DNA of 63,972 nt, the filler included, from Salisapilia sapeloensis CBS 127946 (taxonomy: Eukaryota; Protista; Oomycota), in assembly GCA_023334545.1 (NCBI GenBank). It is 10 parts of 10 records of this genome, joined end to end, with 100 filler letters (N's around TTAATTAATTAA, not from the genome) between each part and the next. Parts side by side here need not be neighbours in the genome. Positions count along the whole stretch, not along the records: positions 25,111 to 55,843 come from JAADVB010000221.1; 9 more parts are not named here. One strand, written 5' to 3'. Position 1 is the first letter of the stretch; every line of letters begins with the position of its first letter. Positions 1 to 63,972 of the stretch are shown piece after piece. A program made the translations under genes and the position numbers. A model generated the notes under the pieces. It saw only the letters and a program-made list of their open reading frames with translations, searched no databases and was not told the DNA's origin.

Positions 1-141
1 CGCCGCCGCCGGTCTCGTCGGACCACAATAGCGTCCGTGAACGTCGTCATCCTTCCACTCCCGAATAAAGGTACCAAGGACGACCTAGGAGCAAGTCTAC
101 CTCGACTCCTTTTTCAAATGCCTCGTCAAACTCATCGTCTC
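1..141 (+). repeat. 141-bp repeat, left copy; exact reverse complement of 5253-5393; probably the end of an interspersed element
   Basis: Base-by-base comparison shows 1-141 is the reverse complement of 5253-5393. It contains AATAAA. Both copies run off the available sequence at the same base. Confidence 0.95.
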
Positions 142-401
142 AAGTAAATGCCCCCAGTAAAGTCAAATTGAAGTACGCTGAATCTTCGTATGTTGCGAGT
201 AAAAAGGACCAGGGATGGTAAAGTGTAAAATCGTTCTTCAGTTTTCACGAGCGGCCATGGAGCAGTAGGCATCTCTTCTCGCGCACTCGTGTCCTTCCTC
301 TGCTACTACATCCCACTTACAGCATACCAAACATAACACCAAGGACGAAAGAACAGATTCCGATCGCCAAAGTATCTTCTACAAAACATCAAACATCACA
401 A

Positions 402-3113
402 ATGAGCGACCTTCCTAGTCATGTCGACGTGTGGGCATGCGCCCGAGACAACCATCCGACCCACTTGTCTGCTCTCCTCAAAGGAGCAGGGAAGCTGGTG
501 GATGAAAGGAACGACAATGGGGAAACCGCCCTCCATATTGCAGCCTCCTACGGCCATGAAAGCGTCGTCGAGCTGCTTCTTCAACATGGCGCGAATCTCG
601 TCCTGAAAGACGTCGAATCCGGATGGACACCATTGCATCGCAGCATGTACCACCACCACATCTCCACCTCTCTCCTCCTTTTACGAACGGCAAAAGTACA
701 ATGTGGACGACCATTTATGCTATCCTACCTCTACGATCTATGTGATCATGAACACCGTAGTGCCATGGCTTTGCTCACGACGTCGTCCAACGTCCAGAAG
801 ACAATGGATAATGGTGGTCACATCTATACCTTTGGTAAAGTAGATTTCCAGCTCGGGTACTACCTTCCGAATGCAGACATCCAGTCATCTCCAAAGCTCG
901 TGGAGCTTCCAACGCCGGCCAAGATCGTCCAAGTAAGTGCTAGCAAGTACCATACAATAGCTGTATCCGAATCGGGAGAGTGCTTCGCATGGGGATTCGG
1001 AAAAGGTGGGAGACTTGGCACTGGGAATGAAGCAGAGTACGTCCTTCGCTCTTGGTAGTTTCGTAGAGGTACTGACATGTCCTCTAGTCACATGGAGCCG
1101 ATTAAGATACAAGCACTGACGGATATACCGATTGCGGCTGTGGCGTGTGGAGATACGCATACGCTTGCGGTTTCGACTTCCCATCAGCTCTATTCGTGGG
1201 GTGCCAATGGATTCGGACAGCTCGGACACTCCACCTCTCGTTCTATGCGCGATCGATTCCTTCCTAAGCGCGTTGACTATTTTAAACACATTCCTGTCCT
1301 TACAGTCGCTGCGTCTGGTTGCCACTCGGCTGTCATCGCCCAAACAACCTCCGCCGTTGTGTATACGTGGGGGAGCAACAAGAAGGGTCAATTGGGTTAT
1401 CGAGATGCTTTTAATTCCGACCAGAACGTCTCTACGCCTCGGTCTGTCGACACATTGCTTTCATCCCATCCTCAGAGTGTCCTTCCTGATACGCTCATGA
1501 GTTGGACACCTACGCAGTTGGCCGTGTCGGATGTACGCACGTGTGTCTTGGTAGAGGGCACGCGCAACGGACGGCACTATGGCCATGTATACCAGTGTGG
1601 CGATGGTAGCTACACATTGTCTCGCGTCCTCTTCCGATCTGGGAATGCGAGTGGGAAGATTCTGTCGGACAAGTGGCAACCTTCTTGTCACCAGGATCGA
1701 GACCATAGCGTCGACCACATGACGTCCATCTCGTGTGCTTTACACCACTGCATGGCCTTGTCCAGCACAGGAGATGTCTACACGTGGGGTCATGATGAAC
1801 TAACATCATCTCTACCCAAGAGCAAGAAACATGGGAACGTCCCTGGTACACCCCAACGCATCGATCTGTCCAGGTACCCTCCGATCCGACACATTAGTGC
1901 ATCGTACAATCACTATGCGGTCGTGACGGAGGAAGGAGACTTGGTGACCTGGGGAGGAGGACAGCAAGGTGTCTTGGGTCACGGTGCAAAGACGACGTGG
2001 CAGCCCATTCCGAAGCGCGTGGAAGGCGTCAAGAAAGTGACGATGGCAGCCGCTGGACATAGTCACATGGCGATCCTCGTGACGCCCGAGCTACCCGAAG
2101 ACAAGCTCCAGAGGGCCGACAGTCTGCTTGGAATGGTCGAGGAGGAAGTCGTCCGATGGGTCGACCTCTCCAACGTCGTCATGCTGTACCAGTACTCGCT
2201 CGTGCTGGACACGCCTGCTTTGCGACGATACTGTCAGCAGTATCTCGAGTGCAATTGGGACTTAATATTGGAGACTGGAGGTGGGAAAGGAGGTAGTAAG
2301 GAGCGACTGGAGATGCTATTTGACCATCTCTTGGAGAAGCTGACGGACGCGCAGAAGAAGGTGCTACAGAATGCTGCCAGTGAAGTGGAGAAGGCGAAGA
2401 AGAATGGCATGATGAAGAGGAGGAGCTCTTCCATCACAGACAAAAAGGAGACCGAGTCGCTACTTAAACCGATCAAGTCGGAGAAGCCGAAGAAGAAGAA
2501 GGATGTGGCTGTCGATGAAGCTGCGTCTCGACCTCCCGTACCACCCAAGACGAATAGTCCATGGAGCAACGCCGTTCCGTCTTCTCCGTACACTACTCAA
2601 GTGACTCCGAAGAAGTCTCCTTCTCCCTCTCCTCCTTTGCATCCGAATCGTATGAGTCCATTGGCGTTACCGCAGACGTCCCCAGTACTAAAGTCGGACG
2701 GAAGTGCGCATACGCGCGTCTCATCCTTTTCTCTAAATGACTTTATGAAACCCAAACGAAAGCATAGTGCCCCGAAAGCAGCACCCGCATGGCGTTCGGA
2801 GCCTTCGTTGCCGAAGAAAAAGTCGTTGATGGAGATCCAAGCCGAGGAAGAAGCCAACACTTCCAAGCAAGACCGAGTCAAGTCAAAGCACTTGGACACT
2901 GTGAATAGCTGGGGTCGTCTGGAAGAACGCAAGCAAGTGGATCTCGCCGAAGTGCAACGTCTGCAGCATGAAGAAGCGCAGATTGCAGAACAGCGACAGA
3001 TACTTGCAGAGATCGAGCGGGAGAACAAGGCTGCAAAGAAGAAGGCTCGACGAAAGAAGGAGAAGGAGAAGAAGACACGTAAGAAGAAGATGGGATCAAC
3101 ACAAGCTGCCTAG
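402..3113 (+). CDS. Ankyrin repeat + RCC1 repeat + BACK-like protein (IBTK-like architecture), 2 exons
   Basis: Ankyrin motifs GETALHIAASYGH and GWTPLHRS. RCC1 motifs such as FAWGFGKGGRLG, YSWGANGFGQLG and YTWGSNKKGQLG. BACK-like segment LRRYCQQYLECNW and a C-terminal SLMEIQAEEE motif. A GT-AG intron at 1037-1087 joins ORFs 402-1058 and 1077-3113 in frame (GNEAD-HMEP). Confidence 0.85.
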
Positions 3114-3283
3114 TACCTCTCTTCAATCTACCACGACGCTCTTTTGTTATGTGTAGAGACTTGAAGTTTTTCTCTTGTTTTTTGTATACTCTGCTTGGAA
3201 TTCCATGCCCAGATGTAGCCATAGAAACCGATCCATCCCACCCTTTTTCCCTCTCGTTCTTCATTTTCCCTCTTTCGCCCTAC

Positions 3284-4925
3284 ATGGCACTCTCTTCGTG
3301 CATCCAAAAACATCGTAACATGGCCCTCTACCGACGAGCCGTACGTCGAGGTCTGTTGGCACGGAAACGACATGCACATATGGCACCAGCATCACTTCCG
3401 TCGACCAAGGAAGAGAGTGACAACGTACCATCTTCCCCCATCTCCACCACCGCCGTCGATATGCAAAGCGACCATAGTGAAGAGGCTGCGGCAGTCGTGC
3501 CTGCCCCACCACTCACTCGCACATCAGCAATCGAAGATCCGAGCAGCACATGGGGCGGCATGCTTTGGAGCCTCGTGGCTATGTTCCAGCCTGCGCCATC
3601 CCAGATCACCATCGAGGTAGCAACTCGTATGCTATTTATATACATGTAATTCTCATGTTAGAGAGTAGAAACCGGCGGACCCGAAGCATGAGGTACTGAC
3701 AGAAGCTCAAGTGCCGTGCATTCCATCCGAGGCATCGGAAGTCGTACAAGGAAGCAGGCGAGGTACATTGAAGCAAGTAAAATAGAGTACATGGTCACTT
3801 ATACATACGATAGAAAAGTTCTGGCGCTGTGATATGGACAGTTATGCTGCGAATCGACAGAATGAAGATCGAATGCAGTCGATTCGAGACGAATTTGTCA
3901 TCCTGGACGGCGAGAAGCAGACCCCCGTCTTCTTCACTGGCTGCTACGACGGCCATGGAGGAGATCAAGCCGTCGACTACGTCTGTCGTAATCTGTACGA
4001 CAACATCAAGTCGCATCTCACCAACAACCAAGTCACTTCTATCAGCGACGCCATCATCAAGGTACATCTCCCTCCCGCTTTCGTCTCCTCCTCCTTTAAC
4101 CTCTTCCTAGGGATTCGAGGTGACGGACGAACAATTCCACGACAGCTCTCGTCGTCAGTTCCAGGAAGGCACTTGGAACGCTTGCTCTGGTACTTTTATC
4201 CTTCCACCTCTCTCCTCTTTATCATACTCATGTGTATCATAGCTGGATCGTGTGCTGTGATTGCCATGATCATCGGAACGAAGCTCTTTATCGCCGGATG
4301 CGGAGACTGTCGAGCTATCGTCGGTGTGCGAGATGAGAGCTATCGCATCACTGCTCAGCAGATCACTCGCGACCACTCTGCGAATGAAGCGAGTGAGCAG
4401 GAGAAGCTGCGTCTCTTGTTCCCAGAAGACCACGACATCCTCCGCAGCATCGGAAATGACACGTTCTACGTCAAAGGTCGTCTCCAGCCGACTCGGACGA
4501 TCGGAGACACGTACCTCAAGTTCTCCGACGTGAACCAGTCGCCAATGCCAAAGGCACTGCGTATTCAAGGAAGCTTCTCCCAGTCGTACATCTCGTCCAC
4601 TCCGGATGTGTTTGAAGTGGATTTAAGAGGAAGAGATCGACCGGAGTTTGTCGTCTTGGGATCCGACGGACTGTTTGGCGAGTTGGATAATAATGAAGTG
4701 GCGAAACAAGTCTACAAGTACCGCAAGGAAGGGTATGCGAATGCTGCGTTGGCATTGCGGAAACTGGCGCTGACGAAAGCAGCGGCTGCCTGTGGTATGG
4801 GCGTAAAGGAATTTGTGAACATTCTACCTGGCTTTCGACGTGACTATCATGACGATATCACGGCGAGTGTGTTGCATTTGAAGGAACCAAGGCGTCAAGT
4901 TGCGCAAGGAGCCAAGGCTGCCTAG
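3284..4925 (+). CDS. PP2C (PPM-family) protein phosphatase, multi-exon; 5' exons tentative
   Basis: PPM motifs NEDR, GCYDGHGG, GSCA..GDCRA, GRLQPTRTIGD, LGSDGL and HDDIT. Two inferred introns (49 nt from 4062 and 53 nt from 4190) restore a sensible core. The N-terminal extension from 3284 can be spliced in frame. Confidence 0.85.
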
Positions 4926-5252
4926 CTCGTGTGAGTACACAAGGCAGAAGTGGATTCAAGTGCAGGACTGTCAGATGCACATACGAAATGCATATTTATA
5001 TTCGAGTTACTTGGGTTGGGCATTTCATTTTATCTCGCTACTTCATTTCTCATGGTTCAGTACTAGTATTCGTACGCGAATATGTTCATCTTTCGACAGA
5101 AGTGCATACATGGAGGGGATACAGTTGTCTCTAGAAATCATAGCTTTTGGCGCCAAAGCATTCGCCTTTACTCGTTTACGTTGTCCTGAAAAACAAGGGT
5201 TTCAAACACTAGCCGTTTGAATACTATTGGATAGTATTACTGATATTTAATC

Positions 5253-5393
5253 GAGACGATGAGTTTGACGAGGCATTTGAAAAAGGAGTCGAGGTAGACT
5301 TGCTCCTAGGTCGTCCTTGGTACCTTTATTCGGGAGTGGAAGGATGACGACGTTCACGGACGCTATTGTGGTCCGACGAGACCGGCGGCGGCG
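5253..5393 (-). repeat. 141-bp repeat, right copy (inverted relative to 1-141)
   Basis: Exact reverse complement of 1-141, ending at a gap. Confidence 0.95.
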
Positions 5394-5493
5394 NNNNNNN
5401 NNNNNNNNNNNNNNNNNNNNNNNNNNNNNNNNNNNNNTTAATTAATTAANNNNNNNNNNNNNNNNNNNNNNNNNNNNNNNNNNNNNNNNNNNN
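5394..5493. other. Artificial contig spacer (N44-TTAATTAATTAA-N44)
   Basis: Fixed 100-bp spacer whose 12-mer gives a stop in all six frames; repeated nine times in the window. Confidence 0.98.
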
Positions 5494-5591
5494 AAAAGTT
5501 GGCCAGAAGCGTCATGTCTTCTGGTAGGAGGGAGATGGCGACACCGAACGGCACGGCGAACGCAATGATAGAGAGCAAATTCGCTTCGGCA
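5494..5591. repeat. 98-bp exact direct repeat shared with 13774-13871 (the two ends of one contig)
   Basis: Identical sequence aaaagttggccagaagc...gcttcggca at both contig ends. Confidence 0.95.
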
Positions 5592-6298
5592 AAGGCTGCA
5601 GTAATGTTGCTAGGTACAAGCGTCTTGAGCTGACTCTGGAGTGCTTCCGTTAGCGTGCGTTCGGCATACTCGCTCTCGGCCTCGGCAAAGTAGCCGTTGA
5701 TGTCTTCGACCATAAAGATGGACGAGTTGGAGTGGTTACCGTCCGACTTGAACTTTTCATCGACGACACATTCGATGGTGCCGTTGACATTGGTCAGGTA
5801 TTCATCGTCTTCCTGGCACTGGAAAGCGAATTTGGCTGATTCATCCGTCTCTGGTCTCTTCTCGTTGCTGAACACAGGTCGGAAGATGATGACCCAGATG
5901 AGACCTTCGATCGAGGCGCAGACCGTCGTGATCACGTACATGAGTGCAGCCGATGAGCCGATCTTGCCAGCTTTTCCGACAGCAAGCATGTCTGCCATAC
6001 CGACGACCAACGAGCAAAAGACGAGCGGTGCGACTAAGCAGCTCACGGCGTTAATAAAGAGCGTTCCGAGGATGCCGACCCAGGAGGTGACGACTTCGGA
6101 CGGATTCGCGGTTTGCACGGCAATGCCGACAACGATGCCGAGAATGGCGCCGATCAAGACACCAGGGACGCCGAGGTAGTGTTTTTTGATGAACCCTTTG
6201 ATGCCAGGTTGCTGCGGGGGTTTCTCATCATGCTGCTGTTCGTCGTAGAGTGGTGGCGTGCCAGCCACTTCGTAGTCCGCTCCTGGAGATCCTGCCAT
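5494..6298 (-). CDS. DAACS/SLC1 amino acid:cation symporter, copy A, 5' half (truncated by gap)
   Basis: GILGTLFINAVSCLVAPLVFCSLVVG and SNITAAFAEANLLSIIAFAVPFG; collinear with the full paralogue at 9693-11327. Confidence 0.9.
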
Positions 6299-6333
6299 GC
6301 TTTTCTTCTTGTGAGGAGCTTGCGATCGGCAGG

Positions 6334-6351
6334 GCGAATTCGAAAATGAAC
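6334..6351 (-). promoter_or_regulatory. Oomycete INR+FPR core promoter of DAACS copy A
   Basis: Minus strand GTTCATTTTCGAATTCGC, about 35 nt upstream of the ATG, resembling the TCAYTY..MWTTTNC consensus. Confidence 0.6.
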
Positions 6352-9300
6352 CAAGTCGGTTGAAGCGAGGCGGGACCTTTGATCCTGCAGAGGTGTATTC
6401 CGAAAAATACGAAAAACAAGTGGAGAAGATAATCAGGTCATGTGACAGGCCGGTCCATCAAGATGCGAACCTCTGACAGCATCTACATTATGCATGCGAC
6501 GGATGCGGAGGCTTATAGTATTTTCGTCTCTGCTAGATGGAGCAGAGGTAGCATTGGAAGTTGAGACTAGGAAGCCAGGATAGCACACTGTTTGCGAGGA
6601 AGGATTCGCCGATGAGCCCATTCAATCAACGCGACCTGTCTATGTTTTGCTAGACCGTAAATTTTCAATCTGATGCGCGCAGTGTATCTCGATGTACCTC
6701 CGTATAGCCAGCATATACGGTGCAGATTCAAGACGCTGGCCGTTGCAAGAGACGCTGGCGCATTGAAACTCCACAGAGAGATCACATCGAGGTCGAGTAC
6801 CAGAACTTTTCGCCAACTCATGGCGCATTGTAAGTGTAGAGGCGTAGGATACCAATTCATCGTACTAAACAAGTCCCACTTTCCACAGAAGTCTATTAAT
6901 TTTTGCTACTCGGTCTTGACAGGAAAGCATCTTCCTGTCAGAGGTACAACATGAGGATGCGTAAAAGCAGCGTTTGGACAACTGGGAGTATACAAAGCAG
7001 TGGGAAAGCATTTACTGTAGATTTCATGCTGTTGCATCTACTTCGAGTTGCGTTGAAACTTGATTCTTCGTCGCAACAAGTTCAAGATTGGTCACGCGAC
7101 GAGAGCATGTCTTCAACAAAGATGCCAAAGCGTTGCGTTTAAATGAAAATTCACGTAGAATATCAGGTACCCATGCTGTGTCCCTGGGATGCTAGCAGTC
7201 AGGTCGCTGGGATATGTTTCAGCGGCGCTAGAGAGAGTGGTCAAATACGTGTCGACAAATTTCGTTGGGAGAGTTGCATGCGAATGTCATCCCTGTTCAA
7301 CCTCTTAAAAACGTTGCCGATCCCCTACACACACTTCACGATTCTAATCGTGTTCCACTTGTCGCTTCATCTCTCTTCGTGGAAGGAATACGATATCTGG
7401 GGTACGCTCGAGGTATCTGGTCGTGTTGAAGTTTCATTGAAGCACAATGATGTCAAAGAGCCGTATAATCAATCGATTTTCAGTAGGCAATGTATGTACA
7501 TATGAACTAACGCTTTGAATGTGAAACATGTTTTGCATGTGAATGTGCAACACGATGTACGAGATAGATGGCTGGACCTTCGGAAGCAGCCACACTCGCT
7601 CCACATCGCGATCAAAATTTGAGAGTAGATTAATCTAGCAATCTTCCGCAGTTTATTCTTTCCCCAAACGTTTTTTCGAGTGACTGTGAAGCCTTGCGGT
7701 AACCGATTGTACCCATAATATCCAGCTACCTCGGAGTGCCCTCCCACCGTGGTGCTGGCTCGGCTGAGGATCATACAGAGAGAACCAACAGCTTTTGAAA
7801 TTTTGCAATAGACACCACTTGCCACGTGGATGTGCGAAAAGTAAAAGGCTATGGGCCACTCCTAGACGATTCACAGAAACTCAGATCTTTTCTACGTCGC
7901 GATATGCGCACTGAATTGATTCTTCTTTACAAACAAGTGCTACGTACAATAGCACGAACTGTAGAAACCTCGCGGGTTCGACCAGCAACAAGAACATTAT
8001 CAGTTGAACGGAGATCGACAAACCTATGAACGTATTGGATAAGGTCGAGTATATGTTTTAGCATGCTGCTGTAGAAATGAAGACGAGGGGCTTGCTTAAA
8101 CGGATTGCATTGCTTTCGTGATTGTAAATTGTCCTATATTAGGCAAATGCCAAGATGATACAGTTCGATTCTAAGTGTAGCTATGCGATTTATCACCCTT
8201 TAACTTAAACAAGCTCAATTGGGCGAGCATATTATTGCCGGAATGATTCAGGCGTTGAAAGCTATACAGAGCGGTCGATAAGGTGGTGCCCATCAATAGA
8301 CACAGCCCGTGGAGTACACTACTCGTAGTAGCATTGGACTCCGTAAGACCGTACGGTTGAATTTTTGCCTTATTAAGCTAGTCTATTCACATGATGCTCC
8401 TATGTATTGATGGTATCTCGATATCTATGTAGATTAGATAGAAAAAGATATATAAGAGAGATGACTGTGCTCCTCTAAGAACTTTATATATTTTACTTGC
8501 ACAAGCTTAGAGTTCAAACATCAATATAAGAAACCCATTCACGCCATCATTCGGCCCAGCGTCGAATTCGACAGCAACGTCGGTGCCGTGAATACTAGCG
8601 AAATGGGACAGTTGACTATGCAGACGAGGTAGCAGAAGAGCTGAAGCGTTAACTGGTGCTTAAGGGGTGGTATGCATCCATTTCACTGCATACTACTTTT
8701 CAGGAAACGGACAAGTAGAAGAGAGGTGATGCCAGTTGTCGCAGTACAGCGTCGAAATACTCATAAACAATCTGCTGCATTTTTGCTTTTATGGATAGCA
8801 ATTGCTATTGTGGTTGCCGCCTTCTATAAACCCCATACGACGTAGCTCTCCAACGACCACAAGTATTACTCAGCCTAGAAGATATTTGCGAGACCCTATC
8901 TAGTTCGCGAAGATAACACAAAATGAATCGCCATCATCTATTTGTTCATAGAAGCGAAGCTTTATAGGAAGCATCGCAAAAGCAGACGAATTTAAAGGTT
9001 AGCAACTGAACAATTTGGAGGATACTATCCTTTCAGGACGACGCTCCACATTCTGACTGTATTCAGCTATCTCTTGTATACCAAGTAGGTGAAGGGCAGG
9101 ATGACAGCGTTAAACCAGGAGTTTGTATTATCAGCAACAATCATTTCGTTCTTATACTCCAGATCGTTCGAACTGAAAGACAAAGCGATGTATACTACCG
9201 AGTCCTAGACATTTTTACAGTCACAATCTCTCAAATCGTTGCGCATAGCCTGCTGCAGCAGTTTCTTTCCTTGCCATGTCCCAGGGCATCAATGCATACC

Positions 9301-9692
9301 CCACAACGTACGAGTAGATTGGAAACTTGGCGTGATGCCAAATTTCCAGTGCTCTACATTATGCTTTCGTATGGAGAAAGTGTCTCGTACAAGATATATA
9401 CCATTCCAATCTCACTAATTGCCCAGTCTTGGATCTCAACTGCCAACGGAGCGATCCGTATCTTCCTAATAACTGTCTTGTGGGCGTATGGTGCCTCATG
9501 AGAAGCATATTATAAATTCTTTCAAGTGCAACAAGAACGCAGGAATGGATAGCTACAGCTTTTTTGTTTATTGACAGCTTTATGCTATGAATCAAGCGCT
9601 TCCATTCGAAACCGACCAACTGATCCGACGAAAGTCAAACTACACATACGCGCACACACTTTTTAATTCATCACTTCCGATGAAGAGACAGC

Positions 9693-11327
9693 TTAGATCT
9701 TGCTATCACGCATGACCGGAGCACTGTCCTTGTTCTGCATCAAACCGCCGCGGCTAGAGTAGCGGTTCGAGATACGCTGGAAGGCGGAGTTCAGGCTCTC
9801 GCGGTCCTCCTCTGTGAACTCCGTCTCGCCGACCCAGTGGGCAATGATACGCGAGATGACGGCGTCACCACTGATGTTCGTGCAGGTTGAGAAACGATCG
9901 AGCAGCCAGTCCGTGGCGACGATGAACGAGAACGATGGCGGGAGCGGCACCGACGAGAAGACGCTCGTCCAGACCATCATTGTAATAACGATGGAAGCAG
10001 CCGGGATCGGTCCAGCACCCACGGCACCGAGCGTAGACACGATGATAATGAGCACGTACTCGGTGCTACCGATCAGGGAGCCAAGGCCAGCAGCCTCCGC
10101 CATGAAGACAACGGCAATGGGGTAGCAGATCGCAGCGCCATCCATGTTGACGGTGGCACCGAGCGACAGAACGAAACGAGAGACCGTCTTGGCAACCTGC
10201 TTGGTCGAGTCGACGCAACGCATGGTGACCGGCAAAGTGGCCATCGAAGACGCGCAGGAGAGAGCGAACACTTGTGCCGGTACGAGGAAGCGCATGTACT
10301 TGTAGGGGTTGATGCGCGTGAAAACGAAGAGCAAGCCGGGGTAGATGACCCACAAATGGAACATCATGCCGATAATACTGCACAGAACAAAGGTTCCGAC
10401 GTCATTGACAAGTACCGACAGGTCCTCCTGCTCCGCAATCGTCTGTCCGAGAAGAGAGATGAGGGCGATGGGCGTGCAGACAATGACCCAGTTGATCATT
10501 CGCATGAAAACCTCGTTGACTTCCTGGAAAAAGTTGGCCAAGAGCGTCATCTCGTCCGGGAGAAGGGAGATGGCAACACCGAACGGAATAGCAAAGGCGA
10601 TGATAGAGAGCAAGTCGCCGTTGGCAAAGGCAGACGTAATGTTGCTCGGCACGAGGGTGTTGAGCTGACCCTGAAGAGCCTCAGACAAGGTCGTCTCCTG
10701 ATACTCGCTCTCGGCTTGGGCAAAGTAGCCGTTGATGTCCTCGACCATAAAGATGGACGAGTTGGAGTGGTTGCCGTCCTTGTCGAACTGGCTGTCGGTA
10801 GCGCATTCGAGAGTTCCGTTCACCGAAGTCAAATACTCACCTGGCGTGGGGCACTCGAAAGCGAATTTGGGGGTCGTGTCGGACTCTTCACGTTCCTTGT
10901 TTCCGAAGAGCGGACGGAAGATGATGACCCAAATGAGACCTTCAATGCAAGCAGCGATGGTCGTAATCATGTACATGAGGAAGGCACGGATACCAATCTT
11001 GCCAGCCTTGCCGACGGCGAGCATGTCGGACATACCGACGACAAGAGAACAGAAGACGAGGGGCGACACGAGGCACTTGACAGCGTTGATGAAGAGCGTT
11101 CCGAGGATACCAATCCAAGACGTGGCAACTGACGACGGAGAGGCCGACTGGACGCCGATGCCGAGTACAATACCTAGGATGGCACCGCCGAGAACACCTG
11201 GGACGCCAGCATAGTGACGCTTGAAGGCAGCCCACGGACCTGTGGCCTTGGGGACTTCATCACGGCCATCGTCGTAGAGTGGCGGTGTGTCAGCGACTTC
11301 GTAGTCTCCGTTGGGGGAGGCAGGCAT
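9693..11327 (-). CDS. DAACS/SLC1 amino acid:cation symporter, copy B (544 aa, intronless)
   Basis: HP1 ASSMATLP, TM7 NMDG, HP2 GAGPIPAAS and TM8 DWLLDRFSTCTNISGD. I chose the start MPASP (11327) because a canonical INR+FPR lies just upstream and it matches the start of copy A. Confidence 0.93.
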   Translation of the reverse strand: MPASPNGDYEVADTPPLYDDGRDEVPKATGPWAAFKRHYAGVPGVLGGAILGIVLGIGVQSASPSSVATSWIGILGTLFINAVKCLVSPLVFCSLVVGMSDMLAVGKAGKIGIRAFLMYMITTIAACIEGLIWVIIFRPLFGNKEREESDTTPKFAFECPTPGEYLTSVNGTLECATDSQFDKDGNHSNSSIFMVEDINGYFAQAESEYQETTLSEALQGQLNTLVPSNITSAFANGDLLSIIAFAIPFGVAISLLPDEMTLLANFFQEVNEVFMRMINWVIVCTPIALISLLGQTIAEQEDLSVLVNDVGTFVLCSIIGMMFHLWVIYPGLLFVFTRINPYKYMRFLVPAQVFALSCASSMATLPVTMRCVDSTKQVAKTVSRFVLSLGATVNMDGAAICYPIAVVFMAEAAGLGSLIGSTEYVLIIIVSTLGAVGAGPIPAASIVITMMVWTSVFSSVPLPPSFSFIVATDWLLDRFSTCTNISGDAVISRIIAHWVGETEFTEEDRESLNSAFQRISNRYSSRGGLMQNKDSAPVMRDSKI

Positions 11328-11358
11328 CTTGGCGAAGAGGAGATGTGGGCAAGAGACT

Positions 11359-11376
11359 GCAAATTGCGGAATGAGA
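11359..11376 (-). promoter_or_regulatory. Canonical oomycete INR+FPR core promoter of DAACS copy B
   Basis: Minus strand TCTCATTCCGCAATTTGC, a near-perfect match to the consensus, about 30 nt upstream of the ATG. Confidence 0.8.
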
Positions 11377-12937
11377 GAGGAATTGCCGGCGGCAAATGCA
11401 ACTTGGGTTCTTGATAAGTTGCACGTAACGAGAGGGATAAGATACAGTTTCACATCTGCCCGTGGGTGTCAAGACTCGTGGCGAATCGGAGGCCGAGGAG
11501 ATCAGAACCAGAGCCAGATGAAGTCGTCGTCTATTCTCGGACGTATGTGAGATAGGGACATCTGTTCACATCTACCACGAAGAGGTGGACTGACTGCGAT
11601 CGAGTATTCGCGCGTTAATTGTAAGGACGGGGCTGGACAACGGTATTGGACTTAGGGAGTAGGCAAGAGTGTGGAACGAATTTAATCAAGAGCATGCACC
11701 TATACTCTATGGCAGCACCCGGTCGAAAGAGATCGAGGTCGCCGACACGAATGCGCATTCTGTAGGCGTAGGCAGCTGATTTTCGCTTTTATGGCCGCAA
11801 GCCAGTTCTGGATCTTGGAGCGATGTCCGGATTCTGATCAGGCGCTCGAAAGGAGATGCGCTATCACGACTGCGACGGACGCGATCCTAGCCGAACGTTG
11901 TCATCGTGGTATTCGACAAGTAAACCGTAGCCTGACATTGCTTCAAAGTTTTAAACCCTCAACGCGGTTAGCGTAGGGAGGACTTGAGGATCGGAGAAAT
12001 GGGTTCCCGACTTAATGACAAATGGCACAGATGGAGACACGAAATGTACCTGTCTGTCGAAACATACACCCAACTGATTTGCATGCAAAGAGGAATGCGG
12101 ACCAGGAGCTACTTTTTCCAAGCGTCGGCTTGATTGATGTCATGACGTCGAATGTATCGCGTAGCAATGTCGCCTGACGCCCCCTTGGACGCACGATCGT
12201 GTAGGCTCGTTCGGAAATTGTCCCCATGTGCTGCATGTATATCGTACGCGTTGCTGCCCATTAAAGATACGCCGAGTACCTCCACGTGCAGATGGGACTA
12301 GACCTCGTCCGAACGCGCAGCAACCGAAACTACCGACAAATGTATGTTTATCCGTCCGTCGCGAGACGGCTCTGCCAAATCAGCTCGACCCTCTGCGGCC
12401 TTCGTCACCATCTTCGAAAACGCCAAGATACAAAAGCCACACACGATGGCTTCCATCCTAATCGCATGATCTTATATCTTCAAGGTCCAAGTTGAATTAT
12501 AAATAAAAGGCGTACTCTGATGCGGAACTGAATGTCTGTTCATCTCCATAGCATCAGCCTCATCGTTTTTCCGGAGGACGGAGAAAATGATGGTCAAAGA
12601 TCCCACTGATTTTCTTTGCCGCGTTTATAGTCTATCGATCTCATCCTCCTGTTTTTCCTTGAAGCTTTTACATTCGTATCGCTGGCTCTATAGGCACTAG
12701 ACGCGACGAGCGTCACGATCCAAGAGTTCACGACCGATCGTCGAAAAGCTATTTGTGGTCATAGGGAGATACAAATCTTTATGAAGAGCAGCAAACGGGT
12801 GCAAGTTATAATGTGCACATGCATGTCTTAGTTACCAATCAAAGCTACTACTTGTAAACAAGTCTTGTGGCAGATGCAAGACACGTCTTCCATCGACGCG
12901 ACTTGTATCATCACCAGACGTGTGCGTGATATGTCGC

Positions 12938-13871
12938 TTAGTACTTGCTATCACGCCCATTCTGGGTACTGTCCTTGTTCTGCATCACACCGCCGCGGCT
13001 AGAGTACCGGTTGGATAATCGGTTGAGGGCAGAGTGCATGCTCTCACGCTCTTCCTCGGTAAACTCCGTCTCACCCACCCAGTGCGCCACGATACGAGCG
13101 ATCATGGCGTCACCACTGATGTTGGTGGCGGTCGAGAATCGGTCGAGCAGCCAGTCCGTGGCGACGATAAAGGTGAAGGAGGGAGGCAGCGGGACTTCTG
13201 GCCAGACACTTGTCCAGACAGTCATGGTGATGACGATGGACGCAGCCGGGATCGGTCCAGCCCCGACGGCACCGAGCGTAGACACGAGAATGATTAGAAT
13301 CATCTCAGTCGTACCTACGAGGTAGCCCATACCAGCAGCCTCGGCCATGAAGACGACGCCAATGGGGTATCCGATGGCAGCACCGTCCATGTTGATGGTG
13401 GCGCCAAGTGACAGAACGAAGCGCGACACGGTCTTGGCCACCTGCTTGGTGGCATCCACACAGCGCATGGTAACCGGTAGTGTGGCCATGGAGGAGGCAC
13501 AGGAGACAGCAAATACTTGTGCTGGGATGATGTGGCGAAGGTAAGCGTACGGATTGATACGCGTGAAGGCAAAGAGGATGGCAGGCATAAGGATCCACAA
13601 GTGCACCATCATGCCGATGATGGTACATAGCACAAAGGTCCCGACGTCATTGATGAGGATGGAGAGGTCTGATTGGGACGCAATCGTTTCTGCCAGTAGA
13701 GAGATGAGCGCGATGGGCGTCGTGAGGATCACCCACTGGATGATCTTCATAAAGACCTCGTTGACTTCCTGGAAAAAGTTGGCCAGAAGCGTCATGTCTT
13801 CTGGTAGGAGGGAGATGGCGACACCGAACGGCACGGCGAACGCAATGATAGAGAGCAAATTCGCTTCGGCA
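12938..13871 (-). CDS. DAACS/SLC1 symporter, 3' half (truncated by gap); completes copy A in frame
   Basis: Motifs NMDG and DWLLDRFSTATNISGD. It shares a 98-bp identical overlap with the 5' half at 5494-5591. Confidence 0.9.
13774..13871. repeat. 98-bp exact direct repeat of 5494-5591
   Basis: Direct comparison. Confidence 0.95.
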
Positions 13872-13971
13872 NNNNNNNNNNNNNNNNNNNNNNNNNNNNN
13901 NNNNNNNNNNNNNNNTTAATTAATTAANNNNNNNNNNNNNNNNNNNNNNNNNNNNNNNNNNNNNNNNNNNN
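13872..13971. other. Artificial contig spacer
   Basis: N44-TTAATTAATTAA-N44. Confidence 0.98.
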
Positions 13972-16900
13972 GTCCGTTGGCACTGGCAGACTTGCCAAAG
14001 GCGCAGCCGCATTTGCTGCTGGCTTTGTCCGTTGACAATGCTCACAGCATCGAACGTAGTTCGAGACAGATTTGTACATCTTTGGCCACCAATAATCTCG
14101 GGCCAAGACACTGTATGTCTTTTCGCGTCCCAGATGCCCAGACGATGGTAGGTCATGTGCTTCGTGCAACAACTTGTACCGCACGTCATCGTCATTTGGA
14201 ACCACAACACGTGGAGGATCCATTGGATCGACTTGATAATACAAAAGCCCATCGTTGGTGGAATAACGATGTAGTCTAGCACGTAGACGTGGAGAAAGCT
14301 CTGTCTCCGAGGCATCATTGCCCATTTCGAGATTGTATATCAATCTTGAGCATTGCTCATCTGCCTTGTATGCAGACTTGATGTGGTCACTCAGTGACGA
14401 GGTCACTTGCACAATGTGCGACAGCTCATAGTCTGGTCGACGCGATAATGCGTCTGCAAGTATGTTTTGCTTGCCTGGCTTGTATTCCACACGGAAATTG
14501 TATTCCGCAAAGAAGGACAGCCATCGAGCCATGCGCTGTGATAAATGCGGTGACTGAGTCGCAGTGCGTAATGACGCATGATCTGTATAGATCACAAAGG
14601 GCTTAGAGCCTAGAAGGTGGACACGGAACTTCACCAAGGCATACTTCATTGCCAGCAACTCTTTGTCATGAACTGGATAGTTCTTCTCAGCAGCTTTGAG
14701 CTGGCGGGATTGGAACGAAATCACTCGTTCCCGACCTTCTGCATCCTTCTGCAATAACGCACAGCCGATCGCAAAGTCGGATGCATCGCAGACGACACTG
14801 AACTCTTTCGTGTCGTCTGGTAGAGCCAAGATAGGGGCTTCAAGCATACTCTGCTTGATGGCATCGAATGCCTTCTGATGGGTTTCATCCCATGACCATA
14901 CCACATCCTTCTTAAGGAGCTCGGTCAACGGCTTCGCCGTATCCGCATAGTTCCGTGAGTACTTGTGCAAGTAATTCGCTAAGCCAAGCCACTTTCGCAA
15001 GTCAGCTTGGCTGCGCGGTACTGGCCAATCCACTATGGCTTGGATCTTGTCTGGGTCAGCCCGTACTCCTTCCTTGCTTAGAAAGCAACCCAGGAACGGA
15101 ATCTCTGGGGCGCCAAAGATACACTTATCGATGTTGGCGTAGAGTTTGTGTTCACGCATTGTCTCGAGGACACGACGCAGATGCGTCAGGTGCATCTCCA
15201 CCTCCGACTTCTCGTCTTCTGCCTTACTATGGACAAAGATGTCATCAAAGTAGGTTTGTGCAAAAGCACGTAAGGGTCGAAAGAGATGCGTGACCAAACG
15301 ATTGAAAGTTGCCGGGGCATTGGACAGTCCCTGAGGCATCACCAGCCACTCCCATAGCATTCCGCTAGGGGTGCTTACTGCCGTCAACGGCACATCGTTC
15401 TCTCTCATGAGAATTTGGTAATATCCGTCTACCAAGTCGAGTGCACTGAACATGGTACATCCCGACATGCTGTTCTGCAGCACTTCCTTTCTAGGAATCG
15501 GCGTTTGTGCCGGTATCGTAGCTGCATTCAGCTTGTTGTACGCATGTACAATCCGCCATTTACCGTTTGGTTTACGAACACAAAACGTCGGCGTGGAGTG
15601 AGGAGATTTGGACTCTCTCACCTGGCCAGCGGCCTTCTTCTTCGCAAAGAATTCATCGATCACATCTGCCTGCTCTTTAGGCAATGGCCACTGTCTCGTG
15701 ACACAGTACTTGGTTCCCGGAACCAGATCGATCTCGTGCTTGATCCCTCGATCAGGCGGAAGACATTGTGGTGGATCTTTCGACACCACGTCTTCAAATT
15801 CCTTTACCAAGCCATGAAATGGATCACTTGGGTTCTCTAGGATTTTGGTACCGCGACGAGCGTTGAATCGCTCCTTCCAGTCGCCACCAACCGTTCGGTC
15901 TTCTACCGAAGAGGAGTTTAACTCCTGAACTTCATTCTGTCGTTCTAAAACGACAACTTCGTTTATCTCACTGGCCTTCACTTCATCGAGGAAGGTATCC
16001 CAGTCCAGCTCATCGAGCTCCAGTAAAGATTCAAACGCAGGCAAAGGGGATAACTCGGTTGTATTATTCAACAACGTTACTGTCGATCCATCAACATTCT
16101 TGTACCTTACTCCCTTTCCTACAGCTTCTCCGGAGACATTTCTGTCATCCGATGGCTCTTGGCTCAAACTAGCCATCGGGCGTTCATTGCCCTGCTCTTC
16201 AGCGAGCAACTTTTCATCCCCAATGCAAGGAGATTGTGGCTCTTGCCACTCCGTGGATCGTCTTAGAGGCGGATCACCACCTTGTTTACCAGCAACCACA
16301 GGAGCCTCGTGCTCCTCGGCTTCCGTGCCTTCCGCACTTACAAGCCCATTGAATTCTTCTTTCAATCTCCGCATCGAGGTGGGAACATGACTCACCAATG
16401 CTCGATCGGAAATTGCTGGCTTGCTGGCACCAATCTCTTTGGTTTTCCAGTCAATCCACGGCTCGTGCTTCTCGAGCCACGGCATGCCTAAGATCAGGTC
16501 ATACCTCTGGTCCATATCCAGAACCATAAACGTCTCCACAGAGTCAAAGTCAGCGAACTTGACTCTAAGATCAATCTTGATCTTCGGGGCTTTTACTATC
16601 GCCCCCGTCGCAAGGCGAACAGAGATACCTCCATCTCCTTCATGCTCTTGCATAGCACCCGACAGCATCGCCTGGTTACCTTCCAGACTTACACGTCGTG
16701 CATAATTGAGCGATGCTCCAGAGTCTACCAATACTCTCATCGGGTTCTTAAACCCTTTGACTACTGCAGTCGCGGTTACCAACCCTTGTGTATCTGACAC
16801 CAAGCCAGCGGACATCGCTTGGCTTTCATGAGCATCCTCCTCTTGGACTCTTCTGTCCACCCCCATTCCATCTTCATGGGACCTTCCACGTCCCTTTAGG

Positions 16901-17004
16901 GCCGAGCTCTTACGTGGCACGCCACCCGTGCCTCCACCATAAGAACTCGTCTTAGCCCCAGTAGGCTGCCCTGCGCCTACTGGGCTTGGGCCTTTCCCTG
17001 GCCC
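13972..17004 (-). CDS. pol: Gypsy Pol (aspartic protease, RT, RNase H, start of integrase), in the -1 frame relative to gag
   Basis: Protease VLVDSGAS and YDLILGMPWL; RT LDLVDGYYQI, MPQGLSNAP and YFDD; RNase H CDASDFAIG and YTDHASL; integrase HHCC (HDLPSSGH...CEHC). The frame is open from 17004, immediately after a TAG at 17005-17007. Confidence 0.95.
16957..16998 (-). other. Predicted -1 programmed ribosomal frameshift signal (G GGA AAG + 7-nt spacer + 10-bp hairpin)
   Basis: The heptamer at 16998-16992 is correctly phased in the gag frame. Stem CCCAGTAGGC/GCCTACTGGG (16984-16975 with 16966-16957) has an 8-nt loop. It lies in the short gag/pol overlap. Confidence 0.8.
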
Positions 17005-17492
17005 CTAGAATCTTCGCGATTCTTTGGCGCCGTCCTCTGACGCATACGCCTAGGGCAGTTCCGACGAATGTGGCCATGCTGGCCACATTCAAAGCAACGG
17101 ATGTTGCTTCGGCGGTTGTCTTGCTCCGCCATACCGAGTTCCATCGGCTCTGGCCCAGACGTCTGCTGACGAGGCCAGTACGATGGGAATCGCGCTTGTC
17201 GATGACAATAGTCCTCTCGGAGGGCTACTTGCACAGCCTCTTCAAACGATGACACATCGCTACGGAAGAGCTGAGTTCGGGCTGGGCCCTGACGTAAGCC
17301 GTCCATGAACACTGTAACCTTTACAGGTTCAGGCAGAGGATCTGCAACCATTCCTGCGATCAGAGTTCTCAACTCTTGCACATATTCGTGCAAGCTCCTT
17401 TGACCTTGCTTGGTCGACAGGAACTTTGAACGTTGGCGATACGCCGAGTTCGGTGGCTGGAAAGCCTCTTGCAACCCGTGTTGCAGCTGAGA
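16977..17492 (-). CDS. gag: Gypsy Gag (retrotransposon gag domain + CCHC zinc knuckle), 5' truncated
   Basis: KQGQRSLHEYVQELRTL, FMDGLRQGP, PEPMELG and the knuckle CFECGQHGHIRRNC. Confidence 0.93.
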   Translation of the reverse strand, partial: SQLQHGLQEAFQPPNSAYRQRSKFLSTKQGQRSLHEYVQELRTLIAGMVADPLPEPVKVTVFMDGLRQGPARTQLFRSDVSSFEEAVQVALREDYCHRQARFPSYWPRQQTSGPEPMELGMAEQDNRRSNIRCFECGQHGHIRRNCPRRMRQRTAPKNREDSRGQGKAQAQ

Positions 17493-17493
17493 C

Positions 17494-17593
17494 NNNNNNN
17501 NNNNNNNNNNNNNNNNNNNNNNNNNNNNNNNNNNNNNTTAATTAATTAANNNNNNNNNNNNNNNNNNNNNNNNNNNNNNNNNNNNNNNNNNNN
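17494..17593. other. Artificial contig spacer
   Basis: N44-TTAATTAATTAA-N44. Confidence 0.98.
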
Positions 17594-17966
17594 ATACGAC
17601 GCGTTCTTGACGTCCTGTATGGTAGATGGATGGATATGAGAGCTAGGCCTTGCATGGAAGGTCTAGTAGCCAACACGACCACGAGCCATGCAATTAGCTT
17701 CCATGTTACATCTCTCGCCACGCCTATCCTCGACGAGCCGACGACAGGTAGAAATTCGCGCAGCGAGCGGATAGTAGACCTCCACACCACCACGCGCGGC
17801 GACAGACATGATACACCATCAACCTACTCCAAGCGCAACACTCCGCACAATACTGCACCGCCCATGCCAAAACACAATACACACTCGACAATCAAAATGT
17901 TTTTTATTTTCAGATAGCGTTTACATCCTCCTGCTAAACAAGAGGACCATCGAGGAAAGCAAGAAC

Positions 17967-18569
17967 TTACGCAGAGAGCTTCTTCACGATCGCAGCAAAG
18001 CTCTCGCCCTGCGTCACCGCAACATCCAACTCGAGCTCCGAAGGCTGACGGGAGCCGTCCGGACCGGCGTACGTGCCAGAACCGTACGCGCTGCCGCCGT
18101 GCACCTCCTCCATGTTGAAGAGCTTCGGGTTGCGGTAGCCACCCGGCACGAAGAGCATGCCGTGGTGCGTGAAGAACGTCAGCGTCGTCAACGCCGTCGT
18201 CTCCTGGCCGCCGCCCTGCGTGGCCGTGCTGAAGAAGATGCCCGCAGGCTTGCCGATCAAGGCGCCCTCGCCCCACAGACCGCCGCACTGGTCGAACAGA
18301 GCGCGCACCTGGGCAGGCGTCGAGCCGAAGCGCGTCGGGATACCGAAGAGGATGCCGTCCGCCTCCTTCAACGTCTCCGGCGTCGCGATCGGGTAGTCCT
18401 TCTTGGCAGGAGCGCCCATCTTGGACAGCACGTCGTCCGACAAGGTCTCGGCCATCTGGTAGATCTCGACGTCGACGCCGCCGGTCTTCTCAATGCCCTT
18501 CTTCACCGACTCGGCCAGAGTCGCAACGTGGCCGTACATGGAGTAGTAGACGATCGCAATCTTCGGCAT
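17967..18569 (-). CDS. WrbA-type flavodoxin-like NAD(P)H:quinone oxidoreductase
   Basis: FMN-binding YSMYGHV, plus GIPTRFG, STATQGGGQETT and GGSAYGSGT; 200 aa. Confidence 0.95.
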   Translation of the reverse strand: MPKIAIVYYSMYGHVATLAESVKKGIEKTGGVDVEIYQMAETLSDDVLSKMGAPAKKDYPIATPETLKEADGILFGIPTRFGSTPAQVRALFDQCGGLWGEGALIGKPAGIFFSTATQGGGQETTALTTLTFFTHHGMLFVPGGYRNPKLFNMEEVHGGSAYGSGTYAGPDGSRQPSELELDVAVTQGESFAAIVKKLSA

Positions 18570-18611
18570 CTTGACTTTTGCTTCTTGTGTTTAACTAGTT
18601 TCGCTGAGGGA

Positions 18612-18630
18612 GCAGATTCCAGAATGAAGT
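18612..18630 (-). promoter_or_regulatory. Probable INR(+FPR-like) core promoter of the WrbA-type gene
   Basis: Minus strand ACTTCATTCTGGAATCTGC, about 45 nt upstream of the ATG. Confidence 0.5.
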
Positions 18631-19335
18631 CCAAGCGCACGTGTTCCATTGATCACGGAATCGGCCTCGTCACGTCACATTGCTTTCCAGAGGTTCCCTT
18701 CCAAATAGGATATTCCCACCGCACAGGTTGCGATCAAAGCTCTAGAAAGTATGGATGACACCTGCAGAACTTGGTGCACACGATGACGTGATCGAGATTT
18801 CGGTGCTTTCAGAGTCTTGACAATCCGCCATCAACGTCGTGGTTGGCAGATATTCCAGCAGAGTCTCGTGGTTGGCAGAAAAGAACAGGATCGAGTAATC
18901 GCTCGGCCAGCTTTCTGCAAGTCGGGTTGTCCGGATGGAAACCTGGCTGTTGCGATCGATATGTCGAGTTCAACTAGGAATGCCGGTCGAGGTGGGACGG
19001 GTACGTACGAAACGCGCCATATTTATAATTGAACAAGGAGAAAGTGTACACAGCAAAGGATGCCAGTGCATCGGCAGACAACACGAAATCGCTCGACTGG
19101 TGACATTTCGACAGATCTAGACGCATGTGAGTCGTGCACGTTCGTCAACGACCGAATGCTTCTCGGCGATCAGGATCATGCAAGAGAAGCATATTGGATA
19201 GCGACGTTTGATGAGATGCGCCCTCATTACGATGTGAACTCGTGCATCGACTCATTGTCTTTGACAAAGATCGCTTGCCCTTCGAGCACGTACGTTTGAC
19301 TATGGTAGATACTTAATGACGTGGACTGAAATTGC

Positions 19336-19435
19336 NNNNNNNNNNNNNNNNNNNNNNNNNNNNNNNNNNNNNNNNNNNNTTAATTAATTAANNNNNNNNN
19401 NNNNNNNNNNNNNNNNNNNNNNNNNNNNNNNNNNN
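19336..19435. other. Artificial contig spacer
   Basis: N44-TTAATTAATTAA-N44. Confidence 0.98.
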
Positions 19436-19674
19436 AGAAAGATGTATAGGTCACACTCTGTCTTCTCTCTCCTGAACAACAAACAAGCCACTTGCATCCT
19501 CGCGGAAACTTGTCCATTCTGTACGACGCAACTTTCGATGACTTTATATGCGTACCCACGATCTCGCCCTGTCTGTATCATAGTCTATTCAAACTACACA
19601 AACTAACGCTACAGAGTTTCCTTGACCACAAAATAAAGCCAAGTCGTCCGTACAACCCCAACTTTCCATAGCTC

Positions 19675-19695
19675 TTGTTGTTGTTGTTGTTGTTG
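19675..19695 (+). repeat. (TTG)7 microsatellite
   Basis: Read directly from the sequence. Confidence 0.9.
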
Positions 19696-20333
19696 CAAAA
19701 GCAGAGGTATATTTAGTGCAAGCTAAAATTCTATCAGTTTTGGTGCGCTTCTTGCACGAATTCTAACTTCAAGCAGAAGCTTTCGTACCGTTTCTGCATG
19801 GATTCTTCGCGTCTGTCCGTTGGATGCAAATTAGCCGACGATCTCGCTCCGCTGCGCTCTCGACTCGCCTTCTCTCGTCTCCGACGCATCTTCACTCTCG
19901 TCGGACTCATAATCACCGAAACTGCCAAACAGCAGTCCTAACAAAATCGGGGACAAAGCATTTCGCCAAGGTAGACACTTGCTTCATGCAATACTCGCGC
20001 TTTTAGACACGCGCTTTGCGTTTTTGGCCCACAGCTTTGTCCTGCATCGTCACGTCGTGGTTGTATCTTCAAGTAGGCATTTTGAAAATTTCTCGTGGGG
20101 TTTCACCAATTTGAGGCAGCTTGTACCACTCGATTGGCACAGATTGGATGACGTGTGCTCGGTTGCAGTTCCGATTGCTGTAGCTCGAGTTGAAGTAGCT
20201 GCCAGGTGGTTCTGCTTAGGATCGATTCGTCTTCAATCAACGCGGCCATGATGGACGGGCACGTAAACGCGCCGGAAACGCAAAGGATGAAAATAAATCT
20301 ACTCGCATTATACATAGCCATAAATTTCCAAAC

Positions 20334-21017
20334 TTATTCCTCCGACCTACTTCGGTGGGCCCAGCAGTAGCCGCCGGCTTTGGGACCCTTGCTACAGCCG
20401 TCTCGCTTGCACAGACGCTTCCCGCCATGCGACCAGCACACGCCGTTTCGTCGAGAAGCATTCGTGCATCCATCGGCGCTGCATCGTTTGCCGCCGCCGT
20501 GTAGAATGCACAATCCACGGCTCACGGCATGCTTCTTGCAGTCGCCATGTGCGCATCGGAGTCCTCCGCCGTGCGCGATGCAAAAGCCGCCGGCCTTGGC
20601 TCGCTTGCTGCAGTCGAGATGTCCGCAGAACTTGGCGTTCGAGGCGCGTCGGCGTTGTCTGCAAATGCTGCTCTGGAGCGGAGATCCTGTCTGTGCATCC
20701 ACATTGCGCATCGGGGATACCCGGCAGACTGTCGCCGCCAAGATATTCGTGAGCGCGTCTTCCGACTTGCGCGTCGACGGAGGGCACGGCAGCTCTCTCA
20801 GCTGGCTGAAGATGCTCGTGCCTTCCTTCCGGCTCGGACTGATGCTTTGGATTGAAGTACTGGGCTTCCCGACTGGCATGATCGTCGTGATGGACGGAAG
20901 CCGAGTTCCGGCGGTATCGGTTGGTGACGCTGGCCGGATGGGCGCGAACATCCTCGGCCGGCTCATGAGATCTTTGGACTGTCTAAATGCAGTGCTTTGC
21001 GTGTTCACAATCTCCAT
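20334..21017 (-). CDS. WRKY19-like Cys/His zinc-finger repeat protein (C-x4-C...G-x-C-x2-H-GGG repeats)
   Basis: Four repeats, e.g. CGHLDCSKRAKAGGFCIAHGGG and CAHGDCKKHAVSRGLCILHGGG, after a low-complexity N-terminus. This family is expanded in oomycetes. Confidence 0.85.
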   Translation of the reverse strand: MEIVNTQSTAFRQSKDLMSRPRMFAPIRPASPTDTAGTRLPSITTIMPVGKPSTSIQSISPSRKEGTSIFSQLRELPCPPSTRKSEDALTNILAATVCRVSPMRNVDAQTGSPLQSSICRQRRRASNAKFCGHLDCSKRAKAGGFCIAHGGGLRCAHGDCKKHAVSRGLCILHGGGKRCSADGCTNASRRNGVCWSHGGKRLCKRDGCSKGPKAGGYCWAHRSRSEE

Positions 21018-21190
21018 GCGTACGAAGGTGGCGGCGTTGAAGGCGAAAGGCGAAATGAGTCACTTGCGCTGCACCAAACACCAATCTCAGCTCCAAGCAC
21101 GACAGCTGTCACGTCGAAATGCAGAGACCCTAACCACAACGCCTTCTGAAACGCGCCGACGTCACGCGATCTTCCGCGGTCGCGGACACA

Positions 21191-23545
21191 TCATGCCGGC
21201 AGCCACGCCGACTCGCCCGTCCGACGGTTGTACTTGTACGAGCACTGGTACTCGTCGCTCCAGAAAACCTCTTCTTCATCGTCTTCTTTATCTCCATCTT
21301 CTTGTACATTTGTGCATTCCTCCTCTTCTTCGATCGCATCGTCGATCTTCTCTGTAACGTGGACGATCGGCGTCGGGACTCGAGTGTCTCCCGTCGTCGA
21401 CTTGGCCGAACGAGCTTGCTTGCGTTCCGCGAGGTACTGTTGGATCTGCCGTCGCTTCGCCTGCCGCTTCTGCATCTCGGCCGCCACGATACGACACCGC
21501 TTCCGCTCCAGCCGACCTGCTCTCCTCGCGAGGCAGTACCTCCACGCGCGTTGGATGCGTCTCGTAGCCTGAGCTTGGGCCTCCTCCATTTGATCAATGA
21601 CTCTTTGCAACTCCAACTCCCGACGAAGACGAATTTCTCTTTTTTGCTTGACTTCGTGCCATCGAACAAGACGCTGGCGACACCAGCGCTGGATTACCAT
21701 GCCTGCCTCGCTTCGAAGTCTTCCAACAGCTTCTCGAGCTCGCTCTTCCTCCGCTTCCTTTTCCTTCTGGCATCGATATCGATACGCCCGCCGTTCGCGA
21801 TACCATCGCTGGACACGAATGGATCCTGCTATGCGTGCCGTGTACGACGTGGACGCCAGCAGACCGACCTTACTCAGGACGGACTGCCTCTTCCACTTTG
21901 TCGCAGTGTAGACTACGCTCAAGGCACAGGCTTCCTGCAGCCATTGACCAATAAACTGGTCTGCCGAGTGCCGAGCACGACGGACCATACACAGCTTTTG
22001 CATCGCTCGGTGGATGACGAAAGCCGCTTGCTGCTCTTCCCTCTTGACATCTCGACGCAGTCTCCACCGACGCTGGATGGCCAAGACGGCACTCTGGACG
22101 ATGACCAAGTGATGTCGATGGCTTTGGGACGACGTTGCGCCATCCAAGCGCATCCGTAGCGCCGTTCGAAAGGTGCGGTACAGCGTGTTGGAAGCCCGAT
22201 GTCGACGGAAAGCTCGCTGGATCCGGTACACCGCCCGCGCTTGGGTAGTCTCGAGGCCAGTGGACCTCCGTCTAGAATAAAAGTGCCAGGCCGTGGCGAT
22301 GCGTCGGGCCTTTTGGCGCCGTCGCTCGACCGCGCGCCGATGGTACCAGCCTCTGACATGCCGTTGGATGGCTGTCGCGGAGCCCTCGAGCTCGACCTCC
22401 GCCGTCACTTGGTCTACCACAGAACTGACGACGTCTGATTCGACTGCCGTGCACCACCTCCTGTAGACACTCCTCACACCCCATTGCGCGGACACTCGAT
22501 GGAAGACTCTGACCAGCGTCATGCCGGCGTGCAAAGTCGCCTGCAACCTCTTGGCGAGGCGTGTCCGGTACGTTCTCTGGATCCTCTTCGCAGCTCTCGA
22601 CCTCCTCAGAACCGAAAGCTGGACGTCGCGTCTGTTCCTCCACGCTCGTCGGACGAAGCGTTGTATACGAATGACGGCGTTTCTAGACACCAAGTACCTT
22701 CGGCGACAAGCATGCGACCGAGCATGCTTCTGGATGCACGTCGCTTTCATAAATTCGAATTGGGTGCGCTTCATTCGTCTCAGCGTTTCTACTCGTCTAG
22801 AAGCATGCCACCTCCGACACTCGACCTGGATGACCACGCACGCGGCGTCCTCCTCGAGCGCTCGCTGATGAGTAACGCTAGCCTGCCACTGCAAGAGCAA
22901 GCACCGCTTCGAGGTTTCCGCTTGTCGGAGGTAGGATGCCAGCAGCCTCTTGATGCTGTCTCTCTGCTTGCGTTCGAGTGCTCGAGCGTTGGCGACGAGG
23001 CGAATCCATCGTCTCCAGCGATGGCGGACTTGGGCGCGACTGACGAGCTCCAAGGAGAGGATGAACACTTCTCTCCGCAGCTCCCGGGAGCAACCGGTCG
23101 TGACGAGGCGGCGCAGCGGAAGTCGCGTCCGAGCCCAGGTGATTTCGTTCCGGAGCTTGTGGGCGATGGAGGTCTGGTGGTGAGAGACTGTCTCCAGGCC
23201 GCACCGGAGTCTGTGGATGCAGAGACGGATGGCTTTGGTGTCCGCTTGGTCAGGCACTGGGAGGCTGTTCACGGAGTAGAAGAGCTCATTCGAGAGGCAC
23301 GATCGGCCTGCCCGTGTGAAGTGGACACTTGGCTTGCCGAGAGCCTCGACCTTCTCCCCTGCATACTGCTGTCGCCTGCTTCTGTCCTGGTTCCTGCTCT
23401 TGTGTTTGGTCGGTGCCGTCGGGTAATTCGCACGGGTAGCGATGATGTCCTCGCCATAGACCCAAGAGGGCTGCTCCCTGTCGTCAGTGCTGTCCGAGCC
23501 AAGCAGCCTCGCAAGCTGCTGTACCGACAGGAGCTCGCTGCTCAT
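21191..23545 (-). CDS. Multi-IQ-motif (calmodulin-binding) protein with a C-terminal WW-like module
   Basis: About 10 IQ motifs (IQKHARSHACRRRY, IQRFVRR, IQRHVRGW, IQRAFRR, IQRAWR and others). C-terminus WSDEYQCSYKYNRRTGESAW. Confidence 0.8.
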   Translation of the reverse strand: MSSELLSVQQLARLLGSDSTDDREQPSWVYGEDIIATRANYPTAPTKHKSRNQDRSRRQQYAGEKVEALGKPSVHFTRAGRSCLSNELFYSVNSLPVPDQADTKAIRLCIHRLRCGLETVSHHQTSIAHKLRNEITWARTRLPLRRLVTTGCSRELRREVFILSLELVSRAQVRHRWRRWIRLVANARALERKQRDSIKRLLASYLRQAETSKRCLLLQWQASVTHQRALEEDAACVVIQVECRRWHASRRVETLRRMKRTQFEFMKATCIQKHARSHACRRRYLVSRNAVIRIQRFVRRAWRNRRDVQLSVLRRSRAAKRIQRTYRTRLAKRLQATLHAGMTLVRVFHRVSAQWGVRSVYRRWCTAVESDVVSSVVDQVTAEVELEGSATAIQRHVRGWYHRRAVERRRQKARRIATAWHFYSRRRSTGLETTQARAVYRIQRAFRRHRASNTLYRTFRTALRMRLDGATSSQSHRHHLVIVQSAVLAIQRRWRLRRDVKREEQQAAFVIHRAMQKLCMVRRARHSADQFIGQWLQEACALSVVYTATKWKRQSVLSKVGLLASTSYTARIAGSIRVQRWYRERRAYRYRCQKEKEAEEERAREAVGRLRSEAGMVIQRWCRQRLVRWHEVKQKREIRLRRELELQRVIDQMEEAQAQATRRIQRAWRYCLARRAGRLERKRCRIVAAEMQKRQAKRRQIQQYLAERKQARSAKSTTGDTRVPTPIVHVTEKIDDAIEEEEECTNVQEDGDKEDDEEEVFWSDEYQCSYKYNRRTGESAWLPA

Positions 23546-23768
23546 GTTTCGACCGGCGCTGAGGGACCATATCTGCGAGAAGCTGCAGAACGTCTAAATA
23601 TAGCGGTGGATGACGCAGGGACAGGAGAACAGCATAAGGCGGAAGACACGCGAGGCAGAGGACACGAACGCACACCGATGAAGGAATGAACGCAAGACCA
23701 CGCAGATTGAACTCCATTGAAATTGTTTCTTGCTTCTTATAAGACCACAACCGATAGCAGGAACGGCG

Positions 23769-24863
23769 CTAGTCGCAGTCGTACACGACGCCGATCTGAC
23801 GCCGGCACTCGTCCATGATCTTGGCCAGGTCCAGCGACTCGTCCAGCGGAAACTCCTCGTGCTCCTTCTTGCCGGCCTGGATGGCCTCCGTCACGGCCTT
23901 TGCCTGGTAGTAGAACCCGCTCGAGCCGCCGTGGAGGAACTCGGTCGCGCTCGGAGCCGCCTCGATGATCGGGAACTCGGACGTCTTCTCGCTCATCGAC
24001 CCGTCCTCTTGCTGCGCCCACACGGTCACTTTGGAAGGACAGTGGAACATGCCGTGTACCAAGATACGTCCCTTGCTGCCCGTGATGCTCAGCGTCTCCG
24101 GCATGCTGGCGAGACACGACGTCTGGAGCGTCGCGAACTTACTGCCGGCGTACTGGAGCGTCATCGAGGCGTACGCGTCTACCTCGGTGGAGCTCAGCTC
24201 CCCCACGGCCGTGATCTTCGAAGGCTTGGAGCCTAGCACCATGCTCGCAGCCGCCAGGACGTAGATGCCCAGGTCCAGGATGCCTCCGCCGCCGAGCTTG
24301 CGGTCCCACAGACGGACATTCTCCGGCGACATGAAGAAACCCATCGAAGCGTCGACATGGTGCACATCTCCGATGACGCCTTCGCCCAGCAGCTTCCGGA
24401 CGTGGCGCATGACCGGGAAGAAGCGCGTCCACATGCCTTCCATGAAGAAGAGCTGCTTCTCTCTGGCCACTGCGACCATCTCCTGCGCCTGCTTGTGGTT
24501 CATGGCCATGGGCTTTTCCAGCAGAACGTGCTTCCCGGCGTTCAAAGCCTGCAGAGCGTTCTCGTAGTGGGACATGTTGAGCGTGCCAATGTACACGACG
24601 TCCACCTCGGGGTCGGCGCAAATCTCGGCGTAGGATCCGTACGCCTTTGTGATGCCTGCCATCATCTATGTGAGTGGGGAATGCGTTCGAGTCGTACATA
24701 CGAAAGAGGTACCGTGCTTGGTGGCGAAGGCCTGCGCCGACTCGAGCGAGCGTGCTGCACATGCCTGGAACACGGCCTCGTCCTTGGACATGTTCTTCAT
24801 GGCGTTCACAAAGTCGCTCGTGATGCGGCCGAGGCCGATGAATCCCCAACGTAGCGGCGCCAT
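23769..24863 (-). CDS. Gfo/Idh/MocA oxidoreductase (dihydrodiol / D-xylose dehydrogenase, DHDH-like), 2 exons
   Basis: LRWGFIGLGRIT, DVVYIGT..HYE, GKHVLLEKP, FMEGMWTRFFP and GGGILDLGIY. The intron at 24712-24656 joins KHG-ITKAYGS. Confidence 0.92.
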
Positions 24864-25010
24864 TCTAGTCTTCTAAAGTATGCCGGAGGTACCTTGCACT
24901 GATGCGAACGTTGTCAAAGTCGCACTCTCCTCGCTCCGATGCAAATGAGAGGCCGAAAACTTTGCTGCTTGGATCGTGGTTGAAGACGACAACAGATGGA
25001 ATGCCCGAAA

Positions 25011-25110
25011 NNNNNNNNNNNNNNNNNNNNNNNNNNNNNNNNNNNNNNNNNNNNTTAATTAATTAANNNNNNNNNNNNNNNNNNNNNNNNNNNNNNNNNN
25101 NNNNNNNNNN
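25011..25110. other. Artificial contig spacer
   Basis: N44-TTAATTAATTAA-N44. Confidence 0.98.
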
Positions 25111-25356
25111 TCGGAAGACACGATCGTGAACGCTCTGGACAACGGTTGGCTGTCCCAGGCAGTGTTGGACGTTTTTGAGCAGGAACCTCTTTCGGAAGAC
25201 AGCAAGCTATGGGACCATCCGAAGGTGCACTTGACTCCTCACGTGGCGGGTCTAAGCTACCCAGAGGAGTCCGCAGAAGTGTTCGTGTCCAACTTGGACG
25301 CGTATGTATCGGGTAAATCTCTTAAGTACAAGGTGAACTGGGAACTCGGATACTAG
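25111..25356 (+). CDS. D-isomer-specific 2-hydroxyacid dehydrogenase, 3' fragment (paralogue of 41458-42600)
   Basis: AVLDVFEQEPL..SKLWDHPKVHLTPHVAG. Confidence 0.88.
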   Translation, partial: SEDTIVNALDNGWLSQAVLDVFEQEPLSEDSKLWDHPKVHLTPHVAGLSYPEESAEVFVSNLDAYVSGKSLKYKVNWELGY

Positions 25357-25533
25357 ACACTCCATACGAAGATCATGTGCAGTATTCTAAATACCAAATA
25401 GACAAGGGTCTTTCCACCTTTCAACGTACAAAAGCAATCGTGATCTGCCTGATCATTGTCTTTTAGTCACAGATAGCTATATGTCATGACAGGAAATTGA
25501 ATTTGGAAAACGATTTTTTTGTGACTTCCAGGA

Positions 25534-26669
25534 CTACAACTTGGCGTTTTTCGGTTTGGTCATGTCGACGACGACTTTACCAATGTTCTTGCGTGCGTAC
25601 ATAAAGTCAATCGCGTCAGCGACATCGTGGAGACCGTAGAACTTGGTCGGGTCGACACCAGGGTTCAAGACGCCACGGTCCACAAGCATAGCCAACTTCT
25701 TCGCATGCGCAGCAGTATGCTTGCCATAGTTGTTCAGGAAGAATCCACGCACAGACGCTGACTTACGCAGCAACTTCATCTGCAAGGGTGTCTTTACCTT
25801 GGTGTCCACTGCTTTCCACGAGCTACTGTCCTGGTACCCGGCAATGGCACCGATGACAATTAGTCGGCCACACACCGCGAGGTTGTTGACGCACACATCG
25901 AACATGTCGCCACCGACACTTTCGAAAACGAGATCGACTCCCTTCGGGTACTCTTTCTTGAGCACGTCGAACACGTTTTCCTTGCGGTAGTTGATCGCAC
26001 GGTCGCATCCGATAGACTTGAGGTACTCGACCTTGTCTTCCGAGCTGCACGTGCCAATGACATGGTTTCCAGCTAGTTTGGCAAGCTGGACGGCGAACTG
26101 ACCAGTTGCGCCAGCAGCAGCAGTCACTAGGATAGTTTCACCGTGGGTCATGTTGCCGACCTGCTCCAAGGCCAAGGAGGCAGTGAGCCCGCCGACGGAG
26201 ATGGGGAGGAGAGCAGGTGCAGCGGCCGGGATCTTGCTCAAATGACGCTCCTTGCGGACCATGTGCTCTGCAAAAGCTCCATAGGCTATAGAGGTGTACT
26301 TAATACTTATATCTAGAACTTGTATCGTATGTGTACGTACTCATGGAGGAGACGGCATCTCCTTTCTTCAGGGTTTTGCAATTCGGACCAACGTCGATGA
26401 CAACACCGACTAAGGCAAGGATTTTAAAATATGCTTATGCAATATCAAAGACAGTACATACGAGCTTCAAAACCACAGTCGAACGGTGGCTGGACGCCTG
26501 GCAAGTATGCTCCGTTCGTAAAGTTGATATCGGAGGCATTGACACCAATGTACTTGGTCTCAACAAGGACTTCACCTTGCTTTAACTGCGGAACATCAAA
26601 CTCCTCGACTTTTGTGCATTCACGAAAGTTAGAGGAAAGCTTCTGACAGACAATCTTGTGCGACTTCAT
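25534..26669 (-). CDS. PTGR3: Zn-independent MDR oxidoreductase, prostaglandin reductase 3 / ZADH2-like, 3 exons
   Basis: GVNASDINFTNG, CGFEA, TAAAGATGQFAVQLAK, GVDLVFESVGG and GRLIVIGAIAGY. Two GT-AG introns join ORFs 26445-26669 and 25534-26262. Confidence 0.85.
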
Positions 26670-26815
26670 CGTTCGAGTAGCGAGGGGAATGCCGAAATGG
26701 AGCTTGACAATCTACTCGCGTTTTGTTGACCAAACATAAATATTCTAACTTCAAGTAGATCTTATTCGTTTCAATCTAGCTGTTACGAACGTCTCCCGGC
26801 ACACCACGATCGAGG

Positions 26816-27357
26816 ATGCAGCAGGTGGACGTCGAGGTCGATGCTTCTCGACTAGAACAACATCGTCAAGCTGCTGGTAGACCATCTCTCTCTAATATAC
26901 TTTTCATTTGCTAGGTATATCGGTTGTGTTTTAGCTAGTACTGAATGAAGAATAGAGAATGCCAAAACACAATTGGGCGAGTCGATGCGAGCATTGCAAT
27001 CGGCACAGGATGACTTGTTAAGCTCGAAGCTAGAAAAAGCGATTGATGCACAGAGGAATGTGGAGCAAGCTGCGTTGGATTTGAGTAAAAATACGAACAG
27101 TTTGTATCAAAAGGCTGGAAAGTGGAAGGCAGATCAAAAGCGTTTTCGAGCAGCTCTTGATGTACAAGATCATATAGAGGGAACGATGAATGCAAGCACT
27201 GACTTTGAACGTGTAGGGGTTGGAAAGCTTTGAGGTGTGGGCGAAGACGATGGAACACAGTCTACTTTCCGTTGCTGGAAACTTAGAATATGTATATTCG
27301 GTGATCGAGCGAGAGGAGAATGGGAAGGAGACAACGCCGACTCCAAGACAAAGCTAA
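26816..27357 (+). CDS. BLOC1S1: BLOC-1 subunit 1 (GCN5L1), 3 exons
   Basis: The spliced product ends FEVWAKTMEHSLLSVAGNLEYVY, matching the BLOC1S1 signature (ENWARSIE.D..IA..LEYVY). Confidence 0.75.
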
Positions 27358-27762
27358 ATATAACAGATACATCTGCGCTATAGGAATCGTCTTAGTGTCT
27401 AATATGCTACCTGCTAGGAAATGTGGGCATTGCAGCTACATGATGCTACATTCAGGATAAAACTATCCACCTTGCTTTCATATCTGCCACTGGAAGATAG
27501 ATAAAATGCTCTTCAATTACTGTAGCCTAAATCGATGAGAGTACCCACTAAATATGAAGACAGTCTTTGGGTATCTAGGAACTACGTAATATGTCATAGT
27601 TGCTCTTCAACTACGTCGGAGAATCCTCGTGCTATCTGTCCTGGGCATCAAATGTCCAGTGAATACCGACGCATCCACTACTTCTGAATAAATCCGCTGG
27701 AAAACGTATTCTTTTATATTAGTTTTTGTATACGCTTGACAAGGAATCAAAATATCATCAAT

Positions 27763-28901
27763 ATGGCTCGAACGAAGCCGACCAAAGTACGCAAACCCTC
27801 CCATGCAGCCAATACTTCGACGAAACAACGCAGCAATGTTATCTTTACGCCTCGTGTGTCAATTGCACTAGTATTGCTGGTTGTTGCTATCATTATTGGA
27901 TTGTATGAGTACTCACTACCGACCTTCACGAACGTCTTCACGTACGATTCGAAAGATAATACCTACCTCTCTCGGCACCAAGTTGTCGACAGACTACGCT
28001 ACGATGTTGCATGTCGACGCAGAAAGGTATAACTGCATTCGATAGTACATACCATCATGGATACTCACTTGGGAGTGTAGAAAACGAAGGGATTGGTCGA
28101 TGGCTGTCATCCGTATGGCTCTCATTGCGGTCGCGTCGTCAAAGACAGCTTTGTCACTTTAGATGAAGTGACGCAGCTGCGTGGCATTGCCGAAATAGGC
28201 ATGCAGAATCGATCGAAACTTGGCGGACCGACCATCATGGACATTAACACGGGATATGTGAAAGACGGTGATGGCCTCGTCAACATCTACCAGAGCAGTC
28301 CAAACGCAGACTCCGTTCAGCGCTTTTCTCATGAGCAGTTTGAGCTCTACAGAGAGTAACAATGTTATTGATACAGATACTAGATAATAACTGATCAGAT
28401 TGTAGCGTGATTGAGCGCATTCGGCAGGCAGTGATGGAGGAATTTGAGCTATCGACGCTGTATTTCACTGCTCCAACGTTCATCACACGTATTGTTGGAA
28501 ATGAATCATGGGCACCGACAGATCTTCATGATGAATACTGGTACATATTACAAGGTAGACTGGGAGTGTGCGTTGAACTCAGGTATTCTAGGCATCCGCA
28601 TGTGGACAAGGACAACACGGCGCATTATGACTACTCCGGACTTTTGTACTTAGCTGATTACGAAGATGACTTTACCGGTGGATTGTTTGCGTTCATCGAC
28701 AAGGCGAGTGAACAAGTTGTGGAACCATCTCGAGGAAGACTTATGATGTTTACTGCGAGTAAAGAGAACTTGCATCAAGTGAGGAAAGTCGAATCGGGTG
28801 TACGATACGTCATGAGTATGTGGTTCTCCTGTGATGCTAATCGCGAGTTCACCAACTTCTTGGATGGTCGCATGCACGAACGTTTCCGTCGAGGCGAATA
28901 G
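27763..28901 (+). CDS. OGFOD3: Membrane-anchored 2OG-Fe(II) oxygenase, OGFOD3-like, 4 exons
   Basis: N-terminal transmembrane segment; CGRVVKD and GGPTIMDINTG; WHPHVDK (HxD); DYSGLLYLADY..DFTGG; ENLHQVRKVESGVRY. Three introns of about 50-54 nt. Confidence 0.88.
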
Positions 28902-29770
28902 ACTACCTTGCGACGAACTATCGCCTTTCTTTTCACTTGCATGTCTATTGGTCTTCATGAAGAAGTATAGTGTAGATTTCTTTAATACTCCTTGGAACTC
29001 CGTCATGTGGTTGATAGCCTCTGTCTCGGAATCGCTTTGGAATACTTGAAGAGTACACGGTGGCAGGAGTTCTTCTATTGGCGGTCTGGCAATATAAAGT
29101 CATGGAGAGTAGTAATTAACTTGTCGACTGGTAAGTGCTGAAGTCACTTCCTTTGCACATTATGCACTTGACTTTCTTACTTTTGTGCTGCTTCAACCTA
29201 AATAGTTGGGCACAAGAAGTGTTCTAGTGACAAGCTTGCTGTCGTCGATCAAAGAGCCTTGCGCATACGGTGAGATGGCTAAACGATTCAAATTAAGCAT
29301 AAGGAGAAAGAGGAGACTAGAATGATACAGCTTTATTCTATTCTTTTATTTCAGTGGCTTTTCATTGTCTGGGTTACCATTGAGGAGAGGAATAGATTAG
29401 GCTGCTGCATTTCCACTTGGTCATGAAGTGACTGGGAGACTCCAAAACTTCCAATCAAGTAAGCGCAGAGGTATCGGGTCCCAGTATGGATGATGAATAT
29501 GAACTATAACACGATATTTGGTCCCTTCGATCATGTTTTGAAGTACACTGTGATTGACTTGGGTTCGAATACTGTTTCTAAAGATCTACCATCTACGGGC
29601 TATGTGTACGCCAGCGAGGACTGATTAATTTGTGTGGTATGAAGCTAATGCCGCTAACTCATTAATGGCGGCGCAGAGGGAAAACCACTGAGAGCATTAA
29701 AAATATCGTCTATCGAACCCAATAATAAGAATAGTTTGTCCAGAGAGAAACTGACATTTCATCACCAGCT

Positions 29771-30547
29771 ATGCCTTTAATCTCCAAGAGTTCCACAGTC
29801 TCTTCAGATGTGCTCGCTTCTTTAGACGACTTGGCTAGGCTCCAAAGCGATGTAACTTCCAGTCTAGATCGCTGCGACGCAAGGCAGCAAAAGTTTAAGC
29901 AAAAATATGCTCGAGAGACTCGAAAGCACCGTCAGATCATCTTTGAAGCAGCAGTCAACTCATCCAATATGAACAGTTCAGTGATGCGTATGCTTTCTCA
30001 CTCCACCGATAGCAATGCCGATAAGACGGAGAAGACAGACATTACCGTTTCTGCTAAGCTAAAAAGTCGAGCGTGCAATGCATTCTCTGCCTACAGCAAT
30101 ACCTTTGATATCCACGATCCTAAGTACGAGCATATCCTTCGAGGCCTGAGTTGCTTTTACGTGATTCCAGATGCCATGACAGACTCCGTATGCGATCAGT
30201 GTGGTGCCTTCCGCAGTGTCACGATGCTCGAATCATTGCCTTCGAACTGGTGCCAATACTATAGCGACCTGGCTAAGAAGAACTACTTTTACAATAGTCT
30301 TTCGAAGCAAGTGTCGTGGACACCTCCGAATGGCACAGACGAAGTGTCCAGACATGTTTTCGAGAAAACAGGTGCAGTGGATACCGTTTGTCGGTGCATT
30401 CCATCATCCGAACGTCGCAAGAGGCTGATGCAAAAGTTTAGAGAGTATGCCAAAGACCTGGCTAGGCAAGAAGCTATCAAGCAAAAGATGGACCTCCAAG
30501 GAGCCTTTGAGCAAATTGCTCTACGCGTACTTCATCCAGATGAATAG
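29771..30547 (+). CDS. WW-domain protein, otherwise uncharacterised
   Basis: LPSNWCQYYSDLAKKNYFYNSLSKQVSWTPP; coiled-coil-like termini. Confidence 0.8.
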   Translation: MPLISKSSTVSSDVLASLDDLARLQSDVTSSLDRCDARQQKFKQKYARETRKHRQIIFEAAVNSSNMNSSVMRMLSHSTDSNADKTEKTDITVSAKLKSRACNAFSAYSNTFDIHDPKYEHILRGLSCFYVIPDAMTDSVCDQCGAFRSVTMLESLPSNWCQYYSDLAKKNYFYNSLSKQVSWTPPNGTDEVSRHVFEKTGAVDTVCRCIPSSERRKRLMQKFREYAKDLARQEAIKQKMDLQGAFEQIALRVLHPDE

Positions 30548-30668
30548 AGAGGATACGAATGACGCGACTTTCAATTTATACTTTAGTAAAAAATAAAAGA
30601 TAGAATGACGATGCTTCCGAGCAGCAAAAGTAGTCGGGAGATGAGTTCTTGTCGCTCTTCCTGTTGTC

Positions 30669-31439
30669 TCACTTCGCGCTGTCTTGATTGAAGCGGTTGG
30701 CCTGTTTCGGTCCCGAGGACTGTCTGGATAAAGGTTGGTTGAAACGGCATGGACCAGTTGAAAGTTCCTGAAAAGAGATTCGTCTCTTGATCCCGCTCAT
30801 TCTATCCTCAAATCCATTTCTCAATGACTTGAAGCATATGCCAAAGAATAGCAACTAGTTTATACGTTTGGTGACTGATATCGGCGACGCATTTGGCTCG
30901 CGTCGAGACGCTGTCCACGTGGTCGTTCCGGGACGCCGTCCGCATCCATCTGAGCCGTCGATCTGATGCCATAGAAGCATTCTTAGCTTCAACTCTGCAG
31001 ACCAGGTACTAGCGACAAACCTTGAATCAACACTAGTAGCACCATGGCCATAAACAGGTATGACATTCTCTTCTGAAATGCCTGCTTTGCATACTGGACA
31101 CTCCGAATGTGATCGCATCCACTATTATATACAACCGATCCATGTCACAATCTTTCTGCAGCTGATGTCAGTACATTGGCAACCTACCTGATAGAGGCAT
31201 GTCCAGCTACATGCATGACATTGTAGTGCAAGTCAATGTTTACAAGTTACAAAACGGATTAATCTCCTACAGCTACGACAGTACTATCGAAAATGGAGCA
31301 CATACCAGTACATGTGTCCACATAGAGTCACGACTGGGTTCGACACAGTCTCTAGGCAGATATTACAGTCAAAGAGACTGTTGTCACCCGACCTGAGGCT
31401 CCGACAAGACGTATCGACCTCCGTGGATCCCGTCTCCAT
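30669..31439 (-). CDS. RNF5/RNF185-like C3HC4 RING E3 ligase, multi-exon (3' end tentative)
   Basis: The spliced product reads [54 protein letters not shown]...PERPRGQR. Confidence 0.82.
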
Positions 31440-31709
31440 TTCGCCGCTGCCTTCTGTCTTGTGCCTCTTTTGTCAATCCAATCCAGTCATCACTCTTGCA
31501 ATTTGTATTTAGTCACGGTTTCTATCATCTTACTACCAAAAGCGGACCTCATTGTAGAACCTATCGGTAACGAGACTCTCTCCATTCGTCCTCCAAGTTT
31601 CAAAAGAGCATACACCTCTATTTGCATGTCATAGCAATGCAAAGTTTACACCATTTAATTCTTTATCGACCTGCCCAACGCTACTTATAAAATTGCAAAT
31701 CGACACACA

Positions 31710-33008
31710 CTACGGCCACGCGTCCCGTTTATCCTGCAACGCGAGCTGATGCGAGTACTCGATTAGGAACCGATTGTTCCCGACGCCAAACACATCTCCG
31801 TGCATCAGATACCTGCGCCCACTGCGTTGACCAGTAGAGCTCAGTCTGAAGGCTGTGCCGTTCGTACTCGTCAAGTCCGTGATGTAGAAACCGTCTCCGA
31901 GAAATGACAGCACTGCATGCCTGGCCGAGATAGAACCGTCGTCTGGAATGCAGAGTGCATTGCCAGAGTGCCTTCCTAACGTCACTGCAGTCTTACCGAT
32001 GGTCTGTGCTACGCCGACGAGCGGTCCTTCCGTAAAGACAAGTCGTAAAAACGGATTGCCAGTGGCTAAATTCTCATCAATCGAAGCGACTTGGAACTCG
32101 GTGTCGCCTAGTTTTACATAGTCGCCAATGTCTAGTCGTTTGGGTGCATCTGGCGGAATGAAAACGTACGTTCCGGTTGTACTTCCAAGGTCACGTAGGA
32201 AATATTCTTTTTCTAGCGGATCGTATTGAATCTGGAAGTGGTGACGACTGACGTAGGCATCATTTAATACGATATGATTGTCAGAGTGACGACCACCTTT
32301 GGCACCTTCCCTCGGATGAAGCAGGATTTTCGTATTCCGTTCCAGTCGTGGCTCACTCTGGATGGGAGAGGACGAAACGCTGGTATTAGATGAGGAGGAG
32401 GAGTGAACGGAAGACAAGTCTGGAGAGCTTTTACTAGCAGGTAGCTTCCGATCGGACGTCAGGGACGTGATGACGAGCAAGTCTAGCTCGTCAATGTCCA
32501 ATTCGCTATTGCTTTGGACACGAGCGAGAAGACTCCCTGCGCTGGACTTTTGGGACAGAGCATGGATCTCACTCGACCATTTCATAGGGAAGTTGCGTGT
32601 CATGACGTGGAAAGCTCGTTGCGTGAGACGACGTATGGGTGCATGGAGGCGATACTTTCTCGATAAGAGGATGGCGCACATCCACGTGAGCACTAGGAGA
32701 GGTGAAAGTAACCACTGGGTGTAATACACAAGCTGCCTCCAAAACGATATTGGCACATCTAGATCAGCGATGGACATGTCATTCGTGTTGTGCATTTCCT
32801 TGTCCGGGAGCGAAATGGTCGAGAGCTCGTCCAAGTGTGCTGTCGCGGTTCGATAAACGTAAGTGGCGGAGGCAGCGATCATGCCGGTGCATAGACCCAT
32901 ATTCACCCACGCCCGAGATGGGTTCGACGATCGGCTTCCCATCCCCATGGTCGATTTTTCTTCTGCCGTCTCCGAATGCCTTGAAGTAGGCAGACAAGAC
33001 GGGTTCAT
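31710..33008 (-). CDS. Membrane-anchored tandem-FHA protein
   Basis: FHA1 GR..VSRHHFQI..DLGSTTGT and FHA2 LGRHSGN..ISARHAVL..DLTSTNGT; two hydrophobic N-terminal segments. Confidence 0.85.
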   Translation of the reverse strand: MNPSCLPTSRHSETAEEKSTMGMGSRSSNPSRAWVNMGLCTGMIAASATYVYRTATAHLDELSTISLPDKEMHNTNDMSIADLDVPISFWRQLVYYTQWLLSPLLVLTWMCAILLSRKYRLHAPIRRLTQRAFHVMTRNFPMKWSSEIHALSQKSSAGSLLARVQSNSELDIDELDLLVITSLTSDRKLPASKSSPDLSSVHSSSSSNTSVSSSPIQSEPRLERNTKILLHPREGAKGGRHSDNHIVLNDAYVSRHHFQIQYDPLEKEYFLRDLGSTTGTYVFIPPDAPKRLDIGDYVKLGDTEFQVASIDENLATGNPFLRLVFTEGPLVGVAQTIGKTAVTLGRHSGNALCIPDDGSISARHAVLSFLGDGFYITDLTSTNGTAFRLSSTGQRSGRRYLMHGDVFGVGNNRFLIEYSHQLALQDKRDAWP

Positions 33009-34301
33009 TTGCGTTTAGAAGAAAAGCACTTAAATTTACCTTTCACTTGAGTTGAGTATACCAGGTCGAATGCAAAAATTCTTCCGAGGTGATGGAATAC
33101 TGGTGGAAATGACGTGGTATGGCTATCGTATGGATTTGTTTTTGTGTGCAACAGTCTTGCTCCATTCAATTGCAATTGTGATACTTCGCTGGTCCGTGTA
33201 GGAACAGAAGATTTTGCAAGTATGGTAGACTCGAAAGTTCAGTGCGCGTGTGACGAGGATGAAACGGCTCTCGATGGCAATTGCAAAGCATGATGAAAAA
33301 TCCGCTCTAGGCGCTATGGGTCTTGACTTTGTGCATGCGAAAGGAGAAATAAAGTGGTTGAAGAGTGGGAAGCCTTTGCGTTGGAGACGCAAGATGGAAT
33401 GTCTCTTGGTCGAGTTGCTTTGTCGAGATCAGCGCAAAGCTGGACTGTAGGCTCTTGATATGGTACATAGCCAAAACTACAGGTAGCTGCCATTGGCTTT
33501 TTCTTGCTTGTCACTTATGCATGACTAGAGTAGCGAGTGATAAAGTAGTATCGCATCTACAGCATGCATTGTAAAAATGTCACCAAGTACTTTTATAAAA
33601 CATACACAGTCCATGGACACAACCGCTGCGTAAAAATTGGATTCTGCTCCTAGCGTTCATATACAAGAGCTCCTACTCTGACGCGTAGATTTGCTGATGA
33701 GTGCGCTTCAATAGTCGGCAGCTTTAGTTTATAGATTGACACTCCCTAAGGCTGATAGTGGTAACCTACCAGATACCAAGTAACAAACTTCCAATCAAGG
33801 TCGTTATTACAGCTATGCTGCACCGTCATTTCGGCAGGACCAAAGGTGAACGAATAGAGTCCTGATAAAGTGTTTTACGTCTCCAGGCATGGAGAAACCA
33901 AAGGATGCTTTCACCCCATGTACGATAGCATATAGGTTTTGTGGACCAAGTCAGAAATGCCACCATTTTTCTTAGATGTAGCAAATCGTATCGAAAACTA
34001 CCGAGCCTTAGGTCGCGGACAAGTAGATACAGGCCGAAAAATGGGAGAAAAATGCTTATATACTAGTTTCCGTACTGTCTTAATGCCGAGATCTTGCCTG
34101 TCTCTAGCTTTCACGCTCTCCTTCCAGTTCGAAAGCCTGCAACTTTCCGTCGAATCGTACATACTTTGTCCCAGTTGTTTTTACTTTCGAACAGCTCGAG
34201 TCCAGATATTTTCCATGGTTGCTGCATACAAAAAGTAAGTGGTAGCTTTTCAAAGCACCCGTCGCATTCGGTAAGTTCGATCCGGATCGAGTCATTGAAG
34301 T

Positions 34302-35834
34302 ATGGCGTATGTAGAGATGTCTCTAGCGCTCGTGGCGGCGTATCCCTTCGCTTTAGCGCTTGTCCTGTATATTTACCTAGCTTCTGAACGGAGGAGATAC
34401 ACCCAGCTACGTAAGAAGGTGGATGCTCAGCATGGCAAGTCATTGACAATTGGCATCTTTCACCCGTACGCAAACGGTGGTGGAGGTGGTGAACGAGTGC
34501 TCTACTGTGCATTATGTGCTCTCGTTCAAAAGTATGGCTCAGCAAGCTCTACAGACAAGCCACGTTCATTAGAGGAAAGCGAAAAGCCTCGACTACGCAT
34601 TGCTCTGTATACGGGAGACGATGGATTGACCGCCCAGGAACTCATTCGCAATGCCGCAGAGGTGTTTAATCTACCTCAGCTGCTCCAACTAAAAGTTGAA
34701 AAGTACATCATTATCGTTCCGTTGCACCAACGCTTCCTTCTCGAACCTGCTCGCTACCCGACGTTCACACTGTTGTGGCAATCCGTCGCGCATATTCGTT
34801 TGGCGTTGGAAGCTTTTGAGCAGTCAGAGACACAAGACATATATCCGGACATTTGGATGGATACTATCGGCTGTGCGTTCACGTACCTCGTAGCGAAAGT
34901 ACGCTTTGGTTGCCAAGTGATCACGTACACGCACTACCCGATGATTTCGACCGACATGCTTAAGGCAGTCGAAGAGCGTCGACTAGGAGTAAACAACTCT
35001 TCCGATATTGCCAACACCAAGTGGAAATCCCAAGCGAAACTCATCTATTACCGTCTATTCGCGCTGGCGTATAGTACTGTCGGTCGATACTGCGTCGATC
35101 GGATATTAGTCAACGGAACGTGGACACACGATCACATTCGTAGGCTATGGGGATCATCTCGTACCACGGATCCAATCATCACGTACCCTCCTTGTGGCAA
35201 TATGAATGACTACATGCAATACGACTTAGAAGCGTCTCGAAAGCCGATAGCAATCTCCATCGCGCAATTCCGACCGGAGAAAAACCACTTGCTACAGATT
35301 GAAGCGATGAAAGTCCTTGAGGACATGTATAACGCAAAGAAAGTAGGCGAGGAATACGATGACTTTAATCTAATTATGATCGGAAGCTGTCGGAATGAAG
35401 ATGATGAAGCTCGTGTGGAAGAGCTGCAGACGCGAGTGAATGAACTCGGGCTCGACCACCGCATCCACTTTAGTGTGAATGCGAGCTTCGACACGTTGAA
35501 AAATTTGTTAGGTAAGGCGTCCATTGGACTGCATACCATGTACAATGAACACTTTGGGATCAGTGTCGCGGAGATGATGGCTGCAGGACTTTTGGTCGTT
35601 GCGAACAACTCTGGAGGTCCAGCGAAGGACATTGTGGTGAAAGACACGGGATTCCTGGCGTTAACGGCCGAAGAATATGCAACAGCAGTGGTTGAGTGTT
35701 TGAACATGGACGATACGGAGATGATTGGGAGAAGACAGCAGAGTCGACTTGCAGCCAAGAGGTTTTCCGACAATGAATTTGTTGCGCAGTTCTTAGAGGC
35801 TGTTAGTCCAATTCTAGAGAGAGCAGTTCACTAA
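34302..35834 (+). CDS. ALG11: GDP-Man:Man3GlcNAc2-PP-Dol alpha-1,2-mannosyltransferase
   Basis: IFHPYANGGGGGERVL, YTHYPMISTDML, SIAQFRPEKNH and HTMYNEHFGISVAEMMAAG. Confidence 0.95.
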   Translation: MAYVEMSLALVAAYPFALALVLYIYLASERRRYTQLRKKVDAQHGKSLTIGIFHPYANGGGGGERVLYCALCALVQKYGSASSTDKPRSLEESEKPRLRIALYTGDDGLTAQELIRNAAEVFNLPQLLQLKVEKYIIIVPLHQRFLLEPARYPTFTLLWQSVAHIRLALEAFEQSETQDIYPDIWMDTIGCAFTYLVAKVRFGCQVITYTHYPMISTDMLKAVEERRLGVNNSSDIANTKWKSQAKLIYYRLFALAYSTVGRYCVDRILVNGTWTHDHIRRLWGSSRTTDPIITYPPCGNMNDYMQYDLEASRKPIAISIAQFRPEKNHLLQIEAMKVLEDMYNAKKVGEEYDDFNLIMIGSCRNEDDEARVEELQTRVNELGLDHRIHFSVNASFDTLKNLLGKASIGLHTMYNEHFGISVAEMMAAGLLVVANNSGGPAKDIVVKDTGFLALTAEEYATAVVECLNMDDTEMIGRRQQSRLAAKRFSDNEFVAQFLEAVSPILERAVH

Positions 35835-36208
35835 GGCAATCGTACCATTTATCCATCTATCTTGTCTTCATCCTGAAAGCCAAGTGTCTGGTAACCTTGT
35901 GCTTCATGTTGAAATCAAAGTCCATAGAGGACTATAAATAGTTGTCGGGAAGCTCCTGCATGATGCTTCGATTTGGTCGTTTTCTCTGTAAAAGCTAAAG
36001 GGGTTTCAGCTCGACGATCCTTCATAGTTGAAACCAATATGCAAAGCATGAACTGTGTGAAAACGGATGCTGAAACACCCACGGACATGGCGGTGGAAAC
36101 GCCTTCCGAGTGTTTCAGACTGCTTTTTGATCGCACACCTCCACGATTCTCACGTCTCCACGGATTTCAAGAGATAGACAAGCGACCTTTGTTTGAGATA
36201 TTGTCGTC

Positions 36209-39200
36209 ATGTCACGTGCCGATGCGCCAACCATCTCCTCTGCGGAGATCGTGGCCGTCACGACCGAACTTCGACAGCGCCACCGACGTAAGAAGAAGGG
36301 TACTAAGGCCTCTAAAGAGAAGGAAGCTGAAGATGACGCCAAGCGCGAGCTTAATATGGAAGAGCACAAGCAGACGCTTCCCGAGATCCTTGCCAACCTG
36401 GAAAGTGACCTTTCCAACGTACGTTTGACCTCTTGTGCATACTTTGACTATTGAAATCTCACTTGATGGCTTCTAGGGCATGCAAGTCGACTCTGCTGGC
36501 ACTCGTCTGGAGCTAGAAGGTCTCAACCGCCTCTCTCCGCCAAAGCAGACGCCAGAGATCGTCAAGTACATTCGCGAATTGACCGGGCTCTTCAGCCTCC
36601 TGCTTTGGGTTGGTTGCGTCCTCTGTTTGGTCCTTTACGGCATTCAGGGCGATGACAACAACCTCTACCTGGGCATTGTACTCGGCCTCGTCGTCATCAT
36701 ATCCGGAACATTCTCCTACTTGCAGAACCGCAAGTCGTCCAACTTGATGGAATCGTTCAAGAACATGATGCCGACAATGGCCACGGTCATCCGAGATGGT
36801 AACTCCCAGAAGATTGACGCGACGAAGCTTGTCCGTGGTGACATCGTCCTGCTCAAGGGTGGTGACAAAGTTCCTGCTGACATGCGCATTGTCGAATGCT
36901 CGGACGACTTGGCTGTCGACAACTCGTGTTTGACCGGTGAGCCGGAACCACTCAAGCGCGTACCGGAGTGCACGGACGACAGTCCTCTGGAGACTAAGAA
37001 CCTGTGCTTCTTTGGTACTTTTATCCCCCAAGGCAGTGGCAAAGGCATCGTCATTCGTGTCGGAGATAACACGGTCATGGGCCGAATCGCCAAGTTAGCT
37101 ACACACACTGGAGGTGACATGACGCCCATCGAAAAAGAGCTAAACCACTTTGTGCACATGATTGCTGGTGTCAGCGTTGTCATTGCGCTTGTTTTCTTCA
37201 TCATCGGTATGGTCATCCAGCCAGACGTCGTGAGCAACATTGTCTTTATGATCGGTATCATCATTGCCAACGTGCCGGAAGGACTCTTGGCGACAGTGAC
37301 CGTCTGCTTGAGTCTCGCTGCGAACCGTATGGCCCATAAGTCGGTGCTTGTGAAGCACTTGCAAGGTGTGGAGACGCTAGGCTCGACAACCTGCATCTGC
37401 TCTGATAAGACGGGTACGCTTACCCAGAATGTGATGACCGTGGCTCAGCTGGTGTATGATAACCAGCCCTTTGATGCCGAGTGCTCGATCACTCCCAAAG
37501 GCAGCTACGATCTGGAGTCACCTTCTTATCAAGCGCTCCAGCGCTGTGCAACACTGTGCAACAATGCTGTTTTTGACGAAGACTCCAAGTTCGAGAAAGT
37601 GGTTTCTGGTGATAATGAAGTCACCCGCGGCGCATCGAAAAGCTTCAAGAGTACCACCACGACGTCTGACGGACGCAAGTTCGAGACTGTGCAGTGGGAA
37701 ACGATTGGGGACGCATCTGAGTCGGCTATGATCAAGTTCTGCCACGACAAACGTGATATTATGGAGTATCGTGCAAGTAATGAGAAGATCAAAGAGATCC
37801 CTTTCAACTCCAAGAACAAGTACCAGATTTCCATCCACCATCAAGAAACCCCTAGTGAACCTTTGCTACTGGTAATGAAAGGAGCCCCTGAACGCATTAC
37901 TGCCAGATGTGACCGACTTCTCCTCAACGGTGAGGAAGTTCCTTTGACGAAAGAGCGTTTGGATGAGATCGAAGCATGCCAACTCGAGTTGTCCAAGAAG
38001 GGTATGCGTGTTCTTGGCTTTGCTCAGCAGAAGCTCGATCCTAGCATTTATGACAATAACTACGAGTTCAACACGGACAATCCGAACTTCCCACTTGGAG
38101 AGAAGGATGTTGACTATGAGATGATACCCAAGCCAGATCCGAAGATCGAGCAGCCTCTTTGCTTCATTGGCCTCATGGCACTTATTGATCCACCGCGCCC
38201 AGAGGTACCTATCGCTGTTGCCAAGTGCAAGTCTGCCGGAATCAAGGTCATCATGGTTACTGGTGATCATCCGATCACTGCCAAGGCTATTGCTCACAAG
38301 GTTGGTATCCTGTGGGGTCCAACGAGTGAAGACATTCAAGAAGAGAATGAGACGAACGGATACACGCAAGACGACCCGAACTGGAGAGATCCATCGACTG
38401 CCCCTGCTATCGTTGTGCCTGGCTGGACAATCAGTGTTGACACACCCGAAGCTGAGTGGGATCGAATCTTAAACCACAACCAAGTCGTCTTTGCACGTAC
38501 CTCTCCTCAACAAAAGTTGATCATCGTGGAGAATTGCCAGCGACGCCGAGAAATTGTTGCTGTCACCGGCGACGGTGTTAATGACTCGCCTGCACTTAAG
38601 AAAGCGGATATTGGTATTGCTATGGGCATCATGGGTTCTGCTGTATCTAAGGAAGCTGCAGATATGATTCTACTCGATGATAACTTTGCGTCCATTGTCT
38701 GTGGCGTTGAGGAAGGTCGTATCATCTTTGATAACTTGAAGAAGTCGATCGCATACGCACTCTCAGTTAACATTCCGCAGCTCATGCCGTTCTTGCTGTA
38801 TGCCACCGTCCGATTCCCGTTACCGCTCACAACGGTGCTCATGCTACTCATTTGCATCGGTACGGACATGGTTCCATCCATTGCACTCGCCTACGAGTCG
38901 GCTGAGAATGACATCATGCTTCGTTCACCTCGTGTAGCGCACATCGACCGCTTGGTCACCAAGAAGCTTATTGGGTACTCTTACACCCTGATCGGTATCA
39001 TCCAAGCTGCTGCTGGCATGTTCACTTACATGGTCGTTCTTAACGACTACGGCTATCCCCCTAGCGTCTTGCCCGGTCTCGGCTTTAAAGACACCTTCGG
39101 AAAGCAAGTTCTCTGGTGTAGGACATCTGGAGGAGAGTATTGCTCGGCCGGTGGACAGTTTAAAGATGGTAATGGTAATCTCAAGAACCTCGGCAGTACC

Positions 39201-40280
39201 AACGAGGCTCAGTGCGGTCCTAACTACGATGAGAGCATTCCTACGGATGGAAACATTTTTGATGCTCGCATCTTCTTCCACCCTGCCCACGATGGCGAAG
39301 TGCTTGACTGTCAATTCCCGTTTGCCAATCTCGAGACGGAAGTTGGCGAACCTAACGGGTACTCGCGAACTGAGCCCTCCACCTATGACTCGTACATGGC
39401 AAAGACACCGGTCGTAACGTATCAGGCGATGCAGGCTGCGTGGAACGAAGGCTACCGTCCATACTACCCGCTAAAAGCCCGTCGTTCATCTTTCTTCGAC
39501 ATGCGTTGGTTTAAGTATTCCACATCCAACACGGATCTTCCTGGTATGGGCAGTGGCATCTCTCTGTCGCTGCTGTACAGCTTCCAGCCGTACGGTGTGT
39601 GGGGCATTACGTCCGATGAGACTCGCGCAGACATGTCTGTGGACACGGTTGTTGGTGCATCGGATGCTTTCAACGGTAAAACAGTTAACTTGGTGAACGA
39701 GAAAGGAGAGAGGAAGTCGTCTTTGATCAAGATGAGCGATTCAGGCGTGTTCAAGTCAGGAAAGATGTTCGAGAAGATCGTCAGTGGAGATGGTACGGAG
39801 CCATGCACCGGTGACGAGTGCTTACTTGACTTTGCCGGTGGGTTTACTAAACGTGATGGCGACAAGACTGTCGTGAATGTCGCGTCTAGAATGCTCCAAT
39901 TTAGTGCGCTGAGTGTTGCACAGACTGCATACTTTGTCGCGACGGTGATGCTACAACTGACCAACGTAATGATCTGTAAGACGCGCTACTTGTCTGTGAC
40001 GACGCAAGGCATGCGCAACGTCGTCCTCAACTTTGGTCTCATGTTCGAAGTTGTACTGATCTCTGCAGTCGCGTACGCCGGGTTCCTCAACACCGTCTTT
40101 GGTACGATGGACATGAGACTTGTGCACTGGTTCCCGGTGCTTCCCTTCTGCCTTCTCATCATGGCATTCGATGAAGGACGCAAGTACGTCCTGCGATCGA
40201 CGTCTCGCAGCGTCGTAGACAAGGGAACTGGCCGGATGATTCGGTACCCAGGATGGATCGAAACTAACACGTACTACTAA
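36209..40280 (+). CDS. P-type IIC (Na+/K+-ATPase alpha-like) cation pump with atypical ion-binding residues, 2 exons
   Basis: ANVPEGLLATVTVCL, ICSDKTGTLTQN, MKGAPER, DPPR, MVTGDHP, TGDGVNDSPALKKAD and C-terminal WIETNTYY. Intron at about 36419-36476. Confidence 0.93.
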
Positions 40281-40370
40281 GAATACGATTTGAAGCTCGG
40301 TCAGAGAGATCGCAGTCACCATAGATGCATTTGCTTTAAGCTTTCTTTCAAACAATAATCTTTCATTGCT

Positions 40371-41275
40371 CTAAGCAGAAAGCTGCGATTCCTTCTTCGT
40401 TAGATAGACGACTCCGTCAAGTGCATTTCGGTATCGACGGAAATGATTTTCGACTGCGGTGCGGTGACTTTTGTCGGAGCCAAAGGATGTCAAGAGTTCT
40501 CCCGAGTCATCAAAGTATCCAATCTAGTACAGGATAAATTAGATGAATATAATTAAAAAGCACAAATACTCGCTACCTCTATCATATCCACGTCGCAGGA
40601 TGTTAAAACCACTGGATAATCCAGAGCTTTTGCCAATAGTTCCTCACTTGTAACGAGTGGAGTCGAACCACTGATAGGGTTCAAATTGACGCAGTTGGAA
40701 TGGATATTGATTGGAGTCAAATGCAGTTCTTGGATGAGCGAGGTAGAGCTGTTTTCGAGGCCGTTCATGATGACTATTTGTCCAGTCAGGTCGTATTCGA
40801 TCTGAGTCTGTAAAGAGCTTGACACGTAGTAAGCCTTCGGGGCACATATGTCACTCGTATACGCCAATACGCCGCTGTCCACTATCACGTCTTTAATATA
40901 GGATTCTCTCCAGTTTCTAGGCAAATTGGACAGCAAGGCGCACGGTTTTAATCCTGCTAGTACAAACGCGAGCTCTCCATAAAATTTCAAAGACTCTGGC
41001 TGAAGTCCATGCGCTGTAACTTCCTTTGCAATGTCTGCTTGGGACTTGGACGACCACCAGTCGTCTTCCAATCGTCGAAATTTGGAGCAGACCGATAGCA
41101 TGCTACACTGCGATCGATGCAATTGCTGCCAATGACTGCGTTGGCAATCTTTACTACAGTATGCAACCCAGTCGCATCGTGTACATCTAGCCAGCTTCTT
41201 CGCTGTATATTTGCATCCAGAGCACTTCCTCATCTTGTCTGCTGATACGATGAGTTCTGTTGTCCCGTAAAACAT
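40371..41275 (-). CDS. MYND zinc-finger protein with an uncharacterised C-terminal domain, 2 exons
   Basis: CSGC..CTRCDWVAYCSKDCQRSHWQQLHRSQC. A GT-AG intron extends ORF 40553-41275 with IGYFDDSGELLTSF...QLSA* to a stop at 40371. Confidence 0.8.
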
Positions 41276-41457
41276 ACTAAAAGTATAGCATACAGAATCT
41301 AGTACGATATGGGCGGTAGTTGAAGATTGTCTTGGATTACTGAATTAAATATACCACATGGTCATCAACCTCCACACAACGTATCGGTACTCTATCACAA
41401 GCTACAAGAGCTCCTCACTTCTCTTCCAGCACTTTACTACAAGCGACTGCAACTCTG

Positions 41458-42600
41458 ATGCCTCAACTACAGCGCATTCCTGTGCTTTCATTCTTTGAAA
41501 GTCTCCCAGAATTAGTTAGAAATCGTTTGGCGAATGGCAGCGGATTGGCTTCACAATTGTATCGAGATAACAAGCTATCTCTGCACAAGGTTCAGAGTCC
41601 AAACCTTCCCATCCAAGTAGACGCAAGCGCTTCCCAAGAACCTGTGCGCTTCAACATTTCGCCTGATGAAGAAGAGCTGCTTGCCAATGCTGAGATAGCC
41701 ATCATGGATGCACATATTACAAGTCCGTTGTTGCTCACTCCAGAAGCGTCCCTCTTCTCCGACCAAAGGCATTTGTTCCAGCAAGTCCAATGGGTCCAGA
41801 ATACGTATGCTGGTGTGGAAGCCTACACGCGTCTGCTGGATGCACGAAAAGCTCGAGGCGTAACGGAATTGCCGGCATTCACAGCGACAAGGGCTGGTGG
41901 GATCATGCCCATGGCCATTGCTCAGTATGTCTTTGGCAATATCATTGCGCTCGAGCGGAACCTGTACAACGCTCGAGAGTATCAGAAGAGCCACATCTAC
42001 GCAAACGTTCACGGCGTGCTAGACCAGCCAATGCGATACCGACCATTCCGTAACTTGACGGTTGGTGTCCTTGGCTTTGGCGACATTGGTCAAGCCATTG
42101 GCAAACTTTTTAAGACTGCTGAATTTAACGTCACGGGATTTAAGCGTCGGGTACCAGAGGATGGCGTCGCTTCTTTCACTGACTGTGCAGACAAGATCAC
42201 ATCTGACTTGGACGAAGTGCTTGCTACCTCTGACTTTATCGTCAGCATCTTACCAAGCACGGAAGACACTCGCTATCTACTCAATCACTCGAACCTCCAA
42301 GCCTGCCAGGACAAACGTCCGATCTTCGTCAACGTCGGTCGTGGCGACGTCATTGCCGAGCAGACCATCGTCGATGCTTTAGATAATGGCTGGTTCTCCC
42401 ACGCCGTGCTTGACGTCTTTGAGCAGGAGCCTCTTCCTCAAGAGAGTAAACTATGGGACCACCCAAACGTCCAGCTGACACCTCATGTATCAGGCTTCAG
42501 CTTCCCAGAGGACGTCGCGTATGTCTTTGAAAAGAACTTGAACGCCTACCTGTCAGGAAAACCTCTCCAGTACAAGGTCGATTGGAAGAAAGGATACTAG
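41458..42600 (+). CDS. D-isomer-specific 2-hydroxyacid dehydrogenase (glyoxylate/hydroxypyruvate reductase-like)
   Basis: WVQNTYAGVE, GVLGFGDIGQ, LPSTEDT, NVGRG (catalytic R), VFEQEP (E) and TPHVS (H). Confidence 0.93.
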   Translation: MPQLQRIPVLSFFESLPELVRNRLANGSGLASQLYRDNKLSLHKVQSPNLPIQVDASASQEPVRFNISPDEEELLANAEIAIMDAHITSPLLLTPEASLFSDQRHLFQQVQWVQNTYAGVEAYTRLLDARKARGVTELPAFTATRAGGIMPMAIAQYVFGNIIALERNLYNAREYQKSHIYANVHGVLDQPMRYRPFRNLTVGVLGFGDIGQAIGKLFKTAEFNVTGFKRRVPEDGVASFTDCADKITSDLDEVLATSDFIVSILPSTEDTRYLLNHSNLQACQDKRPIFVNVGRGDVIAEQTIVDALDNGWFSHAVLDVFEQEPLPQESKLWDHPNVQLTPHVSGFSFPEDVAYVFEKNLNAYLSGKPLQYKVDWKKGY

Positions 42601-42639
42601 ACAAGATGATCATGTCAATGCAAACGATTTTTCGTGAGC

Positions 42640-45600
42640 TTACTCTAACTCGTCTAAATATACTTGACCCCATCGCTGCCCTGGGGCTGCCTTCGAGTCG
42701 TTCTTGGCCTGGAACTTAGCCAAGTACCGTAGCTCATTCACCATATCCTTGGACAATTCCTTTTCAAACGACGCAAACGTCGACGCGACTTTACCGCTCA
42801 TCTCGATACCATTGTGGTGTAGGTACAGCGCGACCTTGGCGAGCTCATACACGTCGATAGAGTCCTTTGCTAGAGACTCTTCCAGCGCTTGTCGCTGCTT
42901 TTTCGTCAGGCGACCGATGCCGCGTCTCGCTCTCGCCTCTCGCTCGTGCTTGGCTTTCGTCGTTACTTTCATCAGTTCCAGCGCAATCTGCTTCATCATG
43001 CGTTGGTCTTTGGCGTCGGCTAAGATGAGCTTACCCGTCGAATCGAGAAGGTCTAATCGTAGACAGCTCTGTAGAGCGAGGAGGTAGACGCCACCTGTGG
43101 GCTGGATGAACTGCTGTCGCAGCGCTTCAAAGAGTTGCAATCCTTTCGCCGCTCCTTTCTGCTCCTTGCGACTAGCTTTGCCTCCCGTGGTGTGCTCCAA
43201 GTTCCGACGTTGGACACAGTACTCCATCGCCGTTTCAAAGTGACGCACGTCGATGGCAAACGGCTGTAGCTGACGTGTAAGCAAAGCTCCAAGACGTTCA
43301 AAGTCGCCTTCTTCGCCATACGCATACAGCATCATCTCCATCGTATCCTTTTGCACCTCCGGCGCAAGTTCTCTCAAAAGCTCCTGTCCTTCCTCACTCT
43401 CGTACATCTGAAGCACTTCATACGCTTCGTCTAAATGTCCATCTCGAAGGAGTAGTCGAGACACTTTGGACACACTCTCTTTCGATCGAAGCTTTTGCAG
43501 TCCATGCAGACGCGCGAATTTCAACAAGAAAGCAGCAGAGAGGATCGGATCGTAGTGCTTCTTATTCGGCACGCTCATCTTCCGTAAGACGCTCGAGAAC
43601 TGGCCTGGATGGCATGTCTCGTCATAGTGCGCCACAGCACGCTCCAACCGTTTGGCATGAACGTAAGCGCTGACAACATCCGACGTCTTGGTTGTTGGGA
43701 ACATGGTCACTGTCTTGGTGATTTCTTCATCCATTCGTGTCAATGCGAAGGAGTTGAGGACAGTGCGGAGGGCCGCAGGGAGCCCCCTCTGTTCCATGGC
43801 GTCCAAGAGCGACGGTTCCACTGCGTCCTGCAGAATGCCATCTACGTCCTCCTCTACGTCCACTCCACTCACGGATGCTGCTTCCAGCTCGTCCTTCTTG
43901 TTCAACAAATCGTCTCTCAACGCAATGACCTTGTCCATCTGTCCACTACGCGTATACGCAGTCACAGCAGCCGAGATGGCGTACGAGTTTGCCTCCATGC
44001 CATGCTGCTGCATCATCTCAAAGAGCGAGATGACATCGTCATCGTCCCGGACACTCGCACGAATGGAGATAGCAAGGGAAACTGCTTCACTATCCAGCTT
44101 CGTTGGATACTTTTGCAGCATCTGCGTACACAGCTCTGCTGCTCTTTCCAAGTTTTCATTCGTCACAGGAGATTCTACTGGGTTCCGTTTCATCAACGCC
44201 TTGATCACGAGCTTGTACATGCGGAGCGGCACTTCAATGACATTTGCTTCATTCTGCAAGTATGCCTTATCCAACCGATTGAACAGTCTCAAGACCATCA
44301 CAGGCTGTTCCTCTCGCATGAGGACGTCCATGGCATCACATAGACTAAGCGCATTCGCAGTCGACAGCTCTTTGAATGAGAAAGTGTTCATCGCCAGAGC
44401 GAATGCAACGCGGTAGTTGTCTGAACCATCGGCATTCAAGGCATGAAGAGCAGCACCCTTACCTCTGTAGACAGGATGCAGTTTGTTCCTACGTGCCTTG
44501 GCCATCCACAGCCGCGCCGACTCCCATCCTTTCACCTCTAGCAACTTGGTCGTCACTACTCCAAACGTCTCAGTAGGTTCTTCCAAGACACTCAAGTCTA
44601 CTAGCTGCAGCAGCTTTTTGATCATCTGCCAGTTCTCGTGCTTGATGAAACACTCCGCGCATGACTTGATGATACGGTCATCGATGGGAAGACCTCGTGC
44701 GTGCATGGCAGCAAGGTGCGACCAGACCTGCTCGGAAGGATCTTCTCGAGCCTTTGCGAATCCCGACAACATGCCGTGGTACAGAAGCGAATCCCGATGG
44801 GTCGTTTCTTCCACAACCTCGTCCAAAGCTTCCTCCACGTCCTGGTCTTTTATCTTGGGAGGTGTATAGATCTCATCCCATCGCTCCACAAGTTCATCCA
44901 GCGTTTCGAGCTCTCCATTGCTAGCAAAGACGTTCGCTAGCGAAGCATAGGCTGGTGGAAGAACCTTGGGAAGAGCTCTGTTCATGATGTCCCACGCACG
45001 TTTCGCGTCGAAGATGTTCTGTTCAGGGTCGCGCTTCTCGTCTCTCGATAGCGCATTGAAAGTCGAGAGGTAGAAGCCAGCAAAGGACGGAAGCGACTGT
45101 CTCGTCTTCTGACGACTCGCAACGAGAAGATCAAACAACTCAATCGCTTTCTCCGTGTTCTGTAGACGACCATGGGCACGAATGGCGGCAGCGAACGCGC
45201 TGTCAGGGATGTAGTTGGGCTCCACACGCTCGAGCAAGAACTCAAAGATACTGAGTGTGACCTTGTTGTCCTTGGTGTAGTTGATATCGGACAAGATGGC
45301 TGCGTATTTCTTCACCTTGAGCTCCTCGTGCTGCTGTAGCTCTTGCATGATCTTCCAAAAGTCCCACGCTTCCGCATGCTTACCCACACGACAGGAAGAT
45401 ACGATCATACGGCCGTAGCAGTAGGAAGAAGGCTGCACCTCGTGCGCGATCATTTCGTCAAACAAGGTACGAGCACTCCACTGCTTTCCATCCTTTACGA
45501 GAGCTGCAATTGTCGTCGTGTACACTGGTTCGGACAGCGCAAACTGTTTCTGATGAGCTTCAGCGATGGTATGCAACGCTTCTGGCAGACGCTTATTGAG

Positions 45601-46377
45601 CACTTGCGTTCGAACGAGCTGGTCGTAGATTTCAGGGTCCATCTCGAGAACTTTTTGGCGTCTCAAGCGCGCGACAAGCTTGACGGCTTCATGGGATTGG
45701 TTACATCGACCGAGACATCGGACCATTGCAGAGACATGAGAGTTGTCAATCGGACTGGCGAGACCATTGTCGCGGGTAGCATAGTAGACGAAGCGTTTCG
45801 TAGCGTGAGGGTTTTTGGACTTGCCGAGAGCTTCCAAACCGGCTCGGAAGGCTGCATCTGAGAGTAATACTTTCCTGTCGACGAAATCCATGATATGACT
45901 TTGCACACCACGCCAGTCCTGTCGAGCGATGCACGCTTGGATGACAAAGTCCACACTTGTAGTCGTTGGAGCGATCCCGTCAACAGACATGTTATGCAGT
46001 AGACCAGGGATCAGATCCAAACGACCTTGACGAGCGCACGCGACGATCGCACTTTCGTACATGGTAGCATTAAGTGCGATTTGCTGCGAGTCGCTTTCGT
46101 CTAACAGTTTCAAAGCTTTATGCCAATCGCCACTATCACGACAAGCATCTAGGTCATTCTCAAGCTGTTTGGTGGCAGCATCTTTGGATCCATTGGACGG
46201 AATCGATGAGGTGGAGAACGAGCTGTGAGGAATAGAAAGACGTGTCGAAGCTGAAATTGGCTGACTGCAATACTGGAGAGCTACCGCAGGAATTTTACGG
46301 CCACTGTGACCTTTTGATAATGCGTGGGCAGCAGCCAACGGCTTGGCAGAGCCCATGAACCGACGTGCTCGAAGCAT
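42640..46377 (-). CDS. Pentatricopeptide-repeat protein, probably mitochondrion-targeted
   Basis: PPR-like helices (YESAIVACARQG, YTTTIAALVKDG, FAAAIRAHGRLQ, ISAAVTAYTRSG); R/S/A-rich, acid-free N-terminus. Confidence 0.82.
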   Translation of the reverse strand: MLRARRFMGSAKPLAAAHALSKGHSGRKIPAVALQYCSQPISASTRLSIPHSSFSTSSIPSNGSKDAATKQLENDLDACRDSGDWHKALKLLDESDSQQIALNATMYESAIVACARQGRLDLIPGLLHNMSVDGIAPTTTSVDFVIQACIARQDWRGVQSHIMDFVDRKVLLSDAAFRAGLEALGKSKNPHATKRFVYYATRDNGLASPIDNSHVSAMVRCLGRCNQSHEAVKLVARLRRQKVLEMDPEIYDQLVRTQVLNKRLPEALHTIAEAHQKQFALSEPVYTTTIAALVKDGKQWSARTLFDEMIAHEVQPSSYCYGRMIVSSCRVGKHAEAWDFWKIMQELQQHEELKVKKYAAILSDINYTKDNKVTLSIFEFLLERVEPNYIPDSAFAAAIRAHGRLQNTEKAIELFDLLVASRQKTRQSLPSFAGFYLSTFNALSRDEKRDPEQNIFDAKRAWDIMNRALPKVLPPAYASLANVFASNGELETLDELVERWDEIYTPPKIKDQDVEEALDEVVEETTHRDSLLYHGMLSGFAKAREDPSEQVWSHLAAMHARGLPIDDRIIKSCAECFIKHENWQMIKKLLQLVDLSVLEEPTETFGVVTTKLLEVKGWESARLWMAKARRNKLHPVYRGKGAALHALNADGSDNYRVAFALAMNTFSFKELSTANALSLCDAMDVLMREEQPVMVLRLFNRLDKAYLQNEANVIEVPLRMYKLVIKALMKRNPVESPVTNENLERAAELCTQMLQKYPTKLDSEAVSLAISIRASVRDDDDVISLFEMMQQHGMEANSYAISAAVTAYTRSGQMDKVIALRDDLLNKKDELEAASVSGVDVEEDVDGILQDAVEPSLLDAMEQRGLPAALRTVLNSFALTRMDEEITKTVTMFPTTKTSDVVSAYVHAKRLERAVAHYDETCHPGQFSSVLRKMSVPNKKHYDPILSAAFLLKFARLHGLQKLRSKESVSKVSRLLLRDGHLDEAYEVLQMYESEEGQELLRELAPEVQKDTMEMMLYAYGEEGDFERLGALLTRQLQPFAIDVRHFETAMEYCVQRRNLEHTTGGKASRKEQKGAAKGLQLFEALRQQFIQPTGGVYLLALQSCLRLDLLDSTGKLILADAKDQRMMKQIALELMKVTTKAKHEREARARRGIGRLTKKQRQALEESLAKDSIDVYELAKVALYLHHNGIEMSGKVASTFASFEKELSKDMVNELRYLAKFQAKNDSKAAPGQRWGQVYLDELE

Positions 46378-46772
46378 CTTGTATCAATAATGTTCTGCAA
46401 GTAGAAATACTCTGTGAATGTGTTTGATAGGCTGTTGTAATTGCTGGAAGGCTGGTAGACCAAAGGTGCTTCTTCCAACGGCACGCACTTGCTATCGAGA
46501 TGAACCAAGTTCTGCTCTGGCGTCGCGATCGACTCGAGCAGCTCACAACCAAGGAATCAGGCTGTCAACATTCTACCACAAGATTGGATAAAATTTATTA
46601 TGGAGGATATTTTATTGGAGGAAAAAGGATTGGTAATCTGGGTAGAGATCTTGAAGCGATGCGAGATGGATACCCACCTTTCTAGGATCTATTTTAGTCC
46701 TTGGACCTGATACTGTGTTTGTTATGCTCTCAATGTTCATCACTGTATGATCGATTTAAGAATACCTGGAAA

Positions 46773-47801
46773 ATGACACATCGAAAGTGCCAGCCTGTGC
46801 CTACAAAGGCTTGTAATGAGGCTAAAGAGACGAAGAATGAGAATGCTCATGTGTTTGGTACTCTCGAGGACTACTTCAATGCGTCTTCGACGTACAAACC
46901 GGAGCAAATGAAACAAGTGAACGATCACTTACCGGCGAACATGCTTCCAAGTTCGGCAATGGCAATGGAAAGACCTGAAATGGAAGAAGAAGTGAACGAA
47001 GATTCTGATGCGAAAGCCACTGAAGGGACGTCGGCAGCTGACGAGAAAGACACTGCAGGAGTCGAGAAACAGGAAGAAAAAGATGACGATGTTGACCCAT
47101 CCTTGATTTCTGCGTCAAGAGTTTCGACTGCTTCAGCAGCTTGCGATGAATATAAAGATGATCTGGATGCGTTTGAGACAGAAGGCGAACCCGATGACGT
47201 CGCTGGGATGACGCTTAGCGATTATCTTCATGCCCACGATCAGGACAGTATATTAAATATATCAGTGCCTCTTCAAACAACGCCAGCGGAGCAGAAAGAT
47301 AGTAAAACATCGACGAATGAACAAAAGGCTACGAGCAAACCTTTGCCGTCGAAAGAACTCGTCTCGGGGATGACACTTGAAGACTACCTTGGTGCCTCAT
47401 CAGTCCAGAAAGCGGAACATCCGACGGTAAACGATATGTCGAGTAGGAAGCAGCCTTTAAAGGTGAACGATAGCTCCCATGAACATCCTCCCATGTCCAA
47501 GCTATTACAAGGACATCCAGATGGCATGCATACACATCGAAAAGCTCGATGGAAACCTCGACAACCAAAGGTGCAGTCGACGGAAGTCATGACCAAACGA
47601 TCTGTTGGGAAGTCCGTTTTACCTACAAAGGCAAGTCCCACGAAGAAAATGAATGCCACATCAGCTTATCATGTTAAGAAAGGTGCATTCGATGCATCAG
47701 CGCCACTGCCCAAGCTACATCAAGGAGGTGGGAAGCAGATGCATTTAACGCATCCAAGTCAAGAGGACGTCGCCACGAAGCGGCTGCCACGTCTATCCTA
47801 G
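46773..47801 (+). CDS. Hypothetical low-complexity/disordered protein with three (M)TL[ES]DY[LF] motifs; start uncertain
   Basis: Open frame of more than 340 codons between two genes, with a polar/charged composition. Confidence 0.6.
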   Translation: MTHRKCQPVPTKACNEAKETKNENAHVFGTLEDYFNASSTYKPEQMKQVNDHLPANMLPSSAMAMERPEMEEEVNEDSDAKATEGTSAADEKDTAGVEKQEEKDDDVDPSLISASRVSTASAACDEYKDDLDAFETEGEPDDVAGMTLSDYLHAHDQDSILNISVPLQTTPAEQKDSKTSTNEQKATSKPLPSKELVSGMTLEDYLGASSVQKAEHPTVNDMSSRKQPLKVNDSSHEHPPMSKLLQGHPDGMHTHRKARWKPRQPKVQSTEVMTKRSVGKSVLPTKASPTKKMNATSAYHVKKGAFDASAPLPKLHQGGGKQMHLTHPSQEDVATKRLPRLS

Positions 47802-47835
47802 ATAAAGCTTAGACAAGTGAAGATGAACTGTTTCT

Positions 47836-49312
47836 TTATTCCTCTGGTTTAAACGTCTTTTCAGCGAAATACTGCTTCATTCTCTCCACTTTGTCCACCG
47901 CAACATTGTACGCCGGGTGCACTTGTCCAACGAGATTCTCTGGATCTCCAAACACCACCGGTTCTTCTTTTCCGTTGCCATGCTGCGCGACGGACAGACC
48001 TGCGAGGCAATAGCAGGAATGATAATGATCCCTTGGCTTCCCTGGTTTGTCCCGAAGGCCACCATCCAACTGCTGACAGCACTGGATAATATACTTTTGC
48101 AGCTGTTCTCGATGGCTTTGGAAGACGACGTTCTCGTTGCCAAACTTTTTTCGCAAAGCACTGTCGACGAGTGCTGGGAGGGAGCCTTGCCAGAAGCTGT
48201 AGCAGCCATCTACTAGTTTATTTGTGCGGCCTTGATACCCGCCTTCGAACGGCATTTGTCTGTTGATGAGCCAGAAGACGAATGCTTCCAAGTCTTGCAT
48301 TTTATCGACACTGTCCAGAATGTACAACGCAGCGACGGCGCAGAACGAGTAGCCACCATGCGCCTCGTTGCCTGGTTCACCTCCAAAGCCTCCTTCGTAC
48401 GTTTGGCAGGAGGTGATGTAGTCGACTACTCCGGCCTTCAGCTCTTCCGTGAGGATGCCAAAGAGACTGGCGATCGAGATCACGCAGTACGTGACACGGA
48501 CATCCACTTCTCTATAGAAACCATGAGTCTGATGATACTAGTGCACGAGTAACATAGTAGATAGTACCCTCCGTCATGGGCTGAGAATGCACCGCTAGCA
48601 TGGTCCTTTCGGCTACAAAAGAATTTGTAGAGAGCTTGTCGGTCGACAACCTCATAAGCTTCTGGAGTGCCGAGGAGAGCAAGGGCCAAGCTGGACGCAT
48701 ACGTTGTAGCCGTATGTCCAAATTGCATCGGAGCACCTCCAAAGCCGCCAGCGTTCAGTGGAGACCAGTAGTGTCGGATCGTACCTACATGGCCTCTACG
48801 TGTCAGAAGAGATAAAATATGAATGATGCGGACGAAATACCGATTGCTTGGTCGGCATATGGATCCAAGTTTTCTCCCAACAAGTCTAGTCCATTTAGAA
48901 TCCAATAGATGATCCAAGGATGGCTAGACATTCACAGATGAGGTACGAAGACACTATAAAATGCGTAGGCAGTACCTCGCATCCAATGCGACGAATCCAT
49001 GTGGAAGGCGCCTCAAGCCACTGCGCAGGTACTTGATATGCTTTTCACGCATAAGCCTCGGCTATAAGGTGATAGAACGTTATTTAACACACTGCATCTA
49101 GTGCTAGCCACAGAATTTTCTCCAGTACGTACTTGCAATTGATCATTGACAAACTCGGTTTCTTTGAGCTCATACAACTGGTCTGGTGGCAATCCAGTCA
49201 GCGGAAAGTAGTACATTGCACAGCTCTGTTCACACTCTTGCTGGTCTCGAAAGGTTTTCGTCGGAAACCCATCGCTTTGTGCACGAAAGAGCTCGATCAC
49301 AGATAGATCCAT
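47836..49312 (-). CDS. FNTB: Protein farnesyltransferase beta subunit, 5 exons
   Basis: REKHIKYL..LDASHPWIIYWIL, GGFGGAP.Q.GH.A.TYA, DVRVTYC, YEGGFGGEPGNEAHGGYSFC, GRTNKLVDGCYSFWQ and GLRDKPGKPRDHYHSCYCL. Confidence 0.95.
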
Positions 49313-49448
49313 CTCGTCCTCTACTTTGGTCGTCTTCTGGTCGAAACGAATAAAACCAAATTTAAACGAATAATAAATCAGAGAAACGAATATCCGATTT
49401 ACTATTATTTTCTACTTTTATCTGTAAATGGACAGCTACTTCCGTGAT

Positions 49449-51463
49449 TCACGTTAGTCTCTCGATTGTTTCAGATAGTTCACGTAGAGCTTTATCGGCG
49501 AAACCTTGCTTATTGTTCGTTCGAGTGACTTTCGTCGGCCAGTGACCGCATGTGACACAAAAGTCTTGACTGGCATGCGAGAGCTCGAATCCACATGCTG
49601 GGCAATAGCCATCTGAACCGTGTGCTCTCTTCTTGCCCAAGTTGTCTAAACTTTGAATTTCTTCTATCAGCTTTTCAAAGAAAAAGAGATGTTCTCGGTC
49701 TCGGATGACAACTCGATGCTCTTGCATCACGTGCCTCCTTTTTGCCTCCAACTCTTCATCCGTCCAATACAAGTCAAAATACCCCATTCGCAACGCCGTT
49801 GTCCCTGCACCTTGCTCAATCGGCTCTTTGGTTCGCCATTGAGAATAGCTTTCAGGAAATGCTTTTCGTAGCACCAACTTTCCATAATCAATCTTTCCAG
49901 ACCGAGGGACTGGGCATTGCTCTCCCACAACGTCCTCTTTCTTTAGTTTTAATGCGAAATGGATGACTTTTGGATCTAGAAAAGGACTCAGGACATTCAT
50001 ACCGAAGGAAGCTGCTAGCTTAGAAGAAGTAAACTGCATCACATTTGCAATCTGAGCTCTGTAGGCTTGCAGCGCTTCTTCGTCCATACGATGGTAAAAT
50101 GAGTAGCCACAGAAAATCTCGTCAGCTCCATCTCCTGTTACTACTGTCTGAACACCTAACGCTGCAGCCTTTTCCAGAGTAGCATAGATTACAAGGCTGT
50201 TACGTAGCTCCATTGGATCGAAGGACTGGAGGATGCAACTTACTTTTCTAGCTTTCATGACAAGGTCCTCAAGTGAAATTTGAAGGATATGATGCTCTCC
50301 AATCGATACGCCCTCCAATCTCTGGTATATAGCTGATGCAAATGAAGCATCGTTGGCCGTTGGATTAGCTTGAAGGCTTAGAGCATGATCGAACTTTAGA
50401 ATAGGAACTGCACTGCCGTCTTTATCAAGAGATATGCGTTCGCCAATCGTATCTGCATGGATTACCTGGCTGCTTGCTTCAGCTATGATGGATGTGTCAA
50501 GGCCACCGCTGAGTAAGATGGCATTATTATCCGAATTAGAGAGTTGCTGTTTGCTCTCGGTCAGAACTTGTTGGAGAAGCTGTCGACAGCGAACGACATT
50601 CTCTGGCACTGAATCACGGAGGTAATCAGTACATTCACAATTACCATAAGCATTGGAAACGTCCATGAGGTACTTTAAATCTTTAGTATAATGATACAAG
50701 ATCTGCTCGGAAGAGTACATTTGATTGTGAGACGGAGCCAACGTAATACGAGGTAGGACCCATGCCTTCCAAGCATCTTGCGATATACCCGACTGCTGTT
50801 TTCGACTTTGTTCAAATGCTGCTTCCATTTGCTCTGACAAGACTGAATGCAGATCGCCAGTGTGATCACAAAGATCAGGCTGCCTCTTAAGTCCAAACTC
50901 TTCCTCTTCTTGAGGAGAGAGACCCTCCACATCGAAAATGAGTGCACAGCGAAATGCAAGCCAAGGTCCTAGTGTTGGATGTAAACAGAGCTGAGATGCC
51001 GGACAGTGAGAAACAGCTTTCGAGGCCAGTGCCATCTTTTGAGCGAGAATCATTTTGGATGGCTCAGTATCTGCCACCCAGTACGTGCTGCTTGGACGTG
51101 AAACTTTGTCTGGAAAGGAACGTATTGCAGAATCTACAGATGATTGTACATATCGGTCGATTGGATTCGACTCTATCATGCCACCGTTGCTGCTCCATTC
51201 CTGTGTAATGCTGTCCATAAAAGGTTTCCAGAGTGCCTTTGAATTACCAACAAGAAGCACGAGGTGCGAATTTAAACTAGACGAACTAGTCTTCAACTTG
51301 AACTCTCTATACTTTGGATTGGGCGCAGAAGCTGCAGAAGCATCCAAATATGAATTGTATTGCTCAACAGTCGTGGGAATGAGTACATCGAGGCCTCTAT
51401 CAATGATAGTCCATAAATCAATATATTATTTTACTTTTGATCACATGCATAATGCTTATTCAT
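49449..51463 (-). CDS. Fusion: CblC/MMACHC-like cobalamin-processing domain + asparagine-synthetase-like ATP pyrophosphatase domain + C-terminal CxxC..CxxC; start tentative
   Basis: MMACHC-like GLDVLIP..YN, LVLLVGNSKALWKPF, NPID, ILAQ, CLHPTLGPWLAFR and YSSEQILYHY. AsnB-like LSGGLDTS, TGDGADEIFCGY, PFLD, GKLVLRKAF and WRTKEP. Both lie in one stop-free ORF. Confidence 0.8.
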
Positions 51464-51669
51464 TTACTTGGTAACCAGTGCTTTCTGGAAGAGACGAACG
51501 AGGTCTAAAGAGCTGGTGGAATGGGTCGACATCGGTTTTGTCGTTCGTGTCCACTTTTTGTTGTCAGCTTCGCTCAAGTGCGAATATATCTTGAAAAGAT
51601 GTACGTTTCAGTGCACCTTTTCAAGATCCAAGGAGCAGCCTCGAGTAGTCCTCTTCCGTTCCTGACACG

Positions 51670-53074
51670 ATGATGGCTACTGCAAGCATGATGACGATGC
51701 CTATGTTAATCCTGAACATGGGTTCAGAGATGATTTACGTCTTGGACCAGCGGCTTCGAGCACAAAAAGTGCCACGAGAAAAAAGCACGAAAGGTCTGTG
51801 TCATGTCTTCATCGATGCTTCGATCAAAAATATCATTTGCATTCTAACTGTATTACTTGATAGTCCTGGATGATCTACTACGAGCACTTCATAGAGAAGA
51901 CTTTATAGCTGAAGCTTTTCGCCCTCAGTCTGTACACCACACGAATGCAGCACTAAGACAAGTGTTTGACAAGTTAGCCCATTCATCCATCATGAAACTC
52001 AATTCAAATTCCATGGACAAGGTAGTCAATGTACAAGTCATTAAATTATCCTCTCCATTCACAATTGTATATACTCTTGTAGCTATACGAACTCATGCGG
52101 ATGGGTTTTAAGCATCAGTTGCTCATGTGTGCATCTGCAGATGAGATTCTGCAGGTGACGATGAACCATTTGACCACGACGAAGGGATTGACCGACTGCG
52201 AAAAGGTTAGAAGTCTCATCGACGAATCAGCTCAGAAAGTTACGCAGGTACTTGGTCCCATTCGTTTGCTACAATAAGCTCAATCATGCCCAACTATTTC
52301 CTTGGACAGACGTATGGCCCGATGCTTCCAGGAGACATGTTCGTACTCAAGCAGGAGCTTCTCCTCTTCTTCCAAGACGCTCGTGTCAAAGTATCTCTCT
52401 TTCTACAGACTGGCGTGCAAGAGAAGGACGGCACCATCATCTTACGTTCTGATGGTAACACAGCTTCTGGAGGTCGGAAACCTGGCAGAGTATGCTATTT
52501 TGACGACCAGGGAAGGAAAACCAAAGAGGACTCCTTCTTCATCGCGAGTGCTCAGGAAAGTACGACAGCTCCGACAGGTCACATCCTGAAGCGAGACCCT
52601 GTCCATCCGTACCTTGGCTGTAACATTTACAATACCGAAAATCGTGGTGTTCCTATCGCTCCAAAACCCAGTGACAATGCAATGGCTTCAGCCGGAAAGA
52701 GTGACGGAGTGAAGGCTGCTGCCATGCCTCAAAAGCAGTTCAAAGCAACAGGGTCGGACGGATTAAACTTGCTTGCAAGTCTTGTTGGTACTGGTGCAAC
52801 GAAAGCTTCTGCCAAAGACCAAACGGATAGTGAAGGTCACAAAGCTTTTCGCTTTAACCTCTTCCCGGAAGACGACAGTTCCAAGGCCAAAGATAACGAT
52901 GAAGACCCTGTACCAACGATTTGGATCGATGCATCGAGTGATCCAAAGCAGGCACTCGGCGTCGTACATGACTTTGATGAGGCCAAACTCGATAAGAAGA
53001 AAACAAGAACAGACGATGACACGGACGATCTACTTGTTCTAATGGATACCGCTATTCGAAGTGACAGGAAATGA
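51670..53074 (+). CDS. OSCP1: OSCP1 (organic solute carrier partner 1 / NOR1) family protein, 4 exons
   Basis: MPMLILNMGSEMIYVLDQRLRAQ, LRQVFDKLAHSSIMKLNSNSMDK-LYELMRMGFKHQL and LLLFFQDARVKVSLFL. Confidence 0.9.
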
Positions 53075-53217
53075 GGAAGAAAAAGACTTAGCTGAATGCT
53101 AGACGTTTCAAGATTTCTTTGATTATGCAAGTACCTTTACTTCAAAATAAACAGCAGCATCTTTCACTACTGCCGTTGAAAAGGCTTGAGGTACTTTTGA
53201 TTTGCTTTCACAAGCAG

Positions 53218-55842
53218 CTAGGACAGCCGTATCGTCTTCAGACACTTCATGCATTTGTATGCACGAGCGCCAGCAGGTAAACTCAGCAAAGTGTTGCAGT
53301 TCTGACAACGCATAATGTCGTGTGTTGTTCTCGATGACAACTTCGACACACCACGACATGAAGGGCATTTCACAGCTGACGCTCCGTTGCGGACGATCAG
53401 GTGCTTGTTGCAGTGGCCGCAGTGGACAACCTTGGTGTCTTGTGCATCAACACTCGGCGTGTTCTGGAAAGCACTCGATGACTCGGATGACTCGCCAGCC
53501 ATCGGAATCTTTTCCGATGACTGACTGTCACTCCTGTCTAGCTTGGCGGCATCCAACTCGGCTGCAGACGGGCTCGCTCCATTCACGGGTGTGATGCTAT
53601 TGTAACTAGGAGGTTTCTCGATCGGGTTCTGGCAGAATGGACAAGTGACTGGCTTGTCGTTCGAATCGGTACAAAGCTGCACTACTTGCATGCAGCTAGG
53701 GCACGCGACCGACTGCTTTGAGAACGACCCACCGGATGACTTGGAGTTCATAGAACGCGAGGAATTTTCTCCATCCGTACCGAATGCAAACCCTGTGATG
53801 TGCGCTAGACTACTCGCAGGAGCACGCTCTGACGTCTTTTCAGCACCAAGCTGCAGAAGCATTCGTGCAGCTTGTCGACTGTACCGTCTGAACTGACTGG
53901 CATTGGAAATATCAATAAGAATCGAAAGCATGTCCGAGTACTTCTCATACGAACGGAGCTTTTCACGCAAGGATGGCGACATGCAGCAAGTGCGTAGCAG
54001 CTGGAGTACGGGTGACAAGTCCAGATCATGAGAACTAGTAGAAGTACACATCAGTAGCGCTTCGACTGCTACGTCTACGATCCACATCCACTCCCCACTA
54101 TCCTCATTAAAGCTATCATGAACAAGAGCCAGCACGAGATCTACGATCGCCAACTCACACTCGACTACATGCACGTCGGAGAGTTCAGAGACACCTTGCT
54201 TGTGCAGTTCCGACTGAAGAGTTGCAAACGTCTCGGCAGGTATGGCCTGCCAGACACTCGGTGTCTCATACATTGTCAGCAGTCCTTCACATGCAGCGAC
54301 GTAGATTCCAGGAGACGCGTGACCATCGATGAACGTGGTCATCACTTGCACATACAGACTAGCTATTCTAGCCAAGAGCGTCGTTTTCTCCTCATCTTCT
54401 CTCTCCATCGTCGATTCACCCACCAGAACACAATCGAGGAACGGCAGTCCTTGCGTCAGCATCTTCATCTGCATTTCGTCTTTCTCACTTGTCAGCGTAA
54501 CATACTCGAGAACCATCAACACAGTATCGATGATGCTGTTCGTCTGCAAGAACACATCTCGATTCGGTTGTTCATCCGACAGACGGAATACCAAGGTGCA
54601 TGCACGTGTAAGGACATCCACAGCCGCTGCATTCGCATCCATAAGCTCTTCTGCACTCGTAACGCCTTCCAGTCCAGTCTCTATAGCGCCATTGAACGTC
54701 TCGATGAAGTCGTCGCACAGCATGATTCCCTCTTGACCGGATCTCCCCTGGTCTGCAATTCCGAGCAGCAGTCCAAGCGCATCGGCCGTGTCCAATTGAC
54801 TACCACGACTCGCCTGCAGGATCTCTAGTAAAACACCAGCACCACCGGATCGAGTAAAGTAAGCAATGTCATGCCTTCCGATGCGATTCAGCAACTTCTT
54901 AATCGCGTCCACTACTTCCGGTGCCAACTCCTCTCCGTCCTCCGCATTCGAGGCTTTGAGTATCGACACCATCGTATCAATACCTCCATGCGATACGATT
55001 TTACGACTAAAACCTTCCCAACCAGAGACGAGTGTAAGAAGTGTGATGATACGCGACGAGAAAGAAGGGGACACGTGATGGTCTTCACTCCCGAGCGTGT
55101 CTAAAAGGGCCTTTACAACCTCTTCCACTTCTGTAATGCATACGGAAGACAAATTCGACGCTTGTGTGCTATCCAACAGGACATACAGTAGGTTGCATCG
55201 CTTCAACGCTGCGTCTTCATTCTCCACCATGTCTGTCTCCATAATCTCTTCGCCGACTTCGATGAGAAATTCAGATTCCTTGTCTTCGTTCTCAGATGGG
55301 AGACTGCGTAGCTGCTCGTAGAACATCTTTAGAGAAGCTTCGTCGGTGATACCGTCGTGGAGGATGGAAATGACACTGTCTTGTATCCGATCTGTGCCTT
55401 TCTGTAGCCAGTAGACAAAGCAGGAAGCAGCGGTGGTGACTAGGATTTCCTTCTGTGGTTCACTCAAGCTTTCTCCATTGGTCAACAACAAGCACAGCGA
55501 CATGACACCCATGCGAGACGTCCGTATGTCTTCGTCCATTAAAAATTCAATGATTTTAGAGATGAGAACTTCGCGTTGCTCGTCTGTTAGTCCGACCTCT
55601 TCATCTTGTAACCGGCTTGGAGACTTGTGAACAATGTCAGTCAGTTTCCTCGCGGCAGTTACTTGCACTTCCCGATGACTAGCAGCCTCTAAAACGCTAA
55701 ACACAGTACGCACGTCCGCTGATTTCACCAAATAGTCCCACAGAGGACAAGTCGAAAAGTCCGAGCTCACGAGGTTCAGGACGATCTGCTCCGCCGTCTC
55801 TGATACTTCTTCCGGACCATGGAGGACGTTCCGGATGATCAC
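53218..55842 (-). CDS. Armadillo/HEAT-like helical-repeat protein with C-terminal LSD1-type zinc fingers; 5' end lost in gap
   Basis: ARM-like segments (IVSHGGIDTMVSIL, FTRSGGAGVLLEIL). LSD1-type fingers CGHCNKHLIVRNGASAVKCPSC and CQNCNTLLSLPAGARAYKCMKC. Confidence 0.78.
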   Translation of the reverse strand: MIIRNVLHGPEEVSETAEQIVLNLVSSDFSTCPLWDYLVKSADVRTVFSVLEAASHREVQVTAARKLTDIVHKSPSRLQDEEVGLTDEQREVLISKIIEFLMDEDIRTSRMGVMSLCLLLTNGESLSEPQKEILVTTAASCFVYWLQKGTDRIQDSVISILHDGITDEASLKMFYEQLRSLPSENEDKESEFLIEVGEEIMETDMVENEDAALKRCNLLYVLLDSTQASNLSSVCITEVEEVVKALLDTLGSEDHHVSPSFSSRIITLLTLVSGWEGFSRKIVSHGGIDTMVSILKASNAEDGEELAPEVVDAIKKLLNRIGRHDIAYFTRSGGAGVLLEILQASRGSQLDTADALGLLLGIADQGRSGQEGIMLCDDFIETFNGAIETGLEGVTSAEELMDANAAAVDVLTRACTLVFRLSDEQPNRDVFLQTNSIIDTVLMVLEYVTLTSEKDEMQMKMLTQGLPFLDCVLVGESTMEREDEEKTTLLARIASLYVQVMTTFIDGHASPGIYVAACEGLLTMYETPSVWQAIPAETFATLQSELHKQGVSELSDVHVVECELAIVDLVLALVHDSFNEDSGEWMWIVDVAVEALLMCTSTSSHDLDLSPVLQLLRTCCMSPSLREKLRSYEKYSDMLSILIDISNASQFRRYSRQAARMLLQLGAEKTSERAPASSLAHITGFAFGTDGENSSRSMNSKSSGGSFSKQSVACPSCMQVVQLCTDSNDKPVTCPFCQNPIEKPPSYNSITPVNGASPSAAELDAAKLDRSDSQSSEKIPMAGESSESSSAFQNTPSVDAQDTKVVHCGHCNKHLIVRNGASAVKCPSCRGVSKLSSRTTHDIMRCQNCNTLLSLPAGARAYKCMKCLKTIRLS

Positions 55843-55843
55843 A

Positions 55844-55943
55844 NNNNNNNNNNNNNNNNNNNNNNNNNNNNNNNNNNNNNNNNNNNNTTAATTAATTAAN
55901 NNNNNNNNNNNNNNNNNNNNNNNNNNNNNNNNNNNNNNNNNNN
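55844..55943. other. Artificial contig spacer
   Basis: N44-TTAATTAATTAA-N44. Confidence 0.98.
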
Positions 55944-56193
55944 GATGTCCAACTGGGTCATGGGCATCGTCATGACGTGGGTCGTCAAGCTCTTCCCGTA
56001 CATCAACATCAACGGCGTCTTCTTCCTCTTCGCCGCTCTGTGCCTCATCTGTCTGTCTTTCGTCTACTTCTTCTGCCCGGAGACGAATGGCATCCTTTTG
56101 GAAGACATTGAGGCGCTCTTTAGTTCGGGTAAGAAGCCGTACGGCAGCTCGCCCAAGTACGTCAACGCCGGGACGCCAGGGCAAACGGCGTAA
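55944..56193 (+). CDS. MFS sugar porter, 3' fragment
   Basis: NWVMGIVMT..FP....GVFFLFAALCLICLSFVYFFCPETNGILLEDIE (PETKG-type motif after TM12). Confidence 0.88.
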
Positions 56194-56959
56194 GCTCGTT
56201 TGTATCTGTCGCATAGCACCTTTTGTTGCATGAATTTCGTGAATGAATCGCCTTTGGATGCTCTTGTCCAAAGACTTTGGTTCCAAAAACCGTAGGAAGA
56301 TGTTGTTGTCTTGCAGGGTGACCAAATCAATCGAGTGTCTTAAACATACCTTCTTTTTTACTTGATTCCTATCCTTTGTACCTCTGATGATCATCAATAC
56401 ACAACGCAGGTTCTTCATTAGAAGAGCTACCTCTCTGGGACTACGCAGATGACTAGAAGAGAATCAGATCGTGCTCTCGTTCCGGTGCGACAGGTATTGA
56501 AGTTATGTTGAAGTGAAGCAGACAGGAGATGGTGCTGCTGTCGGAGGCACTGGAATAGGATCGATGGCACGACGATAGTTGGTGCGTCTGAACGTACCGA
56601 CGATAAGCATGAGCTCCATCTTTCGGTTGGTAGTAGAGGTATGCTTCCACATTCGATACCCGTGATGAGCACAAAGCAAGATTCGGCACATTGAAGCGTA
56701 TGAAGTTAACGCATATCAAATTAGATAAAATTGGTCGTATCGGCGGCGATGAGCTGATTTGAACGACTGCAATGCATTCCAGGAGAACGTGCGCTTCCAT
56801 TTTGTACTTCGAAATACGTCTCATGCCCTTATCAAGTCGTTCATATACTACATAATTCCATCCTTCTACGAGGTCGTCCTTTGTGTGGACCGCATATCGC
56901 GGTAGAAATCCAGTAGCCCCGTCAATTGCGGACTGAGCTATAGGAAGCTTTGACAGGAG

Positions 56960-56976
56960 GTCATTACCATATTTTC
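56960..56976 (+). promoter_or_regulatory. INR+FPR-like core promoter of the secreted acidic protein gene
   Basis: GTCATTACCATATTTTC, about 45 nt upstream of ATG 57019. Confidence 0.5.
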
Positions 56977-57018
56977 ACTCCGACCACCACCAGCAAGAAA
57001 CCAAGCTTTCTACCAAGT

Positions 57019-57639
57019 ATGAAACTTTCTGTCATTTTCGCTACTCTCGTCGTTGGCATTGCTCTGACCTCAAGCCGCGTAACTGCACAAACCGTTGCGA
57101 AGGATGAATACGGTGATATCATTACGGAAAGCGAGGTCGAAGGAGATGGAGTCAAAGTTGAAGAGGACGGGAAAGAAAAGTTTGATACCAACGCGTCTCC
57201 GGTTGCGATAGACGATGGAAATCACCAAGCCTTGAGTGACGAGGATTTTGAGAATGAAGGTGAGACGAAAGAGATAAAACCGGATGATTTGGAGTCTCCA
57301 GATGAGGCGCTTGCTGACCAGGAACTTCGTGCAGCTGAAGCCGAAGCTGAACCTGAAGGAGAAGTTGAAGAGGAAGTTGAAGGGGAAATGTTGACAAACG
57401 ATGAGTCTTTTAAGGACGGAGACGAAGGAGATGCTGATTTTGAGGAGGGCTTCATTGAAGGGGAAGAGGGATCATTCAATATGGATGACGAGGAGGATGG
57501 GCTGGATGAGGGAGAAACCGTGGAAGAAGCAGCGGAAGAGATGGAGACGCCTGCCCCTGAAGAGCATGAAAACGAAGGAATCGCTTCCGTCAAGCCTGCC
57601 ACCGTTGACTTTGAAAATGGAAGGAACATGCGTGCATAA
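57019..57639 (+). CDS. Secreted, highly acidic, Cys-free protein of unknown function (206 aa)
   Basis: Signal peptide MKLSVIFATLVVGIALTSSRVTA; 69 of about 183 mature residues are D or E. Confidence 0.8.
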   Translation: MKLSVIFATLVVGIALTSSRVTAQTVAKDEYGDIITESEVEGDGVKVEEDGKEKFDTNASPVAIDDGNHQALSDEDFENEGETKEIKPDDLESPDEALADQELRAAEAEAEPEGEVEEEVEGEMLTNDESFKDGDEGDADFEEGFIEGEEGSFNMDDEEDGLDEGETVEEAAEEMETPAPEEHENEGIASVKPATVDFENGRNMRA

Positions 57640-57915
57640 AAGATTGGAAACTCATTACTTTGCCCTTGGTTACCACTTCTTTTTTGTTACATTTTCCTCT
57701 AGTAACCTCGAGACATTCGACATGGAAACTTGGGTTTAATACCTCTGACCAACGCTCTACCGACTTATATGGACTAGTACTCGCTCTTTTCATCCTCTGA
57801 AAACTAGTCATTAGATACATGCATACGTCTTGAACGAAAACATTCTTTCATTTTCGTCATTATCTACATATCGAAACTCAACTGGAAACTAAGCGTAATA
57901 ACGCTTGGGAGTAGC

Positions 57916-58040
57916 CTAGGCCGTCTGACCCGGCGTCTCGGCGCTGACGTACTTGGGCGAGCTGCCGTACGGCTTCTTACCCGAACTAAAGAGCGCCTCA
58001 ATGTCCTCGAGCATGACGCCCATGGTCTCCGGGCAGAAGA
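57916..58040 (-). CDS. Second MFS sugar porter, 3' fragment (convergent paralogue of 55944-56193; absent from the ORF track)
   Basis: The minus strand reads FCPETMGVMLEDIEALFSSGKKPYGSSPKYVSAETPGQTA*. Confidence 0.88.
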
Positions 58041-58140
58041 NNNNNNNNNNNNNNNNNNNNNNNNNNNNNNNNNNNNNNNNNNNNTTAATTAATTAANNNN
58101 NNNNNNNNNNNNNNNNNNNNNNNNNNNNNNNNNNNNNNNN
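58041..58140. other. Artificial contig spacer
   Basis: N44-TTAATTAATTAA-N44. Confidence 0.98.
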
Positions 58141-58418
58141 ACGATAACACGAGGCATTTGCCATCCAGTACCGTCAGTGTATGAGTCTTTCACCACACGT
58201 TGAGACGGATGACGCTCACGATACATGGTCACATTGCCGGATGACTTAATAGGTTTCCATCGTCTTTGGTCCAATCCGCGAGGTACCGACTGGTCAAATT
58301 CGCGATAATTTCGCAATGTTTCGTGGACAAGTATCATCGCGATGCGCTTGCAGTCAGCCTTCTTTTCTTCCGAGAGAGAGACGTCTTTATATGCGTCTGC
58401 TGTCCATTGTGTGGTCAT
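58141..58418 (-). CDS. START-like/FYVE family protein, copy 1, 5' fragment
   Basis: Near-identical to the N-terminus of 59701-60887. Confidence 0.85.
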
Positions 58419-58590
58419 GAGTTCGAAGCTAGTGTCAGCACACTAATTCAAGAATGACACGAAGTCACAATTCGAATTCTTGGAGTGGAGACGATGCGGC
58501 GGGAACCATTGCTGACGTACTTCATCTACCACCCTCTATATTGTCTTTGTCTTGCCTCGCGTCAGGCAAGTAACATCCCTCGGACAGAGA
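58141..58590 (-). repeat. Left arm (450 bp or more) of an inverted duplication; partner 59529-59978
   Basis: Reverse-complement match covering about 170 bp of promoter/5'UTR plus the CDS start. Confidence 0.93.
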
Positions 58591-59528
58591 GTGGTAGTTG
58601 TCTGTAGGTATGGATAACTGCATAGTAGGGCCAAATCGTACAGATTGGCAATTTTGAACAGTTCTCAATACGAGAAGGGCATGCTTAATTGTTTTGAGCT
58701 TCCCAGGTCGTCTGAGAGCAGCACCAATTGAGCTATCCGGTAAGGTTTGGAGAGAAAAGGAGTGCTTTTAATTCCCTCGGAAGTTACATAGACACTAGCA
58801 TTTGATGTGTTTATCACGTGTCAACTACGTTTTATATACTTATTTTTTGTATAAGCTACCTAGAGGTTGTGGAATCGCGAATGAAGTGTCAGTGGAGCCG
58901 TGAATGCAGTAGTGCACCTGAAAAGTGCACGCCTCCGAGCAATTGACATATACAGGTGTATAAAAGATTGAGGGTTCGTTTGAACAAAATTGCGTATCTA
59001 TTTCGAGAAAAATGACCACCAGAGGAGCCATAATACTTTCCTTCAAAGATATCAATGATCTTCGTACACTTGTGGTCTGACAATGTAAAGCACAAGTACA
59101 AAAATCACATATAGATAATTCCTTAGCCGATTCTAAATCCGCATCTTGTTCTATCTTTTATATATGAAGACAAATCCTCCGATAAAGCATTTTTATTAAT
59201 TTTGGTATGATGCACTATTGGGGTGCACTATTGTAGACTAGCAGTTGAAGAAAGTCGAGCATAAAATGGCTAGCATGATGTGATATCGTTTGCTCGTCAA
59301 CTTGGCCCATCATATTCACGTTTATTCATCAAGTGTCTATTGATTAACACTAGATCTATTTAGTTGCATTTCCTCGTCTAGAAGGGCCCATTTGGAGCCG
59401 TCATATTCAGTAGCATGTGCTCTTTTATTACGTACCTGCCTTGACAACCTCTGAGCAGATCTTGTAGGTATAAGAGAAATCAATGTGATGGAACGGTCAC
59501 AAATCAAGTGTTTATCGCATCGCTCCCT

Positions 59529-59978
59529 TCTCTGTCCGAGGGATGTTACTTGCCTGACGCGAGGCAAGACAAAGACAATATAGAGGGTGGTAGATGAAGT
59601 ACGTCAGCAATGGTTCCCGCCGCATCGTCTCCACTCCAAGAACTCGAATTGTGACTTCGTGTCATTCTTGAATTAGCGTGCTGACACTAGCTTCGAACTC
59701 ATGACCACACAATGGACAGCAGACGCGTATAAAGACGTCTCTCTCTCGGAAGAAAAGAAGGCTGACTGCAAGCGCATCGCGATGATACTCGTCCACGAAG
59801 CACTTCGGCATTACCAAAAGTTTGATCGTTCAGTACCTCGAAAAGTAGATGACGATCGCTGGAAACCTATTAAGTCATCCGGCAATGTGACCATGTATCG
59901 TGAGCGTCATCCGTCTCAACGTGTGGTGAAAGACTCATACACTGACGGTACTGGATGGCAAATGCCTCGTGTTATCGT
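59529..59978 (+). repeat. Right arm of the inverted duplication
   Basis: Matches the reverse complement of 58141-58590 except for 2 SNPs, one 2-bp indel and a 60-bp divergent patch. Confidence 0.93.
59661..59677 (+). promoter_or_regulatory. INR+FPR-like core promoter, duplicated in both arms
   Basis: GTCATTCTTGAATTAGC, about 25-40 nt upstream of the ATG. Confidence 0.55.
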
Positions 59979-60887
59979 CGGTAATGGGACGATCTCGAAT
60001 AATATCGATGATATTTTATTTGGTCTCCCATGCGGCGACGAGGCAGCAGCTTTGCAAAGTGTAAGCTACTCAAAATCACCAGTAACAAACGCCCAGATTC
60101 TTTCGGTGATTGAGAAGCCGACTCTGGAGCATCCATATCGCTCCACTTTTCTCCAATGGCATTCTGCTAGTCCAAGTCCGGCGCTCCGAGGGGTTGTCAA
60201 AGACCGGGATGCCGTTTACATTCGAGCGACCGGGGTCCTTCAAGTCTCTAGAGACGAGCGTATTGGGTACACTCTCATGCATTCGATCGACTTACCGTTC
60301 ACCCCTCCTCTTGAGGGGAGAGACACAATACGATCCCGCATTTCATCTTGTATCCTATATAAGCCCATTTCGGATCAATCGGTAGAAGTGTTCATCAAAG
60401 CGTACTATGAAGTATTTGGAAACAATGTTTTCGACTCCATCGCTGTCGTCACGGTGGCCAGTACACTCATGGACAGCTGGACTTCGAGCAAATGTGCGAA
60501 ATTGAAAAAACTTTCGTGGCTTCTACAAAGGAAAAATGCGAACAAAGATGAAGTCATGGGTTTCATAAGCAGCACTGAAGCTGAAAGCAAGTCCGGATGT
60601 CGGTGCTGTAAAAAGCGATTTGGCCCCTTACGTAAAGCTTACCCGTGCACCTTGTGCGAGTCGTCCTCTTGTGGGAAATGCATCCTTTCCGTGGAGCTAA
60701 TCGACGTCATCCCCGAATTAAAGCTGGCGACCAAGAAAGTTAGCCTCTGCAGCACTTGCGACCAATTTGTTAGTCAAGTCAATTCGTATAAAGTTGCTCG
60801 ACAAGAAATTCGAGCTGGCAGATATGAAAAGGGGGGAAGTGGATCCACAATCGTTGAGCCATCCAGAATATCTCAGCTGGAGGAAGA
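59701..60887 (+). CDS. START-like domain + FYVE-like zinc finger protein (oomycete-expanded family), 3' end in gap
   Basis: RWKPIKSSGNVTMYRER, GTISNNIDDILFG, DRDAVYIRATG and GYTLMHSIDLP; FYVE-like CRCCKKRF..CTLCESSSCGKC..LCSTC. Confidence 0.88.
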
Positions 60888-60987
60888 NNNNNNNNNNNNN
60901 NNNNNNNNNNNNNNNNNNNNNNNNNNNNNNNTTAATTAATTAANNNNNNNNNNNNNNNNNNNNNNNNNNNNNNNNNNNNNNNNNNNN
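60888..60987. other. Artificial contig spacer
   Basis: N44-TTAATTAATTAA-N44. Confidence 0.98.
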
Positions 60988-62424
60988 AATACTAGAGAGA
61001 AGTATCACTCAAATTAGTCTTTACGGATGTAAACGTGTGGGTCAAGACGACCTCGAAGAGCTAGATGGGGTGTGAAAATCAGACGTACCGAACGGTCGCG
61101 TCGAGGATCGCTCGGAGCTACCTCAAGACGGTTCAACTTATCAAAGAAGAATCAACGATTATCAAATTTATGCGCGGGTGGTGAGAATAGGACCGGAGAA
61201 TGGTTATTTTGTCATGGGGGAGGAGTATATCGTTGCCATGTGAGCAACGAAAAGAAAGTGTAAGGCGATGGATAGAAAAAAGTCTGAAAGCTCGGCAAAG
61301 CTCGACATTTTTATTACTACCTATGACAGACAAAAACCACATTGGAACCAGCTCCCGATCCACCAACTCAACAAAATGCGCTTGAGCAACTACCACCACC
61401 AAATCAAGTATCGACAGTTAAAGTTCCATTTTTCTTCCTTCAAAAAGCCAATGTATAACTTTTGCATACTTTGTGGTAACCTAGTTTTGCTGCTGCAAGG
61501 GGTCTCTAGTAGACCTACCGTAGTTTCACTAAATTTCCACTTGCCACATTGGAATATATATCGAATGGTAACTGGTATCAAGTTGAAGACTGCGCTCGAT
61601 GACTCCAGCATTCTGACCTTCCGTATACCGGCCCCCCATGATGCCAAACATGATTGAGCTAATTCTTGTATGGATGATTCACCCTCCATGACGAGCAACA
61701 ATCAATCGTCTACTCCTATATTGGATATTTATCGGGATATAGACAAAGAAGGTAAGCTTCGAATACCTCGATAGAATCTTCGACAAAGGTGTCTCCGTCG
61801 ATATATCGGACACGAATACTGCTTCTACCATTTCTCCCTTCGATGACAACGTACGTGTCACACGTGTCTTTAAACTATAAATGAAGGGTTTGCGAATGAA
61901 TTTTTTAAAACGATGTAATGATTCTAGCTAAGCGTAGTTCGCAAAGTCTGCCTGACGTAAAGATCACTTACTAAATTGAAGTAGCTCCATATACCTCATA
62001 ACTTTAAAGTTCAAACATGTCATGGAATTAAGATATTCGAGTTGGTAGCCACTACTAGGTTTTCGGATTAAACATGAAAGTGATAGGCCACTTTCAAATG
62101 CTCCATTCAAAGCAGAGCTTCGCAATTTCACAATGGAGTCAAAGATGTTTTGGCCGCAAACCGCAACACCTACAACTACTGGTTTGGCGGACAAGATAGA
62201 ATCATGACTGTGTCAGGCTTCTAGTTCTTGCTTGATTTAAGATACACATGCCTACCTCATGATAGCGCAAGATCGAAGCCTAAATACAAGCTCCGGGTCA
62301 ACTATACTAGAGTTAATGAACGCAAGAAGTCGAAGTCGCTAGTCGACACCACTTCTCAAGTTACCGGCTACTGCCAACTACCGAAACCTACTATCAACGC
62401 CTCTGTCAAAATTCATCTGAAGAC

Positions 62425-62747
62425 ATGGTGACCTGGACATTTCTGCTTTTGACGCCTTGGATTATATGCCTCTCGACTGCTTTGGCTACGAAAAAGTGTG
62501 ACAAGCGTACGAATATTCTCATGTCGGATTGCGATGGGGTATGCGACGTGGCATGCATTATCCACCAGAAAGAAAATCGACGTCTCACTGGCTTCGGGGC
62601 TGGTGACTTAACCGACTCAGTCTATTTTGCCGACAAACCAACTATGCGGCCAGAAGTTCGAAACAGGATATCGAGTTCTACTACAAGAGCTCAAATTGCA
62701 CATCTTGTTGAAAGCGATACGGAGTCTGGATGTCAATATCTGTGCAA
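62425..62747 (+). CDS. Possible secreted Cys-containing protein, 5' fragment
   Basis: Signal-peptide-like start MVTWTFLLLTPWIICLSTALA followed by a Cys-rich segment; runs into the gap. No family recognised. Confidence 0.35.
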
Positions 62748-62847
62748 NNNNNNNNNNNNNNNNNNNNNNNNNNNNNNNNNNNNNNNNNNNNTTAATTAAT
62801 TAANNNNNNNNNNNNNNNNNNNNNNNNNNNNNNNNNNNNNNNNNNNN
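62748..62847. other. Artificial contig spacer
   Basis: N44-TTAATTAATTAA-N44. Confidence 0.98.
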
Positions 62848-62928
62848 GTTGGCACCGTCGGCAGCAATTGGCGTGATCGCGAGTACGAAGGCGGCAAGTC
62901 CGAGGGTCATGATCGTGGAAACCTTCAT
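62848..62928 (-). CDS. Secreted protein, signal peptide only (remainder in gap)
   Basis: MKVSTIMTLGLAAFVLAITPIAADGAN, preceded by an INR+FPR. Confidence 0.7.
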
Positions 62929-62975
62929 TGTCTTGTGGTAACTTGGGATGGAGAGGCTGTCTTGAGTTTGGATGA

Positions 62976-62993
62976 GCAAATTGCTGACTGAGT
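62976..62993 (-). promoter_or_regulatory. INR+FPR core promoter
   Basis: Minus strand ACTCAGTCAGCAATTTGC, about 50 nt upstream of ATG 62928. Confidence 0.65.
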
Positions 62994-63852
62994 GGGCTGG
63001 AGTGCGGGCAGGCTGGAAGAAGTCTAGGATGTTGCTTGGAATTGTCGAAGCAATGTCCGAGGCATTTCCAGGGTAGACGGTCGGAATATGCCAACTCTTT
63101 GGAACGGTCTGCGAGTGCGTAGATTCGACTTGACAAAGACATTTCTGACCCCAACGCATCGATCAAGATGGATGGAGGTGGACGAACGAAAGACGCTTTC
63201 TCATTGTAAGCAATAGCCATGCTTGAAGTGCTTTTGAAAGATCACTACTTTTGACATTTAAATCCTACAAGTTATACTTTCACCGCCTTCGGGCCGGCAT
63301 CCTGTCCTCAATGATCGACATCGCCATTGCTCACGATCCGAATATCCGTGGTGCGTGCACACTATTGTCCCGCACCACAACGCTAACCTACAGGTCCGTT
63401 CATAGCATCTCGACATCCTAAATCACTGGAGCAAGCGATAGCAACTTCAGAGCAAACCTTCTCATCTATTTCGCGAGAGCTGCATCCCGGACATACCAAA
63501 CACGAAAACCAAAGCCTTCGAGGACATGACGAGCATCCAGCGGGTGCCACCGCTTGCTCCAAGCTCGACATGGAAACCCTGATTTATGTATTTTATCCAG
63601 CGACACTCCGAAATTTATTCGGCATCCTCGGTTGTACTGCCTTTTGTATGCTTCTGAACTTTCAGGCCTCGTCGCAGGGGCCGATATTTTTTCGAATCTG
63701 CGAAATCGTGTTTAAAAATTGGTCTGCCACATATGACCGGATACTTTAGAGCGAGAAAGACGCCACAGCGACCGAAGAGATCCGATGCGCATCATCCGCT
63801 TCAACTATCCTTCACCATGGAGGCGCCATGGTCCGCTTCGGAGTAGGAAGAA

Positions 63853-63869
63853 GTCATTTCCGAATTTGA
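63853..63869 (+). promoter_or_regulatory. INR+FPR core promoter
   Basis: GTCATTTCCGAATTTGA, 25 nt upstream of ATG 63894. Confidence 0.7.
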
Positions 63870-63893
63870 TCCGAACAAGACAAGAACCTCAAG

Positions 63894-63972
63894 ATGAACT
63901 CTACGAACGACGCCGGTGCCAAGCCCCCGATGAAGGACCGCGTGAAGGAGAAGACGCACCACATCAAGGAAA
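63894..63972 (+). CDS. Start of a gene running off the window (MNSTNDAGAKPPMKDRVKEKTHHIKE...), hydrophilic; product unknown
   Basis: ATG in an AAG-ATG context right after a canonical INR+FPR; the frame is open to the window end. Confidence 0.6.
   Translation, partial: MNSTNDAGAKPPMKDRVKEKTHHIKE

What the first reader, a model, noticed from the sequence alone, without database searches (positions are those of the whole stretch)
49449..51463. CblC/MMACHC-like B12-processing domain fused to a glutaminase-less asparagine-synthetase-like ATP pyrophosphatase: candidate cobalamin remodelling/repair enzyme
Seen in the sequence: one stop-free ORF carries a full-length MMACHC-like domain. Its motifs match human CblC in order: GLDVLIP..YN ~ GFEVYPF..YN; LVLLVGNS..KPF ~ LAFLVLST..KPF; NPID ~ DPVD; ILAQ; CLHPTLGPWLAFR ~ CIHPRFGGWFAIR; YSSEQ..Y ~ YSEEQ..Y. 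An AsnB synthetase domain follows (PP-loop SGGLDT, TGDGADE..GY, PFLD, KLVLR, WR.KE), then a CxxC..CxxC knuckle. There is no N-terminal Cys1 Ntn-glutaminase domain, and the usual GEG is GDG. Established knowledge: CblC removes the upper ligand of incoming cobalamin; AsnB-fold domains adenylate a carboxylate for amide formation; the corrin ring carries amide side chains. Inference: the fusion may couple B12 decyanation/dealkylation to ATP-dependent (re)amidation of corrinoid carboxylates, i.e. salvage or repair of B12 analogues in a eukaryote. It could instead link B12 handling to an unrelated amidation. I do not recognise this architecture from any described protein, but I could not search.
Basis: partly seen in the sequence, partly recalled or inferred. 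Interest (0 to 1): 0.78.

Follow-up and report, generated by a model that had tools for sequence, protein, structure and literature searches.

The report
B12-processing enzyme fused to amide ligase
An oomycete gene, expressed as one transcript, joins a vitamin-B12-processing (CblC) domain to an uncharacterised asparagine-synthetase-like enzyme, and relatives of that enzyme in bacteria and archaea lie in B12-salvage operons, some under B12 riboswitches, so it is probably a new enzyme that acts on scavenged B12.

Summary
One minus-strand gene has two exons (51532-51468 and 51396-49449) and a 71-nt GT..AG intron, and encodes 670 aa. RNA contigs from 4 runs of one study show the splice and cover both halves in a single contig.

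The N-terminal half is a divergent member of the MMACHC/CblC family. It falls below the Pfam cut-off, but its profile matches human MMACHC at E 2.5e-7, and the 20 best Foldseek hits are all CblC structures. The arginines matching GSH-pocket R161 and R206 are invariant.

The C-terminal half is an AsnB-type PP-loop synthetase domain. It has no glutaminase domain, reads TGDGADE where AsnB has GEG, and ends in a Zn ribbon.

New here: this "AsnB-Zn" family is tied to corrinoids many times over.
- It is fused to CblC in all oomycetes sampled, in the red alga Pyropia, and in unnamed lineages.
- It is fused to BtuF-type binding domains in green algae, to CobY in an archaeon, and to DUF71-B12.
- In 20 of 33 prokaryotic loci outside Nitrosopumilales it lies within 4 kb of BtuB/BtuFCD, CbiZ, CbiB, CobS/T/U/Y, CobA or DUF71-B12.
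- In three bacteria the gene or its operon lies downstream of a cobalamin riboswitch.

The best reading is an ATP-dependent amide ligase acting on the corrinoid held by CblC, in salvage or repair. The chemistry is untested, and I found no description of it in the literature searched.

The parts
51468..51532 (-). Exon 1: start ATG at 51532-51530, 21 codons plus 2 nt. It encodes the N-terminal helix of the CblC domain.
   Evidence: The sequence and phase fit. It matches the N-termini of the homologues (LxxxLxxKGLDV). RNA contigs reach 51488-51530.
51397..51467 (-). Intron of 71 nt, GTAAAT..TGATAG
   Evidence: The joint 51396->51468 is seen in 4 of 4 RNA-derived runs, and the sequence was read.
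49449..51396 (-). Exon 2: the rest of the CDS through the stop TGA at 49449-49451
   Evidence: RNA contigs cover 49402-51396 without a break.
50613..51396 (-). MMACHC/CblC-like domain (together with exon 1). HPTLGPW..R lies at 50949-50987. R150 and R217 (exon-2 numbering) align with human R161 and R206.
   Evidence: The role of the GSH-pocket arginines is from PMC9464900.
49629..50606 (-). AsnB-type PP-loop synthetase domain with no glutaminase domain: PP-loop SGGLDT at 50493-50510, TGDGADE at 50118-50138, catalytic-Lys motif WRTKEP at 49821-49838
49548..49604 (-). C-terminal CxxC..CxxC zinc ribbon, a signature of the whole AsnB-Zn family
   Evidence: The four Cys are invariant in A3, A5 and A6.
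49402..51530 (-). Extent of the transcript as seen in RNA contigs, with short UTRs
   Evidence: no contig cover at 49362-49401, and next to none between 51531 and 51643, so the transcript is separate from both neighbours.

Best explanation
The gene encodes a cytosolic, bifunctional protein for handling vitamin B12.

Step 1 is inferred from homology. The N-terminal CblC domain takes up incoming cobalamin and removes its upper ligand, by GSH-dependent dealkylation or reductive decyanation, as human MMACHC does.

Step 2 is inferred from AsnB homology plus genomic association. The C-terminal AsnB-Zn domain binds ATP at its PP-loop and adenylates a free carboxylate on the corrinoid. It then forms an amide, most simply with free ammonia because no glutaminase is present. 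This would restore or complete the carboxamide side chains of scavenged, partly deamidated or incomplete corrinoids before they pass to MetH, MCM or RNR II.

The C-domain belongs to a widespread, uncharacterised family found in archaea, bacteria and B12-using eukaryotes. In prokaryotes its members are encoded inside corrinoid uptake, salvage and remodelling operons, usually next to DUF71-B12.
For: Shown:
- It is one expressed gene on one transcript.
- The fusion is conserved in every oomycete sampled, at 39-57% identity.
- The same fusion is a single 899-aa ORF in Pyropia (hhalign probability 99.8, E 8e-30) and occurs in five further cluster representatives.
- The CblC identity of the N half rests.
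- The C-domain keeps its catalytic apparatus: the PP-loop, the D-x-x-D-E cluster and the Lys of WR.KE are all invariant.

Independent links between the C-domain family and B12:
- Fusions to Peripla_BP_2 ('Fe/B12 periplasmic-binding') in Prasinoderma, Closterium and three other clusters.
- A fusion to a CobY-like domain (NF045495, 1.5e-27), with CobS overlapping it by 4 nt, in a Thermoprotei archaeon.
- A fusion to DUF71 carrying the B12-subgroup motif ENGEFH.
- In 80 GTDB loci, 20 of 33 loci outside Nitrosopumilales carry specific B12 genes within 4 kb. Examples are L030 (BtuF-BtuC-BtuD-AsnBZn-DUF71-CobD-CbiB-CbiZ) and L023 (BtuB-AsnBZn-DUF71-BtuFCD), with overlapping stops and starts.
- A cobalamin riboswitch lies directly upstream of the gene in L020, and upstream of the operon in L023 and L025.

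Phyletic pattern: among fungi, only non-Dikarya lineages appear. These are the B12-using fungi (PMC8085122). Phytophthora has MetH, MCM and RNR II (PMC2667541).
Against: There is no biochemical evidence for any family member.

The acidic cluster is retained. In human ASNS it binds the alpha-amino group of aspartyl-AMP (PMC6748925), so an amino-acid-like substrate remains possible.

In about 45 Nitrosopumilales loci the gene sits in a conserved neighbourhood unrelated to B12.

In chytrids the standalone CblC-like and AsnB-Zn genes are not adjacent, though the two loci checked come from different genera.

The binding domains fused in green algae score best against haem and siderophore binders, not BtuF specifically.

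Which carboxylate and which nucleophile are used is unknown. From my own knowledge, oomycetes are not known to need added B12 in culture.
Confidence: 0.62

Rival explanations
1. The C-domain is a nucleotide-loop ligase, a soluble counterpart of CbiB. It would adenylate the f-propionate of cobyric acid and join it to aminopropanol (phosphate) or a related amine. The protein would then serve cobamide remodelling rather than side-chain repair.
For: The family is fused to CobY and translationally coupled to CobS. It clusters with CbiZ, a CobD-like decarboxylase, and CobS/T/U/Y. CbiZ produces the cobyric acid that such a ligase would use.
Against: CbiB itself is present in the same operon in L030 and next to the gene in L019. 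The L023 and L025 operons hold only transport genes plus the two PP-loop enzymes. The 30.7-kb piece held here carries no B12 gene, and whether the oomycete genome encodes CobS, CobT or CobY could not be checked. With no glutaminase, ammonia is the simplest nucleophile.
Confidence: 0.14
2. The C-domain amidates a non-corrinoid carboxylate, for example ammonia-dependent Asp to Asn, or a thiol or peptide cofactor used by CblC. The fusions and operons would then reflect co-regulation or supply of a co-substrate rather than chemistry on B12.
For: AsnB is the closest solved and curated relative. The acidic D..DE cluster and the Lys are retained. Nitrosopumilales contexts are unrelated to B12.
Against: Scores fall far below the AsnB equivalog cut-off (98.6 against 499 bits). 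E348 is replaced, and D384 and R387 of E. coli AsnB fall in gaps. Repeated independent fusions to corrinoid-binding or corrinoid-processing domains, together with riboswitch control, are hard to explain for a housekeeping Asn synthetase.
Confidence: 0.14
3. The C-domain does not form amides on B12. It either runs the reverse reaction as an amidohydrolase, as was cautiously proposed for DUF71-B12, or acts as an ATP-dependent adaptor or chaperone that hands cobalamin to client enzymes in a CblD-like role.
For: A hydrolase role was proposed for DUF71-B12, its usual neighbour (PMC3541065). The full-length model packs the two domains confidently (pTM 0.81). No MMADHC gene could be examined here.
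Against: All residues needed for adenylation are invariant. PP-loop enzymes are rarely hydrolases, a point raised by a reviewer in PMC3541065. Standalone prokaryotic members have no CblC partner.
Confidence: 0.1

Closest known systems
Human MMACHC / CblC (PDB 3SC0, 3SOM, 5UOS) and C. elegans CblC (5UJC)
   Same: The fold is the same over the whole domain (Foldseek E 1e-7, about 250 aligned columns). The profile matches at E 2.5e-7. The H-P-x-x-G-x-W..R block is conserved, as are the arginines equivalent to R161 and R206 of the GSH pocket.
   Different: Identity is only 17-22%, and the match is below Pfam's cut-off. The domain belongs to the 'YHYTKD(R)' subgroup, which is mostly found in microbes. 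No clear equivalent of R230 was seen. It lacks the Pro-rich tail and carries a 400-aa enzyme domain instead.
E. coli AsnB / human ASNS, C-terminal synthetase domain (1CT9, 6GQ3)
   Same: It is the closest solved relative (E 4.6e-37; Foldseek E 9e-13). The PP-loop SGGxD, the equivalents of D351 and E352, and the catalytic Lys in WRxKE are conserved.
   Different: There is no Ntn glutaminase domain. GEG becomes GDG. D384 and R387 fall in gaps. A C-terminal Zn ribbon is added. It scores 98.6 bits against the equivalog cut-off of 499.
Beta-lactam synthetase and carbapenam synthetase (1JGT, 1Q15)
   Same: These are AsnB-fold enzymes that use the adenylation chemistry on non-Asp carboxylates without glutamine hydrolysis. 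They are the next-best structural hits.
   Different: They keep a dead glutaminase-like N-domain and form intramolecular lactams. They have no Zn ribbon and no link to B12.
DUF71-B12 subgroup (COG2102 PP-loop ATPases; de Crecy-Lagard et al. 2012, PMC3541065)
   Same: It is also an uncharacterised PP-loop ATPase predicted from gene clustering to act in B12 salvage. It is the commonest immediate neighbour of AsnB-Zn (13 loci, median gap 49 nt) and is once fused to it.
   Different: It is a different family (Diphthami_syn_2, not Asn_synthase). That paper does not link the glutaminase-less AsnB-Zn family to B12 salvage.
CbiA/CobB and CbiP/CobQ (known corrinoid amidotransferases) and CbiB
   Same: The proposed chemistry is the same: ATP-dependent conversion of corrin side-chain carboxylates to amides.
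   Different: From my own knowledge, these have an unrelated fold (MinD-like ATPase plus GATase, or membrane CbiB), depend on glutamine and work through phosphorylated intermediates. They act on biosynthetic intermediates in a fixed order. The Pfam scans of the window protein list no such family.

Membership tests
MMACHC / CblC (PF16690) | Score at or above Pfam's gathering cut-off (27 bits) | tested here: not met
   The window protein scores 15.3-19.2 bits. The Saprolegniales orthologues P0038, P0041 and P0045 do carry a precomputed PF16690 hit.
MMACHC / CblC (PF16690) | Profile-level homology to solved or annotated MMACHC proteins over the whole domain | tested here: met
   Profile A2 matches human MMACHC at E 2.5e-7 over residues 5-176. 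It finds 85 hits, many carrying PF16690 or named cyanocobalamin reductase, with standalone proteins down to E 8e-43.
MMACHC / CblC (PF16690) | CblC fold | tested here: met
   The model has pLDDT 94 and pTM 0.90. The 20 best PDB hits are all CblC, and the next hits (QueG, RdhA) have E above 0.4.
MMACHC / CblC (PF16690) | GSH-pocket arginines R161, R206 and R230 | tested here: inconclusive
   The equivalents of R161 and R206 are invariant in 42 sequences (R150 and R217). R230 has no clear equivalent.
MMACHC / CblC (PF16690) | Cobalamin binding with decyanase and dealkylase activity | not testable with these tools
   This needs recombinant protein.
Asparagine synthetase B (glutamine-hydrolysing) | N-terminal Ntn glutaminase domain with Cys1 | tested here: not met
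   There are no GATase hits, and the CblC domain occupies the N-terminus.
Asparagine synthetase B (glutamine-hydrolysing) | PP-loop SGGxDS and catalytic Lys (Ec K449 / Hs K466) | tested here: met
   SGGLDT and WRTKEP are present and invariant across the family.
Asparagine synthetase B (glutamine-hydrolysing) | Asp-site residues E348 (GEG), D384 and R387, and the equivalog score | tested here: not met
   E348 is replaced by D (TGDGADE). D384 and R387 fall in alignment gaps. The score is 98.6 bits against a cut-off of 499.
AsnB-Zn family (unnamed; delimited here) | Glutaminase-less Asn_synthase domain with TGDG[AGS]DE and a C-terminal CxxC..CxxC | tested here: met
   These features are invariant in A5 and A6 and in the fusion proteins. 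The window protein lies inside the eukaryote clade, which has 99/100 support.
AsnB-Zn family (unnamed; delimited here) | Association with corrinoid genes or domains | tested here: met
   The window protein is fused to CblC. Elsewhere the family shows fusions, operons and riboswitches.
DUF71-B12 (COG2102) | Diphthami_syn_2 domain with an ENGE[FY]H motif | tested here: not met
   The window protein has no such domain. It is a neighbour or fusion partner of relatives only.

The most novel reading that the evidence does not exclude
AsnB-Zn, probably working with DUF71-B12, is a so-far unrecognised enzyme that repairs or completes the carboxamide side chains of scavenged corrinoids. It would be conserved from sediment archaea and bacteria to algae, early-diverging fungi and oomycetes. 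In oomycetes and red algae it is welded to CblC, which would make it the first B12 'metabolite-repair' activity known in eukaryotes.
Probability: 0.35. Interest if true: 0.88.

Novelty: new variant of a known kind. Interest (0 to 1): 0.8.

Why it matters
B12 is made only by some prokaryotes, and everything else lives on scavenged and often imperfect corrinoids. Known salvage covers uptake, adenosylation and exchange of the lower ligand. No enzyme is known that restores lost side-chain amides, and eukaryotic B12 processing is thought to involve only CblC, CblD and their clients.

This gene, and the family it exposes, gives a concrete and testable candidate for a missing salvage or repair step. 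The family has more than 500 cluster representatives at E<1e-30, and in some bacteria it is under riboswitch control. It also points to a working partner for the long-unassigned DUF71-B12 family. Finally, it identifies what appears to be the oomycete form of CblC: no standalone oomycete MMACHC turned up in the word-limited search.

Whether it bears on how plant- and animal-pathogenic oomycetes, algae and early fungi cope with B12 analogues in nature is open.

Tried and rejected
1. All RNA contigs use the 71-nt intron 51467-51397.
2. A single-sequence search of the N half against PDB found nothing. A family profile was needed.
3. Gene adjacency of standalone CblC-like and AsnB-Zn genes in chytrids: none was seen around the AsnB-Zn gene of Spizellomyces or the CblC-like gene of Gaertneriomyces, which are different genera.
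4. A hidden CblC domain in the linker regions of the green-algal binding-protein fusions: none, with hhalign probability below 1%.
5. Whether those Peripla_BP_2 domains are specifically BtuF-like is inconclusive. The best matches are IsdE (haem), a PGF-anchored binding protein, and a Fe-hydroxamate binder.
6. AsnB-Zn as a replacement for CbiB is disfavoured, because CbiB is in the same operon in L030 and next to the gene in L019.
7. The first Dehalococcoidia contexts were set aside as one syntenic lineage until the GTDB survey gave independent lineages.
8. Nitrosopumilales loci have no B12 neighbours.
9. Five literature searches found no paper linking an asparagine-synthase-like protein to MMACHC or cobamide salvage. 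The one co-mention, in PMC2667541, concerns a different protein. Most subscription journals are not in the library searched.
11. Complex prediction was not used. The two domains are one chain, and the report does not rest on an interface.
Full report
**The gene.** The finding lies on the minus strand. The long open frame ends at TGA 49449-49451 and is stop-free upstream to about 51422. Upstream of that, an ATG at 51532-51530 opens 65 nt of coding sequence that ends in a GT donor. A 71-nt intron (51467-51397, GTAAAT..TGATAG) joins it in phase, through the junction codon AAA, to 51396. The product is 670 aa.

The N-termini of the homologues (consensus L..L..KGLDV) match exon 1. Contigs from four public runs of one study carry spliced joints in this gene and in both neighbours, so they derive from RNA. 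All four show the joint 51396->51468. Single contigs run 49402-51396 + 51468-51497 and 49433-51396 + 51468-51488. Cover is absent at 49362-49401 and all but absent between 51531 and 51643, next to the neighbouring genes.

All searches used exon 2 by reference, which covers 649 of the 670 residues.

**The organism.** The neighbouring genes are ordinary eukaryotic ones: a P-type ATPase, a PPR protein, ALG11, an FHA protein, a 2-hydroxyacid dehydrogenase, prenyltransferase beta and an OSCP1-like protein. The best matches to the protein are oomycete proteins at 39-57% identity. In a tree of the C-domain the window groups with Globisporangium and Phytophthora, inside the oomycetes. No identical protein is in the collections.

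**The N-terminal half.**
- Pfam's MMACHC model scores only 15-19 bits against a cut-off of 27, and a single-sequence search of PDB finds nothing.
- A profile of 15 oomycete N-domains matches human MMACHC at E 2.5e-7 over residues 5-176.
- The same profile retrieves more than 80 standalone MMACHC-family proteins, down to E 8e-43, including entries named cyanocobalamin reductase.
- In a 42-sequence alignment the invariant residues include H140, G144, P145, W146, R150 and R217. These align with human H151, G155, G156, W157, R161 and R206.
- R161, R206 and R230 form the glutathione pocket, and R161 and R206 are sites of disease mutations (PMC9464900).
- The AlphaFold model (pLDDT 94, pTM 0.90) has only human and C. 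elegans CblC structures among its 20 best PDB hits, at full length. The next hits are other B12-binding folds at E above 0.4.

This is a genuine but divergent CblC domain of the 'YHYTKD' subgroup.

**The C-terminal half.**
- Asn_synthase scores 8e-19. A family profile matches E. coli AsnB residues 210-506 at E 4.6e-37, followed by human ASNS, beta-lactam synthetase and CarA. The full-length model gives the same order (pLDDT 83, pTM 0.81).
- There is no glutaminase domain.
- The PP-loop (SGGLDT), the D-x-x-D-E cluster (TGDGADE) and the Lys of WRTKEP are invariant. These match ASNS S/G/E364, D367, E368 and K466 (PMC6748925).
- E348 of AsnB is replaced by Asp, and D384 and R387 fall in gaps.
- A CxxC..CxxC ribbon closes the protein and is invariant across the family, prokaryotic members included.
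- No curated NCBIfam model claims the domain (98.6 bits against 499 for AsnB).

I call the family AsnB-Zn.

**Distribution of the fusion.**
- The CblC::AsnB-Zn fusion is present in Globisporangium, Pythium, Phytophthora, Nothophytophthora, Lagenidium, Aphanomyces, Achlya, Thraustotheca and Saprolegnia. It is annotated only as 'Asparagine synthetase domain-containing protein'.
- In the red alga Pyropia yezoensis the annotated 429-aa model is mis-spliced. The genome holds one 899-aa ORF with the CblC-like part (hhalign probability 99.8, E 8e-30) followed by AsnB-Zn. P0061 is the same protein.
- An exhaustive profile search found 537 cluster representatives at E<1e-30. With my own HMMs it showed five more CblC fusions of unnamed origin: P0275, P0287, P0303, P0305 and P0312.
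- In the tree the fusions fall into two subclades of a well-supported eukaryote clade, but the backbone is unresolved. One ancient fusion and two separate fusions cannot be told apart.
- Standalone AsnB-Zn occurs in chytrids, Kickxellomycotina, Mortierellomycotina and other Mucoromycota, in Volvocales, and in many archaea. No Dikarya or land-plant protein appeared among the hits. The fungal pattern matches the distribution of B12 use in fungi (PMC8085122). Phytophthora species have MetH, MCM and class II RNR (PMC2667541).

**Independent links of AsnB-Zn to corrinoids.** This is the new evidence.
- Other fusions:
  - Peripla_BP_2 ('Fe/B12 periplasmic-binding domain') in Prasinoderma coloniale, Closterium and three further clusters.
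  - DUF71 carrying the B12-subgroup motif ENGEFH (the motif is defined in PMC3541065).
  - A CobY-like nucleotidyltransferase in a Thermoprotei archaeon (NF045495, 1.5e-27).
- In that archaeon the fusion gene overlaps an upstream CobS gene by 4 nt.
- Operons: a scan of GTDB species genomes with the family-specific pattern TGD[GA][AGC]DELF returned 80 loci. I called ORFs, clustered the neighbours within 4 kb, and named the cluster representatives with Pfam and NCBIfam.
  - The immediate neighbour in 13 loci, at a median gap of 49 nt, is DUF71.
  - Other recurrent neighbours are BtuD-, BtuC- and BtuF-type transport genes, a TonB-dependent receptor that scores best against the vitamin B12 receptor model, CobA, CbiZ, CbiB, a CobD-like decarboxylase, CobU, CobT, CobS and CobY-like genes.
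  - Twenty of the 33 loci outside Nitrosopumilales have at least one such gene within 4 kb. They span Dehalococcoidia, Nitrospirota, Desulfobacterales, Thermodesulfobacteriota, Thermoprotei, Bathyarchaeia, Hadarchaeota, Methanosarcinales, Thermoplasmata and Nitrososphaerales.
  - Stops and starts overlap. L023 reads BtuB-AsnBZn-DUF71-BtuF-BtuC-BtuD. L030 reads BtuF-BtuC-BtuD-AsnBZn-DUF71-CobD-CbiB-CbiZ.
- Riboswitches: Rfam finds a cobalamin riboswitch just upstream of AsnB-Zn in L020, and upstream of the operon in L025 (120 bits) and L023 (two copies).

**Exceptions.** About 45 Nitrosopumilales loci share a conserved neighbourhood unrelated to B12. The chytrid genes are not adjacent.

**Mechanism.**
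- Shown: the domain identities, the conserved catalytic residues, the single transcript and the genomic associations.
- Inferred: the CblC domain binds and de-ligands incoming cobalamin. AsnB-Zn then adenylates a corrinoid carboxylate and forms an amide, most simply with ammonia.

Two observations favour re-amidation of side chains on imported corrinoids over re-ligation of the nucleotide loop. CbiB co-occurs with the family (L030). Some riboswitch operons hold only transport genes plus the two PP-loop enzymes (L023, L025). The loop-ligation reading stays open, as do a non-corrinoid substrate, hinted at by the retained acidic pocket, and a hydrolytic or chaperone role.

**Novelty.** Both folds are known. 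The 2012 DUF71 study predicted a PP-loop enzyme in B12 salvage and noted AsnB::DUF71 fusions in the diphthamide context. I found no paper that links a glutaminase-less AsnB-like family, or a CblC fusion, to cobamide metabolism. Most subscription journals are not in the library searched.

**Verdict.** The reaction itself still needs an assay.

Noticed in passing
L013-L033, L060 (e.g. L023:8885-9574, L030:8900-9604): DUF71 (Diphthami_syn_2) is the commonest immediate neighbour of AsnB-Zn: 13 loci, often with overlapping stop and start. Four of the 13 neighbours carry ENGEYH, which fits the ENGE[FY]H signature of the DUF71-B12 subgroup. The two uncharacterised PP-loop enzymes probably work as a pair.
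   Followed up: partly
L020:6593-6797; L025:5851-6037; L023:5073-5473 and 5563-5858: Cobalamin riboswitches (RF00174) lie upstream of AsnB-Zn or of BtuB-AsnBZn-DUF71-BtuF operons. L023 has two in tandem.
   Followed up: partly
L010:5071-7770 (Pyropia yezoensis CM020619.1): The annotated 429-aa gene model skips coding sequence. One uninterrupted 899-aa ORF encodes CblC-like plus AsnB-Zn. In it the HP of the HPxxGPW block is replaced (..SDVWGGW..).
   Followed up: yes
P0310/P0422 (Prasinoderma), P0346 (Closterium), P0315, P0362, P0376: Green-lineage and unnamed proteins of 970-1700 aa join a Peripla_BP_2 binding domain to AsnB-Zn. In a regex motif search, P0315, P0346 and P0376 showed no recognisable PP-loop or TGDGxDE motif, so they may be inactive. 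Their 350-450-aa linkers have no recognised domain.
   Followed up: partly
L017:1461-2855: In a Nitrospirae MAG a radical-SAM peptide maturase (TIGR04163, rSAM_cobopep / CbpB, 687 bits) sits between AsnB-Zn and DUF71-CbiZ, followed by two further radical-SAM genes.
   Followed up: no
window 50619-50685: One low-depth contig (run X4, depth 2) skips 65 nt at the boundary between the two domains. Its ends read GT..AG on the plus strand, the wrong strand for this gene. It may be an antisense or artefactual joint, and it is absent from the other three runs.
   Followed up: no
window 47836-49361 (-) and 51644-53074 (+): The downstream neighbour is a prenyltransferase beta subunit, with introns of 52 nt (48924-48975) and 71 nt (49062-49132) and about 10-fold higher contig depth. 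The divergent upstream neighbour has introns at 51792-51861 and 52020-52080 and a weak OSCP1 match.
   Followed up: partly
window 53221-55842 (-) and 46701-47798 (+): Long ORFs of 874 aa and 366 aa have no Pfam family at E<=1e-4.
   Followed up: no
P0285/P0417 (Entophlyctis), P0308, P0291, P0299: AsnB-Zn also appears joined to a polysaccharide deacetylase, a NIF phosphatase, DUF924, and a C2/GRAM protein. These may be merged gene models rather than true fusions.
   Followed up: no
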